NCBI RefSeq assembly: GCF_001194135.2
Contig: NC_068990.1
Span: 88,015,399 to 88,079,398, forward strand
Direction: 5' to 3'
Origin: Octopus bimaculoides
Lineage: Eukaryota
Length of the DNA stretch: 64,000 bases
Part shown: piece by piece, positions 1-64,000 of the stretch
Layout of the letters: each line of letters opens with the position of its first letter
Position numbering within the stretch: the stretch's first letter is position 1
Translations under genes and position numbers: made by a program
The notes under the pieces: generated by a model
Database searches by the model: none
What the model was told of the DNA's origin: nothing
Seen by the model: only the letters and a program-made list of their open reading frames with translations

Positions 1-13499: not shown

Positions 13500-13748
13500 N
13501 NNNNNNNNNNNNNNNNNNNNNNNNNNNNNNNNNNNNNNNNNNNNNNNNNNNNNNNNNNNNNNNNNNNNNNNNNNNNNNNNNNNNNNNNNNNNNNNNNNNN
13601 NNNNNNNNNNNNNNNNNNNNNNNNNNNNNNNNNNNNNNNNNNNNNNNNNNNNNNNNNNNNNNNNNNNNNNNNNNNNNNNNNNNNNNNNNNNNNNNNNNNN
13701 NNNNNNNNNNNNNNNNNNNNNNNNNNNNNNNNNNNNNNNNNNNNNNNN

Positions 13749-13807
<59 letters not shown>

Positions 13808-14039
13808 TACACACACACACATACACACACACAGATACACACATACGCATGCACAGACAGACAAACACTGGTAGCAGCAGCATTAAACACCAAACAGTGA
13901 CAGAAGTAACTGTAAATACCCACATCCACACAAAACCTCCAACCCTACCCAAGCGCCACTCAAAGACTGTTGCCAGTATAAGAACACAAGAATACTTAAA
14001 TACCATCTGTGTGTCTATTAGGTTTTATTAAGATAGACA

Positions 14040-14690
14040 AACAGATATTTCTAGATCTCTGTATCAATATCTCAAGAATGTTATTTTTCTATTTCTCTTC
14101 TCTCTTCTCCCACTCTCCTTCTCATTTGTCACTCTCTCACATATTATCACTCTCTCTTTTTTCTCACTATCATTTCTTTTCTGTTCTTTCTTTTCGTGTT
14201 ACTCTTTCTGTCTTGTATATTCTTTGTGCTTTCTTTTATTCTATCTTTCCTTCACCCTCTCTCTTTTTCTCTCTCTCTCTCTCTTTCTTTCATTCTCTAT
14301 ATCTCTCTCTTACTCTTGCTTCTTCCTCTCTGTCTCTTTTTCTCTCTCTCTCTCACTCTCACTCTCGCTCCTTTCTCTTTTTCCTTCTTCCTCTCCCTCT
14401 GTCTTCCTCTTATTCTTCTCTTCACTGTTATTCATTTTGTCTCTCAATTTTTCACACACTCTCTCATTCTACCTTCCCTCTCCCCACTCTATTCCACTTT
14501 CTCACTTTTACATTTACTTTCATTTTCTCTCTTGTCTTATTCTATCTCTTCCACACTTTGTTGCTCATTTAATTTTTTTTCCTTCACTTTCATTCTACCT
14601 CTTTTTCTTTTCAGTTATTCTCTCTCTCTTTCCCTTTCTGTATCCCTTTGTGCCTTTCTCTCTCACCCCCAACTCGTGTGTGTGCATGTG
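14040..14690. repeat. Polypyrimidine (CT-rich) low-complexity tract
   Basis: Direct inspection; one of many (CT)n, (CA)n, (TA)n, (CAT)n, (ATT)n, (GTA)n and (GATA)n tracts in the window. Confidence 0.85.
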
Positions 14691-15070
14691 TGTGCACACG
14701 TGTGTGTGTAATTAATTCTGTGCAACAAATGTAAAATTCCAGTTTAACAGTCAGAAGTGTTAAAGAAACACTTTGAAACATGTTACACTACACAAAACTA
14801 CAAACAACATTTATCTTAATATTTCACTAACTACAATATTTTACTTTGTCAAAATATTCAAAATTATATTGTCGGATGCAGTATCAGTATTTTCATCATC
14901 ATCAGCAGCAGCAGCAGCATCACTATTATCATAAAACCATCATCATAATTGCCATCAGCACTATCAGCATCATTATCATCATCACTGTCATCATCATCAT
15001 TACGGTAATGATTTTAAATTCTAGTCTAATGCTGTTCTTAAAGCCTAGGTTTAATCCCTGGTTAAGCAGA

Positions 15071-15074
15071 ACAA

Positions 15075-15130
<56 letters not shown>

Positions 15131-15306
15131 TCACTGCCTGGAATCGAACTCAGATTGGTAGCCCACGCTCTTGGGGTTAGTAGCCCATGCTCTTAACTAC
15201 TATGCCATATGCCGGTGGGTGTAGTGGTTAAGAGTGTGGGCTACTAACCCCAAGATTCCAAGTTCGATTCCAGGCAGTGACCTGAATAATAATAATAATA
15301 ATAATA
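15071..15306. repeat. Head-to-head inverted pair of short tRNA-like SINE units with (ATT)n/(AAT)n tails
   Basis: ttattcaggtcactgcctggaatcgaact...ggggttagtagccca.gctcttaac is mirrored by gttaagagtgtgggctactaacccc...agttcgattccaggcagtgacctgaataa. Confidence 0.85.
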
Positions 15307-17250
15307 ACATCGAAAAATACCTTAAGAATGAGAACCCAGGTTCAAAATGAAAGGTGAAGTCGACTTCAGCAGATTTTGAACTCAGAACGTAACGGCAGAC
15401 GAAATACCGCTAAGCATTTCGCCCGGTGTGCTAATGTTTCTGCCAGTTTGCCACCTTAATGCTTCTGTCTAGCTTCCATAATGTTTCCATGTTTCTGTCT
15501 AGTTTAACACAAAACTTTATTGCATAACGAGCTTCCAAATTGTCTTCACGTTCAGACTGCATCCTTCAAACTAGTCAGCAATGTTTGGAAGGTTATATTC
15601 AAAGTGCTATTATAGCTTTCTCCTTTGATCTGAAATAACTAAAGTTGACTGGTCAGCTTATTAGATGCATGGTAATCGTATACTAAAATTACAATAATTC
15701 AGGACTGTCATAACTGCCTCTCCTTAAAAGTCTCAAAACTTCTGGAATGCATTTCATACTAAGCTACCCACAATCACTAACAATTTTTCATTGTGACCAC
15801 ATATTCATAATATAGACAGAACTGAGTCTTATTTTGTGACTGTCAGCCACTCAGCATGCAAAAGCTGCCATGACTTGGATACTGGAATAGTGAAATGAAA
15901 AAAGGACTGGCCCAAAAACCCTTAGAACTGGCGTTTGGGGGTTAAACATTCCAGGAAAACATTGTATGCATAATGATCAGTTGAAAAGGCAATTGAATAT
16001 TACAACTGCTTGACCATGTGGGAGGAGCTTACTGCTTTATATGTCTCAAAATGGAGGAAGATGGAACTAAGTCTACATCTAAGTGTTTCAAAAGCTAGTC
16101 TGTTTCTTTGGGTCCAAATACTACTTCAGTTATGAAAAGTTGATAATCTGATGTGATACACAAATCTACCTCACCCCAGAGCAATGTTCACATATCTGAA
16201 ATATATCTTGGTTGGCGCAGCTGCTGCAATACATACAGATACTCTATATTATGTATAAATAATAAAAAATCATCCATCTGATTGACAAGCTTACACTCAG
16301 TAATGCTATGGAAGCACTACTTCACTAGAATGTGTATCTTTCTTCTATCTTTTCTACTGTTACTAAAATGGCCCATATTTCCCCTCAACTACCAAGCTGT
16401 GTCTCTGTATCTCAGTTAAAATATAAAAGAGAAAAAGAAACATTACTGAGACTATTTGTCTCCTTCCAAGAAATGCTTGCATTATCATTATAGGCTTATT
16501 ATCAGATGATTTTTTTTTTTCTCCTTGCTTCAAGACAACAGAGAAGAATGCTGCTTAAGTTGGTTTGATCTGATGTAAAGTGGGTGTTTCTGGTTCATAG
16601 TAAGTATTATACAGATAGCTAGAGAACTAACCTGCATTCTGTCAACTTCTGAGACCAAACTTCTCTATAGCACTTAACTGGATTAACTGTTTCCCATCTT
16701 AGATACCTAAAGCCATTTGGCTCGCCAAAGACAATGGTTACAATTGAAATTCAAACTAAATGTTTTTCCTTTAGGCGAGCTAGTAAAATTGACTATCAAA
16801 ATGGTTTAATGGTTAGAGTGAATATTGATAGCTTAGTTTGGTAACTTAAGTGCTTCATGGCTGTGTATTACAAATCAAACATTTTGCTGCTTCTTCATCT
16901 GGTTCTTATCCTTTTCCTTTTGTATTCTTCTGTCTTCTGACTTCACTCTTATGTATAATGTCTTCTTATCTCTTCTGCTGTATTCTTCCACTACAGTCAC
17001 ACAGCATCATCATCATCATCATCATCATTATTATTGTCATGGTGGTGGTAGTGGTGGTATTGGGATGGCAGAATCATTAGACATTGGGAAACAAAAATGC
17101 TTTACGGCATTCCTTCCAACTCTTTACATTGAGTTCCAATCCATCTGAGCTCAACTTTGCCTTGCATTCTTCAGGGATCAAGTATAGGGGTCAATGTAAG
17201 TAACTAATCCCCTTCCACTAAAATTGTTGGTTTATGCCAAAAGTTGAAAC

Positions 17251-17301
<51 letters not shown>

Positions 17302-19117
17302 TATCATCTTTTTTTCTCCTCCTTTTCTTTCTATCCAACACAAGCTGGTGACCACAAGCAAGTTATTCTTGACCAGAGGCACATTTCTCAGGGCACTTAA
17401 TCCTACCTACTCCCTGTCTCATTCACTTGTCAAGACAATAGCAAATAACCTGAGAAAGAGACAGACAGACAGACAGAGACAGAGTGCCAATTCATTTCAT
17501 ATTTTCTGGAGCAGATCATGAAGACATTTTCTTGTACACATTATCTTTTTACATTTCCAGATGCAACTGCTCATGAATTATTCAAAACTTAATTTAAATT
17601 TCAATGAATAATCTATGACAGATCAAAGAATTCACATTTTTAAAAAATATTTTTAACCTAAGAATCTCCATAGATAATGAAACCATGAAAGAGAGTGAAA
17701 GAAACAAATCACAGGTATCAACTAATGAGGTAAAAGAGAAAAAAGCAACAAGAACGCAAGCATAGTGCATGCTATTAGTTGACTGAGTTGGTTGACAACT
17801 CTCACTTGCATTGACTTCTTTGGTTATAATGAATACATAGTTTCTAGCATAAGAAAGGTGGGAAGGAGAAGATCAATGGCCCTCTGCAAAAGACAGATTG
17901 TTACGAAGTGATATGGAAGAAGTATGAGGCTATGTGGTAGTGAGATATAAGTGTTGAATGTAGAAAAGCTACTGAAAAGCTGGAGAGAAATTAGACTGTA
18001 ATATCTGTTGGGTATGTAATGTTATGCTACAAAGCACAAGTCAGTAGCGTGAGAGGGACGGATATTCAAGTTATCGTTAGACATAGTATGGTTAAGAAGT
18101 TTGCTACATATTCACAAGGTTCCAGGTTCAATCCCATTGTATGGCATCTTAGGCTAGCGCCTTTTTACTTTAGCATTGGGTCACATAAATTCTGTCTGAA
18201 GATTGCACTAAGGACTGTAGAATACTCAGTTACTTACACACTAATTGAGTGCTCACTGAATTAATGTGTAAGTAGTTGAGTTGATTAAACGACAAAATTC
18301 ATGATTGGCAATTTCGGTGGTTATTGTTTAACCCCAGGTCAGCCTTGACTATCTTGTCTTTTTCTATATTGAAACCTACATAGTATAGTGTGTTATTACT
18401 TTTATTGAGACAGTGTGATTTGTGGGTTATTTGGTTGCCATTTCTAGCTGATCTAATGACTGCATAGAGGCTTCTTTGTTAGCCCAAGATATCTGTGGGG
18501 CATGAACATATGATGTGCTTTTTGGTAGAAACTATCTGTGGAAGGGAAAACTTGGTGAGATCAGATCTCAGGATACTGGGCCTTGCATATATGATAACAA
18601 GAGACAGAGACAAGTAACAAACATGATGTACAGTAAACCTATCTGGTGTGGAAGAATTGACATTGATAGATTATTGATGACGAAGATGATGATGATAATG
18701 TGGTCTAGCAATGCTGCTTTTATTTATTTATTTTTTTACTTCACATAGCCTATGTACAGTTAAAGAAAAATGCTTTGTAGTGAGGAACTGTTGTAGTGAA
18801 AATGGTACTCCCCTTCCCATGTAAAAAAAGTGGTATGAACCAGCCACTATAAAGTCAGACAGTCAGTCATTGTAGGAAGTCAGTAGTAGTAGAATCATAC
18901 GAGTTCTCAGTTGGAGTCAGTGTCAGTTACGTGTTATATACAAGTTCGAATTACTATCAAAGTAGACATTTCAAGTCATTGTCTTGTGGAGCTATCAATG
19001 AAAGCCTGATAGATGAGTCAAAGATAATAAGACACAGAATACTGCCACAACATAAAAGTGGTGACAAGAATATTACAGTGCTGACAATAACATACAAGTA
19101 GACGAGGATCCACATTA

Positions 19118-19341
19118 CAGTAATCCCTCGCTATATTGTGGTTCACCTATCACAGTTTATTATTTAAGCTTACATCGATTCCTCCGTGCCCGTTGTTTTG
19201 CATTTATAATAAAAAGAATATATACAAATTATAAAAATAATTTTAAAAAATATACAGTGGAGTACTGTTTCTACTTCACAGATTTTCACCTAACACGGGA
19301 GGTTTTGGAACATAACACCTGCGATAGTCGAGGGATTACTG
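19118..19341. mobile_element. pogo/Tigger-type MITE (224 bp)
   Basis: TA|CAGTAATCCCTCGCTAT ... ATAGTCGAGGGATTACTG|TA: terminal inverted repeats with TA duplication. Confidence 0.85.
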
Positions 19342-21804
19342 TATAACAGAAATGAAATAGTATTATTGCCAGAAATATAGTACAATTGATTCCAAAGACC
19401 CAATCTTCAGTGATACAACTGTACTAATAATAGAGTCATAAACACCATAGATTTGGTGGTAACCTCTTGGTGGATCAAGTATTTGAGCTTTGATTCCCAG
19501 TTGTAGTTCTTTCTCAACAGATATTCCTATATATAGCAAGGCTATATCTATCTATGCAAAACCTAATAGAACAAACAGATGGTATTTCAATATTCTTGTA
19601 TTCTAACACTGGTTCCAACCTGTTTCCTGTCTGTGGGTATTTTGGGTATGTTGGGGCACAGTCAGCTATCTCTGACACTTATTGGCTTTTGCTGTTGTTG
19701 TTACTACTATTACAGCCGTCGATGCTGTTGATTTTATTTTTGTTGTTGCTGTTTTTGTTGTTATTCTTGATACTTTTGTTGTTTTTGTTCTTGCCAATTT
19801 TGTTGTTGTGGCTGCTGCTGGTGTTGTTGCCTGGTTCAAGGTAAACTTTGATCAAGCAGACCAATGGTCAAAGACATTTTGGCCTTAACTGTCTTTTCTT
19901 TTTGTTTTAGCATCATGTATCTCAGACTATATTATTCAGTGTATGTCTTTTTTTTAACATGTGATTTGAGAGATGTTTAACTGCTATTTCTAGCAGGTTA
20001 AGAAACAGCATAGAAGCTTCTATGTGTGATTGCTTTGTATATTCTTGCTGTTAATTTTATTGGTGTTGCTGTTCACCACATTCCCATGTCTTTGTCTGAG
20101 CCATGTTAAAATAATGAACTCAATGAACACACACACACCACAAAAATATATAAAAAATGCATTATTTTAACACGGTGCACAAACTTTTTCCTCAACCTAA
20201 TATTTGCAGTGCAGAGGTGAAAGTATGGTATATCTGGAACAATAAATTTGTGCCTTTGACTGGATGCCATCATAAGCCATTGAGGGAGCCTCTGTATGGC
20301 TGCTTTACCTGCTAGACATGGCTGCCAAATTTCCATTCAATCATTCTTTATTGTCTTAAAAAAAGAGAACATGCATTAGGTAAAGTAGTTCAAGATACTC
20401 CTAAAAAAAGACAGGATGGGCATAAATGGAAAACTGTTGTTATTGTTGTTTAACTCTTGGTCAACTCTGGCCTGTTCAATCAGGATTGACCTGAAGTTGA
20501 AGGACTGATAGAGAGAGATGACTGCCATAAATCTTACTCAGTCAGAGCTGGCTTAGGCTACAACAACAACAACAATAAAAATATCCCATTGATGTAAAGT
20601 ATTAAAAAATATTTTCTGTGATGGGGCAATAAATCTCAGCAAACTAAATCCCGATTTGGTTTTGATTCTTGTCGTCATCATCATCATCATTTAACATCTG
20701 TCTTCCATGTTAGCAGGGGTTGGATGGTTTGACAGGAGCTGATGAGTCAGAGAGCTCTATTCTCTTCTTTGGCATGGTTTCTATGGCTGGGTACCTTTCC
20801 AAACATTTTATGGAGTGTACTGGGTGCTTTTTACATGCTACCAGCACTGGTGTGTTTTATGTGGCATCAGTACTAGAACTTTTTATGTGGCACCAACACC
20901 AGCAGGGTTACTAAGTAACTTGAAAGACAAAGACGTCTCAGCTAAGAGAGGAAGTGGAATCATAGGGGGTGGCACTGTGCCAGGTGAGAGGTTAAAGTAT
21001 AATAGACGGATAGAGATAGATATCTTTCTACAGAGGAGATATTTGGCTACCCCAGTGGGAAGAGAAAGGAGAGGATGGAAGGTTAGAATCTGTGTGGTGT
21101 TAACGATGAGAATCCATTTAGTAAACCAAATGAATTGTTATTTGTACAATTGATTAGAAAACAGCCAAGTATTCCACAGTATTAATGCATTCCTAGGATC
21201 CAAATCAGCTAAAGAGAGTGTGACAAAACTGGACCTTTTGAAGTACAGGTACAATCTAAAGAGAAAGTGAAAGTGAAGAATAAACTCAGTACTTCATCAG
21301 TACTTTATTTGTCAACCCTGAAAAGATGAAAGGTTTTTGCCTTTCATAAAAGATAAAAGATAAAGTTGGAAAGCAGGATTTGAACTCAGAGCAGAGAGAG
21401 TCAGAATGTAAATTATTTGGCCAATTTGCTGCTTTGCATCAGTGATAATTTCAGGAAATCCACCCAATCACTGTCAATCTTCTCCCCTTCCAAAATCCTC
21501 AAGCTTCATTTCTATATCATTATATTATAAATTATTAGTTATACAACTGCATCATTTGAGACTTGCTCTTTATACTATATTTTTGGTCAATAATCTCAAT
21601 TATTGTCAGCCACTCCCTCCTAATTATTTTTTTTAACTGAAGTTTCAAGCAATTTCACTTCTAGACACAAGTTTTAAGTTTTGTAGATTAGAAACAAAAT
21701 CCCACCCCCCACCCCACCCTAGCAAGAATATGGTAAAGACATTGCAGGCAAGGGGTGTGAACTGCCCCAATCTACTTTGTCATATCAGAACTGAAATCTG
21801 TATA

Positions 21805-21854
<50 letters not shown>

Positions 21855-22225
21855 CTATCTATACTGCCTTTGTTTTAATTTTGGATAAACTTTTTTGTAG
21901 TTCTGTATTTCTATAATTCTATAGTTCTTAACTTTCTCTCTCTCTCTCGTCATATAATTCTATTATTCTGAGGTTTTGTAGTAGTGAAGTACCCTAGTTC
22001 TATAATTCTATATTTCTGTAGTATAGTGTTTGAAATCAGTGTGGTTTTAGTGACCAAACTAAAGAAGTGCCACAAATGGTAAACTAATCTTGCAGATATA
22101 TTATAGATTTTTAGGTAGACGTGTTCGTTCTTCAACGCTTGGTTGGCTTTCCTACAATTACCATTTTTTCTAATCAGTGACAGTGATGTTGGTTTGTTCA
22201 AAAATAGTTACAACTCATCATCTAC

Positions 22226-22278
<53 letters not shown>

Positions 22279-22668
22279 GCATACAAACATGCATTCTTAA
22301 CACATGCATCCACTTGCAGCTACTCAAAACTCTTTGCTTATAAAATGCATGACTTCTTGTCCACGTGATACTTAAAAACTATTATTACAGCAAGTATAAA
22401 TTTCTCTTGCCAGCATGTAAATGTCCCGTTTTAGAATCAGAGTTTCAGTGAAGACAGCACATGCTGCTTTTGGATTTAATGTGATAAAGTGTTGCTTGTT
22501 TGTTAGCATTTTGTTTTGTTACTGGTGGTTTTCTTTACTTTCATTATTATTATTATTATTATTCATCTCATGAAATATAATAATAGAAACCGAATGTGTT
22601 TCATCTAAACTTTTACTCTACATTGTTAGGCAAACTCTCATCTTTACATTTTGCTGCTCATCTTCAAT

Positions 22669-22728
<60 letters not shown>

Positions 22729-23432
22729 ATGTATATATTTTGATTGGCTAACAAGCAAAACTCTTAAAAGCTTTGATCTTGTTTTTACTTCTGCCAGAGC
22801 ATCGTGGATCTAAACTTGATGTAGAAGCAAGCTTGTAAACCATAGTCGAACAAATCTGGCCAACAACATTGTCTGTGCAGACTAGTCAGGAATTCTTGGC
22901 GATCTAACATTAGTCTATTTCTTCAGTCCTTCCAACAGATGTGATAATCCTATTCAATCAATACAGGTGAGGGGTAGATGAATCACCTGATATATTTTCC
23001 TAAGGTATCAGATGTTAGATAATATAAACATATTTCATTGACATAATTTCATCAACATTGTATTTTAGTGCTTTGTATTTTAGTTGTTTATTGTATTTTT
23101 TAAATCAACATCATCACTATCATCATTATCATTATTACCATCACCATCACCATCATCATCAATACAATCATTGTCATCATCGCCACTACCATCATCATCA
23201 TCATCATCACCAACACTTTCACCATTGTTGTGTCAATGATATTGTTAGATCTAGCTTCTTCTTCTTCATTTTAAAGAGAAGGGTGCTTTCTGAAGGAGGT
23301 ACAACACATGGTTGTGTCTCTGGTCATGACACTTCACTTTCAATAGAGCAGGGTGTAGTTGACAAGGGCTCAAACAAATATCATATGGCATTTTACCCGG
23401 CATACTAGCAATTCTACCAATTGATCACTCTC

Positions 23433-23483
<51 letters not shown>

Positions 23484-24147
23484 CCTTTCTATTAAAGGCA
23501 GAAGACCTAAACATTTGGTGGGTGGGGGATAGTCAATTACATCAACCCCAGAATTTGACTGGTGCTTATTTTATCAACCCTGAAAGGATGAAAGGCAAAT
23601 TTGGCCTTGGCAGAATTTGAACTCAGAGCATAAAGGCAGACAGAATGCTGAGCAACATTTCATCCAATGTTCTAACAGTTCTACCAAGCTCACCATCTTA
23701 ATAATAATAATAATAAATAATACCAACAATAACAATAACAACTTAAGTGCAGATTTTCTCCATCTTTATGCAGTATGCAACATCTCTGCTGTCCTGACTG
23801 GGTTAAACTAAAAACAGTTCATTAATAATCAATTCGGTAAATCCTTGGTGAGAAAAGGAAAAAGTTGCTTCTTCGGCAGTCATTAATAGCAAGAAATTAA
23901 CAGACTGCCAAAAGTCAAATCCATCATCACAGTTGGATAGAAGCATCTAAAATGTCCAGCTTCATATTTTTCACTCTTTCCTATTGCTCGTTGTCTGCAT
24001 TTCTTTATTTCTTTTTCACTGATCATCCTTTCACTTTCTCTGACCATCCCTCTCTCTCTCTCTCTCTCTCATTACTCTGTTGCCTCATGCACTCACGTAT
24101 ATATACATATATATATATGAACACACATGCATATGCAGACATGAACA

Positions 24148-24193
<46 letters not shown>

Positions 24194-24334
24194 NNNNNNN
24201 NNNNNNNNNNNNNNNNNNNNNNNNNNNNNNNNNNNNNNNNNNNNNNNNNNNNNNNNNNNNNNNNNNNNNNNNNNNNNNNNNNNNNNNNNNNNNNNNNNNN
24301 NNNNNNNNNNNNNNNNNNNNNNNNNNNNNNNNNN

Positions 24335-24395
<61 letters not shown>

Positions 24396-24518
24396 TGTTT
24401 TATTTTCTGCCTGCTCTTTTCTCTTTCTCTTTAACCAAATCTTATTCTTTTCTCTGCCATCTCTATCTACATGTATAATGTATATGTATGAATACATGTA
24501 CAGATAGATAGATAGATT

Positions 24519-24592
<74 letters not shown>

Positions 24593-25581
24593 CTGACAGA
24601 CATATACAGATGCATAGTTGTAACGAATCAAAAAGGAAGTACTCAATACCATAAAGTATTAATTTAATTTGAGTGGTTGAAATTAGCACTGGCCATTACT
24701 GATTGTTTCATTGTGTGGCAGCCATGCAATTAATGATAATGTGAAATGAAAGCAAGACTCATACTCTTTTCCATTTTCATACTGTTTGCTTTTATTTGAA
24801 GTTTATTCCAACATGGTGACCTGATGAACTACATGTCTTCCATGCAAAGAGACAAAATTAGCAGTTGTCAATGCTGATTTTCAGGTGACCAAATTCAATG
24901 AAGAAATGTGTGTGTGTATGTGTGTGTGTGTGTGTGTGTATGTGTGTGTGTGTGTGTGCATATGTGTGTGTGTGTGTGTGTGCGTGTAAGTATTCTTTTC
25001 TTTTACTTGTTCCAGTCATTTGACTGCAGCCATGCTGGAGCACTGCCTTGAAGGGTTGTTTTTCAGTCAAACAAATTGACCCCAGGACTTAATCCTCTAT
25101 ACCTGCTCAAGTTTAAACCTCTTGAGCACTACTAACTGTATTCTGCACAGAAAATATTTGGCTCTCATCTATGAACTATATATATATATATACGTATATA
25201 TATATATGNNNNNNNNNNNNNNNNNNNNNNNNNNNNNNNNNNNNNNNNNNNNNNNNNNNNNNNNNNNNNNNNNNNNNNNNNNNNNNNNNNNNNNNNNNNN
25301 NNNNNNNNNNNNNNNNNNNNNNNNNNNNNNNNNNNNNNNNNNNNNNNNNNNNNNNNNNNNNNNNNNNNNNNNNNNNNNNNNNNNNNNNNNNNNNNNNNNN
25401 NNNNNNNNNNNNNNNNNNNNNNNCCTTCAATAGATTTTTGCATTAGTTAAGGAAGGAAAAGCCAACTCTTTCCAAGTGTTTGTTGACAATGATAGTGGGA
25501 GTGGTGGAAGTGGAAGATGTAATGGTTCTGGCAGCAGCAGAAGTGCCAGTAATGGTGGTGGCAGCAGCAGCAAGGTTTTTG

Positions 25582-25638
<57 letters not shown>

Positions 25639-28329
25639 GAAGGTCTCTCTTGGTCAAGATTGACCATGGATCTGTGAATATATGCACAGTCTGGGCAACT
25701 GTTTTTTTGTGGAAGACAGACAGTTGTCATGTATGCAAGTTGCTCCTATCCACATCACTAATATTGCCCGAGGGAAAATCCATCACTTTAGAGCCATTAT
25801 AGTTTGGTACCAGTGCCGTCACAAACATTGCTGTCAGAAAACAAGGGACCAAAACAAATACCACAAGGCGTTTCATCAAATGTTCTAACAGTTCTGCCAA
25901 TCCACTTCCCTGATTCATACCTTTTTATCAACCCCAAAAGACTGAAGGGCAAAGTTGCCTCATCAGGATTTGAACTCAGGGTACTTAGAATAGGAACAAA
26001 TACCACAAATCATTCAATTCAACACTCTAATAACTTGACCAAGTCACTGCCTTATATATGAAATAAAAGTATCTGTGTGCATGTATTTAATGTATTTATG
26101 TTTGTGTATGAGTTTGTCAGTATCTACACACAGACGCAGAGACAAGCAAGGAAGAGCAAACTTTGAAATGAAACAAAATTATATATATGTGTGCATGTGT
26201 ATATATATGTATATATATATATATATAATCTGGTTTAATAAATAATACAAATCACTGGCAGACACATAAATAGCCAGTCTCATTACTAACAGATTTCACT
26301 GTTTCATTCCATCTTCAGTCTCAACTTTCACTGTCCTCCATGTCTACGACTGCATCTGATTGGGTTACTGGTTTTAACAGCTGTCTTTAATGAAGTATTT
26401 TAATTAATGAGTCATGAATCAATTAATTACAAAAAAAAATAAATAAACAAGAAACTGAGGAAATTTAAATCTCTGTTTAAGTGATAATGTCTTTAATAGG
26501 ACAGCTGTTTGATTTCACTAGCATCTCATAAAACACAACTTAATATGCAGTCTTGCACACTCACATGGAAATTCATTTATCACTATTACTACAGCAAAGA
26601 TGGTGAAGTTGATGCTTTGCTAATGAGCTCAGAATAATGCAGAAACATAGCTGAGATAGTTTCTTGTACATTCTAGAAAAATGAAAATAATATCAATCAT
26701 TGCTTACAATGTTTGTCCATTACTACATATTCATTTCATGTTAACATATATTTGATACTGCCTGTATTAAATATGTTAACATAACTTCACTATTGTTTTT
26801 TTATACAGATGGCATCTCTGAATAATTTGTTTCCTAAACAATCCTAGTTTTCTACCACAGCCGCCAAATGTACACTCTTGCACATGTCTATTGTGATTTA
26901 TTTAATTACGAGGAAGTATATACTCTGCTAATGAGGTCAGAATAATGTTGAAACACATCTAGAGTTGTCTCCCATATTTACCAGGAAAATGAAAATATTA
27001 TTATTGAAGACTATATTATCTAATTGTCCTTCTCATTTAAAAAAGACTGGATGTGATTTGAGAGACATTTGGCTGCTATTCCTAGCAGATAGCATGGTAA
27101 CTTTGAGATTCTCTGACTTTGTTTGTGTAACAGTGTGTGTGTGTGTGTCAGTATGTATCAGTGTGTGTGTTTGAATGCATGAAGAGGTATGTAGTATTCA
27201 TATATGTAGATACATTGAAACACCTACACACGTACATACATGTGTGTAAGTTGTTGGCAATATAAATTCAAAATTTTTTTATGTCCAGTGTTTAATTTCA
27301 TTGCTTTCTGATATTGGCTTTTCTTACATTTGTTTACACTACGTAAATCGATGCAAATCTTATTAATGCCATTGTCATCAAACTAAACGTGATATTTCTT
27401 ACAACTCTTTACATTCTGAGTTCAAATCCTGCAAAAATCAACTTTACTCTTCAACCCTCTAGAGTAGATGAAATAAATAAAAAAAGACCATCAGATATTA
27501 GGGTTGATATTATTTCATTAACCCCACCTCCTTTCAACATTACTGTGCTAATGCCTAAATTTGAAAATAATTATCATCATTATCCACACCCTCATTATTT
27601 TCAATTTCATCATCATAGCCATCAAAACTAGCATCATAACCTTCATTGTTACTAGCCTCTTTACAAACCATCAAAGCCATCATTGCCATCATCAGTTTAA
27701 TGTAAGGGAAACTTCAATGATAGGATATTAAAGAAATTGAAATTAAAAGAGAATAACACTCCAAAACAGGGGCTAACCTTGTATTGAATAATTACAATAC
27801 CTTCCCTTGTATTGGGCCAGTGATGGGGACTCTATGCCAAGTTTAGGGAACCTTTCTAGTACCAGGACCAAATTGTAAGTAAATAAGAATGATGGGAGTG
27901 GGAAATCCTCAATGAGTTAATTCACTGAAAATTTATTGTAAAGTCAACTCTGATCTAACAGACCAAGATTCAAAGGCAATAAATATAGCTATGACCATCA
28001 TCACAAGGGAATATTTTGAGTGATTGTCTTGTATTATTGTCTTATCATTTCATTCTCAGGTCTTAATTATTTAGCAGTCTTTCATAGATCAACAGTATTA
28101 CTAACACACACACACACACACTCTCTCTCTCTCTCTATTTATCTATCTATCTAACTATGTCCATTATAGTAATCTCCTATTCTGTCTCCCTCTATTCACT
28201 TCCTGCCTGTCCATTTCCTCTTTCTTTCAGCCTCTCATTCTCTCATTCTCTCATTCTCTCATTCTGTCCTTATTTCTAATTTTCGTTATTTCTTTTCTAC
28301 TTTCATTATTCTTTTTGGGCCATTGTCAT

Positions 28330-28690
28330 ACACACCTCTGTGTAAACAACAGAGCACACACAACACGCGCCACTGTAAACAACAGGAGATCTTCAACATG
28401 TTTGTGTTAACAAGAGGACGCACATAATACATGTCTTTGTGAACAACAGAACATGCACAGCACATGTCTGTGTAAATAAAACACACACAATGCATCTATG
28501 TAAACGACAGAACTTATACACACGCTGCATGTCTACATAAACAACAGAACATGTACAATACATTTGTGTAAACAGCAAAACATAGACTACTTCTGTGTAA
28601 ACAACAGGACACACTCACCATACATCTCTGTCAATAACAGAATGCCCATACAACACACATTTGTGTGTAAGAACCAGAACACACACTATT
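28330..28690. repeat. Degenerate ~30-33-bp minisatellite with core tgtaaacaacagaac
   Basis: About 10 imperfect units, visible by eye. Confidence 0.7.
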
Positions 28691-28784
28691 TATTATGTTA
28701 CTTATGTTCCAGCTGTTCCATATCTGATTGTTTTGTTGTCGTAATTTGAGAGTAACTTGATCTCTGTTGTGCCAATGTGGAAGC

Positions 28785-28826
<42 letters not shown>

Positions 28827-30229
28827 TTTGCCATGCTGGACCGCTGAACTCTACGCATTTTTTTCATTCTCTCTCTCTTTATTTCCTCTTATTCCTTTCT
28901 GCTGAAGAGCATAGGCTCAAAACGTAAAAGACTTTTTCATTTTTCCCGAGCATCAAACTAATACACTTGGTTGTTGTTCACACACCTATCTTCATCTTCT
29001 GTTTTTTTATAAATTTCAACAATATATAAATATAAAGGTCTCAATCAGTTGTCACTGCCTCCAATTAATTGAGATCTTTGACGATATATCATGCTTGAGA
29101 AGACCTGTCAAGCCAAGTGAGATCACAGCCATGGTTGATGCCAGTGTTGCGTAACTGACACCTGTCCCAGTGGCACATAAAAAGCACTCACAAAACTCTT
29201 GGAGTGGTCGGCATCAGGAAGGGCATCCAGCCATAGAAACCAAGCCAGACTGGATTGTAACCTGGTGCAGCTCTCCATCTTACCAGTTTTCTGTCAAACC
29301 ATCCAACCCATGCCAGCATGGAAAAATGGATGTTAAATGAAGATGATGATGATGATAATGATATATATATATATTTCAGGAACATAACTGATTCACTACA
29401 TGCTGTTTTTCATCATAGATCAGAATTAAATTGATATTGGAAATCATCAGCATTTATACATATCTCAAAACATGGATAAATGGACGTAAAATTAAAGATA
29501 ACAATATCTATCTGTCAGTCTGTCTGTCTGTATATGTGACGTCCATTTTTTTCCATTTTTTTTTAGTCATTCAACAATAGATTAAGAATATTTATTAGAG
29601 ACACCTGCATAAGTTAGAATAAATTCACAACTCTTGAAGGAGGTCAACCTCAACTCACATCTTGGTGCCTCTTTTCAGCAGACAAAGCTGTTGATTTGCA
29701 GAAATATAATCACATCAGCATCAAAATACAAACATTGGAATATATATAATAAGAATTCAAAAATAATTTTTGACTTTGGTATAAAAGACCACAAAATATG
29801 TGACAGATTTAAAGTCAATTTAATCATTTTCAGTACTTGATTGATACTTATTTTAAATTCATATTGGCATTTATCTTCTTACAAACACACACACACAAAC
29901 ACACACACGCACGCACATGTGCATGCACACACACACACACACATTATCTCAGTATTTAATTAATGCCCCATTGTCAATGAATGCACTGGTATGCAAATGA
30001 GAAAAATCAGTGCTTTTAGTCATAGCATTTTTCATTCGTAGATACAAATTGCTCTTCTTATCTCACTCTCTCAAAGTAAACACACCTGATGAGCTGGCAA
30101 TACCCAGGTGAAACTAGTCAAGTTATTCTTCAATTCATTCTGAAGAGAGATCATTATGGTTGAACAACAAGGTTTATTTACAGAACAAGGCTAAACATAT
30201 ATTATTAAACATGCATGTAAACTTATTTA

Positions 30230-30309
<80 letters not shown>

Positions 30310-30448
30310 TGCACACACTTGATATTGGCATCAATGTTTTAGAAATCTCATCAATGGTTCTTCATTCATTCTTTCATTTGCCGTCATCCCATTCTCATCT
30401 TATCATTGTAGTTGTTATTTTCATTGTAGTAATAATTATTGATGCTGC

Positions 30449-30483
<35 letters not shown>

Positions 30484-30768
30484 CCTACTCTCAATTGATA
30501 ACACTTGTTTCAAAGAGCTGCTGAGAGATCAATATTCTTTGAGACAAGATGGCATTGTTCTGATATTTCTGTAGGGCAAAGAAATAGAGCCATAGATAAG
30601 TAGAAAGAGAGAATATAATAGAGAAAGAGAGAGAGAGAGAGAGTGTGTGTGTGTGGAAGAGAGAGGAAAAAGGGAGGTGTGGGGAAGACAATGATGTAGA
30701 GAAAAGGAGTCAGGATAGAGAGAGATAGTGTGCGTATGTGTGTGTGAAAGAGGGACAGTGGTAGGTTA

Positions 30769-30802
<34 letters not shown>

Positions 30803-31429
30803 GAATGAGAGAGCATGTGTGAAAGAGAAAGAAAGGTATGTGTGGAAGAGAGAGAAAGAGAGAGAATTAGAACAGTGGGATGTGTAAAAATGAGGTTGTG
30901 TGTGTGTGTGTGTGTGTGTGGCACACTGAGAGAGAGAGAGAGAGAAACAGTTAATGTAGGGAACTGCGTTGTTGGTGTTGTTCAACAAGTGGTTAGTCAG
31001 ACATAAGTACTTGCAGTGAAGTGCGACATATCAACAGTGAAAGTCTCTCCGATGTTAACAATTCCTGCTTAAAAACATGTATTTCTGTGAAAACACATCA
31101 GAACCATGAAGGACCCTGCAAAGAATTGACCTCTCTATCTACATTGATTATAAGAGGGTGGTGCTTGTTGTGGCAGCAGATTTTGTTGTTGTTGTTGTTG
31201 TTTAGCTCTAGGTCAGCTCTGATAGATCAAAGACATTCTAGCCATGACCATCCTGTCGCCTTTTCTACCACTATTGCAATAGCCTTTGCTTCTCAGAAAC
31301 TGAGTCTTGTACCACCTTCTTCTAAGCACAATTCTCTCACATGCTTCTTCCTTTCAGAAGCTATATTATTGTCCATCAGCCCCCACCAACACCACCAAAG
31401 CCTTGCCCTAATCATTATAGCTAATCTCG

Positions 31430-31655
31430 CTAAGGCAGCGAGCTGGCAGAAACGTTAGCACACCAGGCGAAATGCTTAGCGGTATTTCGTCTGAGTTCAA
31501 ATTCCGCCGAGGTTGACTTTGCCTTTCATCCTTTTGGGGTCGATAAATTAAGTACCAGTTATACACTGGGGTCGATGTAATCGATTTAACCCCTTTGTCT
31601 GTCCTTGTTTGTCCCCTTTATGTTTAGCCCCTTGTGGGCAATAAAGAAATAAGAA
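31430..31655 (+). mobile_element. tRNA-derived SINE (family C)
   Basis: ctggcagaaacgttagcac...gagttcaaattccgccgaggttgactttgcctttcatccttttggggtcgataaattaagtaccag...gggcaataaagaaataag; related copies at ~15320, 17060, 21260, 23480, 25800, 27395, 50510, 50720 and 51010. Confidence 0.8.
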
Positions 31656-32093
31656 AGAGGTAGGGAGAGAAAGAGTAAGTAGTCTCTAACCACCAACTAA
31701 TTGCAATTAGACTGTCATAATAGTCTATTCTCATTCAGTTTTGGACATAAAAGTGTGTGGTCACCATTTTCAAGATGGTATTTGGTGAGGGGTTGCTGGT
31801 TAGAGACTACTTACTCTTTCTCTCCCTACCTCTTTCTCTCTCTTTCTCTCATCTTTTTCCTTACATTCCTCTCCTTTCTCTCTCTTTCTCACACACATAC
31901 ATAACCTTTCCTTCTGATTTTCTTACACTCTCTCTCTCTTTCTCACTCTTGTACATGCACTTTCTTTCTCTCTCACACCCACACTCACAAATCTCTTTCA
32001 CACTCACTCACTCTTGCCAACACAAACACATTTTCACACCACAAACACACTCTGGCATACATACACACTCACTCTCAGTCACACACACACAGA

Positions 32094-32130
<37 letters not shown>

Positions 32131-33435
32131 TCTCTCCCTCTCTCTCTCTCTCTTAAAATAGAGTGAGGCCCTTATGTGATACTGGATGCTGCATTGAGCA
32201 GTTAAAAAAGATTACAGCCAGCCATCAGTTGGTAACATGTACTATTTTCCCTAATTGTTTTGGCTGCTTATGTAATCACGAGCAGATATGGATACCCTCT
32301 TGCTCCCCTCCTTACCCTTGATCCAGTGGAGCATTCAGGATGTGATTGCTGGAGAGAAAGAGGGCTGCATCTGGTTCTTATTACAACTGAACAGAATGGC
32401 GTATTGTGAAGTGAAGTGTCTCCCTCAAGAGCACAATATACCTCTTGGGCTGGAAATTGAACTCACAATTGTAAAACAATGAGTCCAAAATCTTAACTAC
32501 CAGCCCACACACCTTTATATTGAACAGACATATATTGAAATATATTGAAGCTTCTTCTTTGGCTTTTGTAGCCATCTATTTTACAGATAGGAGAGAGTTG
32601 ATAGAGATCTTATTGCTACAATAAGTTTATTGATATTGGTCCCATGACCCCTAATTTAGAAGCAGTACAAAGTTTGTTGATGTATCATTGAGAAGGTCTA
32701 ATAATAAGTTGCTTCATTGGTCTTGTGGTCTATTTTTTAACAAAATAGGAAGTTCGTTGAATGAAGTTTTACTATGTTGACTGAGTCACATATTCACATA
32801 GAAACTGCCTCCATTTTCTCACTGGGTCAGCAACAAGATGCATTTTGTATGTAGTTGGTAAATTCTGTGAGCTTTAGAAAAGTTTATATTATACAAGAAA
32901 TTGTAGCATCTATGCCTTTTCTTCAATGCACTAGCAAGTGATATATGCAACAAGTCAGAAACAAAATGGTTACAATTGAAAACAAGCAACGAACTACGTA
33001 GTGAACTCAGATTACCTCTATAGTCTATATAAATTTCTTAGGTTTTTGTCATATATATTTTAGACAGTTATTCTGTAACACTGATGTCAGATAATGAAGA
33101 AAAAAGCACAAAGCAAATGCCATTGATAATGGTAAATGTATTGATAATGATAAAGTGTGGATAATGATAATGATGTTTATTGCTAAAACAAAACCTAAAA
33201 AAATGTATTATTTCCTATTCTAATCTATTTACAGATACTTTATAGATTTTGGTCAAAATGGTAGTGAGGTAGAATTAGGGGAAGCTCATGTTTTAATATT
33301 TGTTGATATTCTTTGTTTTGTCAAATATTGTTTTGTCGCATTGTTTTTATAACTTATTTTTTATTGGCTTTCTGTTTGTTTCTCTAAACTGTGACGTTTG
33401 TCATTTATTTTCTCTGTTTTTAACACATTGTCTTT

Positions 33436-33471
<36 letters not shown>

Positions 33472-33589
33472 TTCTTTCTATATTTTTACTCATAGTGTCT
33501 CTTTCTCAAAGTGTGTGTTATTGTGTTAAGTGTGTATTTATGTAAAAGATTATATTTGTCAGAATTTGAAAATGAATTTATATTTGTAC

Positions 33590-33612
33590 ATCATCATCAT
33601 CACCATCATCAC

Positions 33613-33665
<53 letters not shown>

Positions 33666-34090
33666 CCATCATTACTTCTGGTGGGTTTTCTGTGTTACTG
33701 TGCTTGTATGGGTTAGATAGGTCTCCTTCAGCACAGAGTCTCACCATTTGCTGTGGTCCTTTGTCATACAGATCAGCCTTCACCACACTTTCCCATGTCT
33801 TCCTTTTCCATATGCCCTTTCCATAGGGATTAGCTGATAATTCTTTACACAACTATACACTTCCATACACATCACATGTCTGCACCTGTGCAGTCTTTTC
33901 TCTTGCACACTTACCTTATATATCCAGTTCAATTCATTTCTCTCCAACCTTCACATATTTTCTCCATCCAGTTCCCATGTATCACTCCCAAACAATATCA
34001 CACTTTGTAAGCAAATATATAATCTTCCCTTCACTCATAGAGAGAATCCTTTTGTTGCTACCAATGACGATAGCTCCTTAAAGTTTTTCC
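33590..34090 (-). mobile_element. RTE-clade LINE 3' end with long (ATG)n tail
   Basis: Minus-strand remnant ...RKTWESVVKADL... followed by a (CAT)n tract on + at 33588-33670. Confidence 0.6.
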
Positions 34091-35121
34091 ATGACGCTGA
34101 TTTAAAAACTGGAGGACATTTGTATGTGGTTTATTTTAGTGTTGGACATGACCCTCTTAATGATTTTCACAGTTAGATACTTTGGTTCAATGGCAAGGTG
34201 TCACAAATGATTGAAGATAATAGATTGCTTCTGTAATCATCTACAGAAAATCATCTACAGAAAAATTAGCAAATGTGAACATCATGAGATGAGATGAATT
34301 TGGCTAGGGCCATCTTTACATGTACAAATTGTGCAAAGTGAATTGGATGGCAGTAAATTAGGTTAGAGAATGTAAAAATAAGAAAAATGGGGTTGAGATA
34401 AACAAGGGTAGGTTGCAGGCCAAAAAGACAAAGAGGTGAAGGATTAAGGTGAGTGTATATACCTTCTGTTCATTGATATGATATCAGGAGTATAGAAATA
34501 CACCGACCTTGCAGCTGCTGATTAATAAACTTTGTAAGTGAGGCAACATATGTTACTTCTCTAATCTAAATCCAAGATCTGGATATCTCTGTAAATAATC
34601 TACTTCCTAATTATTGACCCATTCTACCCCACCCCCACCCTACTGTCCTTCTTCAACCTCTATCTTTATTTCAACGATTTTGATAAACCTAACCACCACC
34701 ACCGCTGCCCCTCCAGTCATTCTGTGCTGAAAATAATGTGAACACACACATGCAGTCTGTAGAGCTCATCTTTTCTGTTATTGTATTTCTTTCAGTTTTT
34801 TTTCTATCCTTATTCATCTATACCATATATCATTATCATCATCATCATCATCATCGTTTAGCATTCGCTTTCCATGCAGGCCTGGGTTAGACAGTTTGAT
34901 TGGAACTAGTAAACCGGAGAGCTGTACCCAGTCCCAGTCTGATCCAGCATGGTTTCTACAGCTGGGCACCCTTCTACAGCTGGGTACCCTTCTACAGCTG
35001 GGTACCCAACCACTCCAAGAGTATAATAGGTACTTTTATGTGTCACCAGCACAGGTGCTTTTACATGTCACTACCATGGGTACTGGTTACGTGATATTGG
35101 CATCGGCCATGACTACAATTT

Positions 35122-35155
<34 letters not shown>

Positions 35156-35210
35156 TGAGAGACAGAAGAGACAAGGAAAAGAAAGAAAGGAAAAATGAAT
35201 GAAAGCAAGA

Positions 35211-35246
<36 letters not shown>

Positions 35247-36159
35247 TCTTGCTTTCATTCATTTTTCCTTTCTTTCTTTTCCTTGTCTCTTCTGTCTCTC
35301 ACTTGCTCTCATTCTCTCCCTCCATCAGATACACACATGCTATCCACCTATCCATCTCTCTTGTTAACTTCTTCTCGTGCATGCTCCCACTTCAAAGACA
35401 ATTACACTGAACACCAGTTGAAGAGAAACAATGAATATAAAGAGAAGACGTATGAATAACTTGCAGTTGACATTCAACATACACGTCACAACAAATCTCC
35501 GTCTTTGCAGCTATGGAAATTCCAAGAAATAACAAGTCGCGTTTGTTTCTTTATCTTTTGTCACACAAGTCAAGAAGGGAGCCTCTATGTTGTTGCTTGA
35601 AGTATGCTAGAAACAGCAGTCAAATCTCCTTAATTCCCATGGTAATGTACTTTAAAAAAGGATGCAAACGTTGGATAATTTAACCCTAGATACACAATGC
35701 TGATAAAAAAGAATGCTCAGGGCTGAAATGCTGTGACCACAACTCTTCTGGATCAGAGCTGACTTGGGGCTAAAGAACAATAACAACTAAAATAACATTA
35801 TGCAATAATTTCCAATTATCTGGAATATATAGCAGTATTGTCGTCACACGTATACAGTAGCCATACTCTTGACAAGTTCTTTGGTTTATTCCAGCAACAG
35901 AAGACACTGGAGACATACGTCATAGGATAATTAGTAACACCTTTAGCTGGAAATACATAAGTGTGTGTGTGTGTGTGTGTACATAAACATATAAATAGAC
36001 AAACAGACAGACAGACAGACAGATGTTTAATTATATTGTGTACTCCAGTTATAGAAGACTAGAGATAGGTGTTATAGTAATTAGTAACACACCCAACTAA
36101 TAGTTTACTTTTATCAACTCTCTCTCTCTCTCCTCCTCCTCCTTTTTCTCTCCTCTCTA

Positions 36160-36191
<32 letters not shown>

Positions 36192-36207
36192 CTCCTCCTC
36201 CTCCTTT

Positions 36208-36241
<34 letters not shown>

Positions 36242-36352
36242 NNNNNNNNNNNNNNNNNNNNNNNNNNNNNNNNNNNNNNNNNNNNNNNNNNNNNNNNNNN
36301 NNNNNNNNNNNNNNNNNNNNNNNNNNNNNNNNNNNNNNNCTCCTCCTCCTTT

Positions 36353-36401
<49 letters not shown>

Positions 36402-38312
36402 TACTCACATGCACACAGATATGCATATATGTGTGTGTGTCATATCTGTGTGGCTTATAAGTTGCTTCTGAACCATGTGATTTCAGGTTCAGCCCTACTG
36501 CGTGGCACCTTGGGCAAGTGCCTTCCACTATAACCCTATGCAGATCAAAGCCTTGTGAGTAGATCTGGTAAACAGAAGTTGAAAGAGACCCATAGTATAT
36601 GTTTGTGCCTTCTTGTCTTGACATGTAATAACTGTAAGCAAGCATCACCTTCATACATACAAGCAGAGACGTTTGTTTCCACTCTTCCATGAAAACATGT
36701 CTGGCTATGAGAAAACATTGCCTTGCTTGGAAATAGGTGAGGGTTGGTGACAGGAAGGGCATCCAACCATAGAAAATCTGCCTCAACAACTCTCATCAGC
36801 CTCATGCAGGCATTAAAAAGTGAACACTAAAATACTGATATTAATATGTATATATGTGTGTATATATTTCTGTGTTTACACAGATGTACGCATGTATAAG
36901 TAAGTATATATTTATACCCATATACATACATATGTGCATGCGTGTGTGTGTGTGTGTGTGTGTGTACACACTACAATCTGACAAAAGCAAGGAAATAAAA
37001 TTGTAAGCCTTTAAGTCACTCCTACAGCTATCTCAGCCTGTGGAAATAAACCCCTTCTAGAGCTGGTGCCATGATAAAATGTGCCCTTGTTTGCATGAGA
37101 AGTGTTCTTCTCTTTACACAACATTCTCTTTATATAAGCTGTGATATGAAGGGTATTTGATAGGTATTCTAATAAGTCTTGTAGATATGTCGGTACTTCC
37201 TTGTAGGCATAAATTTTACAATAAATACAAGAGAAACACTGCATAACATGAAGCTTAATTCATAAAACAATGACCAAGTTAACCTTATTAAAAACGTTCT
37301 TGTGGATCTATCAACTGAAAGACACTTGCCCAAGGTGTCACACAGTGGGACTGAACTTGGAACCGTGTGGTTGGTAAGCAAGCTACTTACCACACAGTTA
37401 CTCCTGTGCCTATGAGTATGCATGCTTCAATTCTTTCTAGTCTTAGAAGTCCTTTGCATCCAATGCACATATCTCACAGTTCATATACAAATATCCTACT
37501 ATCTGAGAGAGAAATACTTTGGAACCAGTTCTCACTCTGGCGCCTATATTTTCTGACCATCCACTTCCACTGTTTATTAGGTCTTCTAGTAAATAGAAAT
37601 TATCAACTATTTCTCAGAGTCTTTCCAGATATTTCAAAGAAAGTATTCCTCGTATGTTTTTAGTACTTGTTACTCCTTCACATGTGTCAAAGTCTGCCTT
37701 CTACAATAGCCTGCCTCTTTCCAGCTCAACAGTAAGACACTTGTTCCTGTTCTTCTATCATACATTAGCTTCTCAACACCTAGCATAAAGCTGCCTCTCC
37801 CTCCTCTACACTCCAAATCAGTCAAGGAGGTTTTCCATCTTGTCAGTAACTTGGTGACCTTACTAGTGATGGTGCAAAAAAAAAAAAGCATCCAGTACAT
37901 GTTGTAAAATGAGTGGCATCAAAAAGAATATCCAGCTGTAGAAACTATGTATGTCAAAGCAGATACTGGAGCTTGAAACAGTTCCCCATCACATCAGATT
38001 TTGTTGAACCATTCAGTGTGGAAGACAACATATGATGTTAATGATATATATATATATATATTGCACACACACATACACCCAACACACACACACATTACAC
38101 ACACACATACAACCACCACACACCACAAACAAAACTGTCCAATGAACGGGAACATGAAACTCTGAGTAACAGTTTTTGTGATATTTTTGCTACTTTTTAA
38201 TAAAGCATATTACTCTACCTCTGGTATTCGAGTACTATTTTTTCCATCTTGTTTCACATTTATGAGCTTACTCTAGCATGTATATACATATATATGTATA
38301 TACATATATATG

Positions 38313-38343
<31 letters not shown>

Positions 38344-39245
38344 NNNNNNNNNNNNNNNNNNNNNNNNNNNNNNNNNNNNNNNNNNNNNNNNNNNNNNNNN
38401 NNNNNNNNNNNNNNNNNNNNNNNNNNNNNNNNNNNNNNNNNNNNNNNNNNNNNNNNNNNNNNNNNNNNNNNNNNNNNNNNNNNNNNNNNNNNNNNNNNNN
38501 NNNNNNNNNNNNNNNNNNNNNNNNNNNNNNNNNNNNNNNNNNNNNNNNNNNNNNNNNNNNNNNNNNNNNNNNNNNNNNNNNNNNNNNNNNNNNNNNNNNN
38601 NNNNNNNNNNNNNNNNNNNNNNNNNNNNNNNNNNNNNNNNNNNNNNNNNNNNNNNNNNNNNNNNNNNNNNNNNNNNNNNNNNNNNNNNNNNNNNNNNNNN
38701 NNNNNNNNNNNNNNNNNNNNNNNNNNNNNNNNNNNNNNNNNNNNNNNNNNNNNNNNNNNNNNNNNNNNNNNNNNNNNNNNNNNNNNNNNNNNNNNNNNNN
38801 NNNNNNNNNNNNNNNNNNNNNNNNNNNNNNNNNNNNNNNNNNNNNNNNNNNNNNNNNNNNNNNNNNNNNNNNNNNNNNNNNNNNNNNNNNNNNNNNNNNN
38901 NNNNNNNNNNNNNNNNNNNNNNNNNNNNNNNNNNNNNNNNNNNNNNNNNNNNNNNNNNNNNNNNNNNNNNNNNNNNNNNNNNNNNNNNNNNNNNNNNNNN
39001 NNNNNNNNNNNNNNNNNNNNNNNNNNNNNNNNNNNNNNNNNNNNNNNNNNNNNNNNNNNNNNNNNNNNNNNNNNNNNNNNNNNNNNNNNNNNATATATAT
39101 ATATCATCATCATCATCATCATCATCATCGTTTAATGATGATGATGATGATATATATATATATTTGTGTATGTGTGTGAGGATAACAAGAACAATAGTGC
39201 TGGTGTGTGTGTGTATGTATATGGATAGATAGATATTGATTTCAT

Positions 39246-39309
39246 ATGTAGGTGCAATGACAAATTCAAGGTGTAATCAAGTGATTACATTCACACCATC
39301 CCATTTCCC

Positions 39310-39359
<50 letters not shown>

Positions 39360-39384
39360 GCATCATCATCATCATCCATTAAAC

Positions 39385-39433
<49 letters not shown>

Positions 39434-39497
39434 GGGAAATGGGATGGTGTGAATGTAATCACTTGATTACACCTTGAATTTGTCATTGCACCTACAT
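39246..39497. repeat. Palindrome: perfect 65-bp unique arms extended by (CAT)n/(ATG)n
   Basis: 39246-39310 is the exact reverse complement of 39433-39497; centre catcatccattaaacgatgatg. Confidence 0.92.
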
Positions 39498-39665
39498 GAA
39501 ACCCAAAAGGATGGAAGGTTAAATTAACCTCAATAATATTTTAACTTTGAAAATAAATGCAATACTTATTCTATGGATGTATGTATGCATGTATGTGGGT
39601 GTGTGTGTATAAATATATGTATATATATATATACATATATGTGTGTGTGTGTGTGTACATATATA

Positions 39666-40196
39666 CGAGGTGGTATCAAACAGTTCCCAGACTAGTTCAG
39701 TGGTGCGCCAACAGATGGCAGCACACAGCTGTGTGCACAGTGAGAGCCAGAAGTGACCCTCGTGAGGCAGTGTACCAAGTGACATCGCTGTGTTTACTTC
39801 ACAAGTTGTGAAATTTGTGTCTTTGTGATCGTGTGTATGCTGTAGTCTGCGATTTTTGTTATGGACAGGAAGTTGGAACAAGGAGCCAATGTGAAATTTT
39901 GCTTTGAACTTGGGAAGTCTGCTACAGAGACATTGAGCATGCTTTGGCAAGCTTATGGCAAAGAGGCAATGGTTCATATGTTATATTTCATGTGCTCATA
40001 ATGTTTTTGACGCCTGTGGTATTGTGCATCAAGAATTCGTCTCCCAGGGCCAGACCATCAAAAGAGAGTTCTTCTGCGATGTTTTGAAGCATTTGAGGGA
40101 GAACATTCAGCAAAAGTGATTGAATCTATGGAGTGTGAAGAATTGGAATCTTCACAGCGACAATGCACCCTGTCACCAAGCTCTCCTCACTCATGA
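39666..40196 (+). mobile_element. Internally deleted mariner transposon
   Basis: TA|CGAGGTGGTATCAAACAGTTCCCAGACT TIR; ATG 39861 MDRKLEQGANVKFCFELGKSATETLSMLWQAYGKEAM (mariner N-terminal HTH); then FDACGIVHQEFVSQGQTIKREFFCDVLKHLRENI...WNLHSDNAPCH (catalytic region). Confidence 0.85.
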
Positions 40197-40324
40197 GGCT
40201 CCAATCTGATCTGACAAGGTTTCTATAGTTGGATGCCCTTCCTAATGCCAACTACTCCAAGAGTGTAGTGGGTGCTTTTTACATGTCACCAGCACAGGAG
40301 CCAGTCAGGTGGCACTGGCAACGA

Positions 40325-40605
40325 TCCAAGGCCGACCAAAGCCTTGTGAGTGGATTTGGTAGATGGAAACTGAAAGAAGCCCGTCGTATATATGCATGTA
40401 TACGTTTGTGTGTCTGTGTTTGTACCCCCAACGTCGCTTGACAACCGATGCTGGTGTGTTTATGTCCCCTTAACTTAGCGGTTCAGCAAAAGAGATCGAT
40501 AGAATCAGTCCTGGCTTACAAAGAATAAGTCCTGGGATCAATTTGCTCGACTAAAGGCGGTGCTCCAGCATGGCCACAGTCAAATGGCTGAAACAAGTAA
40601 AAGAG
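40325..40605 (+). mobile_element. tRNA-derived SINE (family A), 3' two-thirds
   Basis: ggccgaccaaagccttgtgagtggatttggtagatggaaactgaaagaagcccgtcg...gtcaaatggctgaaacaagtaaaagag. Confidence 0.85.
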
Positions 40606-40616
40606 TATACACAATA

Positions 40617-40649
<33 letters not shown>

Positions 40650-41446
40650 GGAAAGGAAGAAACTTCAGCTTCAAGTAATTTAAATAAATACATAGCATTG
40701 TTTTAACATTGTTGTATGGATAAGAAATTTGCTAAGCAAACATGGGTTTCTGGATTTACTTCCACTGTGCAGCATCATAGGCAAATGTTTTCTTTGAGTC
40801 TAGGGTTCTCCAATGACTGGTGAGAGAAGTTTGGTAGATTTAAACTGTACAAAAGCTCGCCATATATACACATATATTTATGTATATATATATGTGCATA
40901 TACATGTAAGCACATGTATATGTATGTACAAGTATTAATAGCATGTCTGTGTGTGCGTATGTGTATAGATTGGAAACCAAAAGAACTGAGTACTCTAAGA
41001 CAGTAGAGAGTATTTGTGTTTTAAAATGAAATTATTCAGTATGTCACGTACTTACCAATCTCAACTTTACACTTTTATGAAGACACTTTGAGTTGTAATT
41101 ACGTGACATGTTAAATTTCTCAGCATAAAGTTATGTGTCTGTATATATATATATATGCATATAAAAATGTGTTTGAAAAACATTACTGATACATACATAC
41201 ACACATATATTCTATGTAAAAAAATGTATACATTTATCATATATATATATATATATAAATAGATATAGATTGATGTATATATATATATATATATATGTTA
41301 ATTCTCTAAATGAAGTATTAACAGTAACTGCACGATAAAGTGTAGTATATTGCCACTTAAGTGTGGCTGACCCCTAGGGGTGGATGTTACTGTTGCTTTT
41401 AGCCCCAGGAGGACATCTCCTCCAGCTGGCTTATCGACACACGACT

Positions 41447-41570
41447 GTGTCCTGTTTGCCAAGGGAAGTTATCCCTCTCACCTCGATCTGCAGCACGAAC
41501 CCTGAAATCCGGATACGTTCGTGCTGCAGATCGAGGTGAGAGGGATAACTTCCCTTGGCAAACAGGACAC
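41447..41570. repeat. Perfect hairpin: 54-bp arms, 16-nt loop, ending at an N gap
   Basis: gtgtcctgtttgcc...cagcacgaac (41447-41500) is the exact reverse complement of 41517-41570. Confidence 0.92.
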
Positions 41571-41927
41571 NNNNNNNNNNNNNNNNNNNNNNNNNNNNNN
41601 NNNNNNNNNNNNNNNNNNNNNNNNNNNNNNNNNNNNNNNNNNNNNNNNNNNNNNNNNNNNNNNNNNNNNNNNNNNNNNNNNNNNNNNNNNNNNNNNNNNN
41701 NNNNNNNNNNNNNNNNNNNNNNNNNNNNNNNNNNNNNNNNNNNNNNNNNNNNNNNNNNNNNNNNNNNNNNNNNNNNNNNNNNNNNNNNNNNNNNNNNNNN
41801 NNNNNNNNNNNNNNNNNNNNNNNNNNNNNNNNNNNNNNNNNNNNNNNNNNNNNNNNNNNNNNNNNNNNNNNNNNNNNNNNNNNNNNNNNNNNNNNNNNNN
41901 NNNNNNNNNNNNNNNNNNNNNTATATA

Positions 41928-41961
<34 letters not shown>

Positions 41962-43071
41962 CAACTAGTTAACTGATCAAGTAGTTAATTAATCAATTGT
42001 TTGATTAATTGTTTTGTCAATCAATCAACAAGCTGATTGATTAATTGTATATATACACATGCGTAAATGGGTGTAAGTACATTTAAAACATACACATTTA
42101 AAATATACACACACATATATTTATATGTATACATTTATGTATATATATCTTTCTTATCACCTGTTTATCATTTTTACCTCTTGCTATTATGCAAAATGAT
42201 AAATTGGTGATAGTAAATATGTTAAATAAGAGAGATTCATCTCCCTGCTCCCATTTTAATATCCATTCTGCTACGCTTGCAGGAGGGGTTGGATTTCCCC
42301 CAGATCAAAGTGACCCAATATAGGCTCTCTCATTGGCTCATAAACATTTGTTGTTGTTGTTCCCAGGTAAGCCTTGAACCAGCATATCTCAGCCATGACC
42401 GTCCCATTTGGTGCATGTGTATGTCAGGGACTAATTGCATTCATTTTTGTCCTTCCATTTTTAAGATGGTAGGATGTAATTTGAGGAAGATTAGGCTGCT
42501 ATTCAGGTCAAAGAGATCGTTTAGATGCTCTTTCATTGGCTCAAATTGGTTACGTTTATTATAGCACAATCTATGAAATGTGAAACAGATGGTTGGAACC
42601 CTAGAAGTAAAACATTAAATCAATAAACTTCCTTTGCCCTGAATATCAGACTACTAGGCACAGGCATGGGTGTGTGGTTAAGAAATTTGCTTTCCAACCA
42701 CACAGCCTGGGGTCACTCTTACTACATGAAACTTTGGACAAGTGCTTTCTATTATACCCCCAAGCAGTCATGCCTTGTGAGTGAATTTAGTAGATGGAAA
42801 CTGAATGAATCCCATCAATATGTGTGTGTGAAAGAAAGAGAAAGAGAGCCCTTATGATCGTAAGATTGTAGTTTTGATTCATAGAATGGGCAATGCATTG
42901 TGTTCTTGAACAAATTCTTCATTTCACATTGCTCTGGTTCATTCAGCTGCCAAAAATGAGTAATCCTGCAATGGAAAAGCATTCCCCAGGGCAGGGAATA
43001 AATAAGACACAGAAACTGGTGTTACGAGCCTATGGCTTAGTGAAGGACCTTTTATCTTTTTGCACACCCTA

Positions 43072-43640
43072 ACAGTTGAGGGAACCCGTGGAAGAGGTAG
43101 GCCCAGGAAGACCTGGGCTGAGGTGGTGAGGCAAGACCTTCGTACATTGGGCCTCACCGAGGCGATGACTACGGACCGAGACCTTTGGAAATGGGCTGTG
43201 CGTGAGAAGACCCGGCAAGCCAAGTAAGATCGTTGCCAGTGCCCCTGGACTGGTTCTTGTGCGGGTGGCACATGAGATGCACCNNNNNNNNNNNNNNNNN
43301 NNNNNNNNNNNNNNNNNNNNNNNNNNNNNNNNNNNNNNNNNNNNNNNNNNNNNNNNNNNNNNNNNNNNNNNNNNNNNNNNNNNNNNNNNNNNNNNNNNNN
43401 NNNNNNNNNNNNNNNNNNNNNNNNNNNNNNNNNNNNNNNNNNNNNNNNNNNNNNNNNNNNNNNNNNNNNNNNNNNNNNNNNNNNNNNTATATATATATAG
43501 TGGCATTAGAAAGGACATCCAAGTCAAATCAAACAATAGTTTGGTACAGCTCTCCAGCTTGCTAGCTCTGGTCAAACCAGCCAACCCATGCCAGCATGGA
43601 AAACAGATGTTAAAGGATGGCAATGATGATGATGATGATG
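43072..43640 (+). mobile_element. RTE-clade LINE 3' end (ORF C-terminus, gap, then tail)
   Basis: 43072-43227 reads TVEGTRGRGRPRKTWAEVVRQDLRTLGLTEAMTTDRDLWKWAVREKTRQAK* without disruption; ccagcatggaaaacagatgttaaa...gatgatgat tail at ~43590-43645. Confidence 0.8.
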
Positions 43641-46038
43641 ATGATATACATAGGGTGAGGTTGTGTCTCCTTGTCTTGACATTATGGAACAGTTATAAAC
43701 ATATAGCACTGTTTTCATCGAAGCATTTCTAATCTCCCATAAAAGCGTCCAACCAGTGACAGGTATTACCTTGTTTTGAAACACAAGGGATGACAACCTG
43801 AAGAGGACCTAGTCAGAGAAAATCTGTTGACATGAATTCCATCAGAACTAACCAAGCTTGGAAAAGTGAACATTAAAACAATGATGATAGGCCAGCAACA
43901 AGACTTAAATCCTTCACTGCTAGAGATAGCAGCTGTTCACTAACTTCTACACAAATTTGAAAGCCACATAGGACAAGGGGTACAGACTGAAACAAGGTTA
44001 TACAAAGGTCAAATTGTCCATGCTATTGATTGTTATTATTAATCTTATTCGTTAGTTAATTCATTAGAGCTAGTCGGATTAGAAACACTAATTAGTGTAT
44101 CAGATAAAAAAAATCTGTTGCTTATTTGCTCATTTCTTTCTTTCTGTTTTCATTGTATTGTTGTTTTTTTTATATTATTTTGCTTCTTTAATATTTTTTT
44201 AACTTTTTTATTGTTAAGCCTCATTGAATAAATGTGCTATAGTGTGTATGTATATGTGGGAATGTAAGTATATGTGTATGTATACATAGGTATGTGCATG
44301 TATGTATATATGTGTGTGTGTGTGTGTATATATGTGTGCACATACGTACACAAGTGGATAATCCTACTGAATCCAAAGCAGATTTCAAGCCATTTTGTTT
44401 ATCTTTAATACAAGGTTTCTTTACAGCTCAATCAATACATACATAGAAGAACTGAAGACCCTAGTTCTAAAAGTACTTAGGTCACATGACAGTCAGTATG
44501 GCTTAGGCACTTTTAGCAGTAGGGCTTTCTGTTGCATTGCATGCTCTATGTGTGTGTGTGTGTGTGTGTCTGTCTGTCTGTCTGTCTGTCTGCCTGTTAG
44601 TCTGGTAATCTCTTAACTCATCAGAAATGTTTAAAACTATTACTGATGAGCTAAGAAATATATATAACATAATACTATGTAATGTAATACACATTCTACA
44701 TGTATTAAGTCCTTTCATGTTCCATTGGATTTTTATTTTTATATGCTACTGTCCAACCATCTCCTACCAATACAGATATTTTCCTTTTTTTTACTTTATA
44801 AGATGTCTTCGAAATTTGAATCACTTTCTGAAAGTAGTTCTAAAGTAGAAATTATCTTAGCTGAGACCCCCAAGTGTTAAAACCATCTGTAAAGAGTCTA
44901 TGTTTTAGTATCTAAATAAAACAGTTGTGGGTCTATCAACCCCTTAAGATCTTCATAGAAGAGGGTTTTGTCATCAGCATGCAATAAATATTGACTATCA
45001 TCTGCATCAACTTTAAATTTCACATCCTGCATCATTGCTGAATGAGATTGCTTCAGCCTCTATCCTTTGATCTTCCTTAACTACGATTTTTTCCAAACTT
45101 CAATCAAACATGCAGATTTAACTTCTTATGAAGCATCTTTAATATTCTATTTTGCTTGCATAATGCTGTAATTTTTTCAGAATACTGTGACAGATTGATG
45201 TTTATCATCAGTTGCGGTAATCAACTGACTTAAAGTTTTCCTAAGATAATGCACCGTGAAAACAAAATTAACTCCCTGATTCGTAGGGTCAATAGTAATG
45301 AACTTGTGTTTGATGGAATGAAAACAACTTCGGCAAGTACCCAGATTTGGAGTTAATCAAGATTTGAAGGATGATCAGGAGCATTGTCTAAAAGTGGAAA
45401 TGCCTTAAGCTTAAAATAATTTTCAAACAGTAACATTTGACATTAGGGCAAAAATGTTCAGTGAATCTTTCTGTAAGCAAATTATATGTAATTCAAGGCT
45501 TTTTTGTTAGATTTCAATAGAATAGGTAATCAAAACTTGGAGATGCTTTTCATAAGCTTGAGAATGATAGAATGATGAACAAGCAATGAATTAAGCTTCT
45601 AGTCTCCGGTGGCATTTACTCCTAACAACAATGTTGGACAACATTTTCCTGTTAAAACTCATTTTTCCTCTTTTGGGATTAGAGTTTCAAAATGTAAGCA
45701 TGTTCAAAATAGCCTCTATTTATTTACTGTGAAAATAGATTTTACAACATCCTTCAGTTGTGCTGGAAATTCCAATACTTGGATATCAAACTTGCTGATT
45801 AATATTTTATGGAATTTTTGTTGCCAATTGGACCTTTAACAGACAGGATTTTTTTTTCCAGCCTCTAATGAAATCTTGACATTTTAAAATATTTTTTGCA
45901 TGTTCTATGTTTTCCTTGTTTTGACTGTCACTTCTATGAAAAAACTAGAAACATGAAACTTTGGAATAACAGTTTGCGAAACTTTCAGCTTATATAAATG
46001 CACAAACACACACACACACACACACACACACTTAGTGA

Positions 46039-47025
<987 letters not shown>

Positions 47026-47584
47026 TAATTATTTAAAAAAATAAAAAATTTTAAATTACTATATGTGAAAATATATAAAATATATGTGTGTGTGTATATA
47101 TATTAATATGTATATACCTAAAGATATACATACACACACAAATATATATATATACATATAGACACATAAAAAAATTCATATATATACACATACATATATT
47201 TATATATACCTATGTATGTATTTATGCATGAGTATATTGGTGAGTCCCATAGTCTATTGGGTCATTGTCGGGGCACTTGTGGAGACTTAGTCTTCAAACA
47301 ATGTGTCTAGGGCAAGCCAGCCCTATCCTTCTCCTAGCTATTTATACCTATGGTAGGATTTGAACTCAGCACTGCAAGATAAGAACTCATTATTTAGACA
47401 GCACTCATTGCAACTTACAGCGTTAAGCTACGCCTACCTGTGGTACTAATTTACAGCTAGGTGGACTGAGTCAGTGAGAGTCAAGTATCTTGGCCTTTGA
47501 CACAGAGCAGCACCATTGGCTGGATGCAAACCATCACATTTTAAAACAGCAGCCTGACACCCAATCAACTTGGCTAGCTGTAAC

Positions 47585-47602
47585 TCATATATATATATAT
47601 AT

Positions 47603-47647
<45 letters not shown>

Positions 47648-48182
47648 NNNNNNNNNNNNNNNNNNNNNNNNNNNNNNNNNNNNNNNNNNNNNNNNNNNNN
47701 NNNNNNNNNNNNNNNNNNNNNNNNNNNNNNNNNNNNNNNNNNNNNNNNNNNNNNNNNNNNNNNNNNNNNNNNNNNNNNNNNNNNNNNNNNNNNNNNNNNN
47801 NNNNNNNNNNNNNNNNNNNNNTATACATATATACATATACATGTATGTATTTATAGGTGTGCGTATGCGAGTATATATATATATATATATATATACAAGT
47901 ATGTATGTATGTGTGTGTATATATACATATATATATGCAAGCATATATACACATATATGTATGTATATATATATATTCACATGGAAACATACAAATATAT
48001 GTATACAAATATTTATATATTCAATACATACATAAACACGTTTATATAAGTTGTGTGTGCATATATATGCATACATACATAAACATGTGCGTATATACAG
48101 ATATATAGATATATATATATATATAAACATTTGCATATATATATGCGTATATAGGCATGTGTATAACAATATATGTATATAT

Positions 48183-48214
<32 letters not shown>

Positions 48215-48249
48215 TTGCATGTATATACATATATATATGGAAGTGTTTT

Positions 48250-48292
<43 letters not shown>

Positions 48293-48434
48293 NNNNNNNN
48301 NNATATATATATATATATATATATGTATATACATATATATATATATGCATGTGTGTAAATATACATATACATGTATATATATATGCACATATATATGCAT
48401 ATATATATATATATATACACACATGTATATGTAT

Positions 48435-48478
<44 letters not shown>

Positions 48479-48529
48479 GCATATATATATATTCACATAT
48501 ATATATGCATATATATATTTAGTGCATAT

Positions 48530-48600
<71 letters not shown>

Positions 48601-49402
48601 GCATATATATATATATATGTATATATATATTTATATATATAAATGCATATACATATAAATGCACATACATATATATATATATATATATTTATATATAGAT
48701 ATATATAAATGCATATATATACATATATATGCATATATATATAGATATATATGCATATATATGTATATATATATATAAATATATATGCATTTATATATAT
48801 ATATATGCATATATATTTATATATAGATAGATATATGCATGTGTATATATATATATATATATANNNNNNNNNNATGTATTTGTACACATATATATATATA
48901 TATATATATGTTTACATATACATGTATGTATATGTGTGCATAAATATATATGTGAACATGTATGTATGTATATATATGTACGTTTACACACATACACATA
49001 TATACATATATATGTACTCAAATATAACACACAAATTCACTCATACACACACACACATATATCTTATATGCATGTGTGTATGTGCATGACTGTATATGTG
49101 TGTAAGTGTGTATGTGTGAGTGTGTGTTGTGTTATAATTTATCTATTTGGCTTTGGAGGAAAGAAAACTATCTAACAAACAAAAAAAAACACAAAGAAAA
49201 TGAGATATGTAATAAAAATTGAAGTTATGAGTTGTGTATTTTATCACTGATTTCTAATTATTTAATGAACTATTCTTTCATTTCACTAATGATGCTTTGC
49301 ATTAATTTAATATTTATTATGCTCAGTTGAAATATTTCATTGATATTACATGTACATTACATGCATACATTTATATTTACATATGTTTACACGTGTGCAT
49401 CA

Positions 49403-49445
<43 letters not shown>

Positions 49446-49459
49446 GATGTATATATATA

Positions 49460-49551
<92 letters not shown>

Positions 49552-49615
49552 TAGGTATATATATGCATATATATGTTTGTATATATGTGTGTGTATATAT
49601 ATATATATGTATGTT

Positions 49616-49646
<31 letters not shown>

Positions 49647-49790
49647 ATATATATATGTGTGTGTGTATGTGTTTATACATACATGTGTATGTGTGTATAA
49701 GTATGTATTTATACATATATATGTGCGTCTATATATACATATATAAATATATATATATATATATACTCATGTATAAATTTTAACACAGAT
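47585..49790. repeat. ~2.2-kb (TA)n/(TG)n/(CA)n low-complexity block downstream of the channel stop codon
   Basis: Direct inspection; interrupted by three gaps. Confidence 0.95.
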
Positions 49791-51156
49791 ACATATATAT
49801 GTTGCTTTTGTGATTTTTTTCTTCTTCTTTAGAATCTTTTTAATCTTTTAAATTATCACTAAAACCTATTTTTAAAAAAAAGAAAAACAAAAACAACCAC
49901 CACATTATCAACAAAATACAATTTCAACTAAAAGCTAAAAAAAAAAAATGAATCGATTGGGGTGTAGCACTGCCAAATTGAACCTTGCTGCCTCTAATAT
50001 CTCCTTGATTAATCTTACTCTCATCATCTACTTCTTTGTTTTTTCTTGTTTTTTTACTTTTTTTGTTCTTTTGAGTTGAATTTTTTCTTTTAAAATTATT
50101 CATTGTTTTGTTGATTTTAATTTAAATGTTTATTTTTTTTTTCTGTTATATTTTGTCATTTTTATCAATGAAGTTACCCCCAAGTCCTTCTGTTCTCTAT
50201 CTTCTATCTATCTATATCTATCTCTTCATCACATTTTTTCTTGTTTTTTTTTTTGTTTTGTTTTTTGCAACATCCCCTACCTCCAGATTGGTGCTGTTTT
50301 TCCTTTGTTGCAGATATCCTGGTATTTATGATGAAATAAATTTTGAAAAAAAAAAAAATAATATATTATATGCATATATATATATTTCTGGATTTTTCTA
50401 CAAATTAATAACACAACAATAATTTTAGAATTCATTCAAATATAAATGCGCTACAATTCTAAAATGTCTAAATGAATTCTAGGATTTCCTACAATACTCA
50501 TAATATTGGTTTCAAATTTTAGCCCTCGGCCAGCAATTTTGGAGGAGGTGTAAGCCAATTACATCGACATCAACCCCAGTGCTCAACTGGTACTTACTTT
50601 ATCAATCCTGAAAGGGATGAAATGCAAAGTCGACCTCAGCAGAATTTGTACTCAGAACATGCAGTTGGACAAAATGTGACTGAAAAGCATTTTGCTACCC
50701 TAATAATTCTTTCTAATATTAGCACAAGGCCAGTAATTTTGACGGAAGGTGACAAGTTGATAACATTGACCCCAGTACTTGACTGATACTTTATTTTACT
50801 GACCCTGGAAGGATGGAAGACAAAGTTAACATCAGTAAGATTTGAGCTCAGGACATAAAGAGCAGAAGAAATGTTTGCTAAGCATTTTGTGGGACATGCT
50901 AATGATTCAGCCAGCTCACGGCCCTCTTACTAGTAACAATAGTGACAACAATAATACCGAAATCCCAGTCTTAGTATTAATAATGATGATGATGGTAATA
51001 ATCATTTCTATTATAGGAACAAGGCCTAAGATTTGAGGGGAAGGGGCTAGTTGACCACATCAACCCTCAATGCTCAACTAATACTTATTTTAACAAACCT
51101 GAAAGGATGAAAGGTGAACTGGCAGGCTAACCATTCTGCCAGCTCACTGCCTTAAC

Positions 51157-51230
<74 letters not shown>

Positions 51231-51828
51231 TAATAATATGATGATGATGACGACAACAACGATGATGACAGTGGCAGTGATGATGACAGAAGATAGTACA
51301 GAGACACCAGCAACAACAGCTAGAGAAAAAGAGGAAAATAACTAGAATTGTTATAGAAAATCTAGTACAAAGTAAGAAAATGTGTGGAAATAAGAGAGAG
51401 AGAGAGAAAGAGAACATTTGATTGAGTTTTAATGCAGGAGATAGTTGCAAAGATGCTAACTTTTTTCTTACTCTTAACCCCTATTGTAATCAATATGATA
51501 TTGCACTATTCACATTTGCAAAACAAAGAAACATGTCTATACACTATTATATATGAAATACGCTTGTTTCACCATGTTGCGTAATGGGAAGTCAAATTAA
51601 AGTAGAAGGAAATATCAAGGAAAATTTGGTGAGGGCTGATTTCAAAATGGTACAAAAAAATTGTTGACACTAGTAAGATATTCGGGGGAGATTAAGTGAA
51701 AATGATTTAGTTTGTTTTACTTGGGAGCTAGTTGGACAGGATTTATAACAGTGTGGTGTCATGATGGAAATGGTTATGTATGTATATGTGTGTGTGTGAG
51801 TATATATATATATATATATATATGTATA

Positions 51829-52062
51829 CTGCATTGGCTAAAAGTCACCTGACAGTAAATAAAAATTCTATAAATGCTATCTATAATTCTGTATTGACTC
51901 GAATGGAAAAATGTGTCGCTCAAAGAAAGACTTCAATTTGAACAATTTTCGTGATGTTTCATATTTAGATGCTGCTTTTAAATTCATCCAGTTGTTAAAC
52001 ATAAATAAAACTTGGAATTAAATGGCTTTGATTTACTATCAGGTGACTTTTGGCCAACCCTG
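51829..52062. mobile_element. Tc1/mariner-type MITE
   Basis: TA|ctgcattggctaaaagtcacctgacagtaaat ... atttactatcaggtgacttttggccaaccctg|TA inverted termini. Confidence 0.8.
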
Positions 52063-52829
52063 TATATATATATATATATATATTTATATATACGATGGGC
52101 TTCTTTCAGTTTTCTTCTACCAAATCCACTCACAAGTCTTTGGTCGACCTGAGGCTATAGTAGAAGGTGCCATGCAGTGGGACTGAACCCAGAACCATAT
52201 CGTTGGGAAGTAAGCTTCTTATCACATAGCCACGACTGCAGCTATATATGTATACACACACACATACATGACAAGCTTCTTTCAGTTTCCATCTACCAAA
52301 TCCACTCATAACGCTTTGTTCGACCCAGGGTACCCACTTCCTTATAGTTTAATCATCACTTATGCACTCGCACATTAATACATACATGCATACATATGCA
52401 CTACAAGATGATTTGCAAATGCCATCACAGACAAGCTATTGTTTTAGGTCAGACCCAATCACATGACTTGAAAAATAATGCGAGAGAATATTGTAGTTAT
52501 CTCCCTTTTTGACGAAAATTAATTTTGGTTGAGTTACTTCCCTCGAACCATAGCAATGCCTAAACGTTACACCCTGCAACCAAACTCTTATCACGTGGCT
52601 CGGTATATAGACTTGGATTCTAGTTTACAGCAACCAATAAGGAACCATCTTTCAAACTGACAACTGCTAAAGATTTATTCATCCCAAATGTCTACATGGG
52701 AGTCATTAATTGCTAATATATATATATATTCGACAAAACATATTGTGTATTTTCTCTTGTTTGGGCAACGTTTTCTACAACATGGTAAATACACACACAT
52801 ATTTACATATTCATATCTGTTTTGTTCCA

Positions 52830-53330
52830 TACCCGCACATAGGTAAGACGAATATGCCAACACTCACTTGTTTTTCAAGGAAGAGATTGTATTCTTATAT
52901 ATTGTTCCGACAGTATTGCCCAAATGATATCAGTATCACTTTTAAAATCCACCCAAGGGTTGGTCCCCATGTCATGCGTCCTCTACAGAAATCATGCTCT
53001 CAGCACATCACAACACTAAGACAGAACTACTTCTCCTCAACTAGACCTGCTCTTTTTAACATCATTCCGAAACACATAAAGGAGGAAAAAGATTTCATAA
53101 ACTTCAAAATGTTCCTGGATGAATAACTCCAACAAATTCCAGATAAACTACCTACACCCAGATATACTGCTGCAAACAACAACTCTTTCATCGAAAAAGC
53201 AATGGTGCCTAAAAATAGCTATACAAAAATACATTACTAAATGTCTTTTCCAGGTGGTGCTATTAATTGAGCTGTGTTGCTGTGGAAATAACTTCAGGAA
53301 AAAACTTTCCTCATGGACAATATGCATGTA
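52830..53330 (+). mobile_element. CR1/L2-like LINE 3' fragment
   Basis: Remnant QYCPNDISITFKIHPRVGP...TLRQNYFSSTRPALFNIIPKHIKEEKDFINFKMFLDE*LQQIPDKLPTPRY resembles the C-terminus of invertebrate CR1-group ORF2. Confidence 0.6.
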
Positions 53331-53739
53331 AACACATCAATTGGAATATTAATGACATCATTAGATCATAAGACATTCATGTTTCTATTCAACACTGCTG
53401 CTTTGTGCACCTTCAGAAAAGAAGCAGAGTGTTAGTACAGAATAGATATTAAATATCTCGCATTGCCTTCTGTCACCTAGAAATCACATGTGACATCAGT
53501 AAATACTGATAACAACCCCCCACACCTTGCCAAGCCAGCACGAATCAATCTGAGAATGGCCAGATGTTGAGGATGTGTGACAGTTATTGAATATATGTAT
53601 GCTTATATGCCTACATGAGTGTGTGTGTGTGTGTGTTCTTTTTATATGCACACACACACATACACATATATACATACATACATTATAAATAGATAGCTAT
53701 ATAGATACACATACAAATATGTACACATATATACGTGTA

Positions 53740-53771
<32 letters not shown>

Positions 53772-54319
53772 CAAGCATACATACGCTTACTCACAGACAC
53801 ACATATATATACATGTTTCCTTTGAAATTGATTTACAAAAACAACATATTGTGCATATATCAGCAGCAGTAGCAGCTGCATGATCATTTTATGCATTTTC
53901 AGTACAACATGGATTAGATGGTTGTCATGTTTTTTAACCAATATTTATTCAGAATTACTATCTTCCCGGGCAAATCAGAGAACTATGTCTTGTTTGTACA
54001 TTTCATTTTGGTAGGATTTCTACTAGTGGGATACCTTTTCTAATACCAACTACTTTACATAGTTTACTGGGTAGATATGATCATGTACCTACCACTATAC
54101 TCTCTACAAGCACCACAGAGGCATAAACACTAGAGATGTTGTCTTCAACAAGTCTAACAATGCACCTGCATCTTACATTACCTTCCTTTATTTGCCAACT
54201 GATATATGCCCTGATATGGGTAACAATCAGAACAGACTGTCAACCTTTGATATGTATGTGAGTGTACGTTTATAAATACACACATCAATGTGCGATTGCA
54301 GGTAGACAGATGCAAGTAC

Positions 54320-54572
54320 AGCAATGTGGTTAAGAGGTTTGCCTTCCAACCACTTATTTTTAGGTTCAGTCCCATTGTGTAGCACGTTGAGCAGTTGTCT
54401 TCTACTGTAGCCCCGAGTCGACCATTGGCTTGCTAATGAATTTGGTAATTTTGCAATATGACGATGTTAGCACAAGTACCTGGATTGAAATGACTATTGG
54501 GGATTTGTTCAACTATACTCGTAAAGTCCGTGCCCCAGCATGGCCACACTAAAATCAATGAAACAAGTAAAA
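54320..54572 (+). mobile_element. tRNA-derived SINE (family A), internally deleted
   Basis: gtggttaagaggtttgcc...ggttcagtccc...gagtcgacc...cagcatggccac...aatgaaacaagtaaaaagag. Confidence 0.7.
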
Positions 54573-54622
54573 AGAGAGAGATTAAAAAGGAATGGGTGTG
54601 AATACACACGCGCGTATGTATG

Positions 54623-54951
54623 CAAACCTGGGAACCAAACCGTTAATTTTTGATTAACGAAGTTAACATTTTCGTTAATGATCTAACTTTTAAGTTAACT
54701 TTGGAAATTATTATCAGACTAATTAACTTTCGTTAACTTCATTTGAATTGAAGTTAACAGATTTTATAGTTTTGGAACTTTTTAAAGCTGTTTTTAGAGC
54801 AAAACCTGATTTTTTTTTTATAATAGAAATTAACTTTTAACGGTATATCGATAACTTCCGTTACATTTTTAAAGAATTAACTGATTAACGGTTAACTTTT
54901 TGGTTAATGGATTAACGAAGTTAAATTTTGGTTTAACGGTGGCCATCTTTG
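54623..54951. mobile_element. hAT-like non-autonomous element
   Basis: Imperfect TIR CAAAccTGGgaACC / CAAAgaTGGccACC; dense subterminal ttaacg/gttaac motifs; 8-bp flanks tatgtatg / tttgtttg (6/8 match). Confidence 0.6.
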
Positions 54952-56497
54952 TTTGTTTGTATGTATGTATGGATACATGCATGACAGCATGAATCAGGAC
55001 TGAAACAATTCAAATATTACCATGCCTGAGTTGAGGGAGGAAATCCAGCTGCAGTATAAAGCTTAATTTCTGACTGCCAAGCAAACTGATACAACACTGG
55101 AGCTTTCTCTTTCACTGAGCTAAGGATGACATCGCAAATGAACTGAAGGTATTTCGTGTCTTTTTCATGGAGCTTGAAACCTGGACAAGTGTTAACGTAT
55201 GTCTTGTGTTATGAACGGGTACTTCACCCTTCAGTTCAGTATCAAATGCGAATTACGAAGAGATGTGGTTAGAGAGCGATGACAAACGTTTTATCAAGAG
55301 ATGTCTCAAAGTAAAACCACTGGCCATAATGTGGAAATCACAATAAAGAACGTATGTATGGGAAGTTACTCTCAGAAGCAAGTTTCTTTACGAAATGCTC
55401 CAAACATTCTCAAATTTCAAGGAACGCGTTAGTGGCTGTCAGAAATTCCGTCCTGTGAGACATTGGTGGCAAAGACCATCAGTTCTGGAACCAAACACTG
55501 TAGGAAGGGAAATGATTACCTTTCTGGCTTTATCTGAGGATAAATTGGAGCTCAGAAATCCAACTGTGTCATTGGAAGCTATCAACTACTGAGAGAGATT
55601 GAGTTGTCTGATAATTACACTAAGCAAAACTAGAAAGAATATGATGTCAAATTCACACTGAAAAAGAATTTTTTTTACTCAGTAGACTTGCTATAAGAAA
55701 TAGTGAAGTTTCGAATTATCATTTCAAAGAAGTGTGATCCGGCTTCTTCGTGAGTTGTGTCGGTAGAGATAGAGATACTCATATTTGAAGGGGCCACAGG
55801 CAAAACAACTGACTGTCCTTTGTGATTCGGTTGATTAACTTTGGCGTGCGTTCAAACTTACAATGTCAAAAATGAAGTGTGTTAATTTATAGTATGTTCC
55901 CAATGATGCTATTTTCAACTACAGTAAAATCCTGATTCCATCTGTACACCACCAAAACTCAGCCAGACTGGAAAGCACTTTATTCTAAAATTGATACATT
56001 ACAAACCATACAAAAACCACTGCAATGTCCTTGACTTCAAGGACTACTAAAATTACTTTAATTCAACTACTCTAGCAACAATGGATTTGATTCAATTAAC
56101 TATATTCTTGCTTTGAAAAATTGTGATCTTTCGGGTCACACTCTTACCTTAGAAAGCTGTAGACTTATGGTCCCTGATTCAATTCACTTAAACCCTTATC
56201 TGAGAAAATTGACCTTTCACTTGAGTACAGCTCTCATGATAGAAACAAATGGTTTGCTCTGGAGTTTAGAGGAGAGCAAAACTTTGTCCAAGCAGATCAT
56301 TTGCATGTATTTCTATATTGGGTCTTTCATAAACATATGGTTATGGTTGTTAAAAGAATAGTGGTAGTTTATTGGCTTATTATTTGTTGCCATGGCAGGA
56401 GACGAAGTAAAGATTAAATCCAGATCATGAGCTCAGCTGAAGAGATAAAGAGAGAATTAAAAAAAACAAAGAGACCATTTTAGTTAACCTGGTGAAA

Positions 56498-56503
56498 TTT
56501 ATT
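56498..56503 (-). terminator. RPL7 polyadenylation signal AATAAA
   Basis: tttatt on + strand, about 14 nt past the stop codon; a short 3' UTR is typical of ribosomal-protein mRNAs. Confidence 0.7.
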
Positions 56504-56516
56504 ACAAGTTTCTCTT

Positions 56517-56725
56517 TTATGTCATTTTTCTGAGAAGGGGATTAATTTGGTTCTCTCTGTTGCCAAAATCACCTCCATCATTATAGTGGTTGTATTTGCG
56601 CACCCAGCCACCTCGTGGATTGTTTAACTTGAATGGCCATAGGAAGTTGGAAGCGTATTTGAAGTGTTTGCCAACAGTGTGGATTTCATGGATTAAATCT
56701 TCCATACAAATGATACCAAAGCGAC
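56517..56725 (-). CDS. RPL7: RPL7 last coding exon (209 nt, [14 protein letters not shown]...LLRKMT*)
   Basis: Acceptor ttttag at 56726-56727 (minus); TAA at 56517-56519. Confidence 0.95.
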
Positions 56726-59700
56726 CTAAAAGAAGGAAAAAAACCATAATATATCATAAATAATCAAGTGGATCAAAGAGATTATCAAACAAATTTAAAA
56801 CAAAATACATCAATATTTGTACAATCAAAATATTTATCACTAAAATACTATCCTTTTAACTCAACACATTCAAAGCACAACAAGCCAAAGTAACCACAAA
56901 GCAATTCTATTTAATGCTTTATACAGTCAATTGGATGCTTTATGTGCATGTATATATAATTCACAATATGGATGTCTGTTCAGATTGTCTTTTAAATTCA
57001 CTAACAAGGATTCGGTCAGACCAGCATTATAAAAGACGTTTGCCCAAAGTGCAACGCAGCATAAATGAACTTAAAACCATGACTTCAGAAACAGTAAGTG
57101 GAAATGACCAAACAAAAAGTACTAACAGGAACTGGTGACAATATGCTACTACACATGTTTACTGTAACTAAAATTTAATAACAAAATGTTTTTATGTTAG
57201 AGGGAATTTGCTGCCTTTGTAGAAAGAGAGAGTGCTAAAATTTACTTACCAAGCTTCCTTTCAATGAGAGCATTATCAGTCAATGGAATACGTCGTCCTT
57301 CTATTTTACCATATCCTCTTTTATAGACCAATTCACGAACACTCTTCAGGTTAGGGTACCTAACAATAACAAAAAAAAAATCCATGTCAAAATCAAGATA
57401 AAACAAGCTTATTCAAAGCGACAAGATAAATGTATTTTAATATGATCAAACGATCCCACATCAGGCAAAATATATTTGTAATTTATTTGCCTCTCCGTAT
57501 ATCCATAAAAAGATATTCTCACTTAGTCAACTGATAACCTTCAAAGGATATTTTGTCAGCTCATGTTATTCAACACCTCTTCTGTGTAACTTTAGCCTCA
57601 TTCGAGAAAAAACTGTCAAAAGTGTTCCTATTTACACCATCTATGTGTGTTTTCTTTGCAGTTTATTAAGCAAACTTACGACATAAAAAAGTGGATTCCT
57701 TTCCTCCATGATTGAAATACTGAGTCGGCATGAAAGTAATTTCCTTTTCGGAAATAGAGTTACAATTTTTTTTTAATGACTTTTTTCTATGTTATCTTTT
57801 TCCTTCTGACATTTGATAGCTGTTACTTTTTGCTTACTTTAGAAGCAAACTACACATAATTCTGTTCACAGTTGTCAATTATAAAATGCTGTGCAAAATC
57901 GAACACTCACATTTTACTGACACAAGCAACATTAGTAGTGCTCATGCTGAAGTTAAAATGAAAATCACACCACACGAATGATAACATGCCTGGATGGCTG
58001 CTTACCCCCAAGTGATATAAGGTTCGCAAATCTTGATCATCTGTAAAGTTGCTTTGTTGACTTTGACAAAGACACCATTGTTAATCTGTCTCAGCCTAAA
58101 CAACTGCATTACCTTTCTGGGTCGTGGATGGACTCCATTGATACTGGAAAATAGAAATATGAGATAACATACATGAAATATAGGAAACTGAAATAGGAAC
58201 ATTACATTTCATCAAAAGTTGGAGTTATTAATAGTGTTGTAAGGTAGCATTAACCCTTTCTAACACACCTTATGTGTTTCACTTAAATTCTAAAATAATC
58301 ATCAACATTTAACAACCATATTCCATGCAGATATCAACAGTAGATTAAAAAAAATTAGGTCCACAGGAATTGAAATTTGTGGACTAAAAGGTGGTTGAAA
58401 GTGGTGGAGATACAGGAAGATAAGCAAATATACTGACTAGTTCAGATTTTGCAGCCTTCACATACATGTTATTTACAGTTTAGACTGAAAATTAATTGCT
58501 TCTGCTAGATACATAGAACTTAAGATTACAAATGTTGAGCTAGTTCTGCACCAAGTCTATTGCTTTATTCTTTAATACAGGAAGTCACTTTTCCTTACAT
58601 CATCATCATTTAACGTCTGTTGTCCATGCTGGCAAGCAGGGAAGTTGCATCAGACTCTAGTCTGACTCGGCATAATTTTTATAGTTGGATGCCCTTCCAA
58701 ACACCAACCACTTGACAAGATTGTGCTGGGTGCCTTTAAGTGGCACCAGCCTTGCAGGTCAATCTTCACCACCATGGAGACCAGTCCTAACAGTTCTGCT
58801 GTGGAATACCGGTTTACTTGAGCACAGGAAGGTGTCAGGCATCTTGGTCTTCTTTCATCTCACCTGACAAGTCCAGAGTCCTGAGATCATTCTTCAGTAC
58901 TTCGTCCCATGTCTTCCTGGGTCTCCCACTTCCACACTTTACATTTACTTTGAGAGATCGGCACTTCTTTATGGAGCTGTCAGCAACCCTCGTCACATGA
59001 TCAAACCAGCAGTCTTCTCTTACACGCAGCCATTAATTCCCATGCCTAACTTCTCTCTCAAAACATTAGCACCATCAGACATGTATACTTATGTATACAA
59101 ATCCAGCAGGGTATACTAGCCTCATTCCTTTCTAACCTTCACATGTCCTCTGCATTCAGGGCTCACGTCTCACTATCATGTAGAATGTAAAACACTCATA
59201 TACACCATATAGTTCTCCAAAACCCCAATCTTCACCCAAAATCAAGAGAAAAAAATAAGCTGTTACAATGAGGAGTTAAGAATTTGAAGTAATCTTTTTG
59301 TAGTAACATACCCTCTAATTCTTATGACAAAAGCCAATTTTGCACCACTGGGAACATAATAGTTTCCAGCTCGGCGAGCTTCACGACGCAGCCTGATCTC
59401 CTCACGTGCCTGCATGCGATACTCTTTTACATATTTCTCAGCTCGATGAAAGATTGTTATCTTCTTCTTCTTGAGTTTCTGAAGTGAAAGATTAATTATT
59501 GGATCACTCTACTGTCTTAAAACTAGAATTGGGAAGAGAAAACTCTTTTGCCATTCATCTGTGAAAAAATATTCAGATGGCATATATAAGCTAACAACTA
59601 TTTAACATTCATTCACCTGTTTCAGTTTATAAATCAATAATTCCTTACAGTTGAGTTACATAACCACTAAAGAGAGATTAAAATATTTTTATAAATATCT

Positions 59701-62700
59701 AGACTACATTTTAACAGATTTTAATAAAAAAAAAAAAATTAAAAAAATTACTGTTCAATTTTTAATCAAAAACAATTTTCCCTTTTCAACATCAATATCT
59801 AGTTCTAATAAAACCATCTCCACTAAAAAGAATGCAAAATGATAAAGGAATAGTAAGAGATACCTACAGCTTTTTTCTGGAGAATATTAGCCTTTCGTTT
59901 AATAGCTTGAGCTTTCCTGGTTTTCCTTCTCTTCAATACACTTTCAGGTACTTTGGGGATTTTTTTTTCACTGGAAAGAAAAATAATTTTCAGATAGAGA
60001 AAATACAGAAAAAACACTATATTCATGGAATTTAGAAATAACTTCGTAAGAGCTTAAATTAACAATACCAAAAGATGTAATAAGTAAATGAGAAAACAAA
60101 ATCACACTTACCCATCAGTTTTTTTCCCAGCACTGAAAAATTAAAAGTACACATTGAAAATTTTTTTTGTTACTCAATATTTCAAATAAACCATTTAGAA
60201 TTTTAAACTGATGATAATCATCTAAAATATATTTAACTAGAAAACACATATATATTGCATATTATTTGGACTGTTTTTAAAAGCACAATAAAGCACTCAG
60301 GATATTGTAAGTTGACCTCATCAGCTGAACAGATAATCATCATCATCATCATCGTTTAACGTCCGCTTTCCATGCTAGCATGGGTTGGACGATTTGACTG
60401 AGGACTGGTGGAATAATGTATAGATTAATAAGGTTTTAATGAAAGCTACAGGGTTAACTTTCCAGATGTTTATAAAATTTGTGTGGCATGATCCTTACTC
60501 TTATGTGGTATGCATTCATAATGCATGGTGCTCAGTATTATTTAACTAAAAAGTAAATATATCACATTCTTCAATGAATTTACTGTTGAAAACATGTAGA
60601 ATGTTTGTGAATAAACATGTTTCAATGCTTCGATATTGCCAAAGTGTATGGAGTTAAAAAAGGTTTAACACAGAGTGAGTGATAGTGTGAGGTCTATTGG
60701 TTAGGGTACTGCACTCACAAATGCAAGATGGTGATTTCAATTCTTGGACTGGACAGGGCAAGCATTCCACTTTGCTCCTGCCCACGCAACAGTAAATGAG
60801 TAACCCTACAACTGACTGGCATGCCATTCAGTGGGAATCTGCTCCTGCCCACGCAACAGTAAATGAGTAACCCTACAACTGACTGGCATGCCATTCAGTG
60901 GGAATCTTATAATCTCTCATATGCTACAAAAACTTAACTAACCCAATGAGCCCTAGAACTTGAAACAGTAAAGGTTGCACACAATAGTGTGGACAAGATA
61001 TTCTAGTATCACCTTAACCATTTTAGCATTTAGATTACTCTCCCAAATTTATTGCTTACTTATTAAAACTGTTTTGTATAAATCATACATTATCTTGTAG
61101 CTATGAAATCTCACTGAGAATGATATAGTAGGGTAGGTGTGAGAGGCAGGATCTAGCTGGTTTGAATACAAAGCAGGTAGAATATTTCGCCAGGTTAAAT
61201 GCTAAATGGTTAAGCTCTAGAGCTTTAACAATTAAAAAATGGTTATCTACACAAACAAGACAACACCTGAGTCAATCAGAGGCCTCTACTAACAGTCCCA
61301 AATCCCTCAAACTCTAACCTACAGTTTTAAACAAGGACACATTGGATTCTATAGTTCTAAAACGTTCTGAAAGGACAAGTTAGTCACTGTTGGAATGCTT
61401 TTGATGAATATGAATGGTGAGCCGGAATTAAAAATCTGATAAAATAATACTCACTCTCCAGTTTTCTTTGCAGCCCTGAAAAATTAAAATGACATCACAG
61501 TCATATATTGACAAACACAACAAAGTAATTTTCAATATTACATAGCTAATGTTTATATTAAAATTAAGACGTATCTTCATAATCCTCATTAACATTTGTG
61601 TCTTTTTGCTTGCATGGATTAGACAAAATTCATTAAGACAGATTTTCTATGATTGGATGCCACTTCCGAGCACCAACCCTCACCCGTTTTCAAGTATGGT
61701 AATATTTCTCTATGGCCAGATAACATCTTCACAGATTAGGACGACAGATTAGTAAAGCACGTTTACAACTAGGTTGATGTCAAGATAGAGACACAAGCAC
61801 ACACAACTACCTAATTTCCACAAAGCTGTGATTGAACTGGGCTTACAAGACATTTGTCCAAGTGTCATTGCATGAGGCTGAACTGAAAATCATGTGGTTG
61901 GGAAGAACTTAACCACATAGTATTGCTTTAAATATTCAATAATTCTGAAATTTTTTATATGTATAACTTGTCAACAAAATTATTTAATTCCATAAAAGTA
62001 CAGCCAGCCATCACTTACCAACAAGTATGGCATAATTATTTTAGGTACCTAGTCATGAGTAAACAGATCCCCCCACAGCCCCTTTAGAGGCAATATCCAG
62101 GATATCAGCAGGAGGGAGAGAGGGCTGTTTCAGTAGCCTGTTAGTACCTTTAGAGCTGAGTAGATTAGAGCAATCCACTGTCCAGTTCAAGAATTGAACC
62201 CATGACTTTACCCAGAGTCAAACATCCATAGACAATGACCTTTCACATACTCAACTACACATGAACAAGATAATACTCACACTCGAGTTTTCTTGGCAAC
62301 ACTGAAAAATTAAAATAACAGCATATTTAAGATCTATATTGATCAACATTTCAATTAAGTGATTTACAATATTATATAAATATGAAAAACATCTAAAGAA
62401 TTTACTGTCTTAAATTACTAAAATATACTGCTTTCATAATCATTTAATGTCTGTTTTCAATGCCGACATGGTTTAGACGGTTTGACTGAAAAGTAGTAAG
62501 CCAGGGAGCGGCACCAGGTTCCAATCTGATTTAGCATGGCTTCTACAGCTGTAGGCTCTTCTTTATACCATTGTGGAAAGTTCCAAGGGACTGTTGAAGA
62601 AAAGTGGGGCAATAATGGGGTGGCTATTCATGTAAAAACAACAAAATAATGGGTTCAATAGGTCAAGTTTTATTTGTGAAATACAGTTGCTTTGAATTTG

Positions 62701-63074
62701 TTTCAAAAAGAGTCCTATGTTTGTGACGTTTAGTTGGGGTGGGGGTGCCAGGAATGTTGCCCAGGTGTCAAGGGGGCAACAGCCCAAAAATTCCTGGGAA
62801 CCAATGATGTAGAACATATGTAAGGATTTACACCACTTCATTCTTCTATGAGACCACCTATCCTTATAGATGGTTGGTTATCACTTATCCTATTAAGTTT
62901 ATTTGTAATTTCTTACTACCGATTACAGCTGAATAGATTTAAGCAATGCACTGCCCTGTTCAAGAATTGAACCCATGACTTTACTCAGAGTCAAACATCC
63001 ATAGACAACGAGCGTTCACATATTCAACTACATATCAACAAGGTAATACTCACGTTCTAGTTTTCTTCAAAGGA
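56517..63074 (-). CDS. RPL7: 60S ribosomal protein L7 (uL30), multi-exon; start codon lies beyond the right edge of the window
   Basis: Spliced translation ...[16 protein letters not shown]...AEKYVKEYR...[37 protein letters not shown]...[25 protein letters not shown]...LTDNALIE...[16 protein letters not shown]...NFLWPFKL...[19 protein letters not shown] is clearly eukaryotic L7. All introns are GT-AG with consistent phases. Confidence 0.97.
57250..57359 (-). CDS. RPL7: RPL7 internal exon (110 nt, [36 protein letters not shown])
   Basis: AG at 57360-57361, GTAAGT donor starting at 57249; missed by the ORF track. Confidence 0.95.
58006..58143 (-). CDS. RPL7: RPL7 internal exon (138 nt, [19 protein letters not shown]...EPYITWG)
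   Basis: ttccag acceptor at 58144-58145, GTAAG donor at 58005. Confidence 0.95.
58597..59230 (-). mobile_element. RTE-clade LINE 3' fragment in an RPL7 intron
   Basis: Minus-strand remnant [47 protein letters not shown], followed by the ...gacgttaaatgatgatg tail. Confidence 0.75.
59312..59478 (-). CDS. RPL7: RPL7 internal exon (167 nt, [21 protein letters not shown]...[10 protein letters not shown])
   Basis: ttcag acceptor at 59479-59480, GTATG donor at 59311. Confidence 0.95.
59868..59970 (-). CDS. RPL7: RPL7 exon (103 nt, [34 protein letters not shown])
   Basis: ctttccag acceptor at 59971-59972, GTAGGT donor at 59867; begins in phase 2. Confidence 0.93.
60112..60132 (-). CDS. RPL7: RPL7 21-nt microexon (AGKKTDG)
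   Basis: ttttaatttttcag|tgctgggaaaaaaactgatgg|gtaagt; phase 2 at both ends, in frame with the next exon. Confidence 0.85.
60774..60907. repeat. Perfect 2 x 67-bp direct tandem repeat within a SINE remnant
   Basis: gctcctgcccacgcaacagtaaatgag...gtgggaatct is repeated exactly (60774-60840, 60841-60907). Confidence 0.9.
61455..61475 (-). CDS. RPL7: RPL7 21-nt microexon (AAKKTG-D)
   Basis: ttttaatttttcag|ggctgcaaagaaaactggaga|gtgagt. Confidence 0.82.
62281..62301 (-). CDS. RPL7: RPL7 21-nt microexon (VAKKTR-V)
   Basis: ttttaatttttcag|tgttgccaagaaaactcgagt|gtgagt. Confidence 0.82.
63054..63074 (-). CDS. RPL7: RPL7 21-nt microexon (PLKKTR-T)
   Basis: tatttttattttgcag|tcctttgaagaaaactagaac|gtgagt. 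Confidence 0.8.
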
Positions 63075-63147
63075 CTGCAAAATAAAAATAACAGTATATT
63101 ACACATCTATATTGATCAACATTTCAAATTAAGTGATTTACAATATA

Positions 63148-63355
63148 TTGGCACTGGTGCATAATTATTGCAGCGTTTTTTGGGCGAAATTTTATCAACA
63201 AAAACATCTTTAAATGATTATTCTGGAGCATATTTACCATCTACTTCAATTAATGCTCACAATTTGCTTGGCAGACAGTCAGGCCGTCATTTAAAGATGT
63301 TTTTGTGGCATTAAATTTCTTCAAACTAAGCCGCAATAATTATGCACCAACCCAA
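63148..63355 (-). mobile_element. Mariner-derived MITE inside one copy of the RPL7 tandem duplication
   Basis: TA flanks; TIR ttgg(gt/ca)tggtgcataattattgc(g/a)gc at both ends; remnant transposase C-terminus ...LPSK..ALIEVDGKYAPE*; absent from the sister unit at ~62370. Confidence 0.85.
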
Positions 63356-64000
63356 TATGAATATGAAAACCATCTAAAGAATTTACGGTCTCAAATTACT
63401 AAAATACACTGCTTTCATAATCCTTTAACGTCTGTTTTCATCGCTGGCATGGGTTAGACAGTTTGACTGAAAAGCAGTAAGCCACACCAGGTTCCAATCA
63501 GATCGAGAATGGTTTCTAAAGCTGGATGCCCTTCCGTACACCGTTGTTAAAACGATGATAATCATTATTCACCTTTATACATGTAGAGCTGTGGTTCCCA
63601 AAGTGGACTATTGCCCATTCCACTCCACCCCCCTGGGAGCAGTGGAAGGTTCAAAGTGGACATTGAAGAAAAGCGGGGCAATAATTGGTAGTGATTCATA
63701 TAAAAACAAAATAAAGGGTTAGCTTAAGTTCTATTTGTGAAATATAGTAACTTTGAATTTGCTTCAGAAAGCAGTCTATATTTGTGATGGTTAGTTAGGG
63801 TGAGGGTGCTAAGAATGTCACCTGGGCGTCAAGGGGGCAACAGCACAAAAATGCCTGGGAACCACTGATGTAGAGCATGTGTGAGGATTTACACCACTTC
63901 ATTCCTCTAAGAGACCACCTATCTTTATAAGTGGTTGGTTATCACTTATCTTATTAAGTTTATTTGTAATTTCTTACTACCCATTACAGTTGAATAGATT

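Follow-up and report, generated by a model that had tools for sequence, protein, structure and literature searches.

In the micro-exon genes (MEGs) of Schistosoma, long introns separate runs of tiny symmetric exons, each a multiple of 3 nt in length, and in-frame skipping of these exons generates families of nearly identical proteins (PMC4350168, PMC10526429). The microexons make up most of the coding sequence, the part that they encode has a dN/dS of about 1 or higher, and the products are secreted and parasite-specific; the class has been described as restricted to platyhelminths (PMC4350168, PMC10526429). The gene for ribosomal protein L7 (RPL7, uL30) of Octopus resembles the MEGs in that its exons are very small and symmetric (18, 21 and 24 nt). 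It differs from them in several respects. The octopus array accounts for no more than the N-terminal quarter of its product, a housekeeping ribosomal protein, and the array units are clear tandem paralogues of each other. The product has no signal peptide, as judged by eye from the N-terminus (MVAESKKGDK..., which on inspection is charged and without a hydrophobic stretch), and putative exon skipping is annotated in the sister species Octopus sinensis.

Basic extensions of ribosomal proteins have been described in insects. Drosophila RpL22 and RpL23a and mosquito RpL23a and RpS6 carry histone-H1-like, low-complexity extensions rich in Lys, Ala and Pro, which are lineage-specific, have several independent origins and are poorly conserved in sequence (PMC1934995, PMC11764897). 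The octopus tail is like these in composition, being of low complexity, Lys/Ala/Pro-rich and outside the conserved fold, but it belongs to uL30 and to another phylum. In the hemipteran Apolygus, the one insect whose RPL7 tail was compared here, one exon of 175 nt contains the whole tail, whereas that of the octopus is split, with one repeat per microexon. In rodents the same protein is extended at the same end by short basic tandem repeats (270 aa in mouse and 260 aa in rat, compared with 248 aa in human). This expansion probably lies within an ordinary exon and is much smaller than the octopus tail; in 1987 Lin, Chan and Wool reportedly found five tandem 12-residue repeats in rat L7.

Exon and protein repeat also coincide in other genes. 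Fast skeletal troponin T has small, symmetric 5' mini-exons which are combined to vary a charged N-terminal tail, and collagen genes have 54-nt exons that correspond to the protein repeat unit. The octopus array shares this correspondence, but the troponin T mini-exons are acidic, fewer and demonstrably alternative. The octopus exons resemble SRRM4/nSR100 neural microexons in length (21 nt, under the 27-nt limit) and in adding a few charged residues in frame. However, the latter are mostly single, deeply conserved and neuron-specific, whereas the 12-14 exons of the octopus form an array which is lineage-specific and has near-consensus splice sites. Our literature searches found neither a comparable microexon array in a core ribosomal protein nor a description of the octopus array and, to our knowledge, stretches of 12 or more successive exons of 18-24 nt are very rare except in schistosome MEGs. 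The gene model is already in RefSeq, while the layout of the array seems to be undescribed.

We analysed a window of 64,000 nt of Octopus bimaculoides DNA. A preliminary description had proposed that four 21-nt segments on its minus strand, paralogous through exon duplication, are coding exons of RPL7/uL30 that build a modular basic N-terminal tail. They are indeed real coding microexons, and are the last four of at least 12 in the O. bimaculoides RPL7 gene. The coding exons in the window are listed below in the order of transcription; L001, L002 and L003 designate the loci of O. bimaculoides, O. sinensis and Argonauta.

63054..63074, minus strand: 21-nt microexon (T)PLKKTR(T), the ninth in the sequenced array (L001 17277-17297), within XP_052826945.1
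62281..62301, minus strand: 21-nt microexon (T)VAKKTR(V); O. sinensis orthologue at L002 21268-21288 (VTRKTR)
61455..61475, minus strand: 21-nt microexon (V)AAKKTG(D); O. sinensis orthologue at L002 23315-23335 (ALKKAR)
60112..60132, minus strand: 21-nt microexon (D)AGKKTD(G), the last of the array; O. sinensis orthologue at L002 24510-24530 (AGKEAG)
59868..59970, minus strand: 103-nt exon (G)...QKKA, with which the conserved uL30 body begins; its counterpart in oyster RPL7 is the 100-nt exon 2
59312..59478, minus strand: 167-nt core exon, L30 N-terminal helix domain
58006..58143, minus strand: 138-nt core exon
57250..57359, minus strand: 110-nt core exon
56517..56725, minus strand: last coding exon, 206 nt plus the TAA stop at 56519-56517

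All four microexons have the splice sites attributed to them, with a T-rich tract ending in cag on the acceptor side (ttttattttgcag / ttttaatttttcag) and a GTGAGT or GTAAGT donor (gtgagtat or gtaagtgt). Each contains AAGAAAACT or AAAAAAACT, and the KKT codons (AAG/AAA AAA ACT) can be read in every one. The flanking introns are phase 2, because each microexon opens at base 3 of a codon and closes with two bases of the next. Being symmetric in phase and a multiple of 3 nt in length, any subset can be skipped without frameshift, as had been pointed out. When joined, the microexons read PLKKTRT VAKKTRV AAKKTGD AGKKTDG and lead into the 103-nt exon; together with exon 59970-59868 they form a single open frame without stops, and the other two frames contain stops. 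The protein obtained by splicing matches XP_052826945.1 ('60S ribosomal protein L7, partial [O. bimaculoides]') with 100% identity. This computed RefSeq model includes all four microexons, and the statement that gene predictors miss them was therefore mistaken. Within the window, the pattern YAG-N7-AARAAAACT-N5-GTRAGT gives 4 matches (0.01 expected), which are exactly the four microexons. The looser pattern YAG-N21-GTRAGT gives 7 (2.04 expected).

Judged by its domains, its orthologous structure and the sequence of a ribosome chain, the gene is the ribosomal copy of uL30/RPL7. Both Pfam domains score above their cut-offs: PF08079 (Ribosomal_L30_N) with 83.1 bits (cut-off 31.6) and PF00327 (Ribosomal_L30) with 63.7 bits (cut-off 23). 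The core exons are 50-79% identical to human RPL7 per exon, apart from a weak match of the first. Their sizes (103, 167, 138, 110 and 206 nt) compare with 100, 167, 138, 110 and 206 nt in oyster, and the phases are identical. Chain F of the octopus ribosome entry 9EHO was deposited with the sequence of the 343-aa Octopus isoform X1.

The array of four was correct for the exons that it named but incomplete, because the window edge cuts the array and one repeat block runs past 64000. Some 115-135 nt past the window end there is a fifth KKT exon (L001 16216-16236), and the microexon at 63054..63074 is a recent duplicate of the exon just past that end. The O. bimaculoides exon map is 21, 18, 24 and nine times 21 nt, followed by the five ordinary exons of 103, 167, 138, 110 and 206 nt. 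This gives at least 12 consecutive microexons of 18, 21 or 24 nt, with the 5' end lost in an assembly gap. Copy number in this species is uncertain because the RefSeq model is partial and the assembly has two gaps, L001 9613-9806 and 14250-14349, at or within the array region (L001 10003-20483). The O. sinensis gene has an 11-nt exon with the ATG followed by 14 microexons (18, 21, 21, 21, 18, 24, 24 and seven times 21 nt). That of Argonauta has a 17-nt exon with the ATG and five microexons (18 and four times 21 nt); judged by position and sequence, the counterpart of 60112..60132 is L003 10041-10061 (AGDKTG). All 18-, 21- and 24-nt array exons are phase 2 on both sides. In the 31 microexons of the three genomes, and in separately deposited gene models, length, phase, open frame and splice sites are all preserved. 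A strict splice-pattern scan of the arrays recovered the annotated exons alone: it revealed no hidden or decayed extra copies in the O. bimaculoides array introns, and in those of O. sinensis one unrelated 27-nt match. Of the coding sequence, microexons make up about 297 nt out of 1032 in O. sinensis X1 and 252 nt out of about 976 in O. bimaculoides, the five ordinary exons supplying the rest. Metatranscriptome contigs of about 1 kb, which are transcript-like, also encode RPL7 with comparable K/A/P tails of 56-100 aa, and a Lys-rich N-terminus occurs in all cephalopod-like sequences found, including these contigs.

Oyster RPL7 has a 14-nt exon 1 and one plain phase-2 intron, followed by the exons of 100, 167, 138, 110 and 206 nt. 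By this comparison, the octopus array sits in what is evidently the ancestral phase-2 intron 1. Part of its history can be read within the window:

62150..64000, minus strand: two tandem exon-plus-intron duplication units, with blocks 86-89% identical; the upstream unit is truncated at the end of the window

The matching blocks are 62150-62354 and 62923-63127, 62374-62503 and 63355-63484, and 62659-62939 and 63720-64000. The duplicated intron blocks are 130-281 nt long and 86-89% identical and, in line with the proposed exon duplication, a 57-nt family is present in four copies. Introns flanking neighbouring units are 86-97% identical, and flanks among five units 88-97%. Homology thus reaches into the introns rather than concerning the exons alone, a pattern from which we conclude that the array grew by tandem duplication of exon-plus-intron units. 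Units of about 0.5-1.3 kb, each consisting of one microexon and its intron, would have been duplicated repeatedly inside intron 1. Because each unit carries a single microexon, one exon would equal one xxKKxxx repeat, and microexon copy number would turn over fast between species.

The array exons encode the Lys-rich tail that had been predicted. In Octopus, 85-106 aa precede the conserved PxVPE motif, whereas the median for 119 RPL7 proteins is 15 aa. The tail is 32-33% K, 18-23% A and 8-9% P, with a net charge of about +23 to +25. No Pfam domain was found in residues 1-90. Rich in Lys, Ala, Pro, Thr and Val, the tail would precede the conserved N-terminal helix of uL30. AlphaFold (33-sequence alignment) gives coil with pLDDT <50 for residues 1-102 and a confident helix for 111-172. 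These results suggest a tail without regular secondary structure, but the call is weak because the model is poor overall (mean pLDDT 49.7). A protein search for isoforms and other cephalopods, using the tail and about 55 conserved N-terminal residues, gave two weak matches, both with uL30 domains, and was uninformative because the tail is of low complexity. Most likely, the tail would be a flexible, polycationic element on the solvent-facing surface of the 60S subunit, with a role in rRNA/expansion-segment binding, charge neutralisation or nuclear/nucleolar import. In this it would be comparable to the histone-H1-like extensions of insect RpL22, RpL23a and RpS6.

Comparison of O. bimaculoides with O. 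sinensis gives an identity of 96.7% for the core coding sequence, 95.2% for splice flanks, 87.8% for microexons and 88.2% for deeper intron. dN/dS is 0.07 in the core and 0.97 in the tail with equal dS (about 0.135); a value of about 1 is equally expected of a functionless but tolerated tail. Amino acid changes in the tail affect 2 of 22 Lys codons and 14 of 41 other codons (Fisher p = 0.036). The suggestion of selection on coding function therefore stands for length, frame, splice flanks and Lys codons. It does not extend to the KKT core, which becomes RKT, KKA or KEA, nor to non-Lys codons, which change at a neutral rate. Selection would maintain the splicing of the microexons, whose splice flanks are strong and conserved, their frame, through a fixed length and the absence of stops, and their lysines, while the residues between the lysines may drift freely. 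Among the paralogues, 9/21 sites vary in the exon and 26/211 in its flanks, a 3.5-fold difference (p = 0.0012), and nearly all of the exon variation is non-synonymous. This is a hint of diversifying selection instead of simple drift. We considered whether conserved flanks might create this island of exon divergence. This was ruled out, the deep-intron blocks being 86-89% identical and the exons 62-71% identical in the same units. Gene conversion that skips exactly 21 nt would be a contrived cause.

Exon use in O. bimaculoides is assessed here from the computed RefSeq model and cross-species conservation. The O. sinensis RefSeq isoforms X1-X7 (343, 336, 336, 335, 328, 322 and 322 aa) differ by blocks of 7, 8 or 14 aa, corresponding to one 21-nt, one 24-nt or an 18- plus a 24-nt microexon. 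The isoforms were mapped onto the exons using the unambiguous parts alone, and every variable block falls in the distal half of the array. Thus RPL7 isoforms of variable length, as foreseen, are annotated in O. sinensis; the foreseen variation does not involve the exons for which it had been suggested, since orthologues of the window's four are present in all seven isoforms. Two of the O. sinensis exons are identical copies encoding ASKKAEA (L002 10239 and 10838), and one of them is among the variable exons; the O. vulgaris model has a single copy, so the apparent skip may be copy-number variation or an assembly artefact. From these comparisons, the window's four exons are most probably constitutively included, and skipping, where present, would occur mainly in the distal array. 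A UGC motif upstream of the 3' splice site marks SRRM4-type neural microexons. TGC is found at -5 to -3 for 63074 and at about -22 to -20 for 62301, and is absent from the 25 nt upstream of 61475 and of 60132.

We consider it quite probable that all of these features belong together, that is, a real uL30 microexon array, tandem-duplicated in intron 1, encoding a Lys-bearing, disordered, polycationic tail, with the window exons constitutive. It is hardly credible that the segments are chance or decayed pseudo-exons strung together by an evidence-poor gene model. Although the O. bimaculoides model is computed and partial, there are 4 pattern matches against 0.01 by chance, 31 microexons in three genomes that keep length, phase, frame and splice sites, splice flanks that are 95% conserved and transcript-like contigs with the 56-100-aa tails. 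Moreover, without the microexons there is no start-codon path into the 103-nt exon, which opens at codon position 3. A functionless tail is a more serious proposal, but a doubtful one. Runaway microexon duplication would have been tolerated at the solvent-facing N-terminus of uL30, with only frame and splicing policed (constructive neutral evolution). This would agree with the tail dN/dS of about 1 at the same dS as the core, with microexon identity equal to intron identity, with the different copy numbers of the three octopods (5, at least 12 and 14), and with the variable N-terminal length elsewhere (hemipteran, mouse and rat chains of 274, 270 and 260 aa). It agrees less well with the conservation of Lys codons relative to other tail codons, the recurrence of Lys-rich composition in all cephalopod-like sequences found and the splice flanks, at 95.2% against an intron background of 88.2%. 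Microexon inclusion appears to be selected, because harmless skipping would let these flanks decay.

It is unlikely that the four KKT microexons are used as cassettes or in a mutually exclusive manner, producing combinatorial or tissue-specific (for example, neural) tails of variable length and hence splicing-encoded ribosome heterogeneity. The symmetry of all array exons, the seven O. sinensis isoforms that differ by exactly whole microexons and the TGC upstream of two of the four exons speak for it. Against this, every annotated O. sinensis isoform retains the orthologues of the window's four, the one variable exon among two identical copies may reflect copy number or assembly, and a single O. 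bimaculoides RPL7 product was found in the protein collection searched. The near-consensus splice sites (GTGAGTAT donors, long T-rich acceptors) are as for constitutive inclusion. Octopus ribosomes have an unusual fragmented 28S rRNA, and one can imagine a splicing-programmable, MEG-like module on octopod uL30, in which the number and kind of Lys heptads are set by skipping, perhaps per tissue, the spacers are under positive selection and the different polycationic ribosome surfaces are possibly linked to the fragmented rRNA. We regard this as very unlikely.

Since the array occurs in an essential, highly expressed housekeeping gene, the spliceosome can evidently handle such arrays with the fidelity that a ribosomal protein demands. 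It also shows that protein repeats can grow exon by exon within an ancestral intron. With 5, at least 12 and 14 units in three species, and some very recent duplicates, it provides a clean natural system in which to follow how microexons are born, defined and lost. Should skipping turn out to be regulated, this would be a concrete, testable case of splicing-encoded ribosome heterogeneity, in an animal with a newly solved ribosome structure. A constitutive tail would be a curiosity of gene architecture and another independent Lys-rich ribosomal protein tail.

No Rfam match was obtained anywhere in the window and no intron-hosted small RNAs were found. Beyond the stop codon, AATAAA can be read at 56503-56498 and is a putative poly(A) signal.

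The octopod array of microexons in the gene for ribosomal protein L7 (RPL7, uL30) is a real and unusual architecture that has been annotated already. The window contains four of these microexons, and the remaining gene was found 3' on the same strand by tblastn with a human RPL7 query:

63074-63054, minus strand, microexon, exactly 21 nt
62301-62281, minus strand, microexon, exactly 21 nt
61475-61455, minus strand, microexon, exactly 21 nt
60132-60112, minus strand, microexon, exactly 21 nt
Core coding exons of 103, 167, 138, 110 and 206 nt, minus strand, with the TAA stop at 56519-56517

All four microexons lie behind a T-rich tract with CAG at its end, have GTGAGTAT or GTAAGTGT on the donor side, include AAGAAAACT or AAAAAAACT as a KKT-coding core, and are flanked by phase 2 introns on both sides. 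Joined to the 103-nt exon (59970-59868), they are open in one frame only, for 44 residues and beyond. The pattern YAG-N7-AARAAAACT-N5-GTRAGT has 4 matches in the 64-kb window (0.01 expected), which are exactly the four microexons. The surrounding intron sequence is likewise repeated. The coordinates, frame and splice sites in the preliminary description are thus borne out. It was wrong in stating that gene predictors miss all four: along its whole length the spliced product matches, at 100% identity, RefSeq XP_052826945.1 (a '60S ribosomal protein L7, partial [Octopus bimaculoides]' entry), which maps to chromosome CM046610.1, so that the four were already in a public gene model.

Threading the RPL7 protein through the O. 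bimaculoides locus (L001, in which window position 64000 is 16351) gives 12 consecutive microexons before the 103-nt exon, of 21, 18 and 24 nt and then nine of 21 nt. Only the last four are inside the window; a fifth KKT exon lies approximately 115-135 nt past its end.

Peptides encoded by the O. bimaculoides microexons
Microexons 1-6: TPKKAEA, PKKVEK, KKEVAKKP, DAKKPAE, KKVADKG, AAKKPVA
Microexons 7-12: DAKKPVA, PVKKTRT, PLKKTRT, VAKKTRV, AAKKTGD, AGKKTDG

This copy number is a lower bound, since two assembly gaps, both outside the window, fall at the 5' edge of the array (L001 9613-9806) and within it (14250-14349). The first removes the 5' end of the gene, which is why the RefSeq protein is 'partial'. 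Isoform X1 of O. sinensis (locus L002) is encoded by 20 exons, of which the first 15 measure 11 (with the ATG), 18, 21, 21, 21, 18, 24 and 24 nt followed by seven of 21 nt, while Argonauta hians (L003) has a 17-nt first coding exon and then five microexons. When the three arrays were scanned with a strict splice pattern, only the annotated microexons came up, plus a single unrelated 27-nt match.

The position and growth of the array can be traced. In oyster RPL7, coding exon 1 (14 nt) and a single phase-2 intron precede exons of 100, 167, 138, 110 and 206 nt. The octopod array therefore sits in ancestral phase-2 intron 1, and this explains why every unit is phase 2 on both sides. Introns of adjacent units share blocks of 130-281 nt that are 86-89% identical, and the flanks among five units are 88-97% identical; from the intron homology, the array grew by tandem duplication of exon-plus-intron units. 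Synteny blocks between O. bimaculoides and O. sinensis show that most exons are 1:1 orthologous, with lineage-specific copies in mid-array. Some duplications are younger than the split of these species, because the flanks of the unit pairs concerned are approximately 5% diverged compared with a dS of 0.135 between species. The intron between the third and fourth of the window's microexons also contains a perfect 67-nt tandem duplication (60773-60906, two copies, 100% identical). In addition, an interspersed repeat with the core TTTAACGTC...CCATGCTAGCATGGGTTGGACG, which looks SINE-like, occurs within introns of RPL7 as well as at other sites of the window (58598-58634, 60344-60401, 62432-62489, 63413-63470, 10889-10925 and 43578-43614); two copies moved along with exon-unit duplication.

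The product of the array is an N-terminal tail of 85 aa in the partial O. bimaculoides model and up to 102-106 aa elsewhere, composed of 32-33% K, 18-23% A and 8-9% P, with a net charge of +23 to +25. Across 119 RPL7 homologues, the median length of the stretch ahead of the conserved PxVPE motif is 15 aa; none is longer there than the Octopus proteins. AlphaFold (from a shallow alignment, and poor overall) predicts coil for residues 1-102, with pLDDT below 50, and a confident long helix at 111-172. Both uL30 Pfam domains are present in the O. bimaculoides product. A 37-aa Lys-rich tail also occurs in one hemipteran RPL7, but within one 175-nt exon, so that the unusual part is the coding of the tail in microexons. 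Two transcript-like JGI metatranscriptome contigs of approximately 1 kb encode RPL7 78% identical to that of octopus with K/A/P-rich tails of 56-100 aa. Our guess is that they are from decapodiform cephalopods, in which case long tails are expressed in octopod relatives too. L004, a full-length, transcript-like contig of 1169 nt (JGI metatranscriptome 3300019137), encodes 341 aa with a K/A/P-rich tail of approximately 100 aa, no obvious heptad period and a core 78% identical to octopus. It may be from a squid; if so, the long tail is older than the octopod heptad array.

Identity and dN/dS, O. bimaculoides compared with O. sinensis
Core coding sequence: identity 96.7%, dN/dS 0.07
Splice flanks (-20..-1, +1..+10): identity 95.2%, dN/dS n/a
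Nine orthologous microexons: identity 87.8%, dN/dS 0.97
Deeper intron: identity 88.2%, dN/dS n/a

In this comparison dS is equal in tail and core (approximately 0.135). Tail dN/dS is 0.51 for the five distal exons and 1.46 for the four proximal exons, which include three of those in the window. Length, frame and splice sites are kept, as had been proposed; the KKT core is not conserved, the O. sinensis orthologues of the window exons reading VTRKTR, ALKKAR and AGKEAG. Lysines are kept as well, 2 of 22 Lys codons having changed versus 14 of 41 others (Fisher p = 0.036). Judged from these alignments, the retained features are spliceability, length, frame and lysines. The main rival to a function for the tail is a purely neutral ratchet. 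Among three paralogue lineages (L001 13861-18070, covering window 62281-63074 and continuing past the window end) the 21-nt exon is an island of divergence: 9 of its 21 sites vary, compared with 26 of 211 aligned sites in the flanking intron (p = 0.0012). Two of the lineages are separated by six exon changes, all non-synonymous, at a flank divergence of 4.7%. This hints at diversification after duplication, in a tiny sample; diversifying selection, an odd gene conversion and chance are all possible.

The preliminary description also proposed isoforms of variable tail length. For the array as a whole, microexon-skipping isoforms are plausible at the level of annotation: O. sinensis has seven RefSeq isoforms (X1-X7: 343, 336, 336, 335, 328, 322 and 322 aa), and the blocks in which they vary are ASKKAEA (encoded by one 21-nt exon), a segment of 8 aa (by one 24-nt exon) and PKKVEKKKEVAKKP (18+24 nt). 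These blocks all sit in the distal half, and the part orthologous to the four window exons is invariant; for those four the proposal is unsupported. The 7-aa difference between X1 and X2 could also stem from variable copy number or a duplicated stretch of assembly instead of a skipped exon, because O. sinensis has two identical ASKKAEA exons (L002 10239-10259 and 10838-10858) with identical flanks (12 nt upstream, 8 nt downstream) and the O. vulgaris model has a single copy.

Exon structure, unit paralogy, ancestral-intron position, constraint pattern and tail composition are established. Splicing of the microexons would be constitutive, with donors near consensus and T-rich acceptors that are conserved above background, and the tail would be flexible and polycationic, at the surface of the 60S subunit. 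Rodent RPL7 carries N-terminal repeats; these, which are shorter, and the Lys-rich extensions found on insect ribosomal proteins are the products closest to the octopus tail. Such extensions are H1-like in insect RpL22, RpL23a and RpS6 (PMC1934995, PMC11764897) and, by analogy, the octopus tail may bind rRNA, neutralise charge or assist import into the nucleus. The closest architecture is that of the schistosome micro-exon genes, whose small exons are symmetric and undergo skipping, with a dN/dS near 1 (PMC4350168), but octopus RPL7 is without two of their defining features, a coding sequence consisting mostly of microexons and a secreted product. The array is a variation on what is already known of tandem exon duplication, micro-exon arrays and ribosomal protein tails. 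It has apparently not yet been described: no description was found in the literature searched on octopus RPL7 microexons, ribosomal protein microexon arrays and the octopus ribosome. Its interest would be much greater were skipping shown to be regulated or the tail to have a role in the ribosome.

The ribosome of O. bimaculoides has been solved by cryo-EM (PDB 9EHO, 2026; preprint PMC13321053), and the sequence deposited for chain F is the 343-aa Octopus L7 isoform X1. According to the preprint, 28S helix 88 has a break specific to octopus and translation is slower; uL30 and its tail are not mentioned. The map could reveal where the tail exits the subunit.

Elsewhere in the window, an open 254-aa stretch at 46261-47025 on the plus strand carries a potassium channel domain of the two-pore type (Ion_trans_2, 56.6 bits) and is an exon of the adjoining gene, which is on the other strand from RPL7. 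Clusters of long ORFs in several frames on both strands from 38344 onward are an artefact of N runs (assembly gap at 38.3 kb); those at approximately 3.0-3.9, 6.7-7.4 and 13.3-14.7 kb are probably N-run artefacts too. Very long imperfect (TA)n microsatellites occupy 47872-48863 and 49404-49765 (approximately 990 and 360 nt).
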